Source of the DNA: an uncultured Chthonomonadaceae bacterium
GTDB taxonomy: Bacteria; Armatimonadota; Chthonomonadetes; Chthonomonadales; Chthonomonadaceae
Assembly: GCA_963817895.1 (NCBI GenBank)
Contig: CAWFQB010000006.1
Span: 320,001-384,000 of the forward strand
Direction: 5' to 3'
DNA length: 64,000 nucleotides
Made by a program: the position numbers and the translations under genes. Below are positions 1 through 64,000 of the stretch, piece after piece; positions within the stretch are counted from its first letter, which is position 1, and the number at the start of each line of letters is the position of its first letter. The notes below the pieces were generated by a model. The model was not told where the DNA came from, ran no database searches, and was given only the letters and a program-made list of their open reading frames with translations.

Positions 1-715
1 TCTCGTCAATACCGGGCGGCAGGGGCGCGGTTGCGGAATACGTAATCGCCGGATCGCCGCCAAGCACAATCGCCACGTCAATCTTCTGCTTTTTCGCCTC
101 GTAACCCCGCGCGTGTTCCGCGCCAACTTTGTGCATTTGCCAGTGCATTCCGGTCGTGCGCTTGTCGAACACCTGAACGCGGTACATGCCGACGTTGCGC
201 TTGCCGGTATTCGGGTCGTTGGTGAACACGAGGGGCAGGGTAATGTAGCGTCCGCCATCTTCAGGCCAGCAGTGCAGGATAGGAATTTTGTCCAGATCAA
301 CATCGTCGCCAATCTGTACCACTTCCTGACACCTGCCGCTGCCTTTGTCGTGGCGGGGAGGCACTTTGAGCAGGGTTTGCAGTTTGGGCCAGAACTCGCG
401 GGCGGCCCCAAGCAGGCCACCGGAAGGAACTTCCGGCTTCAGCAGGTCTTCAATCTCGCAGGCGATGTCTTCTATGTCGGGAACGCCAAGCGCCATGCTC
501 ATGCGTTTGCGTGAACCGAACACATTGATAGCCAGCGGAAATTTTTTGCCGGTGGGATGCTCGAACAGCAGGGCGGGACCACCGTCCGGCATTTTCATCA
601 CGCGATCCGCTACTTCGGTAATCTCCAGATAGGGATCAACGGGTACGCTGATGCGCTTGAGTTCGCCCTCGCGTTCCAGTTTATTCAAAAAATCCTGAAA
701 GTCGGCGTAAGCCAT
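1..715 (-). CDS. ubiD: UbiD-family (menaquinone biosynthesis-type) decarboxylase, 5' part; runs off the window start
   Basis: Not in the ORF track. Manual minus-strand translation from ATG at 715 gives MAYADFQDFLNKLEREGELKRISVPVDPYLEITEVADRVMK...GGPALLFEHP...WPEDGGRYITLPLVFT...RNVGMYRVQV...GMHWQMHKVG, typical UbiD motifs. Confidence 0.9.
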   Translation of the reverse strand, partial: MAYADFQDFLNKLEREGELKRISVPVDPYLEITEVADRVMKMPDGGPALLFEHPTGKKFPLAINVFGSRKRMSMALGVPDIEDIACEIEDLLKPEVPSGGLLGAAREFWPKLQTLLKVPPRHDKGSGRCQEVVQIGDDVDLDKIPILHCWPEDGGRYITLPLVFTNDPNTGKRNVGMYRVQVFDKRTTGMHWQMHKVGAEHARGYEAKKQKIDVAIVLGGDPAITYSATAPLPPGIDE

Positions 716-749
716 ATTGCCTGCTTCCTGCGACGAATACAAATATGAG

Positions 750-980
750 TAGCCGCGAATGAACGCGAATATTTAGTAACTCTGATGAATGGTTAGTATG
801 AGGTACACAGCGCAAATTCGCTCGATCCACAAACATTACTGTACAGTAATGAACTGCTTCTTGTTCAGAGTATACCTTTGCGCGCACAGGAAGTCAATGT
901 AACTCAGGCACTTTGCGCAAAATTTCACAAACTTTTATATGGACTCCTCATTCGCGTTTATTCGCGTTCATTAGCGGCTA
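750..980. repeat. Intergenic inverted-repeat element with arms TAGCCGCGAATGAACGCGAAT ... ATTCGCGTTCATTAGCGGCTA
   Basis: Arms at ~750-770 and ~950-980 are near reverse complements around an AT-rich spacer. Confidence 0.75.
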
Positions 981-995
981 ACTCTCCTCTGTATT

Positions 996-1430
996 TCAGG
1001 CAGAAGACGCGGTTTTTTTGCTGCGCGGGGCGCTTCTGCCGCTTCCGCCTTTAGAACCGTTGTTGTCGTACTGGCCGAGGAAGAGGATGCAGAAGAGGAA
1101 CGGGAGGGCGTGAACGATCAGGCCGATGGGATCGGCAATCGCGCCTTTGCCGAGCGCAAGGCCCACGCCATCCAACGTGAGAAGAAAGAGAATCTGCGCT
1201 CCGGCGAGAAAGCGGGGATTCCAGCCGGCCAGAACGCCAAAGGCAAGCATCACCTCCACGCAGCCGATGCCGCGCTGAAGGTTCAGGGGGGCGAACGAGG
1301 AACGCGCAAAAACCGCCGCCAGTACGCGCAGGTCGTCGTGGTTTTGATTATAGAGTTTCAGCCACAACCCCTCGTACAGCCACGTCATGGCGACAAGGAA
1401 ACGGGCAAACAGCGTCAGATTACGATTTAT
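996..1430 (-). CDS. DoxX-like membrane protein
   Basis: WLYEGLWLKL...GIGCVEVMLAFGVLAG motif and several hydrophobic helices; the frame extends upstream of the ATG at 1388 to a GGAGG RBS near 1435. Confidence 0.65.
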   Translation of the reverse strand: MNRNLTLFARFLVAMTWLYEGLWLKLYNQNHDDLRVLAAVFARSSFAPLNLQRGIGCVEVMLAFGVLAGWNPRFLAGAQILFLLTLDGVGLALGKGAIADPIGLIVHALPFLFCILFLGQYDNNGSKGGSGRSAPRSKKTASSA

Positions 1431-1529
1431 AGAGCCTCCGGATTCTCAGCGCGTTGCGGCTTGTTATGCAAACGATTATACCGCAATCACGCTGGAACCC
1501 GGCTGAACAGGCAATCATATCCGCGCGTT

Positions 1530-3095
1530 TTACGGTTCAGGCGCGTTCCACATATCCGGCTTGAGATAAAGAGTGCCTTTGAACGCGGGCGCGTCTCGTA
1601 GCGGAATTGTGAACTCGCCGCGAACAGGGTCCAGTGTTGCGGTAGGCCAGTCAGCATCAGTGGCTGGCTGCTCTTCAGAAAGCCAGTGGTACTGTAGAAT
1701 GTCCTTCGGCAATGGAATGTCAGCGCCCGGATTGGCCGTCGCCTGATCGTTCCATGCCTGTAAACTCGTGGAGTTGACCTGAACTTCCAGCGTTTCACTG
1801 TAGATCGGGCGCCCCGGATATTCGCGCGACCAGAGTAGAATTTGGTCAACCCGGTGTTCGGCAACGCGAAAGGACAGCAGGAAACGAAGCTGCCCAATTT
1901 CCGAAAGCAGGGAATTGAGGAAGGCAGTATGCAGTTCGAGTTTTTGGGTCACAGCGTCGGGTTTGCGGCGGATCGCGTTTTCACAGGGGTCTTCCCGGCG
2001 CTCATGGAGGAAAACGCCTGTATTGCGCACGGACAGTCGAAATTCAAAGGTATAAAAATCGTTCTTATCCAGCAAGTCCGCGCCGGGAATTGTAATATCA
2101 TCCAGTGAAATCACGACTTTGGTATCGCCGAACAGGAACCGCTGAATATTTTCGTAGCTTTCGTAGCTGTTGACAATGCCTCGTACTCCAGAATGGGCGC
2201 GATGCACATTCGCGGTATAGGCTCCCTCGATGGAAGCCTTTTCCTGTTTCACAAGCCCGTCACTATGATTGCCTGTGATCTTCTGAATCAGGGGATCATA
2301 AGAGTGGTAGTCGCTGCCGATCAGACAAAAGCAACGCTCCGGGGGAAAGTGGCCGTCAAGACTATTGACAGGCGCGTTATCGGACAGTTTCAGATATTCG
2401 CGAATCATATCCGGGTTGAAGCGACTCGTTTGGGCGGGGTTGAAGGTTGAGGTGACATAGTTCTCAAACCAATCCGGTATCAGGCCAAGATCAATGCCGC
2501 CGTTGGGCGACGCAATGGTGACGAGCCGATGTATAATGGATTTCGGATCCACGCCTTCAGCCGGCAAAATATTCTGTAGCAGAGTGCGGCAGACGAGACC
2601 ACCCATCGAATGTGCAATCAAGATAACCTTGAAGTTGGTCATGTCTATGCCCATATCCGTAAACGCCTGCCGCATGTCGGTGTTGATGAGTGTCCATAGA
2701 TCAGTAGCGTGTTTGTCAATGGAACGTACTTTCCCTTGCAGGAAGTCTGTGTCGTAAAAGCGGCTGATCCAGATGCTCCGCGTCGGATTGAGATTTCCGC
2801 GCCGAAATTTACTGCGCGTGGAGGCGAGACTCAGTCCGCCATGTGTAGCATCCACATAATCATATTCTTTGATGAAGCGAATCAACTGGCTCTCGAAAAG
2901 GTCCAGCGCGACACGGTCGGAAGGATCTTGATTGGGCGATTTCGGACGCGTCTCAACCGATGTTTCGGCGTAGCCGTAATAGAGGTCGTGGAAGTTGTCG
3001 TCGCGGGATTTGCCTGTTGGCGCAAACCCGCGCACATAGACGATGGGATAACAGGGAGATTCAAAAGTTGTTGTTGTTTCTGCAATTGCTGTCAT
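1530..3095 (-). CDS. Alpha/beta hydrolase (PGAP1/lipase-like)
   Basis: PIVYVRGF, nucleophile elbow AHSMGG, SDGLV and AHSG motifs; GAGG RBS before ATG at 3095. Confidence 0.8.
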   Translation of the reverse strand: MTAIAETTTTFESPCYPIVYVRGFAPTGKSRDDNFHDLYYGYAETSVETRPKSPNQDPSDRVALDLFESQLIRFIKEYDYVDATHGGLSLASTRSKFRRGNLNPTRSIWISRFYDTDFLQGKVRSIDKHATDLWTLINTDMRQAFTDMGIDMTNFKVILIAHSMGGLVCRTLLQNILPAEGVDPKSIIHRLVTIASPNGGIDLGLIPDWFENYVTSTFNPAQTSRFNPDMIREYLKLSDNAPVNSLDGHFPPERCFCLIGSDYHSYDPLIQKITGNHSDGLVKQEKASIEGAYTANVHRAHSGVRGIVNSYESYENIQRFLFGDTKVVISLDDITIPGADLLDKNDFYTFEFRLSVRNTGVFLHERREDPCENAIRRKPDAVTQKLELHTAFLNSLLSEIGQLRFLLSFRVAEHRVDQILLWSREYPGRPIYSETLEVQVNSTSLQAWNDQATANPGADIPLPKDILQYHWLSEEQPATDADWPTATLDPVRGEFTIPLRDAPAFKGTLYLKPDMWNAPEP

Positions 3096-3113
3096 GGCGT
3101 ACAACCTCTTTTA

Positions 3114-3208
3114 GAGCCTATCCCGATAGGGTCATCTTCTCCCAAAGTTGGGAGAAGATGTATGTCCACAAGTGGACGCGCGGGTTGAGGGCCAATTGGG
3201 ATAGGCTC
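3114..3208. mobile_element. MITE-like element, copy 1 (terminal inverted repeats GAGCCTATCCC...GGGATAGGCTC)
   Basis: TIRs flanked by TA on both sides; internal hairpins; the same TIRs recur at 21549-21650. Confidence 0.65.
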
Positions 3209-3429
3209 TAAAACGGAAATATAGTCTAAGATTGCATTATATTCGGACGTTACAAACAAATAACCTTCTGCAATTTCAACATTTCCACTTTTGTATGGTT
3301 CTTTTTTTGAAATATTGTCGGCGCAATATTCGCGGTCAATACCGCGTAAACCAATAACGCCTTTGCTTTGAGACAACGAACGCGCATTTAATCGTATAGA
3401 TGGGCAAAACAACTAGAGGAGAGCAGGCG

Positions 3430-4386
3430 ATGGAGTATACGACACTGGGACGGACGGGGCTGCGGGTAAGCCGAATGGGATTGGGATGCGGCGGGCATAG
3501 CCGGTTGGGACTGGCGACCGGCAACACGGCAAGCGAAGCCGAAAACGTGGTTCGGGAAGCCCTGTCGCTCGGCATCAATTTCATAGATACAGCCGAGTCC
3601 TATGGAACCGAAGATGTGGTGGGACGCGCTCTGGCGGACGGGATGCGCGAACAGGCAGTGCTTTCCACCAAAGCGGGCGTTGGCTGGCAGGGGCGAAACG
3701 CGACCGGACCGGAAATGGTCAAGCGCGTCCATGCCAGTTTACAGCGGCTGCGGACGGACTATATTGATGTATTTCATCTGCACGGCGTAGCGCGGGAGGA
3801 GTATCTGTACGCCTCGCAGGAACTGCTGCCCACCCTGCAAGATTTACAGGCGGCGGGCAAAATTCGGCACATCGGCATCACGGAAGGATTTATTTCGGAT
3901 ACCAGGCATCGGATGCTGTCCCGCGCGCTGGAAGACGACTGCTGGGATGTGGTGATGGTGGGTTTCAATCTGCTGAATCAGTCCGCTCGTGAGCGGATAT
4001 TGACGGTGACGCAGGAGCAGAACATCGGTACACTATGCATGTTCGCCGTGCGCCGCGCTCTGAGCCAACCGGAAGCCCTGCGCGAACTCCTGCGCGGACT
4101 TGTCGCCGACAAACTGGTGAACGAATCAGAATTGGAGGGATTGGCAAACGAGGCGGTAAATCCGCTTGGGTTCGCGCTGAAAGAGGGTGGGGCGACGAGC
4201 ATCCCCGAAGCCGCGTATCTGTTTTGCCGGTGGGAACCGGGCATAGATGTCACCCTGTCGGGAACGGGGAGCGTGGAACATCTGCGCGAAAACGTTACGG
4301 CCCTGAACAGCCCGCCGCTTTCGCCCCAAATCACCGAACGCCTGAAGAAGATATTTGCCCATGTGGATACCGTGTCGGGAAACTAA
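3430..4386 (+). CDS. Aldo/keto reductase
   Basis: MEYTTLGRTGLRVSRMGLG, GINFIDTAESYG, SLQRLRTDYIDVFHLH, GKIRHIG. Confidence 0.92.
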   Translation: MEYTTLGRTGLRVSRMGLGCGGHSRLGLATGNTASEAENVVREALSLGINFIDTAESYGTEDVVGRALADGMREQAVLSTKAGVGWQGRNATGPEMVKRVHASLQRLRTDYIDVFHLHGVAREEYLYASQELLPTLQDLQAAGKIRHIGITEGFISDTRHRMLSRALEDDCWDVVMVGFNLLNQSARERILTVTQEQNIGTLCMFAVRRALSQPEALRELLRGLVADKLVNESELEGLANEAVNPLGFALKEGGATSIPEAAYLFCRWEPGIDVTLSGTGSVEHLRENVTALNSPPLSPQITERLKKIFAHVDTVSGN

Positions 4387-4387
4387 C

Positions 4388-5324
4388 ATGGACTCTGAGC
4401 GATTAGAATTAACGGAACAGTTCACCCACACTATCGAAGGCGTCTTCAAGGAGCGGGGAACTTTGTGGCTGCTAAATCTGCCTGCGTTGTTGGCGGATTG
4501 CGCGAAACATTGGACATTGACGATACTGCCGCCGTTTCCCAATTTGTCGTTTAATTATGTCGCGCCTGTAATGTGTTCGGATGGCTCGAAAGCGGTGTTG
4601 AAAGTGGGTGTTCCGCATAAGGAACTCTGGTCGGAGATGGAAGCCTTGCGGGTGTTCGGGGGCAGGGGCAGTGTCCGGTTGCTGGAAACGGATGGCGATA
4701 GGGGCGCGATGCTGTTGGAGCGTTTGAAGCCCGGAACGCCCCTGACAACGCTTGCCGATGAAGTCCATGATGCGCAGGCGACTTCAATTGCCGCAGATGT
4801 TATGCGCAAACTATGGCATCCGGTTCCTCCACAACACAATTTTCCTTCCGTTGCGGATTGGGCGCAGGGCATGAAAAGAATGAGGACGCATTTCGATGGC
4901 GGCGTTGGCCCGTTTCCTGTCGCGCTGGTAGAGGAAGCCGAAACCCTGTTTTTAGAACTGCTTGCGTCTTCCGCTTCGCCTGTGCTGCTGCATGGCGATT
5001 TGCACCACGATAACATTCTGGAAACTGAAAATGGAGATCTGGCTGGCGATTGATCCCAAAGGGCTGATTGGCGAACCCGCGTATGAGGTGGGCGCAATCC
5101 TGCGAAATCTATGGCCGTCTCGCCACGCGATCCACAATCCGCGGCAAATGCTGAAACGCCGGGTATATCAGCTTGCCGAAGAACTGGAATTGGAGATGGC
5201 GCGGGTACGCGGTTGGGGCGTGGCGCAGGCGGTATTGTCCGCGTGGTGGAGCGTAGAGGATGGGGATGACGGCTGGCAGGACACGATAACAGTGGCGCAA
5301 TGGCTTGCGGATATAAAAGCATAA
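4388..5324 (+). CDS. Aminoglycoside/hydroxyurea resistance kinase family (APH(6)-like); one frameshift near 5030
   Basis: AVLKVG, LLLERL-like, LLHGDLHHDNIL, then WLAIDPKGLIGEPAYE in another frame. Confidence 0.85.
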
Positions 5325-5495
5325 GCGATTTGGAAGCAGGAAGGTAGAAGAGATTGTATAAAGTTTGGACTACGCTCATCCGAACATAAAACAACTAAAA
5401 ACTATCATAAATGCCTTTGCGACGCGCTTTCTGAAAACTGCATTCCTTGTGTTTGCGGCAGGCGCGGCCTTGCAGGTTGAAAATACAACAAAACT

Positions 5496-8067
5496 ATGCC
5501 AGCTATATCTGTTCCTGCACCCGACAACGAGACCAAGCGCATTGCCGCGCTTCTACAATATGCGGTACTGGATTCTCTGCCGGAACAGGCGTTCGACGAT
5601 CTCACCCAACTGGCGGCTGACATTTGCGGCGTACCGATAAGCCTTGTCAGTCTGGTAGATTTGCGCCGACAGTGGTTTAAGTCTTGTTTCGGTATAGACA
5701 TAAGCGAGACACCGCGCGAACTTGCTTTTTGCGCCCATACTATCCTGCAACGCGACATCCTGGAGGTTCCTAATACTTTAGAAGACCCGCGTTTCGCCGA
5801 CCACCCGTTCGTGATTGCCGGTCCGAATATTCGCTTCTATGCCGGAGCGCCGCTTGTGACCCCGGAAGGCTATGCACTGGGAACGCTGTGCGTGGTAGAC
5901 TGCTGTGCCGCGTCATCTTACGCCTTATCAACGCAACGCCATGCAAACCCTTGCGCGGCAGGTAATGGCGCAACTGGAACTACGGCGGCAACTTAACGAA
6001 GTACAGCAGGCGAACAACCGTTTTAGCGCGATTCAGGAGCGATACGCGCTGGCGATGCAAGGCTCACAGGATGGCTTGTGGGATTGGGACATTCGTACCG
6101 GGAACGTCTACTTTTCATCCCGATGGAAAAGCATGATCGGCTACGAGGAGCATGAGTTCCCCAACCATATAGACGCCTGGATGAACCACCTGCACCCGGA
6201 GGATAAAGATCGAGTAGACGCTAATCTTCAGGCTTATTTTGGACAGCCCGATTCCATTTACGAGGTGGAGTTCCGGCTGCGCTGCAAAGACAATTCCTAT
6301 CGCTGGGTGCTGGCAAGGGGCGCGGCCATGTGGGACAGCGAGGGGAAGACCGTACCGCATGGCAGGTTCCCACACGGATATAACCGCCCGACGCGAAGCC
6401 GAGCAGAAACTTTTGCAAAGCCGACATTTCATCCAGAGCGTTGCCGAAGCCTCCCCGAACATCTTGTATGTTTATGATCTTGTGGAGTGTTGCAATGTTT
6501 ATTCCAACCGGCAAGTCGGCGTAACTCTGGGTTATTCCCCGGAAGCCATTCAGCAAATGGGCGCAGGATTTTCTGCCGCGGTGGCACACCCGGAGGATTT
6601 ATCGCGTTTTGCCGCTTATTATGCCTCATTCGCCGTTGCTGAGGATGGCGGCATTATCGAAAACGAGTATCGTATGCGCCACGCGGACGGAACCTGGCGC
6701 TGGCTGCACAGCCGCGATACTGTTTTTAACCGCGCAAAAGACGGATCACCGAAGCAGATCATGGGAACGGCGCAGGATATAACCGCGCAGAAAACATATG
6801 AGCAGCAGATCGAAGCGCAAATCGCGCAGGTAAATGAAGCCAACGCGAAACTCCATGCGCTGGCGACAACGGACGGGCTGACCGGGCTGAAAAACCATCG
6901 CGCTTTTCAGGAGTGGCTGCATGTCGCTTTTGAGCAGCACCGGGAGCAAGATCGGCGCTGTCCCTGCTGCTTTTGGATGTGGATAAATTCAAGCAGTTCA
7001 ATGATACGTTCGGGCATCCCGCCGGGGATGGCGCGCTGAAACAGGTGGCGCAGATACTACAGTCACAGGCGCGTTTGTCCGGCGTGGATCGCTCCTCCGA
7101 CCTCGTGGCGCGTTACGGAGGAGAAGAGTTCGTGGTTGTTCTGCCTCAGACGGATGCGGCGGGCGCAAGAAAAGTGGCGGAACGGCTGCGCAGGGCGGTA
7201 GAAAAGGCTGACTGGAAGGAACGCGCGATTACCGTAAGCATTGGCATTGCCACGATTCAAGCGGCCACCGCCGACACCTCCGAACTGATTTCCGAAGCGG
7301 ATAAGGCGCTGTATGAAGCCAAACAGCAGGGCCGTAACTGCGCCCGCCATGCCGACGATTTCGAGGGGGATATGCTTTTCGGCGGACGCAACGCCACCCC
7401 GTATACCGATCTGATCCTGACGATTCTGGAATCGCAGCAGGGGACGCTTCTTTCCGGAACGGACAGCATCAAGGAGATGATGTGGCAATCGTATGACGCG
7501 ACGGTTCAGAGTTGGTCCCGGCTTCTGGACAGGCGCGACAAGGAGACGGAGGGGCATAGCGAGCGCGTGACGGATTTGGCTGTCCGGCTGGCGCAAAGCA
7601 TCGGCATGAATGAAGAGGAGCTGCTGTATATTAAATGGGGCGCGCGGCTGCACGACATTGGCAAGATGGGTGTGCCGGATCGTATTCTGCTCAAACCCGG
7701 CGCGCTGACCGAGGAGGAGTGGAGTATCATGCGAATGCATCCCGGCATTGCGCATGAAATCCTTTCGCCCATCACCTTTTTACGTCCCGCGCTCGATATT
7801 CCCTACTGCCATCACGAGAAATGGGACGGCACGGGTTATCCGCGGGGCTTGAAAGGGGACGAGATACCCCTCGCGGCCCGCTTATTTGCCGTAATTGATG
7901 TATACGACGCCTTACGTTCCGACCGTCCCTATCGCAAAGGCTGGCCGGAAACCAGAGTGCGCAAGTATTTGCAGGAGCAGGCCGGAACGCATTTTGACCC
8001 CAGAGCGGTTCGCGCCTTCCTGCGTATTCTGCGCAAGCCAAAACAATCGGTCAAAATAGCCGCATAA
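5496..8067 (+). CDS. GAF-PAS-PAS-GGDEF-HD-GYP c-di-GMP signalling protein; frameshifts near 5905, 6345 and 6960
   Basis: GAF (IRFYAGAPL), PAS ([19 protein letters not shown]), [35 protein letters not shown] across consecutive ORFs. Confidence 0.9.
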
Positions 8068-8207
8068 CAACCCTCCCATAATTGTCCCCGGTTCGCAAAT
8101 TGAACAACCCGTATGTTGTCCGCTTGCTTTCATCCTCCTGAACTGCTATAATGAAGAGGGAAAACGAGAACGTATATTCTTGCTCTTCCCTGAAATGAGG
8201 AGCTTTT

Positions 8208-9458
8208 ATGGCGCGTTCGGTTCGGGTGATGCACTTTGCGGATACGCATTTTGGCGTGGAATTGTACGGGCGGCTGGACCCGGATACGGGTCTGAACTCG
8301 CGCCTGAAGGATTTCAAGCAGTCGCTGCTCAAGGCGATTGATCTTGCGCTGGAAGCCGATATTGATCTGGCCGTTTTTGCCGGGGATGCGTACAAAACCC
8401 GCGATCCGCGCCAGACGGATCAGCGCGAGTTTGCCGATTGTATCCGCCGCCTTACGACAAACAACATTCCCGTCGTGATGATCGCGGGCAACCATGATAT
8501 GCCCGCTGTGCGCGGACGCGCCAACGCGGTGGAGATTTACCATACGCTGGGCGTGGAAAACGTGCATGTGCTGCGCAAGCCGGAAAGCCTTCTGGTGCAT
8601 ACCCGCGCCGGACAGGTTCGCGTGGCCGCCATGCCCTACCTGATAAAAGGCTACTCCATCGCCCGTGACGAGTTTCTGAACAAGACGCTGGACGAAACCC
8701 GCCTGCTGCTGGAACAAAAGTACACGGATTATCTCGCGCTGCTTGCCGACGAGGTACGCGAAGCCAATGACGATATACCCACTATCCTGCTCGGACACTT
8801 TTGGGCCAATGGCGCGAAACTGTCTACGTGGCAGGAGGGCTATTTCACAATGGGCGAACCGAAAGTCGCCCTTGCCAGTCTGACCGACCCGGCTTTCGAT
8901 TACGTCGCATTGGGACACATCCACAAACATCAAGATTTGAATAAAAACGGCCAGCCGCATGTCGTGTATTCCGGCAGCCCGGATCGCATTGACTTCGGCG
9001 AAAAAGACGAGCGCAAGGGTTTTGTGCTGGTAGATTTATACAAAGGCGGCGCGGACTACAAATTTATTCCCGTTGACGAGGGGCGCGAACTGCTGGAAAT
9101 CGAAGTGGACGCGGAAGGGGACGACCCGACCGAAAAAATTGTCGCGGAAGTGAAGCGTCATTCGCTGCGCAACAACATCGTCAAACTGACCTACAAAATT
9201 GACCATTCCAAATTGCCGCAAATCCGCGAACGCGACATCCGCGACGCGCTGGCTCCCGCGTTCATGGTGGTGTCCATCAGCCGTAAAGTGCAGCGCCAGG
9301 ATCGGGAACGGGGCCGCGCCTTCACGGAAAGCATCAGCCCCCGCGAAGCCCTGAACCTGTATATTGACGGCAACGAAAAACTAAAACCCCGCAAAGAAGA
9401 CCTTCTCGCCTGCGCCGAACCCCTGTTCAAGGAGTTGGCGGAGGAGGAAGGGTACTGA
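8208..9458 (+). CDS. sbcD: Nuclease SbcCD subunit D
   Basis: HFADTHFG, FAGD, AGNHD, YVALGHIH, YSGS metallophosphoesterase motifs; directly upstream of an SMC ATPase. Confidence 0.93.
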   Translation: MARSVRVMHFADTHFGVELYGRLDPDTGLNSRLKDFKQSLLKAIDLALEADIDLAVFAGDAYKTRDPRQTDQREFADCIRRLTTNNIPVVMIAGNHDMPAVRGRANAVEIYHTLGVENVHVLRKPESLLVHTRAGQVRVAAMPYLIKGYSIARDEFLNKTLDETRLLLEQKYTDYLALLADEVREANDDIPTILLGHFWANGAKLSTWQEGYFTMGEPKVALASLTDPAFDYVALGHIHKHQDLNKNGQPHVVYSGSPDRIDFGEKDERKGFVLVDLYKGGADYKFIPVDEGRELLEIEVDAEGDDPTEKIVAEVKRHSLRNNIVKLTYKIDHSKLPQIRERDIRDALAPAFMVVSISRKVQRQDRERGRAFTESISPREALNLYIDGNEKLKPRKEDLLACAEPLFKELAEEEGY

Positions 9459-9470
9459 CTCCTTTTTACT

Positions 9471-12032
9471 ATGATTCCCATCAAACTGACGCTGAAAAAC
9501 TTTATGAGCTACGGGGCGGAACCCGTGACGCTTGCCGTTTGAGGGGCTGCATGTCGCCTGTCTGTCGGGGGACAACGGCAACGGCAAGTCCGCCCTTCTG
9601 GACGCCATGACGTGGGCGTTGTGGGATAAAACCCGTGCGCCGAGCAAGGATGATGTGATTCGGGTGGGCGCGGACGAGGTGGAGGTTCGCTTTGAGTTTG
9701 AGTTGAGCGGGCAGTTTTATCGCGTTACCAAAAAGCGGCGGCGGGGCAAAGCGACGGGCAGCGAGTGGACGCTGGCGCAGCGCGACAGCAAGGGCGATTA
9801 CACGTCTATCGGCGGCAACTCGCAAAAGGAAGTGGGCAGGCAGATCGTCACCCTGCTCAGTATGGAGTACGAGACGTTTCTCAATTCCGCGTACTTGCAG
9901 CAGGGACACGCCGACGAGTTTACGCGCCAATCGCCGGATAAGCGCAAGCAGATATTGGGCGAAATTCTGGGGTTGGAACGCTACACGCGACTGGAAGAAA
10001 AAGCGCGGGAACGCCTGAAAGAGCGCAAGGAAGCCGTCGAAGAACTGGAAATGCAGATTCGCCTGCTTGATTCCGAGATTTCAAACCTGCCGCAGTATGA
10101 GGAGCAACTGGAGCAGACGCGGGTTCGGCTGGATGAGGTCACATCGCTGGTGGAGAAGCAGGAGGCCGTTACTGCGAGCCTGCGGGAGCGCAAGGCGCAG
10201 TTGGACGCGCTGGCGGGGCAGATGGAGCAGGCGCGAAACGTCGTGCTGCGCATACAGGAAGACATCAAGTTACGCGAGGCCGAGCGGTGCAATCAACTGG
10301 CGCAGATGGAGCGGCTCCAAAAAACAATGGCGCAGAAAGACGCCATTGCGGGCGATTACGCGCAGCTGGAAAACGCCGTCAAACGGCGTGACCTGCTGGA
10401 ACCGGAAATCGAAGCCTTCAACAAAGCCAATACGGATTTGCGAACGGTTATCGGCGTGATTGACGGCATGGAAAAGGAACTGCGCGGCGAAATCCGCCTG
10501 TTCGAGAACAAAGTTCAAACGGCAGACGAGCGCAGCCGCGAACGCGCCAAACTGGAAACGCAGGCGCAAACCCTGCGCGACGGGCTGGCGGACATGCAAA
10601 GCATCGAGGCCGAACTGATCCGCGCCCTTGCCGAGCAGGAGGCAACGCAGCAGGCGTTTGCCGACCTGAGCGCGCGCAACAAAGAACTGGCCGCCGCGAT
10701 TGTGGAACTGGATGAGGTGCTGGAACTGCTGGCAGGCCCCCGCGCCGCGTGTCCCGTTTGCGAAAGCGACCTGAGCGGCGCAAAGCGCGAGAACGTTCTG
10801 GCCCGACAGCAGGCGAAAAAAGCGCAGATGCTGGCTGGAGCAGAAGCGGGTGAAGCAGCAGGGCGGCGCGAAAAAGCAGGCCTTGACTGTGGTTCAGGAG
10901 CAGGCTGCCGCGCTGACAAAACAGCGGGATGAACAGACGCTTCGCGCCAATCGCCTCCGCGATCTTACCGCCCGACTGGAAACGTATGCGCAGGCTCTGC
11001 CGGAACTGGAAGCCGCCCGCAAAAATCTGGACGCTCTGCAAACAAAACTGGCGCAGAACGATTTTGCCGCCCCGCAACGGATACAGCGGCAGCGATTGGA
11101 TCGGGAATTGGAACGCCTGAAACTGGCCCGGTCCGAGTACGAGGTCGTCAAGCAGCAGATTGCAAGACTGGAACCGAGCCGCAAGCGTATTCAGGAGTTG
11201 GAGCAGGCCGCAGTTCGCGCTGCCGCAAACCATGCAGGATATTGCCCGCGTGGAGCAGGTTCTGACCGGGAAAAATAAGGAACGGCAGGAAGCGGAAACC
11301 CGTCGAAATGAACTACAGGAGCGGTTGGGGCAGTACGAAGAGGTGAAGCGGCAGGCTGCGGTTGCCGAATCAGATTTTGCCCGCTTGCAGCAGGAACTCA
11401 ACGGCCTGAAAGTGGCGGAGGGGAGTTTCGTCAAGTTCATCGCCAATTGCGCGGGCGCGGCGGCGCAGAAAAAAGAGCGCGATAAAGAGCGGATTAAAGC
11501 CGATGATGAGAAGCGTCTGTATACCGCGTTGGCAAACGCTTTCGGGCGCAAGGGCGTACAGGCGTTGATTATCGAGAACGCCATTCCCGAACTTCAGGAC
11601 GAAACCAATACCCTGCTGGCGAAAATTACCGACAACGCTATGCAGGTGATGTTCCACACCACAAAAATCCTGAAAACCTCGAAAGAAGAAGCGGAAACGC
11701 TCGACATTGAAGTAATGGATGATTTAGGTTCGCGCCCCTATGAGATGTTCAGCGGCGGCGAAGCGTTCCGGGTCAATTTTGCCATACGTATCGCCCTGTC
11801 GCGCTTGCTGGCGCGGCGTTCGGGAGCCAAACTGCAAACCCTGATTCTGGATGAGGGCTTCGGTTCGCAGGACGGCAAGGGCCGCGAAAAATTGATTGAA
11901 GCCATTGACGGCATCAAGGAAGATTTTGAGAAGATTTTGGTCATTACTCATGTGGACGAAATGAAAGACGCTTTCACGCACCGCATCGAAGTGACCAAAG
12001 ACGCGAACGGTTCGCACGTTCATGTGATGTAG
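9471..12032 (+). CDS. sbcC: SMC-family ATPase SbcC; frameshifts near 9530, 10840 and 11210
   Basis: MIPIKLTLKNFMSY start, Walker A GDNGNGKS, coiled coil with CPVC zinc hook, FSGGE signature, LILDEG Walker B. Confidence 0.92.
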
Positions 12033-12070
12033 GTATACAGGATAACCCAAAAAGGATATGGAGGCAAAGC

Positions 12071-12326
12071 ATGGCCGAAAATTCACCGGCTGGAAAACAG
12101 CGATAGGGAAGACACAGCGGATACCTTACATACGCTGCTCGAATCCTGCGACGCGCCTGCCTGCGTTGAGGAAGACACCAATGTACGCTCAACGCGTTTT
12201 CACGAGTTGGTGGATAAAGAGTTTTTGGGTGTCCTGACTTTGGAAGAAACAAAGGAACTCGACGTGCTGACACAATGGCGCGATGACCAGAAAGCGGCCT
12301 TCTACCGGAATATAGCCGTTGGATAG
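12071..12326 (+). CDS. Small helical protein upstream of the HNH gene (possible antitoxin-like partner); frameshift just after the ATG
   Basis: Not in the ORF track. GGAGG RBS plus ATG at 12071; the shifted frame reads KIHRLENSDRED...RFHELVDKEFLGVLTLEETKELDVLTQWRDDQKAAFYRNIAVG*. Confidence 0.5.
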
Positions 12327-12347
12327 GAAACGGAGTAACAGGCTTAT

Positions 12348-12848
12348 ATGGGACGCTTTGAACGGACGAAGCCGATTCCTGATGTTGCCGGAACGAAGTA
12401 TGACCGATTTCAAGAGTATGTCCGTTCCGATTTTGAGCAATGTTGCGCTTACTGCTATCTACATGAGGATCATATTGGCGGACATCGGCATTTTGAAATA
12501 GACCATTTTTGCCCGCGTAAGCCCTGTCCTGACAAGATAGATGATTTTTATAACCTGTACTGGTGCTGTCATGGGTGTAACAAGCCCGGTTGTAAACACG
12601 CGCACTGGCCGAGCGCGGAACTAATTGCATTGGGCTACGGGTTTGTTGACCTGTGTGAAGACCATTTTGAAGATCATTACTCGCTGATGCCGGATGGCAC
12701 ACTGAACGCCCTTACCAAAAAGGCGGAGTATACTATTCGGCACATAGGGCTGAACTGTGTGGATTTGAAACGCCTGCGCGTTCGCTTGCAGCAGCAGAAG
12801 CAGCGCATGGATACCGGGTATCCCGTAAACCAGCAGGCGAAGGAATAG
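12348..12848 (+). CDS. HNH endonuclease
   Basis: CAYC...FEIDHFCP...NLYWCCHGCN zinc-binding HNH motifs. Confidence 0.88.
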   Translation: MGRFERTKPIPDVAGTKYDRFQEYVRSDFEQCCAYCYLHEDHIGGHRHFEIDHFCPRKPCPDKIDDFYNLYWCCHGCNKPGCKHAHWPSAELIALGYGFVDLCEDHFEDHYSLMPDGTLNALTKKAEYTIRHIGLNCVDLKRLRVRLQQQKQRMDTGYPVNQQAKE

Positions 12849-12860
12849 TGAGGTTGAAGT

Positions 12861-13172
12861 ATGAGCAATGCAACAATGGCCCCCGAACGCACCACGACAA
12901 TTTTGCCGGACTTGGATGACCGGCGATTGGATGACGCGAACGGCAGCGGCTATATCGTAATCGTGTATGACAACGACAAGAACACCTGGGATCAGGTCAC
13001 CGGCATATTAATGAAGGCAACCGCCTGTACGCTGGAAGAGGCCGAGATTGAGACGTGGGAAGTGGACAATCTTGGCAAGTCCGTCGTGCATCACGGCAGC
13101 GAACCGGAGTGTGAACGGGCGGCGAGCATCATTCGCACGATTGGTATTCGGGTTGAAGTGGTAGAGGAGTAA
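12861..13172 (+). CDS. clpS: ATP-dependent Clp protease adaptor ClpS
   Basis: YIVIVYDNDKNTWDQVTGIL...EVDNLGKSVV matches the ClpS core. Confidence 0.85.
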   Translation: MSNATMAPERTTTILPDLDDRRLDDANGSGYIVIVYDNDKNTWDQVTGILMKATACTLEEAEIETWEVDNLGKSVVHHGSEPECERAASIIRTIGIRVEVVEE

Positions 13173-13187
13173 CAGTCTTAAGCCGTT

Positions 13188-15967
13188 ATGTTTTCTATTC
13201 CCCGCGCTTCCAATCCCTATCTGGCGATGTTTGCCTCCCTGTCAACTTCGGCGGATACCGCCGCCTGCCTGCAAGCGGAACGTGCCAAACTGCTCGGACT
13301 GTTGCGCCGCGCGCCAGGGCAGGAGGACGCGCATGACCATCGCGCGGAATTGGGAATGCATCTGTGCCATGTCCTGAGCGATCTGGTGGACGCTTTTCTG
13401 TCGCGCCTGCTGGCCCTGTCCTGCCTCCGGGTGGGCGTGGAAGTGTGCGCTCCCTCCCTTGCCCTGATCGCGACCGGCGGCTACGGACGGCGCGAACTGT
13501 GTCCCTTTTCAGATATTGACCTCACGTTCGTTCCCCTGCGCGAATCCGACCCTCGTACCGACCGGCTGATACGCGACATGTTTACGCAAATCATGGACGT
13601 GTGCATCGGCAAATGCGGGCTGAAAGTGGGGTACGGCTATCGCCTATTGGAGGATTGCGTCGCGCTGGATCACCAGACGGCAAGCGGACTTTTGGATGCC
13701 CGCTTGATTGCGGGAAACGAGCGCCTGTTCATTCAACTGGAAGACGCGTTTTGGGCCGGCTTCAATTCAACGGAATTTATTTTTGACAAGCTGGCGGAAC
13801 GGCGGCAGGCGCTCGCGAAATGGGGACACCTGCCGCGCATTGTAGAGCCGCAACTGAAAGAGGGCGCGGGGGGATTGCGCGACATTCATACGGCGTTGTG
13901 GCTGGTGCAGGCGCGGGAAAACCTTGCCGCTGCCCGGATGCGGGGGGCGCGGGGTTTGGAAGTGATGCAGCGGGCGGAGTACTCAAGCGGGGAAGAGGCG
14001 CAGCGATTGGGCGAAGCGCGCGAAAAATTATTGCAGGCGCGTAATCTGCTGCACGGTTTGAGCGGCGCGGCGCGTGATTTGCTGGTACGCACCCGGCAGG
14101 AAGAGATTGCCGAGCATCTGGGCTACGACAGCGAGGAACAAAATCGCAATTCGCCGCCCGTCGAGCGGTTTATGGCGGATTTGTATCCGCATCTGGCCTT
14201 CGCGCGGCGTATGGCGGAACATACCATGCAGCGCGTGGAAAACAGCCGCCTGATGCTGGGCATCGGGTTGGACTGCCGACGAAAACGAATCGTACCCGCA
14301 AACGGCGCGCTGGAAACCGAAGACCCGACGTGGCTGCTGTGGGCCTGCGAACTGGCGCAAAAATATGATTTACAGTTCCACTACCGGCTGGAACAGGCTT
14401 GCGCCGACCTGCTGGATATTCACCCCGAAGTGCCGCAGCCGCTTGTCGCCGCGACAGGTTTTTACCCGAATCTTGAGCAAAACCGGCAAAATCGCGCCTA
14501 TCGTTCAGCGAATGGCCGAATTGGGAATACTGGGCTGGTTTGTGCCGGAATTCGCCCGAATCATGGACTTGATTCCGTATGACCCTTCGCATGAGTATAC
14601 GGTCGGGCAGCATACCCTGCGCATCCTGCACTATCTGGATCAAATTGCCGATACGCGGGAAAACGATGCTCTGGCGCGGCAGGCGGGCGAAGAGTGGCCG
14701 GACATGCGGCGCGTTCTGAAGGAATTGGGGCATCCTGAACAACTGATGCTTGCCGTACTGCTGCACGACTGCGGCAAGTCCCTGCCCGGTGGAACGCACA
14801 TGGATGTGGGCGCGGAACTGGCGGAGCGGGTCTGTCGAGCGATTGGGGTGGAGCGCGAACGCGACGGCCAATGTGGTTTTTCTGGTGCGGCATCATCTGC
14901 TAATGGCGGAAACTTCGCGCTGGCGCGATCTGAATTTGAACGAGACGATTGAGAATTTCGCGCGGATTGTAGACGATACCGACCGATTAGATATGCTGTA
15001 CCTGCTCACGTATGCGGACACGCGGGCGGTGGGCGAAAACGTGTGGTCACAGGTAAACGGGCGGTTTTTGCACGAATTATGGCGGCGAACGTCCGAGGCT
15101 TTGAACGAACAATCAGGTACGGGTGTGGATGAGGAGCGCCTTGCGCGAACGCGAAAGCGGATGGTCAGGGAATTGAAACTGGACAACCTGCCGGAAGAGG
15201 AGGTTACGGAACATGTTCAGGCCATGCCGCCGCACTATCTGCTGAACCAGAATCTGGATCGTATCGCGCAGCACATCGGCATGGTGCGCCGGGTACGTCA
15301 GGGCGAAAGCGTGGTGGATTTCTACGACGCCCGCGACGCTACCTACACGGAATTGACTGTGTGCGCTCTGGACGACCCGCAGCCGGGACTGCTTGCCAAA
15401 ATCGCCGCCGTGCTGTATGCGGGAGAATTGACGGTTCACAGCGCGCAGGTGTTTACCCGCTTCGGGGAACGGGATCGTATCGCGCTGGATACCCTGTGGG
15501 TAGATTTTAGGGGACGGCAATTGTCAGCGGGCAAGCAGAGCGAAATCGCTTCTTGGCTTGGCTCAGTATTGCGCGGCGAGTTGTCGGTAAAAGAGATACT
15601 GAAAAAGCGGCGTGGAACCAACCGCGCGCCTGCCACTCTTTCCCCCTACCTGCCGTTATCGGGAACAAGCGCGGCCCCTTCTGTGACGCCTCCCGTCCAT
15701 TCAGGCCGCGCGGCCAGTGTGCTGGCGGTTCGCAACGATGTGTCGAGTTCCCTGACCCTGATTGAGATTGAAGACCCGGATGTACCCGGCGGGCTGTTTT
15801 GGACAAGTCAGGCACTGGCAGAGTTGGGCTGGGACATACAAAGCGCGCGCGTGAGCGTGTGGCACGGAATGGCGCGGGCCTCGTTTTACGTGGCGGGAGC
15901 GCGGGCTTTGTCGGAAGCCGAAACCCGCGAACGGCTTACAAAAGCGCTGTCGGAAACGATTTCTTGA
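13188..15967 (+). CDS. glnD: [Protein-PII] uridylyltransferase/uridylyl-removing enzyme; frameshifts near 14450 and 14840
   Basis: ATGGYGRRELCPFSDIDL, EPQLKEGAGGLRDI, HEYTVGQHT, LLHDCGK, HHLLM, LTYAD, C-terminal ACT domains (DDPQPGLLAKIA). Confidence 0.9.
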
Positions 15968-15992
15968 CAGGGACGCAAAACGGTATTATACT
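15964..15992 (+). promoter_or_regulatory. sigma70-type promoter
   Basis: TTGACA-17 nt-TATACT upstream of ORF 16078. Confidence 0.65.
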
Positions 15993-16077
15993 GAAATCAG
16001 GGGCAGGCGTAAATCGCTTTGCCGCTGAGCCAAAAGCCATTTTTTTGTGCGCCGCAAGGCGAGGAGGTTGGTGACTT

Positions 16078-16506
16078 ATGAAGCGAGGTTTTAGCGCTTC
16101 CACGTTTATTCTTGTCGCGCTGCTGTTGAGCGTGTTGTATGGGGTCGGAAAGTATGTCAATCCCCCGACGAAAGGGGGGCATGACGACCATGATGAGGAG
16201 AAACCTGCGCCCACGCAGGCAACCGCCCAAGCCAAACCTATGACGCCTCCCGGCAAACCGTCTGCGCCCACGCAGGCGGCGGCTAACGGAAAGCAGCCAA
16301 TACCGTCAAAACCGGGCGAGCCGAAAATGAACGCGGGAGCGCCGACTTCCGGTGGGGCAATGGGCGACCCGAAAATGGCGGGGATTCCGCGTAAACCGCC
16401 GGGAGCGCATCCCCCGGCCCCCAAGTCGGATGGCATGGACGCCTCCTACTGGCAGGAACACAATATGGGCGCGGTCACGGTAAAGCCAGATGCCGCCGCG
16501 CATTAA
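16078..16506 (+). CDS. Hypothetical membrane-anchored Pro/Ala/Lys-rich protein
   Basis: GGAGG RBS, N-terminal hydrophobic helix, low-complexity tail. Confidence 0.7.
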   Translation: MKRGFSASTFILVALLLSVLYGVGKYVNPPTKGGHDDHDEEKPAPTQATAQAKPMTPPGKPSAPTQAAANGKQPIPSKPGEPKMNAGAPTSGGAMGDPKMAGIPRKPPGAHPPAPKSDGMDASYWQEHNMGAVTVKPDAAAH

Positions 16507-16524
16507 GCAACTCTTTGCAAGTAG

Positions 16525-16568
16525 CCCTCAACCCCTGACCCCTTCTCCCGAAATTTGGGAGAAGGGGA
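16525..16568. repeat. REP-like hairpin CCCTCAACCCC...CCCCTTCTCCC-GGGAGAAGGGG
   Basis: Stem-loop related to the elements at 18776, 25632 and 53822-55993. Confidence 0.6.
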
Positions 16569-16719
16569 ACTTATAGGAAATTGAAGCGCGACCACGCAAG
16601 TTGGGCGTTTGCCCGCGTCTATAAGCATAGATAGACGCGGGCATTGTTATAACTTTATTCCGCTTTCAGGACATTTGCAACTTTTTACCGGCAAAAGTCG
16701 CGTTTTTCCAGAATCCCAC

Positions 16720-16748
16720 TTGACAAGACTTTCGGATTATGCTAGAGT
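16720..16748 (+). promoter_or_regulatory. sigma70-type promoter
   Basis: TTGACA-17 nt-TAGAGT. Confidence 0.55.
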
Positions 16749-17018
16749 ATTCCTACCACCAAAAATCCACACGCTTGCAGCATGTTTGCAGCATTGATTA
16801 CCTCACCTAGTTGTCAGGTCGCATTGGAACTACCCTGAATTAAAAATCGGCAGTGACGCTATAATGTCACAGACTCATGCCATAGCGCTACATACAGGTT
16901 CGGCAATTTGCCTGTTCCATCGCGTTTCGTTTTGCTTCGTTCCGTCCTGAGTTTTTTATTCACAAATTTGTACTGAATGTTCATCATTCAACGTTTCGTC
17001 ATTATCAAAGGAGGCGAC

Positions 17019-18768
17019 ATGAAGAGAATGGCTTGCGCGCTCGCGCTGACTGCGGGTGTAGGCTTGGTAGCAGGGACAACCGCCACTGCCGCGTTTGCGG
17101 AAACGGTTGTTACGCCCGCTGCGAGCGGTTTATCCCTGACAGTCAACACGGTGGGAACCATCCCCTCAGACGCTCCCCTGACGCTGGATGTCCGCTTTGA
17201 AGGTGGCAGCCTGCGCTTTGTGGAACTGCTGATTGATGGCGTCACGGTCAAGAAGAAGAATCTTGCCACGCGCGTCAAATCGGGGCATCTGGAGTTCCAG
17301 ATGGAAGCGGGCCTGCTTGCCGAGGGGGCGCATGAAATTCTCATCAAAGCGCAGGATGCGGACGGCAATACGGCGACAACCACCACGCAGGTCAAAGTGG
17401 TTGCGGGCGCGTCCGGGCTGGTGAAGTTCGAGTTCCCGCGCAACAAAGCGATGGTACAGGGCGTTGTGCCGCTGGAAATCAAGCTGGACGCTTCCATTCA
17501 CAACCCGTATGTGAGTTTCTTCATTGATGACGTGTTTCTGTCGCTGACCAACTACGCGCCTTTCAGCGTGAACTGGGACAGCGCGAAGGTTACAAACGGC
17601 CAGCACACGGTCAGCGTAGAGGTGTACGATGGCGACACGCTTGCCAAAGTGAAGGCCGACCAGTATGCAGATCACCGTCAACAATCCGGGCGGTTTGACA
17701 AATCGCCAGAAAGACATACAGGATTTGGGCAAGAAGCTCCGCTGATCCCGTCCATGCCGTCACGCAGGGAATTCGGGAAGCTGTAGACGCAAGCCGTTAC
17801 AGCGCCGATCCCCGCGCCAACCTGTCTTTCCATGCCCCGGATGAGATGGTGTCCCGCCTGATGGCCCCGCCCGCCAATACCACACTCCTGCGCTCCCCTG
17901 CAACGCTCTCTTCCGCTTTGGGCAGCAGCCTGAATTCCACCCCCGCGAACGCGCCGAAAGTTTCCCCGCTCACGCCGCGCGGCAAGGCTGCCGAACTGCT
18001 TCCCGTCCCGACAAACACGAGTGAAAAGTCTGCCGTGAAGCCGAACGCGTTCGCCAACATTGACCGCATAGCAAACAACGCCGACAAGTCCCGCGTGAAA
18101 GTGGTCAAGCCCGGACTGATGGGCATCGTCGCCCTGCCGGGTGAGTTCACCGCCCTTCGCGCCCCGGTTGCCATGACCGGCGACTGGCCCCCATCACCCT
18201 CCGCCCGCGCCGCGCCGGCAACATGGCCGCGCGCCCTGCGCTTACAATGGATACCGTCTCGGCGTCCGTCACCACCTCCGAAGCGCCTCGCAACGTAATT
18301 CACGCGCGTCCGCTTGCCCCCGCCGCAGACAACCTCACTGCACCCGTCGCGCCCATCAAGATCGCGCGCAGCAACATGCCGCTGCTCGGACCGGGCGCAA
18401 TTCGGGGCAAGGGGCGCACCATGCAGGTGGCGTTCGACAATACCCGCATCGCGTTTGATGTGCAGCCCCGCGTGGAGCATGGGATGCCGCTTGCGCCGTT
18501 CCGCCAGATATTCGAGCATACGGGCGGCACGATCCAGTGGTTCAACCAGTCTAAAACCCTGCGCGCGTTCAACAGCACGAGAGAAATCGAGTTCAAGGTG
18601 GGCGAGGACGAGGCGAAGGTCAACAACCAGACGGTGAAAATGGAAGCGAAAACCTATCTGGAAAAGGGCCGCACGATTGTCCCGCTCTCATTCGTCCGCG
18701 ACGCGCTGGATGTCAAAGTGTCCTATGACGCCGCAACCGGCCATCTGCGCATCGAAAGCAAGAAGTAA
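17019..18768 (+). CDS. Secreted protein with Ig-like domains, a low-complexity linker and a C-terminal copper amine oxidase N-terminal-like (stalk) domain; frameshifted
   Basis: AAGGAGG RBS, signal peptide, NYAPFSVNWDSAKVTNGQHT (Ig-like), PLAPFRQIFEHTGG...GRTIVPLSFVRDAL (CuAO-N/stalk). Confidence 0.75.
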
Positions 18769-18775
18769 GCGTTTT

Positions 18776-18966
18776 ACCTCACCCCAACCCCTCTCCTTGC
18801 CGCGCAACGCGCTAGGAGAGGGGCTTTTTTGCTTGCCAGTTCTGGTGAAAAGAGGCATATTACTACACGTTTAACGCGCAATACTGGAATGTGAACGAAA
18901 GTAAAACAACTAAAATAGCCCCTCTCCTAGCGCGTTGCGCGGCAAGGAGAGGGGTTGGGGTGAGGT
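18776..18966. repeat. REPIN-like element: two inverted ~50-bp palindromic arms, 191 bp total
   Basis: ACCTCACCCCAACCCCTCTCCTTGCCGCGCAACGCGCTAGGAGAGGGGCT and its reverse complement, between convergent genes. Confidence 0.85.
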
Positions 18967-18970
18967 GAAT

Positions 18971-21518
18971 TCAACGGGTGGTGTTTCCCGTTGTGTACAG
19001 GGTGAAATGCCGGCCCCACAGTGGATCGTCTTTTTTGATGGTTTTCGTGACGCCCTTGCGGGTTTCCTGAACAATGATGGGAAACGGTTTGTTGGTAAAG
19101 CAGACTTCGGCGAACGTAATGGCGGCGTCTGCGTTGTCAATGACGAACATCGGGGCGCGTTCGCTGTCGCCAACGGAGTAGCTGAACCCGCCCAACAGTT
19201 CCGTTTTGCTGCCGTGTTTCAAATCGAGAAGCGGGCCGCCGCCTTCGGTTTTGAGGCCGAGTATCCATGCGGTTCCACCATCGTTTTCGATGTGAACGCC
19301 GTCGCCTTCGGGGTTGAACTGCCGCGCCCACAAATGCTGGTTTTTGAAGTGGAAGTAGCGCCCGACCACATCTTCAATAAACACGTCCCCGTCCCTTGCG
19401 GCCCCGTCCGGTACGCTTCCGCGCCCTGAAAGTTGATGGCAAGCCGCTGCATGACCAGAGCGCGACTGGCGTTATGTTCCATGAAGAAATAGGGGCCGCT
19501 GGAAAAGTCGGTGCTGATGCCTTCGATGGAGACAATCGGCGCGGCGCCGTCTGTCAAATCGGAACATCGGCTGCTTATGCGTTTTGAGCGGGGTTTCGAC
19601 TGATCAGATAGGCGCGGCAGCCGATAATTCGCCGCACATTGCCGCGAATGATAATGGTTTTGTCTATGCGATAGCCGCCGCGTGGCAGATAGATGGTTGT
19701 CGCGCCCGAATCAATGGCTTTCTGAATGGCGTCGCTGGCAAAGTCGTAACTGTCAGGCGTGATGCCGAATTTGGATGGCCCTGACCATTGGTTAAGCGCG
19801 TCCCAGGGCAGTTCGGGCGTTTCGCGTATGGGCAGGCGCAGCCCTGTGCCGGGAGTGCCGAACAGGCTGGCAGTCGGCCTGGTGGCGTATTGCTCTATGG
19901 GGACATTGGGCGCGGTGATGATCCGCGTTTGCGCGCCCGTGCCGCTGTTGAGGAGAGCGCGATAACCGGACTGGCGCAGGTTGCGGGCGAAGCAGGCGGA
20001 ACGGATTTCGACGGCGGCGATTTTGGATGCGTTGCCCGTACCCTCGAAACGGCTATCGAGCAGGGTGGTAAAACCGCCGCCCGCGTACAGGCCGGGAACC
20101 TCGTTGACGCTGCGCAGGTCGCGAATCGTACAGGGTTGTCCATCGTTGCGAACCCCGTATTTATTCTGATGTTCGACAGTGATATGTTCCAGAGTTTCGC
20201 TGGCGACGCTGGTAGCGACGTGGATGCCGATGTCGAACCCGACGACTTTGACGCGCTTGATAAGGCACGGCCCCTGTTCGTCCGTATACCCCATGTCCAG
20301 ACCGATAGCGCCCTGCCCATCTCCCGAATACTAAATCCACGTCCCACATCCCGCCCTGATTGTTGGCGATGAACTGCGCCCCACACGCGCCCGGATTGCC
20401 GAGCCCGTATCTATGGTCAGGTTGTGGATTTCGTTGCTGAAACGCTGCGCGGGCGCGTGGCCTGTATACACAACGCCCTGCGGTTTACGCGGATTGTCGA
20501 AGCCGGGGCAGTTATCTTTCAGTTTGAGAACCGCGCCGGATTTGCTTTGTCCCTGCAAGACGGTGTTGCGCTGCTGTCCCTCGTTGCCGCCCCATCGCAG
20601 CGTGTTGGACACCAGATACACGCCATTGGGCAGATAGATAATGGCGTTGCGTTCCGGGTAATCGCTGAACGCTTTTTGTATGGCAGCCGTATCATCGGTC
20701 ACGCCGTCGCCTTTGGCATTGTAAGGCGCTTTGGTTACATCCACGATTCCGGCGTCCGAGGGGTAAACAATGTTTTCCCTGCCCGGTAGTGATATGCTGG
20801 AAGGAACCATAACGTAAACCGGGCGCGGATATTTGGGTTTCCAGACAACGGGTTGGGGCAGGGCGGCTTTCACGTCGGCGTTGGAAAAACGCACTTCCGA
20901 TAGCCCGGATTGTTCGCCGCCCCGATAGTTGCTTTTAATCTGCCACTTGAAATACCGCGCCCGAACGGTCTTGTCGAACGCGACCGCTTCGCCGCGCTCG
21001 TCTTCCATGCCCGATGCCATGCGTAGCGTGAACGTCCCAACGGGCAAAAAGGTCTTGTTGTCCGAAGACGCGGAAATCGCCACTTCCCGAACGCCCCGCG
21101 TGTTCCATCCGCCCGCCTCGTTGTAGTTCCACACATAAACGCCGTTGACGCCATACGCTTTTCCCAAATCGAACAGCAGCCATGAATTGGCGTCGCCATT
21201 CCACATGCAGTTGCCATCCGCGCCGACGTTGTTGGTATGAATATACACGCCGCTTCCGGGCTTTGTTTCGCCCCATCCGCTGCCGTCAATCAGCTTGTTA
21301 GGCGTTCGTCCCGCGCCCTCCTGCGAACTGGAGGCTCTGGCGTCTACGGGCGTGATAAACGCGCCGAGGGACTGTGTTGGTGGCTGGTGACTGGTGGTTG
21401 GTGACTGGGGTTCGGTATTAGGAGGCGTGGCTGTTTGGGGATGCGCAACGTGTGAAACCCCAATGGCGGAAAGCAGGGTCAAGAGGGACGCAAGGCAAAA
21501 TAGATTGGTTTTGGACAT
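18971..21518 (-). CDS. Secreted pectate-lyase-3/GH28-related beta-helix protein with an N-terminal discoidin (F5/8 type C)-like domain; frameshifted
   Basis: Signal peptide, WLLFDLGK...VYVWNYN...ARYFKW, then VDVTKAPYNAKGDGVTDDTAAIQKA...IYLPNGVY and a second DAIQKAIDSGATTIYLPRGGY. Confidence 0.8.
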
Positions 21519-21548
21519 GTCCGTCCTCGCATGATGGCATTAAGTTAA

Positions 21549-21650
21549 GAGCCTATCCCAATAGGCCGGGTACAAAGAACGTACCCGTCTGAGTGGCCTA
21601 CGGCCAAGCGTCCTTCGGACGCAAATGCAATCGCCTATTGCGATAGGCTC
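21549..21650. mobile_element. MITE-like element, copy 2 (GAGCCTATCCCAATAGGC...GCCTATTGCGATAGGCTC)
   Basis: Same TIRs as 3114-3208; TAA on both flanks; different interior with three small hairpins. Confidence 0.65.
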
Positions 21651-21678
21651 TAAGGTAACTACCTTCAAACCAGAGTTC

Positions 21679-21804
21679 GTAGGGACACAACATGTTGTGT
21701 CCGCATTGGCGGAATTGTGTCCACATCAGCGCGATTGTGTCCGCATTGCGGACTACGGGAGAGGACACAATACCGGGAGAGAATACAACATGTTGTGTCC
21801 CTAC
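21679..21804. repeat. GTAG-type REP doublet (REPIN) with internal TGTGTCC repeats
   Basis: GTAGGGACACAACATGTTGTGTCC ... ACAACATGTTGTGTCCCTAC. Confidence 0.8.
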
Positions 21805-21836
21805 GAGTTTTCTTGTGAACAATGACACGTTGTTGG

Positions 21837-22229
21837 CTATTTTTTGTCCGCGCCGGCGGTTGGAGCAGGCGTGGAAGCGGGCGCAGGAGTGGCAGGTTTC
21901 TCTACAGCCTTGCCGTCGGATTTGTTGTCAGCGGATTTGCTGTCGGCAGGTTCGCTTTTGGTTTCGGAACCGGGCTTGTCGGAACTGTTCTTGTCAACGC
22001 TGCCCTTTTCCGTTTCCGCCTTTTCCGCTTTGGCGCTGTCGCTGGTGTCGGGCTTGCGCGAGTCGTTGATGTACCAGCCGGAACCCTTGAACACGATGCC
22101 GACAGGATACAGCAGACGGATCACTTTGCTGCCACATTCGGGGCAGATTTCAATCGGATCGTCTTTCATCGCCTGAAAAACAGAAAATTCATGCTTACAT
22201 TCGGTACACTGATAGCCATAAGTCGGCAA
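21837..22229 (-). CDS. FmdB-family zinc-ribbon protein
   Basis: PTYGYQCTECKHEF...CPECG...IVFKGSGWY; GAGG RBS before TTG at 22229. Confidence 0.88.
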   Translation of the reverse strand: MPTYGYQCTECKHEFSVFQAMKDDPIEICPECGSKVIRLLYPVGIVFKGSGWYINDSRKPDTSDSAKAEKAETEKGSVDKNSSDKPGSETKSEPADSKSADNKSDGKAVEKPATPAPASTPAPTAGADKK

Positions 22230-22290
22230 GGGAATCACCTCACAATTGTATTTGACGTTTCTCTGCCTGTATTATACCGCGTTGGGGGCT

Positions 22291-22704
22291 ATGCTGCGCG
22301 AACGCGCGGCAAATGGAAAAGGAACCGCATTGGGTACGAAAATCGCATTGCTTGTGCTGATGGCTGTTTGTGGCGGTGGGTGGGGCTATGTGGCCTGGAT
22401 GAAGCGGCGTCTGGATGTTGCGCTCAAAATGTTGGAAGAGCAGAAGACCCGGCAGCGCAGTCTGTCCGCGTCCTATGGCCGCATTACGGAACAATGGTTT
22501 CCCCTGATGGACAAGTACCCGTATGATTCCGCCAATTTCCGTTTTCTCGGCACGCCCGTAGATGGCGTTCAGTTCGAGGAAGACAGGATCGTATTCATCG
22601 AGTTTAAGTCCAACCGCTCGGAACTCTCTTCGGCGCAAAAGAAATTGAAGAAAATGGTCGAGTCGGGCAAGGTGACGTGGGAGGAGTTTCATTTCAATGA
22701 GTGA
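22291..22704 (+). CDS. Holliday-junction-resolvase-like PD-(D/E)xK endonuclease with an N-terminal membrane anchor
   Basis: GRITEQWFP...FRFLGTPVDGVQF...IVFIEFKS...LSSAQ...GKVTW. Confidence 0.8.
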   Translation: MLRERAANGKGTALGTKIALLVLMAVCGGGWGYVAWMKRRLDVALKMLEEQKTRQRSLSASYGRITEQWFPLMDKYPYDSANFRFLGTPVDGVQFEEDRIVFIEFKSNRSELSSAQKKLKKMVESGKVTWEEFHFNE

Positions 22705-23980
22705 GGAGAAGATAGGGAAAAGGGAAGAGGGAAAAGGGAAAAGAGGGAGCGCTACTTTGCATGATGGAAACGAGACGGAAGCGCAGTCTTCCTTTTCCCT
22801 TTTTCCTTTTCCCTCTTCCCTTCCCCTGCTTATTCTCGGGCTGATGTCCGGCACGTCCGTAGATGGGATTGACGCTGCGCTGGTGGAGTTTGCGGGTCAG
22901 GGCGATACATTGACGTGGAACTTGCGCGGGTTTTCGTGTGTCGCGTGGCCTGCGGAATTGCGGGGGCGATTCTGGATGCCTGCCGCCCGGATGCGCCGTT
23001 GCAAACGATTACCGCGCTCAATGTTCGGATTGGCGAGGAGTTTGCAGAGGCGGCGCGAATCGCGGCGGAAAACGCGGGCGTTGCGCTGTCCGACGTGGAT
23101 TGTATCGCTTCGCACGGGCAAACGGTATGGCATCAGCCAACTCCGTTTGACATTGCGGGCATGGCGGTGACGGGAACGCTGCAAATCGGGGAACCGAGCG
23201 TGATTGCCCAACGGACGGGCTGCGTGGTTGTGGCGGATTTTCGTCCGGCGGATATGGCGGCAGGCGGGCAGGGAGCGCCGCTTGTGCCGTTTGCCGATTA
23301 CGCGCTCTTCCATTCCGCGCAGGAAACCCGCGCAGTTCAGAACATCGGCGGCATCGCAAACGTGACGTATCTGCCGGCAAAGGGCGTATTGGAAGACGTA
23401 ATCGCGTTCGACACGGGGCCGGGAAATATGCTGCTGGACGCGCTGGCGCAAACGGTAAGCGAAGGCCATTTGAATTACGATGCAGAAGGCGGCATGGCGG
23501 CGCGGGGGCATGTCTGCGTTCCATTGCTCAACCGCTTTTTAGAGGACGATTATTTTGCCCTGCCGCCACCCAAAACAACGGGGCGCGAACGGTTCGGACA
23601 GGCTTACGCCGAGCGATTTTATCAGGAATCGCAAAAACATGGCTGCAAGAGTGACGACATTCTGGCAACGGCGACTCGCCTGACAGCGGAAATTATAGCC
23701 TGCGCTTATGCGGATTGGCTGCTGCCGCGTGGAAGGATTGACACGGTAATAGTCGGCGGTGGGGGCGTCCAAAATTTAACGCTGATGCGGCATTTGCGCG
23801 AACAGCTGCTGCCCGGCGCGTATCACCACTCATGCCGAATTTGGCCTGCCCGATGACGCTAAAGAAGCCGTCGCGTTCGCGCTGCTGGCGTATGAAACCC
23901 TGCATGGCCGCCCGTCAAACGCGCCTTCAGCAACAGGCGCAAAACAAGCGGTGATTTTAGGGAAGATTGTTTTGCCTTGA
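22697..23980 (+). CDS. anmK: Anhydro-N-acetylmuramic acid kinase; frameshifts near 22965 and 23810
   Basis: [62 protein letters not shown]. Confidence 0.92.
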
Positions 23981-24006
23981 CAAACGCCTGCCGGGTAGAA
24001 TATAAT
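23977..24006 (+). promoter_or_regulatory. sigma70-type promoter for the purA leader
   Basis: TTGACA-18 nt-TATAAT. Confidence 0.65.
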
Positions 24007-24291
24007 TGACAAAGTGGTTAGGCCAGGCCCTCAAATGGATAGCGCATGCTATCCATTTTGCGTTGAGGGACTCAGCAATCGCCTCCGAATCCCCTCTCAC
24101 GTCCATTCCTGATTTAAGCGGCTGTAGTTGCGCGCGGCTGTTTAGAATGGCGAACCTGGCGGAGGGAAAAGGGAGGAACGGACCGCCCCGAAGTGAAGGA
24201 TGAAGGAGGAAGGATGAAGGATGAATGGGTATTGTGCTTCATCCTTCATCCTTTGAGCGGTTACGTCTCGTCCGGGGTAGGAGAGCGATAG

Positions 24292-25596
<1,305 letters not shown>

Positions 25597-25631
25597 TTGA
25601 CCTCACTGGGCGTTCACTTGTGGACATACTG

Positions 25632-25670
25632 CCTCTCCTAGCCGCGCAACGCGCTAGGAGAGGGGCTTTT
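25632..25670 (+). terminator. REP-derived hairpin plus T-tract after purA
   Basis: CCTCTCCTAG-CCGCGCAACGCG-CTAGGAGAGG GGCTTTT; same core as the 18776 element. Confidence 0.55.
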
Positions 25671-25792
25671 CCCTCTGGCGCGACCCGCGCTTTCTGTGGA
25701 GAGTTTAGAAAATGAGGTTGACAGATGAGCCAGATTTGGGGTAGCATAAAGGAGTGTGTAGGAAGCGCGGAAATAATATTTCGGGCTGATAC

Positions 25793-25868
25793 GAGAGCAT
25801 AGCTCAGTCGGTAGAGCAACGCCCTTTTAAGGCGTGGGCCCTGGGTTCGAGTCCCAGTGCTCTCACCA
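25793..25868 (+). tRNA. tRNA-Lys (anticodon UUU)
   Basis: GAGAGCA acceptor stem, AGCTCAGTCGGTAGAGC D arm, ACGCC-CT-TTT-AA-GGCGT anticodon arm, GGTTCGAGTCC T arm, encoded CCA. Confidence 0.97.
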
Positions 25869-25879
25869 TTGGAAACAAT

Positions 25880-25917
25880 CAGGAGCGGCATCAAGTGTTT
25901 ACTTGATGCCGCTCCTG
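25880..25917. terminator. Perfect 17-bp stem-loop between tRNA-Lys and the convergent PEP-CTERM gene
   Basis: CAGGAGCGGCATCAAGT-GTTT-ACTTGATGCCGCTCCTG. Confidence 0.7.
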
Positions 25918-25950
25918 TACGTTTGGAGGCTTACTTTGCCTGGGCAGAAT

Positions 25951-26538
25951 TCAGGCGGCGTTGCGGGCCTGTTTGCGGCGGCGCAGGAAGGCGGCTCCGG
26001 CGAGGCTCAGGCCGGTTAGGAGGGCGAGAGAGCCGGGTTCGGGCACGGCGGCAGGGCGGAAACTCGTCAGTGCCAACGGATTGCCACCTCCCTCAGCGGT
26101 TGCGATTGTTTTAGGGGAAATACCGCGAGGTGCGCCGGAACCGTTATTGCCAAACAGGTTGAAGTCACCAAAGTTGGACTGGCCCACCAACTCCTGCGAG
26201 AAGTCTACCGGCCCTGGCTCCAAGCTTAAGCGATACCCCCCGCCTGAGACGCTGGAAGCGGAACCATCGAAATCCGACAGGGTGAACGTACCATTTCCCG
26301 AAGTGGCTCCCGAAATGGTGAGTGTCAGCGCCGTAATGAAGTTGCTTCCTCTCTGAAAGTTAATACCCGGATTGTTGATGAGCGACTCATCGAGGGTAAC
26401 AGTCCCGGTTCCCACAGCGGAATTGCCGTTGGGCGCTCCTGAATAGGACAGGTCGAAGGTAGCAATCTGCGCGTGAGCAGTGGAAGCGTACAGGGCAAGA
26501 CAAGCAAAGCAGGCAAGAGCGAGTTTCGCAAAACGCAT
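25951..26538 (-). CDS. PEP-CTERM sorting domain protein 1
   Basis: AAGGAG RBS, signal peptide ending AHA-Q, C-terminal AVPEPGSLALL + TM helix + RRRK. Confidence 0.92.
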   Translation of the reverse strand: MRFAKLALACFACLALYASTAHAQIATFDLSYSGAPNGNSAVGTGTVTLDESLINNPGINFQRGSNFITALTLTISGATSGNGTFTLSDFDGSASSVSGGGYRLSLEPGPVDFSQELVGQSNFGDFNLFGNNGSGAPRGISPKTIATAEGGGNPLALTSFRPAAVPEPGSLALLTGLSLAGAAFLRRRKQARNAA

Positions 26539-26619
26539 AAACAAAACTCCTTTGTGAGAAGGGATGAAAGCATACAGAAGCGGCGAGGGTATCCAAAAGA
26601 CTACCGTTACCTCTATGTA

Positions 26620-26636
26620 TTGCAAGATTCATGCCA
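26620..26636 (-). promoter_or_regulatory. sigma54 (-24/-12) promoter of PEP-CTERM gene 1
   Basis: Minus strand TGGCATGAATCTTGCAA. Confidence 0.75.
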
Positions 26637-26899
26637 AACCGCCACTTTTGCGCCCTTTGCTCAATTATTTCTGCAAAATCCCGCATTTCGCCATTGGAGA
26701 AACATTTCAGCAGACACAAACTTACGCACACATGGGACTGTACAAACATGCGGCTTGTGGCTTTGGCAGGGAAGGGGATAGACTTGCGCCTGACTTTATG
26801 GAAGCACGAAGCCCCTGCAAGTCTCGCAACTCCTCCTCGGCGTATCAAGCCGTTACTTGATGCCGTTTGAGAAGGGAAATCCACGCAAATTCGCTGTTT

Positions 26900-26968
26900 T
26901 CAGTCGGTAGAGCAACGCCCTTTTAAGGCGTGGGCCCTGGGTTCGAGTCCCAGTGCTCTCACCATTGG
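26900..26968 (+). repeat. Exact 69-bp direct repeat of the tRNA-Lys 3' part (att-like site)
   Basis: Identical to 25804-25872; lacks the tRNA 5' acceptor strand. Confidence 0.93.
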
Positions 26969-27093
26969 TTGATAAGCGTGACGGGGTAGAGTATCCAACT
27001 CTACCCCGTCATTCGTTTGGGCAGAGTTTCAGACTCTAACGGGCAACGTCTCCGCGATAAAGTACGCTTACAACCCGATTGGAGAACCAAACG

Positions 27094-27880
27094 ATGCTTC
27101 TACACGATGCCGTCGCCGATTACCTGCGCTTCCTCAAACATGAGCAGACGCGCAACGGTGACCACCTTCCGCACCTATCAAAGCGGATTGAACAGTTTCC
27201 TGCGCTGGCTGACGGAAAACGGCCATGCCAACGCTTCTGCGTTCGACTTCAACGTTTCCACCCTGCGCCGCTATCTGTACTTTCACAGTGAGCGCGGTCT
27301 GCGGCCCCGGACGCTGCGCGGCAGGTTCCATCCTATCAAGGCGCTGGCGACCTTCCTTGTCAACAACGGAGCCATGCAAGCCGACCCGACCAAAGCCATT
27401 ACCCTGCCGAAGAAAGACTTGGCGCAACGCCTGACGGTCAGCACAGAAGAAGTCTGCGCCCTGCTGGACGCCTGCGAACGGGTTGCCGACTTGCAGCGCG
27501 TGGCAATGTACCGCGTCGTTCTTTCGGTTCTCATCTTCGGCGGGCTGCGCCGTCAGGAGTGCCTTGATCTGTGCGTAGCGGATTACGACGCCGGGGAGGG
27601 TTGCTTGATTGTGCAGCATGGCAAGGGCAACAAGCGGCGAACCGTGTACCTGTGCGATCAGGCGCGGCAATCCCTTGATGAATGGGTTGTGCTGCGTCCG
27701 AAGGGCAGTTCCCTCGACTGGCTGTTCCTGCTCGACAGAAGCCGCAGGGTAGGACAGGACGCGCTTGCAAACCTGTTGGAAGAAGTAAAAGCCATTGCGG
27801 GGTTGTGGGGCGCGACGAACACGGCAGTTCTGCGATACAGCCAGAAAGCCGCCGCCCTTGACTGCATGAAGCTGCTGTAA
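27094..27880 (+). pseudogene. Tyrosine recombinase/integrase (XerC/D-like), C-terminally defective
   Basis: MLLHDAVADYLRFL (frameshift near 27150) TTFRTYQSGL...GGLRRQECLDL...VQHGKGNKRRTV; the HxxR box and LGH...Y segment are absent before the stop. Confidence 0.8.
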
Positions 27881-28005
27881 GACAAACAAAGAGGGCTTAG
27901 GAGAACGCCAATTCCCCCAAGCCCCTCCCGATTGACACCGGGAAAAGTTCAAACATGAGAAGCCTGAACTGTTCCCATTCTACCCAATGGAAGGGAACCA
28001 AAACA

Positions 28006-28371
28006 ATGCCTGCCTCGAAAATACCGCGCCCCTTGCGCCGTGCCGCCCGCTGGACCGACACGACGGCCTACGAAGTCACCGAAGCTGCAAAGATCAACAG
28101 CCTGCCCGATACGCCCCTCCCTTACGAACTGACACTTGCCGGGAGAGGCGAATACCTGCCGACACAGGGCAAGTTCAAAGAAGGAAGCCGTTCGCCTGTT
28201 CGCGCGCAGCTAATCGCTACCATCGCAAGACAGCCCGCAAGTCTCACCCCTTCCGGCCTGTACCAGAGTATCCCTGTGGACTCCGCAAAGTCCTGTGCGC
28301 GAAGGTTGACGTTCACAGGGCATAATAACGATGCGTGTAAAATAAATTACTGTATTTTCATGAAAGTATAG
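28006..28371 (+). CDS. Hypothetical protein or remnant
   Basis: ORF with an AAGGGA RBS before MPASKIPRP; no recognisable motif. Confidence 0.35.
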   Translation: MPASKIPRPLRRAARWTDTTAYEVTEAAKINSLPDTPLPYELTLAGRGEYLPTQGKFKEGSRSPVRAQLIATIARQPASLTPSGLYQSIPVDSAKSCARRLTFTGHNNDACKINYCIFMKV

Positions 28372-28385
28372 CAAAGCTAGCGGTT

Positions 28386-28402
28386 TGGCATGAATTATGC
28401 AA
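28386..28402 (+). promoter_or_regulatory. sigma54-like promoter of PEP-CTERM gene 2
   Basis: TGGCATGAATTATGCAA; shares GGTTTGGCATGAAT with the gene 1 promoter. Confidence 0.6.
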
Positions 28403-28625
28403 TATGAGTTATAAATGGCAGCTTAATCTATGCCGAAATCCTGCTGCATTTCTCTGCGCCGTGGTCTTTTCAACTTGTAGGAGTTTTGTAGGAGTGTAAT
28501 GGCTATAATGTTCATGGCAGGGACGTCACAAACGATTTGACGCGCAGGAACATCCTTTTCGGCTATCTTCTGCCCTTCCTGATTATTGTGTTCTCACGAC
28601 ATGTTTTCACAAAGGAGATTTTCTC

Positions 28626-29408
28626 ATGCGCTACGGTAAACTAACGCTTGCATTTCTGCTCCTGGGCGGCTGCCTCTCTCATGCCGCGCAAGCCCAGTTC
28701 GTCTTCCCCAATCGCACCTCATCTTTCGATGTGACCTTCTCCAGTAACGACTTCTCCAACGCCAACGCCTTTTACCAGGTGACGCAAGACGCTTACTCAA
28801 CCAGTGGCCCTGCCACAGCTCCTGGCTATGGCATCAATCTAAAATCTGACCATTCGGGCTTGGCGTGGACAGGCTACGGGGGAACTGCTGTCTCCAACAT
28901 TGCGGAGACCTCGAACTTCGCCACGTCGGATCTGACCAGTGATGGAACCGTTGGCGGTTATACATTCAACTACAACACTCCCGAAGAAACCGGTTTTAAC
29001 AACAATGGGGGGTCGTTCGGCAATACCTGGATAGTTCGTCGAAACTTCGGCGGTCTCATTGGGCTGGAGTTTCAGGGTGGGGGAAGCGGCCTTATCGATG
29101 CCAACGGCTCTTATGCGCTAGATGTGTTGATCAACGGCGATTGGTCAAATCAGGGAACCGGGCCGCTCCAGACGGAATTTATTGGCATCAATCCCGCTTG
29201 GACCGTTGATACGAATTTTGTCTTCAATGGGACCAACACAGAATTCCGCGCACATGTCAGTCCCTACAACGCGCAGGACCCTAACCTGGACTTCATTCTT
29301 CACGGTACGGTAACCGTAACCCCTGAACCCTCCACGCTCGCCTTCCTGACCTGCTCTGCCCTGACCGGAGCCGCCTTCCTGCGCCGCCGCCGCAAAACAC
29401 GCGCGTAA
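28626..29408 (+). CDS. PEP-CTERM sorting domain protein 2
   Basis: AAGGAG RBS, signal peptide AQA-Q, C-terminal VTPEPSTLAFL + TM + RRRRK. Confidence 0.92.
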   Translation: MRYGKLTLAFLLLGGCLSHAAQAQFVFPNRTSSFDVTFSSNDFSNANAFYQVTQDAYSTSGPATAPGYGINLKSDHSGLAWTGYGGTAVSNIAETSNFATSDLTSDGTVGGYTFNYNTPEETGFNNNGGSFGNTWIVRRNFGGLIGLEFQGGGSGLIDANGSYALDVLINGDWSNQGTGPLQTEFIGINPAWTVDTNFVFNGTNTEFRAHVSPYNAQDPNLDFILHGTVTVTPEPSTLAFLTCSALTGAAFLRRRRKTRA

Positions 29409-30100
29409 CGCCGCCTGAGCGTCACGCACAGCCAATGCAACAAATCAGCCACAGCACCCGTCAAGGAGTTCTGTGGCTGATGTAGCTTTGGCACATATAT
29501 CCGCCGGTACATGTACCAGTGTCAGTAAAGAAAAGCCCCGCCTGTCGCAGAAAATACATCACGCGCAAAAAGACAGGTAGGACAACAAACATGGAGTACG
29601 AAGCTAGCCAGAACAACGCCCTTGCCGCCCTGCTGCGTGACACGCCCGCCGACACGCTGGACGCCATGCGCCTGCATCTGTTCCCGCCAACATTCAGGCC
29701 ATTCTAATCCACGCCGAACCACGCAGAACATCAAACGCCCCGCTCCATGTCACCTGACGCGAAACCGGGGCATATTCGCTGCACATCATGCAGACCGATG
29801 TACACATTAATATTTTAGATGAGGAACCGTGCGCCGACTGTTCACCCGAAGAATGGCGATAAGAGGCAGCGTACAGAATCATGGTTTTCTCCAATTGGAG
29901 AAAATTTCACGCAGACGCTTTTGAGCAACACTATTCAACGCACACCCTTCCAGCTTGCGCAATATTTCCGTAGTATCTATAATGGAATTGACTTTACCTG
30001 TGGAACTGCCCGGTCAAAGTCCCGCCTTTCGCGCCATCGGCCTAGAGCTTCCAACTCTTACCCGGCGAGCGTCAAGGTCATACACCCCGAATACAGCTTT

Positions 30101-30163
30101 TCAGTCGGTAGAGCAACGCCCTATTATGGCGTGGGTTCCAGCTTCGAGTTCCGGTGTTCTCAC
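30101..30163 (+). repeat. Degenerate third copy of the tRNA-Lys 3' part (old att-like site)
   Basis: TCAGTCGGTAGAGCAACGCCCT identical to the tRNA, then diverged ATTATGGCGTGGGTTCCAGCTTCGAGTTCCGGTGTTCTCAC. Confidence 0.85.
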
Positions 30164-30245
30164 AAACAAAATATAGGGAGCGGTGTCAGGTAAAAACTTG
30201 ACTCCGCTTTTGTACGTTTGGCAGATGCGTATGTACATGCAAAGG

Positions 30246-30912
30246 TCAGGCGGCGTTGCAGGCCTGTTTGCGACGGCGCAGCAAGGCGGCTCCGACTGCG
30301 CTCATACCCATAAGAAGGGCGATACTGCCGGGTTCGGGAACGGCGGTGGGTGTCACGACGATGTTGTCAAACTGATAGTAGTTACCACCAGAGCCAAAAA
30401 TTAACGGATGTGAGATTGGTGAAATCGCTGCCGAAGGGGAGAGTTTCGAGACTGTTGTTAGTTCCATGCGTGTAGGTCTTTGTCACCGTCGCGCCACCGG
30501 CCTTGTTGCCGGTGAAAATGACTGTCGCGCCCTGAGGCACAACAGATTGCAGAAGTACGTTGGCAAGATCAACGGAATTCAGGTTAAACAAATTGCCGTT
30601 GTTTTGTGTCAGTATCTTCGCGCTTATATCTGTAACGGTATAAAGCGCCACGGAACCAGTATAGTTATAGCCGATGCTGTTACCGTTAGGGGCAACGCTC
30701 TCGAGGGGATTAGTTTTGGAGGTGTTTGTGACGGTGAAGCCATTTTGGGTAACAGAAAAGCCCTGCGAATTGTCGCCGTCACTGTTAATGGGATTAGGAA
30801 GAGAGTTGAAGTCGAGCGTCACCTGGGCGTGGGCAGGAAGGGAGAAGAGGGACAACGCGCCAAGAGCGCAGGAACCAAACGCAGCAGCAAGGCCGGAATG
30901 GCGAGAACACAT
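30246..30912 (-). CDS. PEP-CTERM sorting domain protein 3; frameshift near 30400
   Basis: Signal peptide AHA-Q in ORF 30382..30978; AVPEPGSIALL...RRRKQACNAA in ORF 30246..30467. Confidence 0.88.
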
Positions 30913-30989
30913 GAAAGTAACTCCTTTGGGAAAACAGGTGAAAGCAGAGAAGCAGTAGGGCATCCAAGAGACTACCATTACCTGTACTC

Positions 30990-31006
30990 TTGCAAGATTT
31001 ATGCCA
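30990..31006 (-). promoter_or_regulatory. sigma54 promoter of PEP-CTERM gene 3
   Basis: Minus strand TGGCATAAATCTTGCAA. Confidence 0.72.
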
Positions 31007-31084
31007 ACCGGCTACATTCACGCCAATTCCCTGTTAATTCCTGCAAAAATTCATGTTCCGCCAGTGGTTAAGAGATAATCGTCA

Positions 31085-31726
31085 CTACATTCGGAGAACG
31101 ATTGAACAATTTTCGCAAAGTTTGAGTTTCCCACGTTTACGACGGCGCAGGAGGGTGGCTCCGGTGAGGGTTAGGCCAGCGAGGAGGGCGCCAAAACCGG
31201 GTTCAGGGACTACAGCAAGGTTATCAACAAGATAACTCAAATCGTCGCCGTTTCGCTCCGCGCTGATAGTAATCGTTGCCGTGCTTGTGGGAGCCACAAA
31301 ATTCACGCTGAACGGTTTGTAGGCCGTGGAAGTGTTGTCGGCAAAAGGGCGCGCGAATTGCGAGATGAGAACCCCATTCACAGACACGCCGAAAGACAGG
31401 GCCATGAAACTTCCAAACTGAGGCTGATAACTGGCATAATCGCCTGAGAAGCGATAAGTATTGCCAACGGTGAAGCCAGACACTGTTTGAGAAAGGGTCG
31501 GGTCGGTGGCAACTTCACCAAACGCGTTGAGGCGGAAGGCTGCGCCAGGGTTGCCACCCGTGGTTTGCCGGAGGTTGTCAGCTCCGCTGGAAGTATATCC
31601 TCCGCCTGTGCCATTGCCGGGAACGTCTGTGTCGAACGTGCCGTTGACAAAAGTTTGCGCATGGGCCATTGGAGCCAGACACAAAAAACTTACCACAAGC
31701 AATGTTGTGTGGCGATTACAATTCAT
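31085..31726 (-). CDS. PEP-CTERM sorting domain protein 4
   Basis: AAGGAG RBS, signal peptide AHA-Q, VVPEPGFGALL + TM + RRRKR. Confidence 0.9.
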   Translation of the reverse strand: MNCNRHTTLLVVSFLCLAPMAHAQTFVNGTFDTDVPGNGTGGGYTSSGADNLRQTTGGNPGAAFRLNAFGEVATDPTLSQTVSGFTVGNTYRFSGDYASYQPQFGSFMALSFGVSVNGVLISQFARPFADNTSTAYKPFSVNFVAPTSTATITISAERNGDDLSYLVDNLAVVPEPGFGALLAGLTLTGATLLRRRKRGKLKLCENCSIVLRM

Positions 31727-31943
31727 AGCAGCCTCTCCTTCCAAACGAGCGCAATGCGTTTGCGGCATATTCAACCTACAGAGTTTCAGGCGCGCCTTTT
31801 TGTAGAACAACAGGCATAGAGCCACGAAAATAAGCGGTAGGTCTGTTAAAATTATGAGAATATCTCATAAAAACTACGCGAAATTAGAGATATGCGGGTA
31901 CGCTATAATCAAACTTCATGCGCATGAAGTTTCTCCTAACTTC

Positions 31944-31980
31944 GCGCCACAGGGCTTCAGGCTCCTGTGGCGCTTTTTTT
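31944..31980 (+). terminator. Rho-independent terminator-like hairpin
   Basis: GCGCCACAGG...CCTGTGGCGC followed by T7. Confidence 0.65.
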
Positions 31981-32216
31981 CTGACTTATGGGCCTTTGAA
32001 CGCGAGTTGTATGTGAAAGTGTGGCAACCATCAGAAAACGGCGCTACATCTCCTCGTTGAAGTACCGTAAATTCCGGCTGCCTCTGAACCGGCGCGATAC
32101 AATAACCATAATCCTTGCAGGATACAGCGGTTATTTAGATTTTCGGTATTCAGGTGTCAGAAACTCAGGTATTTTTTTCATGCCTCGCGAACATCTGATG
32201 CCTGTGGAGCAGGGCC

Positions 32217-33365
32217 ATGCAGTTTGTAGTGTCGAAGGATGCGCGCGAGGGGATGTGCGTTGCGGAGGATATTTGCGATCCGCAGGGGCGCGTGCTGATT
32301 GCGCGCGGACAGCGGTTGGGGATGCACCATATCATTCGTATGCGCAAGTTTCGCATCCTTTCCATCTTCATTGATCCCGCCAATGGCGAGACTTTAGTAA
32401 AGCCAACTCGCTCCGATCTGCGCGACCAGTGCCGGCAGGTCTTAGGCCAGTCTTTCGCGCAACTGCAACAGGAGTTTGCGAACAAAAAGGTGGTTCTGGA
32501 TGCCGCCGCGATCAAAATCGCGACCGACAGCCTGCTCCAGGCCCTGAGCCGCGCCAACAAGCCGCTGGTGACGCTGTGCAATGTGGCGGCCAGTTCCGAC
32601 CGTCTGATGCAGCATTCCGTCAATGTGGCCGTGCTGGGAATTGTGCTTGCCCTGGATTTGCGCGCCCCGCGCGACATGCTGCACGATCTGGCCGTAGCCG
32701 CGTTGTTTCATGACACGGGCATGATTTTTCTGCCCGACGAGTTGCAGCGCAGCGCCACACCGCCCACGCCGGAGCAATGCGCGGAAATTGAATGCCATTC
32801 TCAAATGGGCTTCGAGCATCTGGTACATTCGCAGGCGGTGAGTCAGACATCCTGCGGGCTGATTTTGCGCCACCATGAGCGGCTGGACGGCAGTGGCTAT
32901 CCACAGCATCTGCGCGGCGATAAATTGAGCCTGCTGGCCTGCATCATCGCGGTTGCGGAAACATACGATTCGCTGACGGGGGCGCGTTTCGGGATTGCGC
33001 CCGTGCTGCCGGATGCGGCCATCTCCTATATTATCAGCCATGCTGACACGCTTTTTGAGCGTCAGGTTGCGGTGGCTTTATGCAAGCGGGTCGCGCTGTA
33101 CCCGGTAGGCGCAGCGGTTCAGTTGACCACCGGGGAGTACGGCATTGTGGCCGGTTTGCTTCCCGATCAGCCGCATCGTCCTGTTGTACTGGCGCATCTG
33201 GATCGCCGTCGCCTTCCATTCAAGCAGCCGCTGATCGTAGACTTGACAGGAGATAGAGACAGAGCTATTCTGCGCTCCGCCGCAACCCTGCCGGAATTGC
33301 TTCAGGCGAAAAGCAAGGACTTTGTGCCACCCTCCGTAGACCCGCGCTATGCCAATATAGGGTAG
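32217..33365 (+). CDS. HD-GYP domain protein (c-di-GMP phosphodiesterase family)
   Basis: HSVNVA, LFHDTGM, HHERLDGSGYP, YPVGAAVQLTTGE. Confidence 0.9.
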   Translation: MQFVVSKDAREGMCVAEDICDPQGRVLIARGQRLGMHHIIRMRKFRILSIFIDPANGETLVKPTRSDLRDQCRQVLGQSFAQLQQEFANKKVVLDAAAIKIATDSLLQALSRANKPLVTLCNVAASSDRLMQHSVNVAVLGIVLALDLRAPRDMLHDLAVAALFHDTGMIFLPDELQRSATPPTPEQCAEIECHSQMGFEHLVHSQAVSQTSCGLILRHHERLDGSGYPQHLRGDKLSLLACIIAVAETYDSLTGARFGIAPVLPDAAISYIISHADTLFERQVAVALCKRVALYPVGAAVQLTTGEYGIVAGLLPDQPHRPVVLAHLDRRRLPFKQPLIVDLTGDRDRAILRSAATLPELLQAKSKDFVPPSVDPRYANIG

Positions 33366-33624
33366 CGAAGGATGAAGGCGGAAGGATGAAGGATGAAGGA
33401 TGAAGACAATGCTGTTTTATCGCTTCCTGCGCGCAAAGTTTGGGCGCATCTTTTTTGATGGCGTGTATTCGGGGAAAATATGCGGTATAATAGGTCTAAG
33501 TTCAGGACGGCGCCTGTGATTGTATCGCGCCGCCATCCCTCTTATATACCCCGGCTTTTGGCCGACGCGCATGTTGACAAAACACATACCCGTGATACGG
33601 GACATCGAAAGGAAGTAGGCACAT

Positions 33625-33834
33625 TTGGCACAAGTATCCGTGAAGCCTGGCGAAGGCATCGAAGGCGCCCTGCGCCGCTTTAAGAAGCAGACGATGGAGA
33701 GTGGCATCTTAAAGGAAGCCCGCGCCCACGAGCATTATGAGAAGCCCAGTGACAAGCGCCGCCGCGAAGCCGCCGCGCGCCTGCGCAAAATCGCCAAGGC
33801 CAAGCGCCAGGCGGAAGGCCGCGAAATGCGTTGA
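33625..33834 (+). CDS. rpsU: 30S ribosomal protein S21
   Basis: VSVKPGEGIEGALRRFKK...HEHYEKPSDKRRR. Confidence 0.95.
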   Translation: MAQVSVKPGEGIEGALRRFKKQTMESGILKEARAHEHYEKPSDKRRREAAARLRKIAKAKRQAEGREMR

Positions 33835-33877
33835 TCGTTCGCGCGTGAACTGCCTCAACCCAAAAGTAGTGAAACAT

Positions 33878-33912
33878 AAAGGAGCGTACCTGTTGTCAGG
33901 TGCGCTCCTTTT
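33878..33912 (+). terminator. Rho-independent terminator after rpsU
   Basis: AAAGGAGCGTACCTG-TTGT-CAGGTGCGCTCCTTTT. Confidence 0.8.
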
Positions 33913-33938
33913 CATCTCCGCTATACAAATATACGTCC

Positions 33939-34059
33939 GTATGGACACAACTTGTTGTGTCCGCATGAGCGGCGTATGTCCGCGTTGGCAGTGTGTCCGC
34001 ATGGGCGGCGTGTCCGCGTAATTGTTCATGGAGGAGGGCATGACATGTTATGCCCCTAC
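33939..34059. repeat. Decayed GTAG-type REP doublet related to 21679-21804
   Basis: GTATGGACACAACTTGTTGTGTCC ... GGGCATGACATGTTATGCCCCTAC with internal TGTCCGC repeats. Confidence 0.7.
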
Positions 34060-34073
34060 GCCATTGTTTTTCG

Positions 34074-35682
34074 TTAGAGTGTGCCGCCGGTTTTATCGCC
34101 GGTGGTGTCGGTCTTATCGCCGCCGGTTTTGTCGCCTTTGTCGCCACTGTCTGTTTTGGTATCGGTGTCTTTGGAACCGCTGCCGCCCTTGTCCGTCTTG
34201 TCGCTCTTGTCGCCGGAATCTTTGCCACTGTCTTTGGAACCGGCATCGCCTGAAGAGTCTTTGTCTTTGCTCTTCTGAGTGTCGTCGGACGTATCACCGG
34301 AATTCCCATTACGCTTCCGATGCGCGCGTTTCCCGTCCGAAACTCTCTCTTCAGTCACGCCGTCTACGGGCGTCAGATCACTTGTTGTCTCTGAGCCGTC
34401 TTTGGTATCCGTGAGGGGGTTGCCGCTATCATCGCGGGGAAGGCTGGCTTCAGAGGCTGCGGAACTGTGCCGCCGTGAACGCCGACGCCCGGAACCTTCG
34501 CTGCCGCCGCCGCCCTCCCCGGAACTGTTCAGACCGCGCGAATTGTTGAGTGACGCCACCTGTTCCCAATTGGGCAAATCCAATAGCACCCTTGTCTGGT
34601 CGCCCTCATAGAACAAATCCGCGATGACTTTGGTGGCCTTGTCCTGATAAATGTAGCAGTAACTGCGGCCCTCATAGTTCGGCAGGGTAATCAGCTGTAT
34701 CTGTTCCGGCTTGAGTTTGCGGGCGAAGTTGGCGAGCGCAGATCATTTGGTCCTGGTTCAGATTAGAATGCAGGTCCGAGGTGATCGCGTTAAATATGCC
34801 CGGCAATTTTGTAATAATGGTTGGATTGACTTTGCTGCGGACCGCTTCCAGGAACTCATGCTGGCGTTCCGAACGGGCAAGGTCGCTGTCGGAGTGGCGA
34901 ATACTCACGTAGCCCATCGCCTTATACCCATTCAGATGCTGCATACCCGGCTGTAGATGAACGTGCAAGTTGCCCCAGTTGTCGTCATAGTTGAGGGGTT
35001 TGTGAATGTTGACATCCACGCCGCCAAGTTGCGTTGACGATTTTCTGAAAACTCTCGAAATCCAGCGTGACGTAGTAATCGCTGTCAATTCCAAAGCGTT
35101 CCTTGATGGTGCGAACCGACAGGTCGTTGTCACCGAATTCATGCGCAGCGTTGATTTTATGCAGGCCACGATGGTCGGGAATGGATACGGCAGTGTCCCG
35201 GGGGATGGTCAGGCACTTGATCGTACCGGCGGCAAAATCTACATGCGCGAGCAGAATACTGTCGCTGCGGCCCGGAGTTGTCAGGATGGGCTTTTGCGTC
35301 CGGTCATCATAATCATGATCACAGCCCATAATCAGGACGTTGATCGAGGTACCCTTGGCCGTTAATCCTTGTCTTTCCGGTGTCCAGGGCGCGGTAATAT
35401 CGCGGTCCCCAAACACTTCCCTGGGATGGAGGCAATTTGATTGATCGCGCTGGCAATCTCCTTGCTGTTGTGATAGAGATACCCGAAGGCAGTTCCGGCA
35501 ACCAACGCTCCAACCGTGACAACGGAAACCACGCCCCATTTGAGATAGGTCCAGACGTTGCGAGGCCGCGCCGTTTTGGTGGATGCGGCAGCCGCAGGCT
35601 TGGCCTCGAAAGAGGATGCGCCTTTGGGGACGTTGTTCGTCAGCGGAAACTTGCTATTGTCAGGTTGTTCCGGGTCTTTCAC
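34074..35682 (-). CDS. LCP (LytR-CpsA-Psr) family protein with a D/K/G/S/T-rich tail; frameshifted
   Basis: TM helix, NVLIMGCD, RSDSILL, TIPRDT, KINAAH, LGGVDV, RHSDSDLARSERQ. Confidence 0.88.
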
Positions 35683-36097
35683 GTTTGGGGTTCTCCTTGA
35701 AATCGCCCATATTAAAGCATACAGGAGTTCGTCGAATATGTTGGCGCATACACCGCTAATGTAAGCCTCCCGATGGAGCGAAAACACAATCAGCCAAGAG
35801 TATCAAATTCATCATAGCATGAGAGATACCATGCTGTCAAGAAATGGTTTAGCGCTATCCTTGCATACGGCGTTTTAAGCCATTCCTTTGCGCATCTATT
35901 CGTCATTGTTGAACATTTAGAAGATAGGCGCGTCAACAATCTAAAAAACCGTAAAATATGTGCAACTCGCAGGCATGGGCGCGTGTCCAAAGCGGAATAA
36001 GTCGGTGTTTGGTATTTGGTATTCGGTGTTGGGAACATCGCTTTGATAGATTTGCACAGGGCAACTCCTTTTCTTCGGAACTACTGAGGCTAATTTT

Positions 36098-38536
36098 ATG
36101 CGCTTTGTTCGGTTCTCCCTTTTGTCTACACTGGTTGTTTGGAGTGGCGTAACTTCTGCCGCGTTTGCCGCGCCACCGACTCCGAAGGCCGACGCGAAAG
36201 CCTCTGCTGCCCCCGCAAAGATTGTGGCGAACGGTTCTGCCGCTGTCACCGCTTCTAAAGCTGCCGTCGCTTCTAAACCCATTGTGAAACCCGTCGAGTT
36301 TCTGCGGGATGTGGCGCCCATTCTGGACCGGAACAGCTGCTCCACCGCGGCGTGTCATGGCAAGTTCGGCGGCCGGGGCGGGTTTCAGATTTCTCTCCTG
36401 ACCCTCAGCCCGGAAGACGATTACGAGCCGCTTATCTATGGCGCGCGGGGGCGGCGCATCAATTTCGCCGAACCGGAAAAAAGTCTGCTGCTCCTGAAAG
36501 CGGCGGGACAGGTTCCGCACGGCGGCGGGCCGCGCTTTCGCGCCCGGTTCGCCCGATTACAACACGCTCCTCAACTGGATCAAGCAGGGCGCGCCATTTA
36601 GCGAAAAAGACCCGCGCCTTGTCTCCCTGACCATTACGCCCGCCAAAGTGACCCTGCATCAGCCCCGCTACCGACGCCGATTGTAAAACCAGCCGCCGAT
36701 CAAAACAGCGCAGGCACAAAGCCACGCGGCAAGAACGGCAAATCGATTGTAGTTGTCGCGGCAAAGCCTGTCCGCTCCGTCCCGCGCCGAAGCGCCGCAA
36801 ACGCAACTGCGCGTATGGGCCACGTACACGGATGGCAGCAAGCGCGACGTGACCAGCGCAGACCGTGTTTCAGTCCACCAATAGCGGCGTTCTCAGTGTC
36901 GCGGCGGGCGGCGAAGTGACCGGGCTAGCGCTGGGGCGGGGGCGCGATTTTGGGCCGCTATCTGGGAACCATTGCCGCCTCGTTCGTCACCTTGCCGCAG
37001 GAGCGCAAGGGCGCGTACCCGGCGCTGCCCGCCGGCAACATCATTGACAAGTTACGTGTTCGACAACCTGAAAGCGCTCAACGTCGTGCCGTCCCGCCAT
37101 CAGCGACGGACCTGGAATTTCTGCGCCGCGTCACGCTCGACACGCTGGGACGCCTGCCCACGCCCGAAGAGATCACCGCGTTTCAGGCAGACACCGCCCC
37201 TGACAAGCGCGCCAAACTGATAGACGCGCTGCTGGAAAAGCCGGAGTTCGCCGATTATCGCGCCATGCGCCTGTCCGATCTGCTGCGCGTCAATCCGCGC
37301 AAAATCGGCAACGGCAACGATCCTCTCGCGAACGCGAGCGCGGTGCTGTTCTACGAGTGGATCTGGAACAGCGTCCGCGACAACAAGCCGTAGGACCAGT
37401 TCGTGCGCGAGCTGATTACGGCGCGGGGCAGCACCTATCAGAACGGCCCGGCCAACTTCTATCGCATCGAGCGGCAGGCCAACGACCGCATGGAGAACAT
37501 CGGGCAGGCGTTTCTGGGCGTCCGCATGTCCTGCGCCCGCTGCCACAAGCACCCGTTCGACCGCTGGACCACCGACGACTACTGGAACTTCGCCGCCTTT
37601 TCGCAGAAGGTGTCGGGGCGGGGCGGGCGTCTGTACGACGAGGAGATCATCGGCTACAATCACAGGCGCGCAATTGACGCAACCAGTCGGTGACAGGCCG
37701 CAACCGGGGCAAAATCGCGCCCGCCACCTATCTGGGCGACAAGCAGCCCGCGCCCGATCAGCCGGACATGATCGACGGGACTGGCGAACTGGATGACCGA
37801 GTCCGAAAAACCCGTTCTTCGCCCGCGCCACCGTCAATCGGCTGTGGTCGTACTACTTCGGCAGAGGCATCATTCACCCGGTGGACGACATGCGCGCCAC
37901 CACGCCGGAAAGCGTTCCCGGCCTGCTGGACGCGCTGGCGAAAGAACTGGTAGATCACAAGTACGACATCAAGCACGTCATTCGCCTGATCCTGAACTCG
38001 CAAAACCTATCAGACTTTCCTCGGTTCCCAACGCCTCCAATCGAGCAGGACGACCGGTTCTTCTCGCACTTCATGCCGAAACCGATGCCCGCGCAGGTGC
38101 TGCTGGACATGATAGATCAGGCGTGCGGCGTCAAGGAGCAGTTCGGCAATTTCCCGGAGCGCAGCCCGCGCCGTGCAGGCCGCCATTCCCATCGGCAACA
38201 GTTTCCTCGACGCCTTCGGGCAGTCGCACCGCGAGTTCCTGACCGAGATCGACCCGAAACTGGAACCCAATCTCGTCCAAACCCTGACGATGATCAACTC
38301 GCCCTACATCGAGGACAAAGTGGACAACGGCACAACGACGCGAACCATCGTGAAAGACGCCAAAACCGATGAGGATGTGGTGCGCGACTGCTATCTGCGC
38401 ACCTTCTGCCGTCCGCCGACACCGACCGAAATGACCAAAGCGACCGCCCTGATCTGCAAAGCCAAAAACCGCGCCGAGGGCGCGCAGGATTGCTCTGGGC
38501 GCTGCTGACTCCCGCGAATTTTATTTCAATCACTAA
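36098..38536 (+). CDS. DUF1549/DUF1553 (planctomycete-type) protein with CxxCH motifs; heavily frameshifted, one in-frame TAG
   Basis: VEFLRDVAPIL...ACHGK, EFLRRVTLDTLGRLPT, FLGVRMSCARCHKHPFDRWT, GIIHPVDD, C-terminal SREFYFNH*. Confidence 0.85.
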
Positions 38537-38563
38537 TTTAACCATACACCCCGGAGGGCTTCC

Positions 38564-39886
38564 ATGGAGCTACAACTGGCTGAGCGACTGCGAGAACTTT
38601 CATCGGCGCGATTTTCTGAAGGTCGGCATGTTGAGCATGCTGGGCCTGTCCTGTCGAAGTACTACGCGCTGGCGGACACGACCAACAAAGCCGCGCTGCC
38701 CAAAGGGGCGGGAACGGCGGACTCGTGCGTGCTGATCTGGCTGGGCGGCGGGCCGAGCCATCTGGATACATTGGACCGAAGCCGGACGCGCCGCTGGAAA
38801 TCCGGGGCGATTACAAGCCCATCAACACGACGGCAAGCGGGATGCAGATTTCCGAACACATGCCCAAAACGGCGAAAGTGGGCGACAAAATCTGCGTGGT
38901 CCGCAGCGTCACCAGCCCGACCGGAGCGCATGAGATCGGCACGCACTATATGCTGACCGGCTTTCTGCCCCTGCCCGGTTTCGCGGTTCCCAGTTACGGC
39001 GCGGTCGCGTCCCAGCTGCTCGGCCCGCGCAGCGCCCTGCCGCCCTACATCTCCGTGCAGCAGCCGATGGGCGAGCAGGGCGCGGGCTTTCTGGGCGCGG
39101 CCCTGAACCCGTTCTATCCCGGCGGCGACCCGGCCAACCCCAACTTCAAGGTGCAGAACCTGGAAGCGCCCGGCAACATGACCGTAGAGCGTCTGGATCG
39201 CCGCAAGTCCCTGCGCGAAGCCGTTGACAGCGCGTTCAAGGCGCAGGAAAAGGGCAGCGACACGGCCCGCGCCGTAGACAGTTTCTACAATCGCGCCTAC
39301 ACGCTGCTGTCTTCGACCGAGGCCCGCGCCGCCTTCGACCTGAAGAAGGAAAAAGAAGAACTGCGCAACGCCTACGGGCGCAACAACTTCGGGCAGAGCC
39401 TGCTGCTGTCGCGGCGGCTGGTGGAAGCGGGCGTCCGCTTCGTCACCTGTTTCGCTCGGCGGCTGGGACAACCACTCGCAGATTTTCAACCAGCTTGAAG
39501 AACGGCGTCCTGCCGACATTCGATCAGGGCTTTGGCACGTTCATCGCCGACCTGGCGCAGCGCGGCCTGCTGGAGCGCACGCTTGTCGTGGTCATGGGCG
39601 AGTTCGGGCGTACGCCGATCATCAACAAGGACGGCGGGCGCGACCACTATCCCCGCGTCTTCTCGCTCGTGCTGGCGGGCGGCGGCGTCAAGGGCGGCAC
39701 GGTCGTCGGCGCGTCCGATGCGCGGGGCATGGAACCGGCCTCCGATCCCGGTTCGCCCGGAAGACCTCGGCCGCGACCATCTACCACTGCCTGGGCATCG
39801 ACTACACGCAGAGCATCGCGTCCCCGGAAGGCGTCCGCATCACCCTGGCGCGCGGCGGCTCGCACATCCGCAAGGCCGTAGGGTAA
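38564..39886 (+). CDS. DUF1501 domain protein with a Tat-like RRDFL leader; frameshifted
   Basis: RRDFLKVG, LIWLGGGPSHLDT, YGRNNFGQSLLLSRRLVEAGVRFV, GEFGRTP, GRDH. Confidence 0.9.
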
Positions 39887-39894
39887 GAATAGTA

Positions 39895-40054
39895 AACCAC
39901 GAAGAACACGGAGGACACGGAGAAATGCAGTTGGAGAGAACAGAAACAGAGTGTGAAAAGCGGAGGCAGGATGTCTGCAAAAGTGAAATCATGGCGAAAT
40001 ATTCTGCGCCTTTCTCTCCTGTGTTTCTCCGTGTCCTCCGTGTTCTCCGTGGTT
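39895..40054. repeat. Inverted-repeat element AACCACGAAGAACACGGAGGACACGGAGAAA ... TTTCTCCGTGTCCTCCGTGTTCTCCGTGGTT
   Basis: Arms are near-perfect reverse complements; the right arm lies inside the WD40 gene's signal peptide. Confidence 0.8.
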
Positions 40055-41281
40055 GATACCGCAAATGCGCAGGCAAAGCCGGACGTAAAACCGGCGGTCT
40101 CGACGAAAGCGGTTGCGCCTGTAAAGCCGGACAGCAAGACGGTTGTGCCTCCTGTGGCTGTCCCCGCCAAGACGCCACCGCCTGTGACTGTAAAGCCGGG
40201 AACGCCAGTAACGGCAAATTCAGCGACACAGACAACGCCGCCGGTTCCAACCGGTCCTACGCCGATTGTCGTAGATCATCCCGTTGCGGCGATTACGTCT
40301 CTGGCGTATAGCCCGGACGGGAAGAAGTTGGCGCTGGGGACGTAGGGGCAGGTTGTTGTTTACGATACTGATACGTGGCAGCCAATTGGATTGACGCGGC
40401 AGGTGGAGGACGCAGTTCGTTCGCTCGCGTTCAGCCCGGATGGATTGACGCTTGCGATTGGCTGCGGGCTGTCGGGACGGGATGGCGTTGCCCTGACATG
40501 GGATATGAACTCTGCGAGTAAGCCGCGTTCGTACCCGGCGCAAAAGGACACGATTGAGGCGCTCGCGTTTCGCAAGGACGGCAAAGGCCTGCTGTGCGGC
40601 GCGGACGATAACAAAGTCCGCTACTTCGGCAGTTTCCCCGATGCCAACGGAACCGTTCTGGATGAGCATAACGGGCGCGTACAGGCCGTCGCCTTTTCTC
40701 CCAAAGCCGATTACATATTTATTACGGGCGGGCTGGATCAGATCGTAAAAGTGTGGGATATGGCAACCATGCACACCGTCGTCAATTTCGATCAGAGCGA
40801 GGGCGGCATGACCGGGCTGGCGTTCATCAACGAGGGGCAGTTTGTCGGCAGCAGTCTGGACGGCAAATTGTACTGGTGGGGCATCGGCTACGACACCAAG
40901 AAGCAGACTTACAGCGGCTACCACTTCCGCACGGTTGGAGCGCACGACGGCGGCGTCTTGTCGCTGAACAATTCCACGGATGGCAGGCGGCTGATAACCT
41001 GCGGCATGGACAAGTCCGTCATCATCTGGAACCCGGACGGCGGGCGCGTTCGCGAGTTCAAAAATCTGGCGCAGCCAATGTACGCGGTCGCCCTCAGTCC
41101 CGACGGCAAAACCGCAACGGGCGGCGGTCGCGACGGCATCCTGTACGTCTGGGACGTGGACGGCAACAAACTCATCAACAACCTCCTTCCCCCCGAATTG
41201 CCCAAACCCCCTGCGCTCAAACCCGTTGCGCCTGTGAAAAAGATACAAGTGGGTACAAAATCAGTAGCAAAGCGCAAGTAA
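39971..41281 (+). CDS. Secreted WD40-repeat protein; one in-frame TAG at 40343-40345
   Basis: SLAYSPDGKKLA, SLAFSPDG, VQAVAFSP, IVKVWD, VALSPDG; ORFs 39953..40345 and 40391..41281 are in the same frame. Confidence 0.88.
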
Positions 41282-41300
41282 GGGAGAAGGAGATACTGTT

Positions 41301-41843
41301 ATGTCGTGGCATAACTTTGAGAACGGTAAACAGTATTCGCTCAACCAAATTTTGGAAACCTGTGATAAACATATACATTCCGGCGGGGTGAAGAACGAGC
41401 TACAGAAACTAAAGTATCTGCGGGTAATTAGTGATTGCCGCCAATCGAACCTCGTGTACAACCCAAAGAGTGATGGATGGGGCAATTCACCGCTCAATCC
41501 CAATAGCTGGGATACGACTGGCGGTGAACCCATCAGCGGCGTATCAAGCGCGTTGGAAGATACGACGCTGCAAAAGCGGACGGCGGTTCCTATGATATAC
41601 TGTAGGCGGAGGAAGAAAATGGACGAAACTGTTACAGGACAATCAAACCTCAAAACGACAGCCGATTACAAAGCCGCTTTCACGCAATTGCTCGTTGAGA
41701 TGGATCGTGTTGACGAACGGATGGACAAAGACCGCGCCGAAATCGAGCGGTTGAAGATCGAAACACAGGTTATTAAAGCGCGAACCAGCGCGAATCTCGC
41801 CCGCTTGCAGGAGCAGATCAACCATCTGTCGAGGGCCGTATAG
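41301..41843 (+). CDS. Hypothetical protein; the C-terminal coiled-coil part may be a separate gene from ATG 41619
   Basis: RBS-like sequences before both 41301 (AAGGAG) and 41619 (GGAGG); heptad pattern in the last 75 aa. Confidence 0.55.
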   Translation: MSWHNFENGKQYSLNQILETCDKHIHSGGVKNELQKLKYLRVISDCRQSNLVYNPKSDGWGNSPLNPNSWDTTGGEPISGVSSALEDTTLQKRTAVPMIYCRRRKKMDETVTGQSNLKTTADYKAAFTQLLVEMDRVDERMDKDRAEIERLKIETQVIKARTSANLARLQEQINHLSRAV

Positions 41844-41846
41844 CCG

Positions 41847-42134
41847 ATGTGGAAACAGCTGATTGACATTGGCAACAAACTGTTCACTCTGATGCGAAGA
41901 GTAGAAAAACTTGAGGAAGACAGCAAGGCGATTCATCAGGACATCAAGGAACTTAACCAGAAAGTAGACCAACTCACCGAAGCGGTTCAACGTCTCGCCT
42001 ATGAGTTCCAGCGTGACCGGGAGAACGCCGAACGCGACCGAGAAATACAGCGTCTGCGGTTGGAAAATATTCTGCTTCGCTTCGAGCGCGGTTTGCCACC
42101 CGGAAATAAACCGGACGGCGAAGGCGAGGCATAG
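41847..42134 (+). CDS. Small coiled-coil protein
   Basis: Continuous heptad pattern; starts 3 nt after the previous stop. Confidence 0.7.
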   Translation: MWKQLIDIGNKLFTLMRRVEKLEEDSKAIHQDIKELNQKVDQLTEAVQRLAYEFQRDRENAERDREIQRLRLENILLRFERGLPPGNKPDGEGEA

Positions 42135-42300
42135 CGGTAAAACTATGAAGCAAGGAGAAGGCAGTGGGGATAGCGTTTAATGGGTTGTCCTTACTCGGTA
42201 TATTCTGTGTGGTACTTGGCCGTGCAGAAAGAGGCAACAGCCCGACTGCTACCCCTGTCTTCAGCAACCCGTCCAGTTTGCTACTGTACCCGGTGCGCAA

Positions 42301-42702
42301 GTGACGCGACCCGAAGCCACGCGGCCTTCCAAACCCGTTAGGAGTACGGTCACGGCTGAACTCGGCAAAATAACACAGAAGCCAGAGGAGTACCCTGCTG
42401 GCGACCGTGAGGCGGTTCGCGCAATGGCGAAACTCCTACGGAAGAACCCGAAAGCCACCGACTACATCGTGCGATACACAAATGTTTGGCCCCCAAACAA
42501 TCCGCTTGACAGGTATATCCGCTATGACCGGCCCTCGAAGACACTGTATGAGTCGAAGCACGGGGGCGCGGATTGGGTATATCGCGGGGTGACGCCTGAT
42601 ATACTGGTGAAACTGGCAAAGGTGTCGTACAGCAAATATGTGACTGTGGAAGAACTAGAAACCATGTTTGGCTGTAAGCCCGGTCGGAGCGCGACGAACT
42701 GA
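42301..42702 (+). CDS. Hypothetical protein (5' end probably frameshifted, true start near 42144)
   Basis: Protein-like ORF; a hydrophobic signal-like segment lies upstream in another frame. Confidence 0.45.
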   Translation: MTRPEATRPSKPVRSTVTAELGKITQKPEEYPAGDREAVRAMAKLLRKNPKATDYIVRYTNVWPPNNPLDRYIRYDRPSKTLYESKHGGADWVYRGVTPDILVKLAKVSYSKYVTVEELETMFGCKPGRSATN

Positions 42703-42759
42703 TACAAGATGCGTCTAAACAATCCTGTGCGCGAATAAGACAGCCTGCTGAAGAATGGT

Positions 42760-43137
42760 ATGAGTATGGACTTTAAAACTACACTGCAAAGCGCGGTTCC
42801 TGTTGGCACTATCCTCCAGAACCCCGGCGGTGGAACATCTGAAGTTGTGTGCATTTCTGACGAAGTGATTACCTATCGGCGCGGTAACACCAATATGAAA
42901 GTGTCACTGCAAAATTTATTCGATGCATACTGGAATTTCAGGGGACGCGCTATGTCCTCAACCGAGTTGAGAAAATTTCGGCCTTTCGTCTTTGATTCCA
43001 GCGCGCGACCGGCTGGACATTCATGCAACTGTACGTTCCTATTTTTGGTGCTGCAACGGCTTGGAATTGTCAATGCTATTGAGGGCAAAGGAATCAGCGG
43101 CAACCCATTCTTTGTCAATGTAAATGGATCAAACTGA
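42760..43137 (+). CDS. Hypothetical protein
   Basis: Protein-like ORF with a GHSCNC motif, overlapping the XisI start. Confidence 0.6.
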   Translation: MSMDFKTTLQSAVPVGTILQNPGGGTSEVVCISDEVITYRRGNTNMKVSLQNLFDAYWNFRGRAMSSTELRKFRPFVFDSSARPAGHSCNCTFLFLVLQRLGIVNAIEGKGISGNPFFVNVNGSN

Positions 43138-43462
43138 ACGCTACCGAACCGTGATCAAAGAGTTGCTTGAAGAAGTGGGAGGTTATGTACCCTCCACAGA
43201 CAGCGTTCGCACGGAACTTCTGTTTGACGATGAGCGCGGACATTACCAACTCTGCGTTGTCGGACGGGAAGTGAACAGACGCGTTTATAATATCATGATG
43301 CACTTTGACCTCATAATAGATGGCAAGATATGGGTTCAGGAAAACGCGACGGATATTGATCTCGAACACTACTTTTTTCAGGCGGGTGTTCTTTTTGAGC
43401 ATATCATGCCGGGAATGGTCCCACCTGAGCAGCGGCAATACTCTGACTTCGCCATTGCCTGA
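43124..43462 (+). CDS. xisI: XisI-family protein
   Basis: YRTVIKELL...LFDDERGHYQL...HFDLIIDGKIWVQENATD...RQYSDFAIA. Confidence 0.88.
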   Translation: MDQTERYRTVIKELLEEVGGYVPSTDSVRTELLFDDERGHYQLCVVGREVNRRVYNIMMHFDLIIDGKIWVQENATDIDLEHYFFQAGVLFEHIMPGMVPPEQRQYSDFAIA

Positions 43463-43520
43463 CCGGATGTAATCGTCTGTGCGTCTTCGTTTCAGAGGCG
43501 CACAGAAAGACTTCTTCACT

Positions 43521-45741
43521 ATGCAAACCAACAAAAACTCTGTAGCGTTCGCTTTACTTCTTGCGGGAATGGCTGTTTCCTGTCTGTGTCAGGCGCAGTT
43601 GCCGCGTATCAACACCTTTTTTCCGATTGGCGGGAAGGCGGGGGAAACGGTTGATGTCGAGATACGCGGGTCGAGTTTGACGGGCGCGGACAAGCTGATT
43701 GTGCAGGGCGCGGGCGTGACCGGGACTATCAATCCGGGTGGCGTGAAAGCGGATGACACGTTCAAGCCGATCTTTCAAAGCAAATGCGCCTCATGCCATG
43801 AATTGCGTTCGCCGTCCAACCGCAGCATGACGCCCGCGCAGTGGGCCGCAACCGTTGATCGCATGGTGAAAGTGCGTCAGGCCCCGCTTTCCGCCGATGA
43901 AACGACAAAAGTGACGCAGTATCTAACGGCTTTGGCGCGGGCGGGTAAAATTACGGCGCAGATCAAAATCGCGCCCGATACTCTGCCCGGATTGTGCGAA
44001 CTTCGGGTTGCCACGCCCAAAGGGGTTTCCACAGTCGGCCTGTTTGAAGTGGGACGGCTGCCGGAACTGCTGGCGGTCAACAACACGATGCAGCAGCCAC
44101 TCGCGGTGACTCTGCCCTGCGTGGTCAACGGCAACATGGCGGCGAACGGCGAACGGCACTATCTCAAATTCGCGGCACAAAAGGGTAAGCGTTATGTTTT
44201 CAACCTGAAGGCGTACCGCTACAACGAACTGTCGCAGGAGTTTTTCAATCCCAATCTGCGCCTGTACGACGCGCAGGGCAAACAGCTTGTGGAAAATCAC
44301 GGCTATTACGATCTCGACCCGCTGATTGATTGGACCTGCCCGGAAAACGGCGATTACACTCTGGAAGCGCGCGATCTATTGGGTAAAGGCAATCCGGGCA
44401 GCGTGTACCGGCTGGCAATGGGCAATGTGCCGTATGATACAGCGATTAATCCGCCCGCTGCAACCGTAAACGCGCATATCAACGCAAACGTAATCGGCAG
44501 GAATATCGAAGGCGCGAAGACCGTTTTCGCAATGGATACGCCGCCCCGCGCAGGCATTATCACGGTGAGCAGCCCGCTTGGGCCGGCCCCTATGTATGTG
44601 TCCGCGTACCCGGTGGTTCGCGCCGACAGCAAGCCGAGCGCGAATACCACGCTGCCCGCCGCGTTCACCGGACGACTGACCAATGACGGCGACGCGCAGC
44701 AGTTTTATGTGCAGGGGAAAGGCCGCTTCGAGTTTAGCGTGTATTCCACCCGACTCGGCTCTCCCTCTCGCGTCCGTGTGACCCTGCTGAATGAGAAAAA
44801 AGGCGTGGTTGCGAACATGGGCGGCGTGGGGCGCAACGACGGGCTGAGACGTTTGGAAGTGGATGGCCGAACTCGTGGCCGATCTGCAAGCCGACAAAGT
44901 GTACACGCTCAAAGTGGAAGCGCCCAAAGAGAAGATGCAAGACCCGGAGGATGACAGTTCGGGAACCAGTTATGTGTATTGCGTGGAAGCCAAACCGTCC
45001 GCCGCCGTTTTGGAGTGCGTTATGCGTCCGGCAAGCGTAACCCTTCGCCCCGGCATGTCCACGCCCGTTGAAGTGACGCTTGCGCGGCGCGAGGGAACGA
45101 CCGGCGACATTACCGTGACGGCGACAAACCTGCCTCCCGGCGTCACCGCGTCCCCCGCCATTATTCAGCCGGACCGTCAGCGCGCGTATGTGATTTTGAC
45201 AGCAGACGCGGGCGCGATGCCTGCCGAGCAGCCGATTGAACTGACGGCAAGCGGGCAGGGGCCGAACGGCGAAGTGACAACCCGCGCCGTGCCGCAGGAA
45301 GAGTACCGAATTCAGAACAATCCGCGCTATCTCACGCGCTCCGAGTGTCTCGTCGTCGTGCGCGGGCAGCCGGAATTCAGCGTCACGATTGAGGATAACG
45401 GCCCGATCAAAGCGCATCCGCGTAAAAGCGTGGACGTGAAAGTGAAGATACAGCGCAAGGGCAATTTCAAGGGCAATGTGACAATTCAGATCGAGAACCT
45501 GCCCTCCGGCTGGGTTGCCAATCAGGAAACCGCAGGTCCGAACCAGACGGAAGTAATCATGCGGGTACGCCCGGACGGCAACAATCCCCTTCCGTTTCTA
45601 CAGCGTGATCCGAAGTGGACGACGATTAACGCGCTTATTATTGCCACTGTGGACGAGTATTCTTTTGTTATGGCGACCCGCCCTGTACAAAAGTCGGAAA
45701 CGGCGGAAGCGGACTTGAAGAAAGAACAACAGCAGAACTGA
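43521..45741 (+). CDS. Secreted PPC (pre-peptidase C-terminal)/Ig-repeat protein with an inserted c-type cytochrome domain; frameshift near 44860
   Basis: FPIGGKAGETVDVEIRG, CASCH heme motif, DPLIDWTCPENGDYTLEARD, NLPPGVTA. Confidence 0.78.
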
Positions 45742-45774
45742 ACAGTTGATAGTTGATGGGAATACAGTTTTTCG

Positions 45775-45806
45775 CAGCCAGCCGGAACTTTCGACTGGCT
45801 GTTTTT
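45775..45806 (+). terminator. Rho-independent terminator
   Basis: CAGCCAG...CTGGCTG followed by T5. Confidence 0.6.
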
Positions 45807-45912
45807 AGTTGTATCTGGAAATCATAGAGGAGTCGGAAACGCGGATAGCGAACTGTCACAACAATGAATGTACGAGACGCGTTGCGCGTGTTTGCGCGTG
45901 AAGGAGGGCGTT

Positions 45913-46701
45913 GTGAAGCAAAATCTAGGAAGGATTGGCGTGGTTATCGCGTTGTCTTGTGGGTTGGCAACCGCGCATGGGTTGGGAAAGCAGGAGGCGC
46001 AGGTTCCGGTGGGCGAGGGGACTCTGATATTGCCCCCTGCCGTCCATGATGTCGCCGTGCTGTTTTCCGGCAAGCCCGAAGAGATTGCTGCCAACTGGAT
46101 ACAGGACAAACAGCCCGGACACTGGAAGGTGGAAGACGGGGCAATGGTCGCGAGTGGCAGCACTCTGAGTACCAAAGCGACATTTACGGATTTCCAACTG
46201 CACATTGAGTTCAAAGTGCCGAACAAGCCGAACGCGAAGGGGCAGGCGAAGGGCAACAGCGGCGTGTTTTTGCAGGGACGCTACGAGGTGCAGGTGCTGG
46301 ACTCGTATGGCATTGCCGATCCCGGCACGGGCAATTGCGGCGCGATTTATACCATCGCTTCGCCCCTCGTCAACGCCTGCAAGCCGCCCGAAACATGGCA
46401 GACGTATGACATTACGTTTCGCGCCCCCCGCTTCGATACGGCAACCCATGACATGAAAGAACCGGCCCGCGCTACCGTGCTGCTGAACGGCATTACGGTG
46501 CAGAACGCGACCGAAATCACGCGCAAAACACATCGAGAAGCCGCGAAAAAGGGCGCGAACGGCGAACTGATACCACCCAAACCCGACACGGAAGACCTGA
46601 GTACGCCCGGTCCCATCTCCTTGCAGTACCATCAAAATGCCGTCGCGTACCGCAATATCTGGATTCGCCCCCTCAAAGACAAAGGCGCAACGCACTATTG
46701 A
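45913..46701 (+). CDS. DUF1080 (3-keto-disaccharide hydrolase) family protein
   Basis: WKVEDG, FTDFQLHIEF, GNSGVFLQGRYEVQVLDS, WQTYDITF, GPISLQYH, YRNIWI. Confidence 0.9.
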   Translation: MKQNLGRIGVVIALSCGLATAHGLGKQEAQVPVGEGTLILPPAVHDVAVLFSGKPEEIAANWIQDKQPGHWKVEDGAMVASGSTLSTKATFTDFQLHIEFKVPNKPNAKGQAKGNSGVFLQGRYEVQVLDSYGIADPGTGNCGAIYTIASPLVNACKPPETWQTYDITFRAPRFDTATHDMKEPARATVLLNGITVQNATEITRKTHREAAKKGANGELIPPKPDTEDLSTPGPISLQYHQNAVAYRNIWIRPLKDKGATHY

Positions 46702-46901
46702 TACTTTAATGACCGATGTGCAGGAACAAGCCGTCACTATTGCCGTTCGCGCAATTAAATCTGTATGAGCCTTGTAATTGCCAACGGGATTTGCTATAAT
46801 TGCCGCAGAATGGTATGGCGCAATCCTCCCCTGCGCCCCGCCGAATGTTCTCCTTTCGGACGCCTCCCCGTCGTCTGCTTTCTGTTTTGGAGGTCTGACT
46901 C

Positions 46902-48482
46902 ATGGTTCTCAAACGCCTTTCACTTCTGACGCCGTTCGCGCTTGCTTCTCTGTCGTTATGGGGATGCGGCGGCGGCTCATCCTCATCCACCGGCGCGAGC
47001 GGCACATCCCTGACACGCGCCAATACACAACTCAATCAAATCACGTCAGGACAGCAGCCGACCAACGACACGACGCTGAATTCTACCCTTGCTCTGTTTA
47101 CGTCCGCCCTGAAACAAGACCCCACTAATCCCGGCGCGCTGTTCGGGCAGGCGGTGTGTCAAACCGGGATCACTGCCGGAACCTTGACGGATCGACCTAC
47201 CATTCAGGTGGGAGTCGTTGTACCGACGCCCGTCAGCGCTGATGCAAACGGCACGGCGGATTCGACCGGGCAATCGCTGCCGCCCGCGCCGCCGAACGGG
47301 GCTTCCGGTGCGCGGCCTGTACCACCCTCCTCACAGCTTGGCCTGCTGTGGCATCTGCAAGATGGCGTCAGCAATCCCTACACGCTTTTGACTGCGCTTG
47401 CGCCTATAGCCAATCTGCGCTACGGCCTGATTCCCTTCAACGGCTACGCGGGGGATGATGTGGCAACCCGGCAGCAGGAGTTAGCGACACTGGATACGGT
47501 TGCGCAGAAGTTGCAGACGCTCGAAAGTAATCCCAATTTCGCCACTACACTGACCCTGCCCGCTTCGCAGGGCGGCGTTGTGAACATTGGCCTGCCGGAA
47601 GTGTATCTATTCGAGGCGTATGTACAATCGCTGCGCGTTCAACTCTCGCTTTCCCTCGCATACAATCGCGACCCCGGCGTGAACAATCCCCTTCCCGGCC
47701 CGCCTCTGGCAGCAAACAGCGCGCAAAATGTGATTACCGTTGCAGGCGCCGGCGCAACCGGAACGATTGGAAGCCTTCCCTATGGGCCGCAACCGATTGG
47801 AAGTTCCTTTGCCGGCTTGGACAAAAACGGCGATGGCAAAATATCCCCGGATGAGTATCTGCCGGCAAGCCCCTATCTTACTCTGCGAGATGCGAGTTTG
47901 CTCCAGAAAGCGCAACAGGCGCTGCAAGCGGTTGCAGATCGGGAAACAAAGGGGATTCAGGGCGTGTTTGCCCGTCCCGCCGATGGCAGCGGCAGATTCC
48001 TGATTCCCAACAACAGCAACATTCATACCACCCTGGACAACGCGCTGAACAATGTCGTGCCACTGGTGCAGCAGGCGGCAAATGGCCCCGTAACGCTCTC
48101 CGTTCCCGATTATGCGCCGCCGGTGGGCGGCTATCTTCTCGGCAACGCTGGTGTCATTCCCGGCAATAATCCCGGTTCGCCTGGCAAAAGCGCCGCCAAA
48201 ACCGGCAGCGCGAAGACGCGGCGCGTGTTTCTGCTTGGCAGTGTGAGCATCGGTTCCGATGGCACGCTCGGTACGCCTGTTGCGCCTCCGCAGCCTACAT
48301 TCGTGAGCGTGACCTTCAATCTGGCCGCGTGGTTCGCCAATCCGCCTGCCGATTTGAAGGCGTTCGCCCCAACGTATACGCTCGACAGCAACAAAGTGCC
48401 CGATTTAAGCAAGACCACGTATCCTGACCCCACTTTTGGCGGGCTGTTTCCCAACGGTCTGCCCGCCACCCTGATGCTGTAA
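46902..48482 (+). CDS. Putative lipoprotein with an EF-hand-like motif
   Basis: Lipobox-like LWGC followed by GGGSSS; DKNGDGKISPDE; C-terminal YPDPTFGGLFPNG. Confidence 0.75.
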   Translation: MVLKRLSLLTPFALASLSLWGCGGGSSSSTGASGTSLTRANTQLNQITSGQQPTNDTTLNSTLALFTSALKQDPTNPGALFGQAVCQTGITAGTLTDRPTIQVGVVVPTPVSADANGTADSTGQSLPPAPPNGASGARPVPPSSQLGLLWHLQDGVSNPYTLLTALAPIANLRYGLIPFNGYAGDDVATRQQELATLDTVAQKLQTLESNPNFATTLTLPASQGGVVNIGLPEVYLFEAYVQSLRVQLSLSLAYNRDPGVNNPLPGPPLAANSAQNVITVAGAGATGTIGSLPYGPQPIGSSFAGLDKNGDGKISPDEYLPASPYLTLRDASLLQKAQQALQAVADRETKGIQGVFARPADGSGRFLIPNNSNIHTTLDNALNNVVPLVQQAANGPVTLSVPDYAPPVGGYLLGNAGVIPGNNPGSPGKSAAKTGSAKTRRVFLLGSVSIGSDGTLGTPVAPPQPTFVSVTFNLAAWFANPPADLKAFAPTYTLDSNKVPDLSKTTYPDPTFGGLFPNGLPATLML

Positions 48483-48652
48483 ACAGGCTGCGCCATAACG
48501 GATACGCGCAGAAATAATAGGCTAAAATCGGGCCGCGCTTGTAACATCGCCTTCTGCGCGTTACGAGCGCGGCTCGATTTAGCGTATGGACAACCCATTT
48601 CGATACAGTGGGAAACCATGCGGGCAAAACAGGAAAAGGCGGAGCAACGACA

Positions 48653-51600
48653 ATGGCGTTTATCATACGGGATTTCGATTGGGAGGATGAGGAGCAGGCG
48701 GCGAAAGCGGCGACGATGTTCAACGATTGGGACAGCGTCTGGCCGGGAGGGTTTACGCGGGGCGTGCCTTCTACCGCCGCTAAAGTGCAGGAGGAGCATC
48801 GCCGCGCTTCCCATCTGGCCGTGCTTGTCGTGGAGCATGAGGGCGAGTTTGTCGGCTACTGCAATCTGGAAGCCGCGCCGGGGCAGAAAGACGTTTCGTA
48901 TATCGGCTTGCTCGGCGCGAACGAAAAGGTACATGGCAAGGGCGTCGGCAAGATGCTGCTGCGCGAGATGATACGCCGCGTCACCGAATTTGGTTATAAA
49001 CAGGTGACGTTGGGAACGTGGGCAGGCAATACCAAAGCGGTTCCCCTGTACAAGAAGACCGGCTTCAATTGGATTCCCGAAACCGATGTGTTCATGCGCA
49101 ACTTCATTCCCGGCCTGCTGGCTATGCCGCTTGTGCAAACGTTTTTGGATGGCAGGGATTGGTACGACTGTCTGGAGCGCGACTTGACCGTTGCGCCGGA
49201 TGATGTGACATGGAACGGCATGAAGGTGTACCCCTATCGGTTCCGCAACGGCGAACGCACTCCTGGAACTCTGGTTCGACCGGGCAGGGGAGGGATTGAC
49301 CGCGCTGGAAACGCCCGAAGTCGCGCTGGCCTGCCTGTTCCCGTTCGAGGACGCGCCGGGAGGACAGGCGTATCCGGTTATATGGGAAGCAAGAGCCAAA
49401 AACGGCGCGAGTTTGGACGCTGTATTGATGGCCGAGGGGGAAACCGGACTGGCATTGAGCGTTCAGGAGCGATTCAGCGGGACGGATACAATGCGAATTG
49501 AACGCGAACTTGCGCTCGGACAGCAGCCTTGCGCCGAAAAAGGGCGACGTGTCCACATACGCCATTAAAACGACGTTTCTGCTGCATGGACAGCCGCTTG
49601 TTTTTTCCACGGGCGTTCATGTGGTTCGGCCTGTGGAGATTGGCTATACGGGACAGCGGCTGTTGCCCGGACGCGAGGAGCAGATACGAGTCAGTCTGCG
49701 CAACCGGCTGGATCGCGATCTGGAAGGAACGCTGACGCTTGCGGCGCATCCCGATTTGCAATGCGCCGCGCCCTCGCAGCCGCTGCTTCTGCCCGCGAAA
49801 TCGTGGACGGAGTGTGTTTTTGCCGTCACCGCCAACACGCCGGGAGTGAAACAAACGCGCCTGATTTGCGAGGCGGAAGAGGTTCGACTGGAACATCCGC
49901 TCACATTCCGCGCCCTGCCTGACAATGGCGTGCTTGGCAGCGTGGATGCGCCCAACGAATACGCGGTACTGGAATCGCGGGAACTGCACATTGGCGTAAA
50001 TATGCGCGGCGGGGGCATGAGCGTCAGCCACGCGCCTAATATGCAAGGATTGCTGCACCTGTCTATGCCCACTGTGGGGCCGCCATTTACGCATGGCTGG
50101 CTGCGCAAGCGACTGGTGGAGTGTCGCGTGGAAAGCGCATCGGGCGGCGACAGCCTGATTGTGACGGAAGCCGTTCAATCCCTGCCGAATTTACAGGTGG
50201 AGCGGCGCATTACATTGTTGGGCAATGTGGCCCGTCTGGATTGCATCGTGAGGAATAGCGGCAGTGTTGCCGTTCCGGTCAAAGTTCGTATCCGTTCCTC
50301 ATCATGGTTAAAAGAATTCATCACGGCTCCGCTGGTATCGGGGCTGATACGCGAACCCATGCAAACCCTGAGCGAGTACCCGATGGACGAACACGACATA
50401 CTGGCGCAGGGAGCAACCCTTGCCGAAAACTGGATCGCGTGTGAAGGGGAAGGCATGGTATCGGGGCTTGTCTTCGAGGGCAGTCCTGAACAGGATATGG
50501 AGTGGACGGAACTGGTTCAGCCCACGTACGATCTGGGCGAAATTCCTCGCGTATGGCGATGAAGACCCTGCCCACGATGTATGCGGTTGGAGGCGCGGGA
50601 ACATGGAAAACCGTGCGCGATGCGTGGAAAATGCTGGTGCAGCCGTCCGGCGTGATAGAAACGGAAGCGCCACAACCCGAACGTGTCTTGCAGGTGAAAA
50701 TTACGCCTGATTTGCTCACGGAAATAGAGCAAACAGTGAATGTAACCGTGACCAACAATCGCGAAGCCGGTTTGAGCGGAACCTTGCGATTGACGGGTAC
50801 GGTTCATTGCGAACCTGAAGAAATCGCGCTGAACGATGTAAACCGGGATCGGCCTATGGTGGCTTCCGTTAAAGTTGGTTTGTCGAACATACCGGGGGCG
50901 CGGCTGATAACGGCGCAGATTGACGCGGTTCCCGTGCCGCAAACGCGCGTGATTGGCGTGGCGAACCTGGGACGGGGCAGTCTGGTTCGCGTGTCGCAGC
51001 CGGATGCCGCGCATATTGACGTACATAACGGGCATCTGAGTTTTCGGGTCGCGCCCGCGTATGCGGGCGCAATAGTCAGCCTGGAACGGTTGGGCGTCAA
51101 CCATTTACGCTCGTCTTACCCCACTCCCCAACCCCTCCTGTGGGTGAATCCCTGGTATGGCGGCCTGCATCCGTATATCGGCTGGATAGGCTACCCGCGT
51201 TTGACGCGTGAAACATTCACGGGCGAACCCATAGCGCGAACGGGAGAAACGGGACTGGCGTGGCAGGGAGCGCGAGTGGTCTGCGAACCCAAACACAAAG
51301 ACCTGACATGGCTGCGCGTGGAAGCCGAGTACCTGACATGCGGCGGCAGCAATGTGGTCGCCCTTGTCACGCGCTGGACAAACAAGACCACTGCAACGAT
51401 GCAGGTTCCGGGTAACGGCGGCATCGGGGCGTGGCTGCAAGTGGGCGGCACACATGAAAACGCCGTCGTACACGCGGACATCAGCGGCGAACGGCAGATA
51501 CGGCGGCGCGGCGGCTTCGGCTTGAATACCTATCAGGGCGCGTGGAAAGCGGTGGAAAACGGCCAATCCGGGCAAACGCTTCTCATGGTAACGACCGGGA

Positions 51601-51779
51601 ACAGCAAAGCGGCAGTACACGATTTCGCAGGCGAGGGGGCGCACCTGAGCGCGGAATTCGCCCTGACCCTACAGCCCAACGAAACGCGGGAGCATCTGGC
51701 ATGGCTCGTCCTGATGCAGAATACATACGAATTGGATGCGTATGTTGCCGCCTTATCTCTGCACAAGAGGCTGCCGTAG
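48653..51779 (+). CDS. Large GNAT-family N-acetyltransferase with a beta-rich C-terminal extension; frameshifts near 49260, 49490 and 50530
   Basis: HGKGVGKMLL acetyl-CoA motif, TWAGNTKAVPLYKKTGF; downstream ORFs continue in shifted frames. Confidence 0.8.
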
Positions 51780-51837
51780 GGTGTTGGCGCTGTTTATTCC
51801 TTAACGGAACCCCCTGTCCTCGCTTCAAAACATCACA

Positions 51838-52027
51838 GTAGGGGCGCTGCTTGCTGCGCCCTCTATCACTCTTCCGTTGCGCTTTGCTGCGCCCTCTATC
51901 ACTCTTCCGTTGCGGTTTGCTGCACCGTGTGACATTCTACTGTTGCTGCTTGCTGCGCCCTCTATCACTCTTCCGTTGCGGCTTGTTACGCTCGTTGGCA
52001 GCAGGGCGCAGCAAGCAGCGCCCCTAC
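51838..52027. repeat. GTAG-type REPIN with three internal copies of GCTGCGCCCTCTATCACTCTTCCGTTGCG
   Basis: GTAGGGGCGCTGCTTGCTGCGCCCT ... AGGGCGCAGCAAGCAGCGCCCCTAC. Confidence 0.85.
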
Positions 52028-52032
52028 TCTGA

Positions 52033-52692
52033 TTACGTGACTTCGACGATGCCAAGCGGTATCATCGTTGTCATTTGCCCGGTGTTGCTGTTGACGAAGC
52101 GGCAGGCGCAGGCGTACCAGCCGGGGGCAGTGGGCAGGGCATGGGTGAGGAGAGTGGACGTGAACGCGACGAACGCGGCGGATTTATAAAAAGGGACGGG
52201 CGAACGGCGGGGCGTTTTTAGTTTCTGGACGAGCAGTTCTACGCGGGTATCAGGCGAATTGGCCGCGCTTGCCGTAAAGAGGAGTTGGCCGGTTTCGCCG
52301 GTTAAAATGAGGGTTACGAGATCGCCAAAGTAGGGGGATATGGGCGGCGCGGGGGGTACGGTTCCGGTCGGATTGATCTGTAAGAACTTGGACGCGAGGC
52401 CGACAAAGACGTTCTGCCCGGTGGGATGATAGGGCGCGTTGTCCGGGTCCCCGGAGCGCGTGAGCGTACTGGCATAGGCGTTCCACTGCATCGCCTGTTC
52501 GCGTGTCAGCGTGTTGTATGAAGCCATAACCTGCGCCATGCGGTTCTGAATCGTCTGCTGAATGGGCTGCGTGGGGCGTTTGTAGGTGGGACGCCCGCGC
52601 AGCACAAGGCCGTTCCGCCCTTCAACCGCAACCTCATTGCCAATTTTACCCCGTACCTGCGTTAGTAAGGGGCCGGGTGTCGCTTTTGCCAT
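52033..52692 (-). CDS. Hypothetical protein, paralog A (basic N-terminus RGKIGN, Ig-like C-terminus)
   Basis: GGAG RBS; shares VFVGLA.KFLQINPTGTVP and RFVN..TGQ with 61347..62009. Confidence 0.8.
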   Translation of the reverse strand: MAKATPGPLLTQVRGKIGNEVAVEGRNGLVLRGRPTYKRPTQPIQQTIQNRMAQVMASYNTLTREQAMQWNAYASTLTRSGDPDNAPYHPTGQNVFVGLASKFLQINPTGTVPPAPPISPYFGDLVTLILTGETGQLLFTASAANSPDTRVELLVQKLKTPRRSPVPFYKSAAFVAFTSTLLTHALPTAPGWYACACRFVNSNTGQMTTMIPLGIVEVT

Positions 52693-52782
52693 GTCGTAAT
52701 TCTCCGGTAAATGTCAGGCTGAAAGGCTGTGTTACGGGGAATTATGGCGAAATGCGCGGGCGACTTTAGGATTGAAAACCGG

Positions 52783-52892
52783 TTTCACTCCGATTAACCG
52801 CCCACTCAACGCCGTATCAACTCCCTATTAAACGTGTGTTAAACAGGGAGTTCACAGGGAAATGAATGGGTGGTGAATGGGTGTGACGGGAG
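52783..52892. repeat. Long imperfect palindrome with ~11-bp internal periodicity
   Basis: Centre AACTCCCT-ATTAAAC-GTGT-GTTAAAC-AGGGAGTT; GGG tracts end at 52848, 52859, 52870 and 52881. Confidence 0.6.
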
Positions 52893-52901
52893 GTTCGGGA
52901 T

Positions 52902-53603
52902 TTAGCGCGGGGAGCGACGACGTAGCCGCCGCGTCAGGAAACCGGCTGCCGTCAGGCCGCCCGCGAACACAAGCGCCACGCTGCCGGGTTCGGGCACGGC
53001 AGCCACGTTGAGGCGCACCGTGTTGATGGCGATGTTACCGAGAGATCCGGGCGGATTGACGAGGCCGAAGGTAATGCTGGCAATGTTGGGCGTAGTGTCC
53101 AGAATGCCGATGAAGATGGCCGAACCGTCGTTGTTGTTGTTGGATACACCATTTTCCGTCACAACGCCCAGGCTGTTGCCATTCGCGTCAAAGGCTTCTA
53201 AGGAGGCCGTGAAAGCGCCTAACCTATCTTGCTGAATGTTTGCGCCCGCGCCCATAAGCGGCGCAGTAAACGTCAGGGTGATCGGGAAGTAGTTGAGCCG
53301 ATTGGTGGAAACCACATGGTCACCGGGCGTGAAGTTACCGCGAAAACCGCTGCCCTGATCCACACGGATGAATCCGGTTGAATCGGTTGTGCTGAGGGAA
53401 GCGGACAGGCCGTTGGTCGAAGTGACGGCGGCGGGGGTGGGAAAGGCTGTGCCATCGGGGCCAAGCTGTCCGAAGTCAATGGTGTCGTTGACGCCGAGGG
53501 CGGCGGGCGCGGTGACAAGAACCTGCGCGCGAACGGGCGTGGCAAGCGCGAGGGCGGCCAGGCCGAGCAGACCGGGCAGAAGCAAAGCAGAGTGGCGGTT
53601 CAT
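52902..53603 (-). CDS. PEP-CTERM sorting domain protein 5
   Basis: Signal peptide VRA-Q, C-terminal AVPEPGSVAL + TM + RRLRRR. Confidence 0.92.
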   Translation of the reverse strand: MNRHSALLLPGLLGLAALALATPVRAQVLVTAPAALGVNDTIDFGQLGPDGTAFPTPAAVTSTNGLSASLSTTDSTGFIRVDQGSGFRGNFTPGDHVVSTNRLNYFPITLTFTAPLMGAGANIQQDRLGAFTASLEAFDANGNSLGVVTENGVSNNNNDGSAIFIGILDTTPNIASITFGLVNPPGSLGNIAINTVRLNVAAVPEPGSVALVFAGGLTAAGFLTRRLRRRSPR

Positions 53604-53733
53604 AAGAGCAAACATTCCTTTCATCAGGAGAATCGCACGGGAAGGGAAACGCTCTTGCGGCGCGTTCGCCACAAGGGACGCATCGGCGCAGCCGCAGGCG
53701 TTTGGGGCGGGCGAAGGCTTCTACGTATTACTA

Positions 53734-53750
53734 TTGCAAGAATCGTGCCA
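53734..53750 (-). promoter_or_regulatory. sigma54 promoter of PEP-CTERM gene 5
   Basis: Minus strand TGGCACGATTCTTGCAA, consensus -24/-12. Confidence 0.8.
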
Positions 53751-53821
53751 AATCATGCGAAAGGGAGGCGAACGGAGCAAAAACGCGCAAAAGCCTGTCT
53801 TTTTGCGAGGTGGGAGCCTGG

Positions 53822-54013
53822 ACCCTCATCCGTCGGGGGCCACGCTTCTCCCTTTCAGGGCGAAGGCAAGTATGGTAGTTGAGTGCGTAGATAAGGAGGT
53901 ACGGAGTGAACATAGAAAAAGCGCGCGTCATTCCAGGCTTTCATCAACGCGCCCGATGAGCAATTTAGCCTTCGCCCTTGCAGGGAGAAGGTGGCCGGAG
54001 GCCGGATGAGGGT
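53822..54013. repeat. 192-bp REPIN-like element, copy 1 (diverged)
   Basis: ACCCTCATCCG... left arm and ...GGGAGAAGGTGGCCGGAGGCCGGATGAGGGT right arm. Confidence 0.8.
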
Positions 54014-54018
54014 AGAGC

Positions 54019-54714
54019 CTACCGTTTTGCCCGCAGCAGCGTCTCAATGTCGGAACGGCGGTACCATTGCGCAAGTATGAGGGGAGTCCTGTCATACTGA
54101 TTACGCGCATACGGGTCGGCTCCATACGCCAAGAGCAGACGTACAATTTCTCTATCGGAGCCAATCCTGGCGGCGTAATGCAAGGCTGTACTTCCTTCTC
54201 TATCCGTCGGCGTTACGCTTGCGCCATGCTCCAGAAGAAAGCGCGTGGTATGCGGATGCTTGTTGAGGATGGCATAGAACAGAGCCGTATATTTGTCTTC
54301 GCTTATTGCTTCTATATCCGCGCCATGGGCAATCATCGCCTGCACGAGCGGCACATCGTCCGGGGACAGAGAAAGCGTTAGGTGCTGTGTTAGTTCCTGG
54401 AAACTCACACCTCCGCAGGCAAGTTGAAGCGCGGTAGGACTGTCATTAGCAACAGGTCGCGAGCGGCGCAGGAGTTGGCGGAACAGTTGCGGGAGAGTGG
54501 GAGGCGGCGACGCTTCCCGACGAGTGTTCGGGTCGGCTCCAGCATTGACGAGTGCGAGCGCGGCTTTGCTGTCGTGGTGGGCAAGGGCGGCAATCAGTTG
54601 CCGATTAAGCGCGTACTGCCGTTTCGCCTGCCACACCCAAACGCCGCTCGCGCCGACAACCGCCAGAACGAGTATCAACAACAGCAGTAACGAACGTCGC
54701 GCTTTCTTCATCAT
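54019..54714 (-). CDS. Membrane-anchored ankyrin-repeat protein 1
   Basis: N-terminal TM helix, GADPN, TALFYA, TALHYAA, TPL ankyrin motifs. Confidence 0.9.
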   Translation of the reverse strand: MMKKARRSLLLLLILVLAVVGASGVWVWQAKRQYALNRQLIAALAHHDSKAALALVNAGADPNTRREASPPPTLPQLFRQLLRRSRPVANDSPTALQLACGGVSFQELTQHLTLSLSPDDVPLVQAMIAHGADIEAISEDKYTALFYAILNKHPHTTRFLLEHGASVTPTDREGSTALHYAARIGSDREIVRLLLAYGADPYARNQYDRTPLILAQWYRRSDIETLLRAKR

Positions 54715-54767
54715 CGGTTCCTCCACACGTATTGTACCCGCAGTTTCATGTGGAAACCGGGGATTGG

Positions 54768-54959
54768 ACCCTCATCCGGCCTCCGGCCACCTTCTCCCTG
54801 CAAGGGAGAAGGCGAATGTGGCAGTCTGGCGCGAGGAATAGGGGATTGCTTTGTGCGCAGCACCGCCGTACTTACAGCCCAAGTCTCCGTCCAACCGGGC
54901 ATTGAACAATTTCGCCTTCGCCCTTGCAGGGAGAAGGTGGCCGGAGGCCGGATGAGGGT
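54768..54959. repeat. 192-bp REPIN-like element, copy 2
   Basis: ACCCTCATCCGGCCTCCGGCCACCTTCTCCCTGCAAGGG arms in inverted orientation. Confidence 0.9.
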
Positions 54960-54964
54960 AGAGT

Positions 54965-55756
54965 CTACCGTTTCCCCCGCAGCAGGCGCACAAGGTCGGA
55001 ACGCTGTTCCTTTTGCGCAAGTGTGAGAGGGCTTTCACCATCCTTGTTACGCGCATTGGGGTCGGCTCCATGCGCCAGAAGCATACCGATAATACGAGGA
55101 TCGGCGTCATCAGCTATCGCGCAATACAAGGCTGTGTTTCCTGGCCCATCCGCCATATCAACATTTGCGCCATGCTCCAGAAGGCAATGCATGGTGTCCA
55201 CATCACAGCCCGCAACAGCAAACATCAGCGGCGTTTCGCCGTATGGTTCAGGCGCATTGACGTTCGCGCCAGACGCCAGCAGTAATTGCGCGATATGTGG
55301 ATGCTTCCACCGAACGGCATAGAACAGTGCCGTTCGTCCGTCCTCATCTGTTGCCTGAACATCCCCGCCATGAACCAGCATCGCCTGCACAAATGTCGCA
55401 TCGTCCGGGGAATGGTAATCCGTTATGTCCTCTGGCGTCCACTCCGTAGGTACGCCTCCGCAGGCGATGTGAAACGCAGTGGTACTGTCATTGACAACGG
55501 GCGGCGAGCGGCGCAGGAGTTGGCACAACAGTTGCGGGAGGGTGGGAGGAGGCGAGGCTTCCTGACGAGTGTTCGGGTCGGCTCCGGCATTGACGAGAGC
55601 TAGCGCGGCCTTGTTGTCGTGGCGGACAAGGGCATCAATGAACTGTCGGTTGCGGGTGTATTGTCGTTTCGCCTGCCATATGCACAACCCTCCCGCGCCG
55701 ACAACGGCCAGCACGATTACCAACAACAGCAGTAACGAACGTCGCGCTTTCTTCAT
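54965..55756 (-). CDS. Membrane-anchored ankyrin-repeat protein 2 (paralog of protein 1, one more repeat)
   Basis: True start MKKARRSLLLLL at 55756 after a GAGG RBS; TALFYA, ETPLMFA, TALYCA, SPL motifs. Confidence 0.9.
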   Translation of the reverse strand: MKKARRSLLLLLVIVLAVVGAGGLCIWQAKRQYTRNRQFIDALVRHDNKAALALVNAGADPNTRQEASPPPTLPQLLCQLLRRSPPVVNDSTTAFHIACGGVPTEWTPEDITDYHSPDDATFVQAMLVHGGDVQATDEDGRTALFYAVRWKHPHIAQLLLASGANVNAPEPYGETPLMFAVAGCDVDTMHCLLEHGANVDMADGPGNTALYCAIADDADPRIIGMLLAHGADPNARNKDGESPLTLAQKEQRSDLVRLLRGKR

Positions 55757-55801
55757 TGTCGGTTCCTCTCCACGTATTGTACCTGCGAACCAGGAGTTTC
55801 T

Positions 55802-55993
55802 ACCCTCATCCGGCCTCCGGCCACCTTCTCCCTGCAAGGGAGAAGGCGAATGTGGCAGTCTGGCGCGAGGAATAGGGGATTGCTTTGTGCGCAGCACTGC
55901 GGTATTTACCGCCCAAGTCTCCGTCCAACCGGGCATTGAACAATTTCGCCTTCGCCCTTGCAGGGAGAAGGTGGCCGGAGGCCGGATGAGGGT
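55802..55993. repeat. 192-bp REPIN-like element, copy 3 (near-identical to copy 2)
   Basis: Direct comparison with 54768-54959 shows only a few substitutions in the spacer. Confidence 0.9.
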
Positions 55994-56075
55994 CCAATCT
56001 TTCGTCCGCACCCTCCCGCAACCGTCACAATGCACACAAGGGAAAAAGAGAACAGAACGGGTGTGCCATAAGAAC

Positions 56076-59000
56076 TCACCCGGACGCCGCAGCAGAAGCC
56101 GAAGCCTCCACATACGCGCAAACCGTCCACAACGCGTCCCATATTGCATCGGCCACAGAATGATACGGTGTAAATCCAGGCATAGTCTCGTTAATAGAAG
56201 CTCCCATTGCCTGAAACAAAAATTGTTGAACGCTAATGAAGTTGACCGCATCACACGAGGTAGAACGTCGTGTGAAAAGTTTCGTGAGTGATTCGGCGGC
56301 AGAAGCGCGCACATTTTTGTCTTCATCCTTGCAGGCGTGGAGCAGGGCGCTGACCACTTCCCCGGAACTCTGTCCCGTCTGTCCCAGGGCTTGTACGGCA
56401 GAAGCGCGCACATTTTTGTCTTCATCCTTGCAGGCGTGGAGCAGGGCGCTGACCACTTCCCCGGAACTCTGTCCCAACCGCCCCAGGGCTTGTACGGCAT
56501 ACCGGCGCACATTTTTGTCTTCATCCTTGCAGGCGTGGAGCAGGGCGCTGACCACTTCCCCGGAACTCTGTCCCAACCGCCCCAGGGCTTGTACGGCAGA
56601 CCAGCGCACATTGTTGTCTTCATCGTTGAGGGCGTGGAGCAGGGCGCTGACCACTTCCCCGGAACTCTGTCCCGTCTGTCCCAGGGCTTCTACGGCAGAC
56701 CAGCGCACATTGTTGTCTTCATCGTTGAGGGCGTGGAGCAGGGCGCTGACCACTTCCCCGGAACTCTGTCCCGTCTGTCCCAGGGCTTCTACGGCAGAAG
56801 CGCGCACATTTTTGTCTTCATCCTTGCAGGCGTGGAGCAGGGCGCTGACCACTTCCCCGGAACTCTGTCCCGTCTGTCCCAGGGCTTGTACGGCATACCG
56901 GCGCACATTGTTGTCTTCATCCTTGCAGGCGTGGAGCAGGGCGCTGACCACTTCCCCGGAACTCTGTCCCAACCGCCCCAGGGCTTGTACGGCAGAAGCG
57001 CGCACATTTTTGTCTTCATCCTTGCAGGCGTGGAGCAGGGCGCTGACCACTTCCCCGGAACTCTGTCCCAACCGCCCCAGGGCTTCTACGGCATACCGGC
57101 GCACATTGTTGTCTTCATCGTTGAGGGCGTGGAGCAGGGCGCTGACCACTTCCCCGGAACTCTGTCCCGTCTGTCCCAGGGCTTCTACGGCATACCGGCG
57201 CACATTGTTGTCTTCATCGTTGAGGGCGTGGAGCAGCAGTCGGGTTGTTTCCCTGCCTGCTTCCGTGTCGCCCAAATAGGCCATACGCGCCAGGAGGCGT
57301 TCGCGTAATGGCCGGTATTTGCCTGCGCCAGTCCTATCCATATACAGGGACACCAGTTTCCCCGCCACATCACGAATCAAACTCGTTTCGGCTCCGGCGC
57401 AGTCGCCCAGACAGTGCGCGGCGAACAGCAAATCGCGGTGCAGCACATTCTCGTAAGCGCCTGGCTGAAACCCTTCCTCCTGCGCTTCTTCCCCTTGCGC
57501 AAGAATGGCCGAACGTATCAGGTCACTGGCATATTCCGGGCGGCTCTTGCTTTCATAGCCGATGGCAAGCAGTATTGGCTCCTCCCAACGGGGCTGATGC
57601 CGATGCTTATAAATGGTTTTTGCAGTGGTCTTATAGCGCCGCAGCAGTTCGCGCCCGACATAATATTCCTCAAACGTCAGGTGCATGAAGCCAAAGTAGC
57701 CCGGCGCGCGTTCCACAAACAGGCCTGTATGCTCCCGAACGCGCCGCAAAAAGTCGTCAACCGCTTTCGTTACCTCTTCGCCGTCCGGTTCCTTGCCCCG
57801 CTGCTTTGCCAGCAGGTCGGCGAGATGCTCCTGCACGTCGCGCTTGCTCGCCATTCCCGTCGGCTTTGTCTCGTGCAGCCACAGGGCGAGGGGGCCGAGC
57901 AAGCGCAATGCCTCGTCTTCTTCCACGCACTGTACGCCCGGAATCCCCCGGTGCAGCTGCCAATCCCGCAGCAGGGTTTGCGTGGCGAGTTCGTACAACT
58001 CCACGCGACGACGAGGCATGTGCGCGCCGTTGCGCTTGATAAGACACAGAATCGTCAGCAGGAGGGGATTGGTTGCCAGTCGGCGAACACCAAGATTGTC
58101 TTGCAGTGCGCGTTCCACGTCGGCCACTTCCACCGTCGCCCTATCCTGTACATCGCTTTCGGGAGCATCGGGCGTCAGATGGCGTTCGTAGGCGAGGCAC
58201 CAGCGTTGCAGGAAGCGATGGATTTGCTCCGTCTCCATATCCTCTAGCGTGAACTCGGCAAACTCACTGCCAAGCGGCGCGATGCGATACCCGGCAATGC
58301 GGCTTGTCACCAGAAAGCGGTTGCCCGGATTGGCGGATACAAATTCGTCAATGCGGGTGGCAATCTGCGCCCGGTCGCCGGGAGCAATGACTTCATCCAG
58401 GCCGTCCAGAAGCACAAATGCCCGTTTTGCGCGCAGGGCATCATCGAACAGCCTTTGCAGCTTCTCCGGCGCCATATTCAGTTCATCAAATGCGAGGGGC
58501 AGAAACCGGCGCAAACTCGTGGCGGGATGTTCCCTGAGATATTCGGCGTAGCGGGAAATGCGAACGAAAATCGGCAGGCAGGCTTCGCCATACTCCTCGT
58601 TTTCCGCATCCCGCACGATTGTTTCATTCTGCTGCACCGCCCGCGCGAAATGCAGTGCCAGAAAGCGCATCAGCGTAGTTTTGCCCGCGCCCGGATCGCC
58701 CAATACCACCATACGCGCATTGGCCTTCACCGCTACGGGCAGTTCGACGCTTTCCGTCCGCTTCTCCTGCGCTTTCAGTTGAAACCGTTCTAACTCCCGC
58801 TGCTCCCATTCGTCAAACAATTCCGTCTCATAATCGCGCCCCGGCTTGTTAAAGCGGTCGCGCGTCCACGTTCGTTCCACCTGCCGTTCCGCTTTGAGCG
58901 ACACGTATACTTCGTCCAGTTTCAGCATCGCCGAGCGCGTCGTCTGCATCACGCCGCGCGGGTCCATGTACTCATTGCGCCGAAGGATGTAGTCGAGATA

Positions 59001-59723
59001 GAACGCGCTGTCAAGGGTCAAAAACCGGTGAAGGTCGCCTGAGAAGGAAACGACCGGGTTACTCTCCTCTTCGTCGCAGTTGCGGCCAAGCGCGGCAAGC
59101 GCGATATTACGCTGCTGTCGGAACTCGCTGACGTGGTAGGCAGGCAGATTGGGACGGGTCAACATTTCGTCATAGCGGCGCACATCACGGCGGTAATCTT
59201 CAGCCTCTTCCAGCGTCAGCCTGCCAATGGCCGTTGTCGCAATTTCTGCATTACAATCCAATGGCAGTTCAATGGTCGCATCGCGCCACGCGGCGAAGTC
59301 GGGAGCCTGTTGCAGTAACTCTTGAAAAATCTGACTTGAAACCCAGAGGATTAACGCTGCCTGTGAATCGCGGACATCCTCACGATGGTTGTTGAGCAGT
59401 TCCAGTGCGGTCTGATAGTCGTCCGTGGGGCGATCCGCGAGGGCTTCCAGACCATACGCGCAGACGCATACCGGCAACTCGCGGCGTGGGATACTGCGGC
59501 AAAATCGGGGCAGGCTGCGCTGTTCCGTCTGCGCGTAATCGAATTCGCGCAGATACCGCTGCCCGCTGAGACGTTCCCCCAACTCGGCGATAGCTTCCCG
59601 GCGCAGCATCAGGTTTTCAACCAGGACAAAAACAATATGGGAACGCTCTTCATCGCGCAGCGCGTTCTCAATCTGCTGCATGGCCTCGGCTATCTGTGGA
59701 TTTGTTGTAAAAACAGGGTTCAT
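56076..59723 (-). CDS. NACHT NTPase with C-terminal HEAT repeats and an N-terminal degenerate P-loop-like domain (NLR-like)
   Basis: VVLGDPGAGKTT Walker A, LLDGLDE Walker B, VTSR, NPLLL, FMHLTFEEY, PRWEEP, then DED.NVR..AV.ALG repeats. Confidence 0.92.
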   Translation of the reverse strand: MNPVFTTNPQIAEAMQQIENALRDEERSHIVFVLVENLMLRREAIAELGERLSGQRYLREFDYAQTEQRSLPRFCRSIPRRELPVCVCAYGLEALADRPTDDYQTALELLNNHREDVRDSQAALILWVSSQIFQELLQQAPDFAAWRDATIELPLDCNAEIATTAIGRLTLEEAEDYRRDVRRYDEMLTRPNLPAYHVSEFRQQRNIALAALGRNCDEEESNPVVSFSGDLHRFLTLDSAFYLDYILRRNEYMDPRGVMQTTRSAMLKLDEVYVSLKAERQVERTWTRDRFNKPGRDYETELFDEWEQRELERFQLKAQEKRTESVELPVAVKANARMVVLGDPGAGKTTLMRFLALHFARAVQQNETIVRDAENEEYGEACLPIFVRISRYAEYLREHPATSLRRFLPLAFDELNMAPEKLQRLFDDALRAKRAFVLLDGLDEVIAPGDRAQIATRIDEFVSANPGNRFLVTSRIAGYRIAPLGSEFAEFTLEDMETEQIHRFLQRWCLAYERHLTPDAPESDVQDRATVEVADVERALQDNLGVRRLATNPLLLTILCLIKRNGAHMPRRRVELYELATQTLLRDWQLHRGIPGVQCVEEDEALRLLGPLALWLHETKPTGMASKRDVQEHLADLLAKQRGKEPDGEEVTKAVDDFLRRVREHTGLFVERAPGYFGFMHLTFEEYYVGRELLRRYKTTAKTIYKHRHQPRWEEPILLAIGYESKSRPEYASDLIRSAILAQGEEAQEEGFQPGAYENVLHRDLLFAAHCLGDCAGAETSLIRDVAGKLVSLYMDRTGAGKYRPLRERLLARMAYLGDTEAGRETTRLLLHALNDEDNNVRRYAVEALGQTGQSSGEVVSALLHALNDEDNNVRRYAVEALGRLGQSSGEVVSALLHACKDEDKNVRASAVQALGRLGQSSGEVVSALLHACKDEDNNVRRYAVQALGQTGQSSGEVVSALLHACKDEDKNVRASAVEALGQTGQSSGEVVSALLHALNDEDNNVRWSAVEALGQTGQSSGEVVSALLHALNDEDNNVRWSAVQALGRLGQSSGEVVSALLHACKDEDKNVRRYAVQALGRLGQSSGEVVSALLHACKDEDKNVRASAVQALGQTGQSSGEVVSALLHACKDEDKNVRASAAESLTKLFTRRSTSCDAVNFISVQQFLFQAMGASINETMPGFTPYHSVADAIWDALWTVCAYVEASASAAASG
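56297..57236 (-). repeat. Tandem 99-bp (33-aa) HEAT repeats: 9 complete plus 1 partial
   Basis: GCAGGGCGCTGACCACTTCCCCGGAACTCTGTCC recurs every 99 bp. Confidence 0.95.
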
Positions 59724-59735
59724 CGTCTTGCCATT

Positions 59736-61046
59736 CTATACCAACTCATCCCATATAAGCGGATGCGCGTCGAACCAGGTGCGGGAATTCTGATAGGCGA
59801 CAATCAGCAAAGCGTGAAGCAGGTCGGCGCACTCCTTGTTTTGCGATGGCTTTTTGGCCTCATGTACCCTTTTCAATTCCGCCGTATTCTCGATGGTCAG
59901 GCGGCGCGTGTATTCGGCAAGCAGTTTGTCTACCGCTGTCTGCGCCGCCTGCATGGTAATGCTATCCAAGCCCTTCTGTTCGGCGTAGCGGCAGGCGTCT
60001 TCCACGAGACGAATCAGCCAGCGTAGCACCCCTCCGCTTTTGAAGATCAACAAGTCGAGGGTATCTTTCTCGAACAACTTCTCCTCAGTCAATCCGACAG
60101 TCAGCAGCCGCTTGGTCACAACTTCGCGCAGTTCCGCATACCCCTTCTCATAGCGCGTCTCCTGATTAGTGCGATGATAAAGGCGAATGTTGGGCAGAAA
60201 GTAACATTCCGCGCTGGTTTCCACTTCGCCGAAAGCCAGCGATGTGTAAACCAACATGGGAACTGTGTAGATGATACGGCACAGAGGAGATTGAAGCGCG
60301 GTGCTGTTGATAAACAGTTCATTGGCCTGTTCCTGCCGCTGTATCTTGTCCAGGTCGTCTACGATAACCAGCAAAGGCTTCCCGATGACATCTTCCACTT
60401 CGGCAATAATCAGGTTGATGCGTCTGAGAATATTCGGAATTTGCGGCTCGACCGGGCGGGTACGCAGAATTTCTTCCGTCACGCCGGAGGAAATTTTGAA
60501 TATTTTACCCATCCCATCCGCCAGCATTTTACCTACGCTAGACCCTGCCATTCCGGCTGTCACTATTAACAACTTCTGCGCCAACTCTACGAGATTGAGA
60601 GATTGATCCCTTACTGTCTCTTTGTCGTTATAAGTGATGGCATAAACGGCTTCGCCCAGGTCTTGCAGCAGTTCCTTGTTGATTGCGTAACCTTCCTGTA
60701 CAGCTGCCTGAAAAATTGTCGTACCGAGAAGTAACAGCAGGTCAATGAGATTGGCTTTGGGACTATCGAGATTGTGCGTGATGTTCACGTAAACGACAAA
60801 ATAGTCCTCATTGAAGTGGTCGCGCAGCTTAAACAGCAGAGAACTTTTGCCGCTTCCACGATGCCCAGTAAAGAAAGCGACAGGCGGCTTTGTGGGCTGT
60901 TCTTCCTTCCGCAATACCATAACCATATCGTCAAATGGGCTATGTTCTCGTGGGCAGTACAGAGTTCGGCTACGCTCTCCTGCAAGAACCTCCGAAGGGT
61001 CGAACGCTCGGTAAAGCTGTAACCAGAACTGTGTAGGGTGAGGCAT
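59736..61046 (-). CDS. P-loop ATPase (AAA/STAND-like) co-transcribed with the NACHT-HEAT gene
   Basis: FTGHRGSGKS Walker A, LVIVDDLDK Walker B, SGGVLR, C-terminal WFDAHPLI; AAAGGA RBS before ATG 61046. Confidence 0.88.
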   Translation of the reverse strand: MPHPTQFWLQLYRAFDPSEVLAGERSRTLYCPREHSPFDDMVMVLRKEEQPTKPPVAFFTGHRGSGKSSLLFKLRDHFNEDYFVVYVNITHNLDSPKANLIDLLLLLGTTIFQAAVQEGYAINKELLQDLGEAVYAITYNDKETVRDQSLNLVELAQKLLIVTAGMAGSSVGKMLADGMGKIFKISSGVTEEILRTRPVEPQIPNILRRINLIIAEVEDVIGKPLLVIVDDLDKIQRQEQANELFINSTALQSPLCRIIYTVPMLVYTSLAFGEVETSAECYFLPNIRLYHRTNQETRYEKGYAELREVVTKRLLTVGLTEEKLFEKDTLDLLIFKSGGVLRWLIRLVEDACRYAEQKGLDSITMQAAQTAVDKLLAEYTRRLTIENTAELKRVHEAKKPSQNKECADLLHALLIVAYQNSRTWFDAHPLIWDELV

Positions 61047-61346
61047 GGCAAGGTTCCTTTGCAACAGAGGATTTGATAATAGTCCTGAACACATTATACT
61101 AAAATGGTTGAGTCCTGTCAATGAGAGCAAGCGCTGTTCCAAAATCAAACACATGGCTCTATTTCTATTATGTTGTAAACGAACAGAGTACGAAACTTCA
61201 ATGTCGTGGTTAAGCGCGAAATTACCTACACTGCCTGCTTCTTCCGAACATTTGTAGCGTCACCCTCAAGAGAAAACGATCATTAGCCACAATCTAATGC
61301 AATTCGCTCAACAGGGAGCAATACAGTAATTCTGAGGAGGAAAATC

Positions 61347-62009
61347 GTGGCGAAAGTGGTGTTTGCTGCCGACATTCAGGCGATGCGGGGCAAGATGGGC
61401 AACAGTGTTTTCAGTCGGGCGCGGAACGGCAACACCGTGCGTACCCGCGTCAAGGGCAAGAACCCGCGCACGTCTGCGCAGACCGGCGTTCGGTCGAATT
61501 TCAGCAAGGCCGCCACGTCGTATAAAAACATGACGCCGGCACAGGTGAGCGCGTGGCAGGTGTACGCGGCGGGGCAGATCAAGCACGATAGCCTTTCCGG
61601 GCTGAGTTACGTGCCGTCCGGCAATACGGTCTTTGTAGGACTGGCAGCCAAGTTCCTGCAAATCAACCCGACCGGAACCGTACCCGTCACGCCGCCCACA
61701 GCCGCCTTTTCCGGGGACAGCATCACGGTCACGGCAGCGGGAAGCAGCGGCAAAGTGATCTTTACGGGCAGCGGCAACAACAGCGCGAACATCAAAACGG
61801 AATTACTGCTCCAGCCACTGAAAAGCCAGAACCGAGCCGCCGCCAATAATGGCTACCGCAGCAAAGGCTTTATCGCGTTTGCCGGTACCAGCCTGGCACA
61901 GAATGTCACCGTACCCGCCGGCTTTTACGTGCCTGCGTATCGGTTTGTGAATACGCTGACCGGACAGGAATCGCTACTCGTCACCCTGCCTGTCGCGCAG
62001 GCTACCTGA
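61347..62009 (+). CDS. Hypothetical protein, paralog B (basic N-terminus RGKMGN, Ig-like C-terminus)
   Basis: GAGGAGG RBS before GTG; shared motifs with 52033..52692. Confidence 0.82.
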   Translation: MAKVVFAADIQAMRGKMGNSVFSRARNGNTVRTRVKGKNPRTSAQTGVRSNFSKAATSYKNMTPAQVSAWQVYAAGQIKHDSLSGLSYVPSGNTVFVGLAAKFLQINPTGTVPVTPPTAAFSGDSITVTAAGSSGKVIFTGSGNNSANIKTELLLQPLKSQNRAAANNGYRSKGFIAFAGTSLAQNVTVPAGFYVPAYRFVNTLTGQESLLVTLPVAQAT

Positions 62010-62124
62010 TCCACTTCAACGCAGTGGCCCGTAATTTCGCGCCTTCTCTCTCTCTCGCCCGGATGAAAACCATGAGCGAACATGAGAGAGGGCGCGGAAC
62101 CGTTTAGAGGATTCTTGCGGATTT

Positions 62125-63912
62125 TCATGCCTCATTGTCGGGAACGGTGGCGGGGAAGGTGACGACAACGCGCCCGCCATGGGCAGAATTCTCAAAAAGA
62201 ACGTCGCCGCGCAGGTCCCAACGGGCGGAGCTTTCGATAAGTTCCACTCCCGTATTGGCGTGTCGGCGCGCATCGAAATCGGGCGGGAAGCCGGGGCCGT
62301 TGTCGCATATCTCCAATGTCGCCACATCGTTCGCGACGCGAAGCGTGATGTCAACCTCGCCTTTGCTGTGCTTGATGGCATTGCTGACACACTCGTTGAT
62401 GAGAAGCGCGAGGGAAGCGGCCTGATGCGCGCTGAGAGTCATATTCTCTATCTCTGCGCTGACGCGGCGATTGCCTGCCGTCTGCTGAAGCCTGTCAATG
62501 AGCTGACGCAGCACGTCTCTGGCGGGAAGATGCGTGTCTTCGCCTCCCCGTTTGATTTGCAGCGTAAGCAGATCGTGAATCGCGGCGAGCGCGCTGACGT
62601 GCAGCTTGATGCGCTGCATCTCCGGGGTTTCGCCCCTGTCGTCTGCCTGTATCTCGATGAGCGCCTGAATCACCTGAAGATTGTTTTTAACGCGGTGGTG
62701 TGTCTCGCGCATGGCCCGCGCGAGTCGGAAGTTGACGGCCTCTATCTGCTCCTGATGGCGGCGCAGCGTGTTTTCCGCCTGCACGGCTTCGGTGACATCG
62801 GCAACCACGCTGATATAGCGCAGGAGCGCGCCGTCCGCATCGAGTTCATGGCGACCGGAGAAGCGCAACACGGCGAACTGCCCATCATCGCGCGTGATGC
62901 GGCAGTTGATATGAAAGGGCTGCCCGGTTTCTCTGCTGTCGTCGGCAACGCGGGCATAGGCGTTGGCATCATCAGGGTGCAGGACGCGCCCGAAAAACTC
63001 TTCCCGCGTATAGGGGCCGAGGGCAGGGGCGCGCCCAAACAGCGCGTACATGCGGGCGTTGTCCCAATGGGCGCGTTGCGTGGCAATGTCCCAGGTGAAA
63101 ATGCCGAGTTCCGCGCCGTCTATCGCGATGCTGAGGCGGGTTTCGCGGTCCCGCAATTCGGCAATGGCTTTATTGCGCGCCGTAATATCGTGGGCAATGC
63201 CAAGCAGTCCAATCAAGCCGTTCTGGTAGTCGCGCAGGGGTGTTTTGGCAATGACAAAGGCGCGGTCTTCTCCCTCCTGCGACACGACGGACTCCAACAG
63301 GCGCGTTTCACCGGACTGCATGATGTCATGGTCAAGCTGCATCATGGCCGCCCCAATGTCTGTCTGGCGAATCTCGGCGTCGTTGCGGCCCAGTATGGCG
63401 TGAGGCGGGCAGCCGATGATGGTGGCGGCGGCGCGATTACACAGCAGATAGTTGCCCTGCGGGTCCTTAAGCGTGATGGGATCGGGAGATTGGTCGAGGA
63501 TGGCGTTCAGGAGATAATTGGCGTTTTTTAGTTCCTGCTTCGCCTCGTATTCGTCCATGCGGTTGCGGATAAGGCGGACGTAGCCACGCTGATCGCCCTC
63601 GCCTACCGCGACCAGAAGGGCGCTGCCCCAGAAGCGCGAACCATCTTTGCGCAGATGCCAGCGTTCGGCTTCGGCGCGTCCCTGTTCGCAGGCGACGCTC
63701 TCTTCAATAAGAGGCACATTTTGCGCGCGGTCTTCGGGCGTAAAGAAAATGTCGGAGAATTGTCCGATGATCTCGGCTTTTGTCCAGCCAAGCAGGTGTT
63801 CCGCGCCCGTGTTCCAGAGCAGAACGCGGCGCTCGAGATCAAGCATGAAAATAGCGTACTCCGGCGCATTCTCAAAGAGGAGGCGCAGAGTTTCGGGGGG
63901 CATTTGCTTCAT
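62125..63912 (-). CDS. Multi-PAS sensor histidine kinase (HisKA_2/HWE-type)
   Basis: Three PAS/PAC domains, ETHHRVKNNLQVI, NECVSNAIKH, DNGPGFP. Confidence 0.92.
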   Translation of the reverse strand: MKQMPPETLRLLFENAPEYAIFMLDLERRVLLWNTGAEHLLGWTKAEIIGQFSDIFFTPEDRAQNVPLIEESVACEQGRAEAERWHLRKDGSRFWGSALLVAVGEGDQRGYVRLIRNRMDEYEAKQELKNANYLLNAILDQSPDPITLKDPQGNYLLCNRAAATIIGCPPHAILGRNDAEIRQTDIGAAMMQLDHDIMQSGETRLLESVVSQEGEDRAFVIAKTPLRDYQNGLIGLLGIAHDITARNKAIAELRDRETRLSIAIDGAELGIFTWDIATQRAHWDNARMYALFGRAPALGPYTREEFFGRVLHPDDANAYARVADDSRETGQPFHINCRITRDDGQFAVLRFSGRHELDADGALLRYISVVADVTEAVQAENTLRRHQEQIEAVNFRLARAMRETHHRVKNNLQVIQALIEIQADDRGETPEMQRIKLHVSALAAIHDLLTLQIKRGGEDTHLPARDVLRQLIDRLQQTAGNRRVSAEIENMTLSAHQAASLALLINECVSNAIKHSKGEVDITLRVANDVATLEICDNGPGFPPDFDARRHANTGVELIESSARWDLRGDVLFENSAHGGRVVVTFPATVPDNEA

Positions 63913-64000
63913 TAGGTAAACAGAGCGTGGGCAATCCGTCGTCGCATAAAATAGTTTTCAGCTTATTATAACACACGTTGGGGCGGGATGCGGGCTGTAA

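Follow-up and report, generated by a model that had tools for sequence, protein, structure and literature searches.

What do two related genes of no named family do at the ends of a block of accessory genes, each pointing away from it? The question arises in a 64,000-nucleotide stretch of an uncultured Chthonomonadaceae genome (phylum Armatimonadota), which we call the window and in which a sequence-only reading had noticed such a pair. We here describe the two genes, designated A and B, trace their relatives, and consider what the arrangement may be for.

The bookend genes and the block between them

The features of the locus are as follows (coordinates in the window).

51813..52010, no strand: 33-nt tandem repeat just past the stop codon of A
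52033..52692, minus strand: type A bookend gene, 219 aa, of the faster-evolving subfamily (from sequence and A clade)
52741..52771, minus strand: flagellin-type (sigma-28-like) promoter motif for A, 10.0 bits
52902..53624, minus strand: cargo, PEP-CTERM-like protein (PF07589 at E 0.014, below the cut-off; start from the gene caller)
53807-54025, 54753-54971 and 55787-56005, no strand: three REP-like inverted-repeat units of ~219 nt
54019..54714, minus strand: cargo, ankyrin-repeat protein 1
54965..55750, minus strand: cargo, ankyrin-repeat protein 2
56076..59723, minus strand: cargo, NACHT NTPase with 99-nt HEAT repeats (STAND/NLR-like)
59736..61154, minus strand: cargo, P-loop ATPase, upstream of the NACHT gene
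61263..61293, plus strand: flagellin-type promoter motif for B, 9.2 bits
61347..62009, plus strand: type B bookend gene, 220 aa, GTG start (from sequence and predicted structure)

The description of A and B as colinear, outward-facing paralogs holds: they align end to end with 83/220 identities (38%, E 2e-51), and the shared motifs quoted earlier correspond to conserved positions when the family is aligned. Their N-termini are indeed basic, K+R against D+E in residues 1-60 being 13 to 1 in B and 9 to 2 in A, and by eye neither carries a signal peptide. The paralog count proposed as a check gave two copies, A and B, by tblastn in the 7.48-Mb genome (81% complete); a 124-sequence HMM run over all six frames of the same genome likewise returned only these two, the next match having an E-value of 0.8. 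No copy was found in two congeners.

Within the block, the 5′ part of the ankyrin 2 gene is 83% identical in DNA to the ankyrin 1 gene, and the REP-like units are also dispersed across the genome. As had been noted, genes for replication or packaging are absent from the block. It has neither a recombinase nor long inverted repeats common to the inner ends, for which reason a DNA-inversion switch was rejected. The earlier suggestion of a specific partnership with the NLR-like pair found no support. NACHT genes do recur as neighbours of the family (L039, L042, L044, L053), those adjoining it in L039 and L042 being homologues of the window's gene and L042 having the same P-loop ATPase and NACHT pair, but most pairs enclose other genes; since the cargo differs in every pair, the NLR here is cargo and not a fixed partner.

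Outward pairs and their cargo in Armatimonadota

The family occurs in 18 of 301 genomes of the phylum. Among full-length copies neighbouring each other within 16 kb, in 10 Armatimonadota genomes, 16/20 face outward where 25% would be expected (binomial p 4e-7, a test that treats copies as independent, though kin are not). This count omits pairs that involve gene fragments (those in L038 and L050, and two fragments in L184 and L190) and a distant tandem in L192. The bracketing is thus more than coincidence. Each of 15/15 outward pairs consists of one A and one B by leave-pair-out profiles, as does the L205 pair found afterwards; the A/B split is supported in the tree at UFBoot 83 and SH-aLRT 99, and the pairing persists in two orders. 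Conservation of the neighbourhood, another check proposed for the window, is one of architecture, within which the cargo varies. In the literature searched, subscription papers being outside its scope, no paper describes the family or the A-cargo-B arrangement.

Most copies are intact at ~220 aa with their promoters kept. Many are single or fragmentary, however, and one has an internal stop. Genome G208 carries 14 copies in 3.2 Mb. Recent copies have only the promoter and ORF in common and lie in new contexts. Of three recent duplicates, two have accumulated more synonymous than non-synonymous changes.

Different in each outward pair, the cargo is of defence type in 11/16 (RM, CRISPR, STAND, TIR), including type I and III RM, CRISPR I-C and STAND systems, and is without recognised defence genes in 5/16. 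PADLOC matches lie near 16/36 family loci as against 3/20 random windows. Cargo GC is below that of the flanks in 13/14 units measured, and the units measure 1.9 to 15.2 kb, variation that a filament could accommodate. A likeness between the cargo remnants of L185 and L205 was seen by eye only and failed in blastp; the M15-like ORF of L192 is also a by-eye call, with no Pfam match at 1e-3.

The scanned cargo proteins of the pairs include no integrase, transposase, Rep or lysin, and the scanned cargo and flanks (ORFs of about 90 aa and more, with part of the distal flank genes) gave no match to integrase, satellite or prophage core Pfam families; the PF23343 Rep was found in 0/5 pair-bearing genomes. 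No att-type direct repeats mark the unit ends, the longest common flank words being 7-10 nt in 13/14 units; the one terminal repeat, a 29-nt word in L040, is a REP-like repeat. Neither a shared origin or packaging signal of the units nor a conserved synonymous-site cis element in the family genes was detected. For an empty-site comparison, synteny with the congeners proved too broken; no RNA run was listed, and the one public DNA run (share 0.08) yielded only scattered short contigs.

Virus-like relatives, predicted fold and promoters

The sequence-only reading had likened A and B to proteins of small non-tailed phages, and relatives are indeed found in small virus-like elements. G023 has two copies of a 4,379-bp element in which a gene 49% identical to B is accompanied by genes for an M15 peptidase and a malectin protein. 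Further relatives (E 5e-20 to 1e-16) sit in elements with a serine recombinase or Rep_1, and some distant ones in integrated elements with a lysin or recombinase. Two Rep-encoding records contain matches to the N-terminal part (E 5e-5 to 4e-4 at Z=1e6), namely MW202486, labelled Inoviridae sp., with one copy, and phage OP209177 with three paralogs. These are remote homologues, lying beside an HUH Rep in circles that differ in being autonomous and in having same-strand copies that do not bookend anything. The Inoviridae label of MW202486 is doubtful, because none of its four scanned large ORFs matches Zot. Small Rep-encoding circles with relatives could be plasmids, and any virion role of the relatives is putative. 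A search of a plasmid collection gave no family match. Nor did the IMG/VR scans give a member; most of the 50 loci returned by a motif scan encode a small, basic phage protein that is unrelated to the family.

The suggested resemblance to DUF6266 (PF19781) holds as a remote link limited to the N-terminus. The two groups share a basic N-terminal motif and a similar length, DUF6266 is an atlas neighbour of the family at 0.93, and ORF2 of OP209177 is hit by DUF6266 (E 6e-5) as well as by the family HMM, the link running through the first ~60 residues. At its gathering cut-off of 23.4 bits PF19781 matches neither A, B nor anything else in the genome, and it matches 0/20 aligned family members at E up to 1. 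Searches with A and B turned up no family in Pfam, PHROGs, NCBIfam or PADLOC (for PADLOC, none at 1e-20), while 2,351 representatives of this unannotated family are found at E up to 1e-3.

In the predicted structure of B, a basic N-terminal domain (1-113) is followed by an FN3-like sandwich (118-220), the latter matching FN3-like folds at Z 9.5 (rmsd 2.7 over 92 residues). For the N-terminal domain no solved structure stands out (best Z 4.4), nor do known capsid folds (HK97, jelly-roll, inovirus pVIII, SIRV2) in the structure searches. A capsid- or nucleocapsid-like nature had been proposed; the C-terminal half is an FN3-like sandwich and not a recognised capsid fold. Sequence search of the PDB returned nothing better than E 0.028, with a weak HMG-box resemblance (SSRP1) at E 0.6.

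Like the fixed A+B pairing and the defence-rich variable cargo, the promoters go beyond what had been seen before. A bipartite flagellin-type motif, which we take to be of the sigma-28 (FliA) type, precedes 24/47 family genes against 15/406 controls, and 9/24 in a second set; the end of the -10 box is 7-9 nt from the start codon in 20/55 copies. B has a long leader and a ribosome-binding site, whereas A is often leaderless; the long leaders share no common structure. The motif is absent from five distant mobile-element copies (-2.1 to 3.7 bits). Flagellin is present in 14/14 close-type carriers, compared with 52/70 genomes of the same families, and G000 has two FliA/WhiG genes. Regulation by the host's flagellar sigma factor would be expected of a domesticated gene no less than of a mobile one.

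Possible roles of the pairs

Our preferred reading, to which we would give a probability of roughly 0.4, is that A and B are the fixed ends of a small, variable, mostly-defence island, and are likely virus-derived DNA-coating subunits that would package or escort the island for transfer with outside help. In its favour are the outward A+B architecture, the variable low-GC cargo, a patchy, mobile-like distribution with as many as 14 copies in one genome, the promoter motif common to both genes and the homologues in small virus-like elements. Against it count the lack of mobility genes and terminal repeats in what was scanned, the absence of the family from the IMG/VR results, the want of a match to a known capsid fold, the five pairs without recognised defence cargo and the many single or fragmentary copies. 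The host flagellar sigma factor would switch on both genes. B, with its long leader and ribosome-binding site, may serve as the major subunit, with the often leaderless A in the minor role. DNA would be bound by the basic N-terminal domain, leaving the FN3-like domain on the outside. Since the island encodes neither a Rep nor a recombinase, a helper would have to supply one for its excision or copying. A bolder version, which we regard as rather unlikely, would make A-cargo-B a new class of minimal satellite, in which two coat subunits, kept from unrecognised small, probably filamentous, non-tailed viruses with a DUF6266-related coat, are induced by the flagellar sigma factor and shuttle defence systems between Armatimonadota cells in length-flexible particles.

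Another possibility, doubtful but deserving serious attention, is that A and B are domesticated defence factors, virus-derived DNA-binding proteins made in the flagellated state that coat or jam incoming viral DNA without forming a particle, and that also serve as the conserved anchor points of a recombination hotspot. The host-type promoter motif and its spacing to the start codon, its absence from distant mobile-element copies, the co-occurrence with flagellin, the enrichment of PADLOC matches, the lack of mobility genes and the excess of synonymous changes in recent duplicates are all consistent with this. However, it alone leaves unexplained the strict outward pairing at many unrelated loci and the crowding of copies in G208, and PADLOC does not know the family. 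It could also be, though this seems improbable, that the proteins are exported through the flagellar channel, which would need no signal peptide, and decorate the filament, for instance to mask phage receptors, the adjacency to defence genes being secondary. The promoters, the co-occurrence with flagellin, the two FliA/WhiG genes of G000 and the FN3-like domain would agree, but the gene is missing from 32/42 flagellated relatives, the neighbours scanned include no flagellar genes, and distant relatives turn up in Rep-encoding circles and in genomes that gave no flagellin match (G071, G233, G150). Least probable of all is that the pairs are the leftover ends of decayed small proviruses without present function. 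Decayed satellites can leave defence genes behind, according to PMC13586616, and fragments and an internal stop do occur; yet most copies are intact with promoters kept, pairing is conserved across two orders, and the known proviral relatives are single or tandem copies, not outward pairs.

Among known systems, the P4/P2-type hotspots are likewise small, fast-turnover defence loci between two conserved genes, and the 16 outward pairs display the same layout, with variable, mostly defence-type cargo. The P4/P2 anchors, however, are psu/int or other genes that belong to a complete satellite or prophage, whereas those of A-cargo-B are two outward paralogs of one unnamed family with no integrase or element genes, at many loci per genome and under host flagellin-type promoters. 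Phage satellites such as capsid-forming PICIs (cf-PICIs) and PICMIs are non-autonomous and carry defence genes, as A-cargo-B is read to do, and cf-PICIs encode their own capsid proteins; in A-cargo-B no integrase, primase/Rep, terminase, HK97 capsid or att repeats were found. The nucleocapsid proteins of adnaviruses (SIRV2/SIFV type) are paralogous heterodimers, and a filament in which DNA is wrapped by two paralogous subunits, both basic and helical, serves here as a working analogy for A and B; the match to SIFV 6wq2_A (Z 4.1, rmsd 5.2, 53 residues) stands among unrelated ones, and the FN3-like domain is extra.

If A and B do coat and help move the islands, bacteria would have a new way to swap defences. 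The pair also ties flagellar gene control to the ends of defence islands. A large unannotated family tied to small virus-like elements without a recognised capsid gene is also a candidate coat protein. In a phylum that has hardly been studied, the A+B pair offers an easy way to spot defence hotspots, and the uncharacterised cargo of L031, L073, L184 and parts of L191 is therefore a source of candidate new anti-phage systems.

Outward-facing pairs and their cargo

The two colinear genes described in the sequence-only reading were recovered as such, with 38% identity between their products, and a genome-wide count showed them to be the sole family copies. They and the genes between them are as follows.

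52033..52692 (-): A, 219 aa
Between A and B: PEP-CTERM-like gene, two ankyrin genes, NACHT-HEAT gene and P-loop ATPase
61347..62009 (+): B, 220 aa

The genes of this block are separated by REP-like repeats, which are common across the genome. The family is large (2,351 cluster representatives at E <= 1e-3), and its closest members come from Chthonomonadales and Fimbriimonadales. Of 61 relatives, 10 have homologues, as do 18 of 301 genomes phylum-wide, and a single genome can hold as many as 14 copies; none was found in two congeners.

The bracketing arrangement that had been noticed in the window proved to be conserved. Full-length neighbours within 16 kb, counted without fragment pairs and the tandem of the distant locus L192, were outward-facing in 16 cases, inward in 2 and tandem in 2 (p 4e-7, an overstatement because the 16 outward pairs come from 10 related genomes). 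The family tree, from which five distant sequences were omitted, separates type A (30 sequences) from type B (41), groups defined from an earlier family tree, with a bootstrap that is not fully settled (UFBoot 83, SH-aLRT 99). Leave-pair-out profiles assigned one A and one B to each of 15 pairs out of 15, and likewise to a pair found later (L205); the window gene at 52033 belongs to type A and that at 61347 to type B. Type A genes are in many cases apparently leaderless, whereas many of type B are preceded by a long leader and a ribosome-binding site and encode a C-terminal K/R-A-A tail. The outward A+B architecture is very probably real, and apparently undescribed.

The K/R-A-A tail was seen in 29 of 76 copies, many of type B (e.g. 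at loci L055, L071, L188 and L191), and both window copies are without it. It resembles a ClpX degradation tag.

Recognised cargo of outward pairs, by locus
Window: NACHT + ATPase
L083: methyltransferase, HD-CE, ORC-CDC6-like, CARF
L084: TIR
L085: kinase (generic)
L185: BglII-like RM
L186: nSTAND1
L187: type I RM
L188: type I-C CRISPR-Cas operon
L189: type I RM + MNT-HEPN
L190: type II RM
L191: type III RM + Panacea antitoxin

Five further pairs (L031, L073, L184, L205 and the empty L040) held no recognised defence cargo. Cargo GC was below that of the flanks in 13 of 14 units. With pairs and single copies pooled, and about 190 of about 270 called neighbours scanned, 16 of 36 loci had a PADLOC match (1e-20) nearby, compared with 3 of 20 randomly chosen windows of 7.7 kb (p 0.039); once generic repeat and kinase models were removed, the figures were 12 of 36 and 1 of 20 (p 0.02). 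The specific partnership with the NLR-like genes that had been suggested was not upheld: the NACHT pair is one cargo among many, though it recurs adjoining a family gene in L042. Between A and B, nearly no Pfam or PADLOC match was seen at L031:8828-15939, L184:1613-6044, L073:8274-9797 and L191:3627-10949, and these stretches are candidates for new defence systems.

The protein and its relatives in virus-like elements

No family for A or B was found in Pfam, PHROGs, NCBIfam or PADLOC. The predicted structure of B (mean pLDDT 89) has an FN3 domain as its top Foldseek match (E 3e-4), and residues 118-220 form an FN3-like sandwich in the model (Z 9.5, rmsd 2.7, 92 residues). In several members (P0086, P0106, P0145, P0149; L083:2442-3167, L185:9393-10217) this domain begins with an in-frame insertion of low-complexity or repeat-like sequence, so the loop there tolerates inserts. 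Residues 1-113, modelled separately (pLDDT 89), comprise four strands and three helices, and residues 1-60 are strongly basic. Among viral predicted structures the top match, at E 0.01, was to a protein from 'virus sp. ctQiC1' that is itself uncharacterised. Atlas neighbours, which serve as leads only, were unnamed clusters of mostly viral records (0.95-0.97) and DUF6266 (0.90-0.93); the likeness to DUF6266 that had been proposed survives as such a lead, and by Pfam's cut-off, below which it falls, the family is not a member.

A likeness to structural proteins of small non-tailed phages, also proposed earlier, is borne out in so far as relatives occur in small virus-like elements. The N-terminal domain has no clear match among solved structures (top Z 4.4). 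Distant full-length relatives (HHalign 99.2%, 161 columns) lie in small integrated elements of genomes G233, G071 and G265. Those at L192:9496-17795, L193:4449-12560 and L194 carry a serine recombinase (confirmed in the two that were scanned, L192 and L193), a repressor (HTH in L192), an IrrE-like peptidase, an M15-like ORF (called by eye in L192), a Pro-rich protein and the family gene; L192 and L194 add a thermonuclease and L192 an HTH_17 protein, and defence-type genes flank them (HipA-like kinase with DUF3037, DUF4007, DndB). These elements are candidates for a new group of temperate non-tailed viruses. A further relative lies near a Rep_1 gene in genome G150, and N-terminal homologues accompany an HUH Rep in MW202486 (4.6 kb, circular) and, as three paralogs, in OP209177 (8 kb). 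Since the ORFs scanned in such small Rep or recombinase elements matched no capsid, portal or terminase family, the family itself is a candidate coat protein.

The large ORFs of MW202486 (labelled Inoviridae) and OP209177 (Caudoviricetes) match only Rep, methylase or PAPS-reductase, and DUF6266-like proteins, and both labels look doubtful. No family member was found in IMG/VR scans. A motif scan returned a short basic protein with N-P-x-T-x-A-Q-x-x-x-R-x-x-F on many IMG/VR contigs (L114-L163), which the family HMM did not match.

In genome G023, a 4,379-bp segment occurs twice with 99.8% identity (L036:8568-12946, L037:7882-12260), carrying an M15 peptidase, a small ORF, a B gene, a malectin gene and, judged by eye, a PLD-like ORF. 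The malectin ORF overlaps the end of the B gene in a different frame, possibly as a frameshift extension. No Rep or integrase was seen inside the segment, and an IS110 adjoins one copy.

Promoters, mobility and possible roles

Upstream regions of the family have a bipartite motif in common. It departs from the sigma-28 consensus at no more than three positions in 26 of 47 family copies, against 8 of 406 control genes. A matrix was then built from flagellin upstream regions (14 of 23), with the consensus as seed; 24 of the 47 copies scored 10 bits or more on it, against 15 of the 406 controls, the highest-scoring of which begins like FliM. A further set gave such scores for 9 of its 24 close copies, and the five distant copies from mobile elements all stayed below 4. 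The -10 box ends 7-9 nt upstream of the start codon in 20 of 55 copies, as expected for leaderless transcripts. At 10.0 and 9.2 bits, where background rates per 250 nt are 0.033 and 0.054, respectively, the two sites in the window are each moderate when taken singly. Genome G000 has two FliA/WhiG genes, and flagellin is present in 10 of 10 carriers against 32 of 51; a phylum sample that overlaps this one gave 14 of 14 against 52 of 70. It seems unlikely that A and B are flagellar accessories, and slightly less likely still that they are relics.

Recent copies have the promoter and ORF alone in common, the likeness stopping close to the stop codon, and they lie in new contexts; since the genes are also multi-copy and patchily distributed and the cargo is foreign, A and B look mobile. 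Against this, no mobility gene, att repeat or cis element was found in the outward-pair units and neighbours scanned, and none of five pair-bearing genomes held a resident PF23343 Rep. We favour, at a probability of roughly 0.4, a reading in which A and B, one at either end of a defence island that depends on a helper, would be coat-like subunits. Somewhat less probably, they would be domesticated defence factors that serve as anchors for a recombination hotspot. As PMC9122126 and PMC13586616 describe them, P4/P2 defence hotspots are small loci of high turnover flanked by two conserved genes, and A-cargo-B units work alike; those hotspots lie in a satellite or prophage, however, and A-cargo-B units, which have none around them among the cargo and flank proteins scanned, are not members.

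No empty site was found in congeners, where synteny is too broken. At window 48653-51779 (+), a GNAT-domain gene that is a single 1,045-codon frame in the congener G002 is split into three ORFs, probably through frameshifts and possibly through assembly errors.
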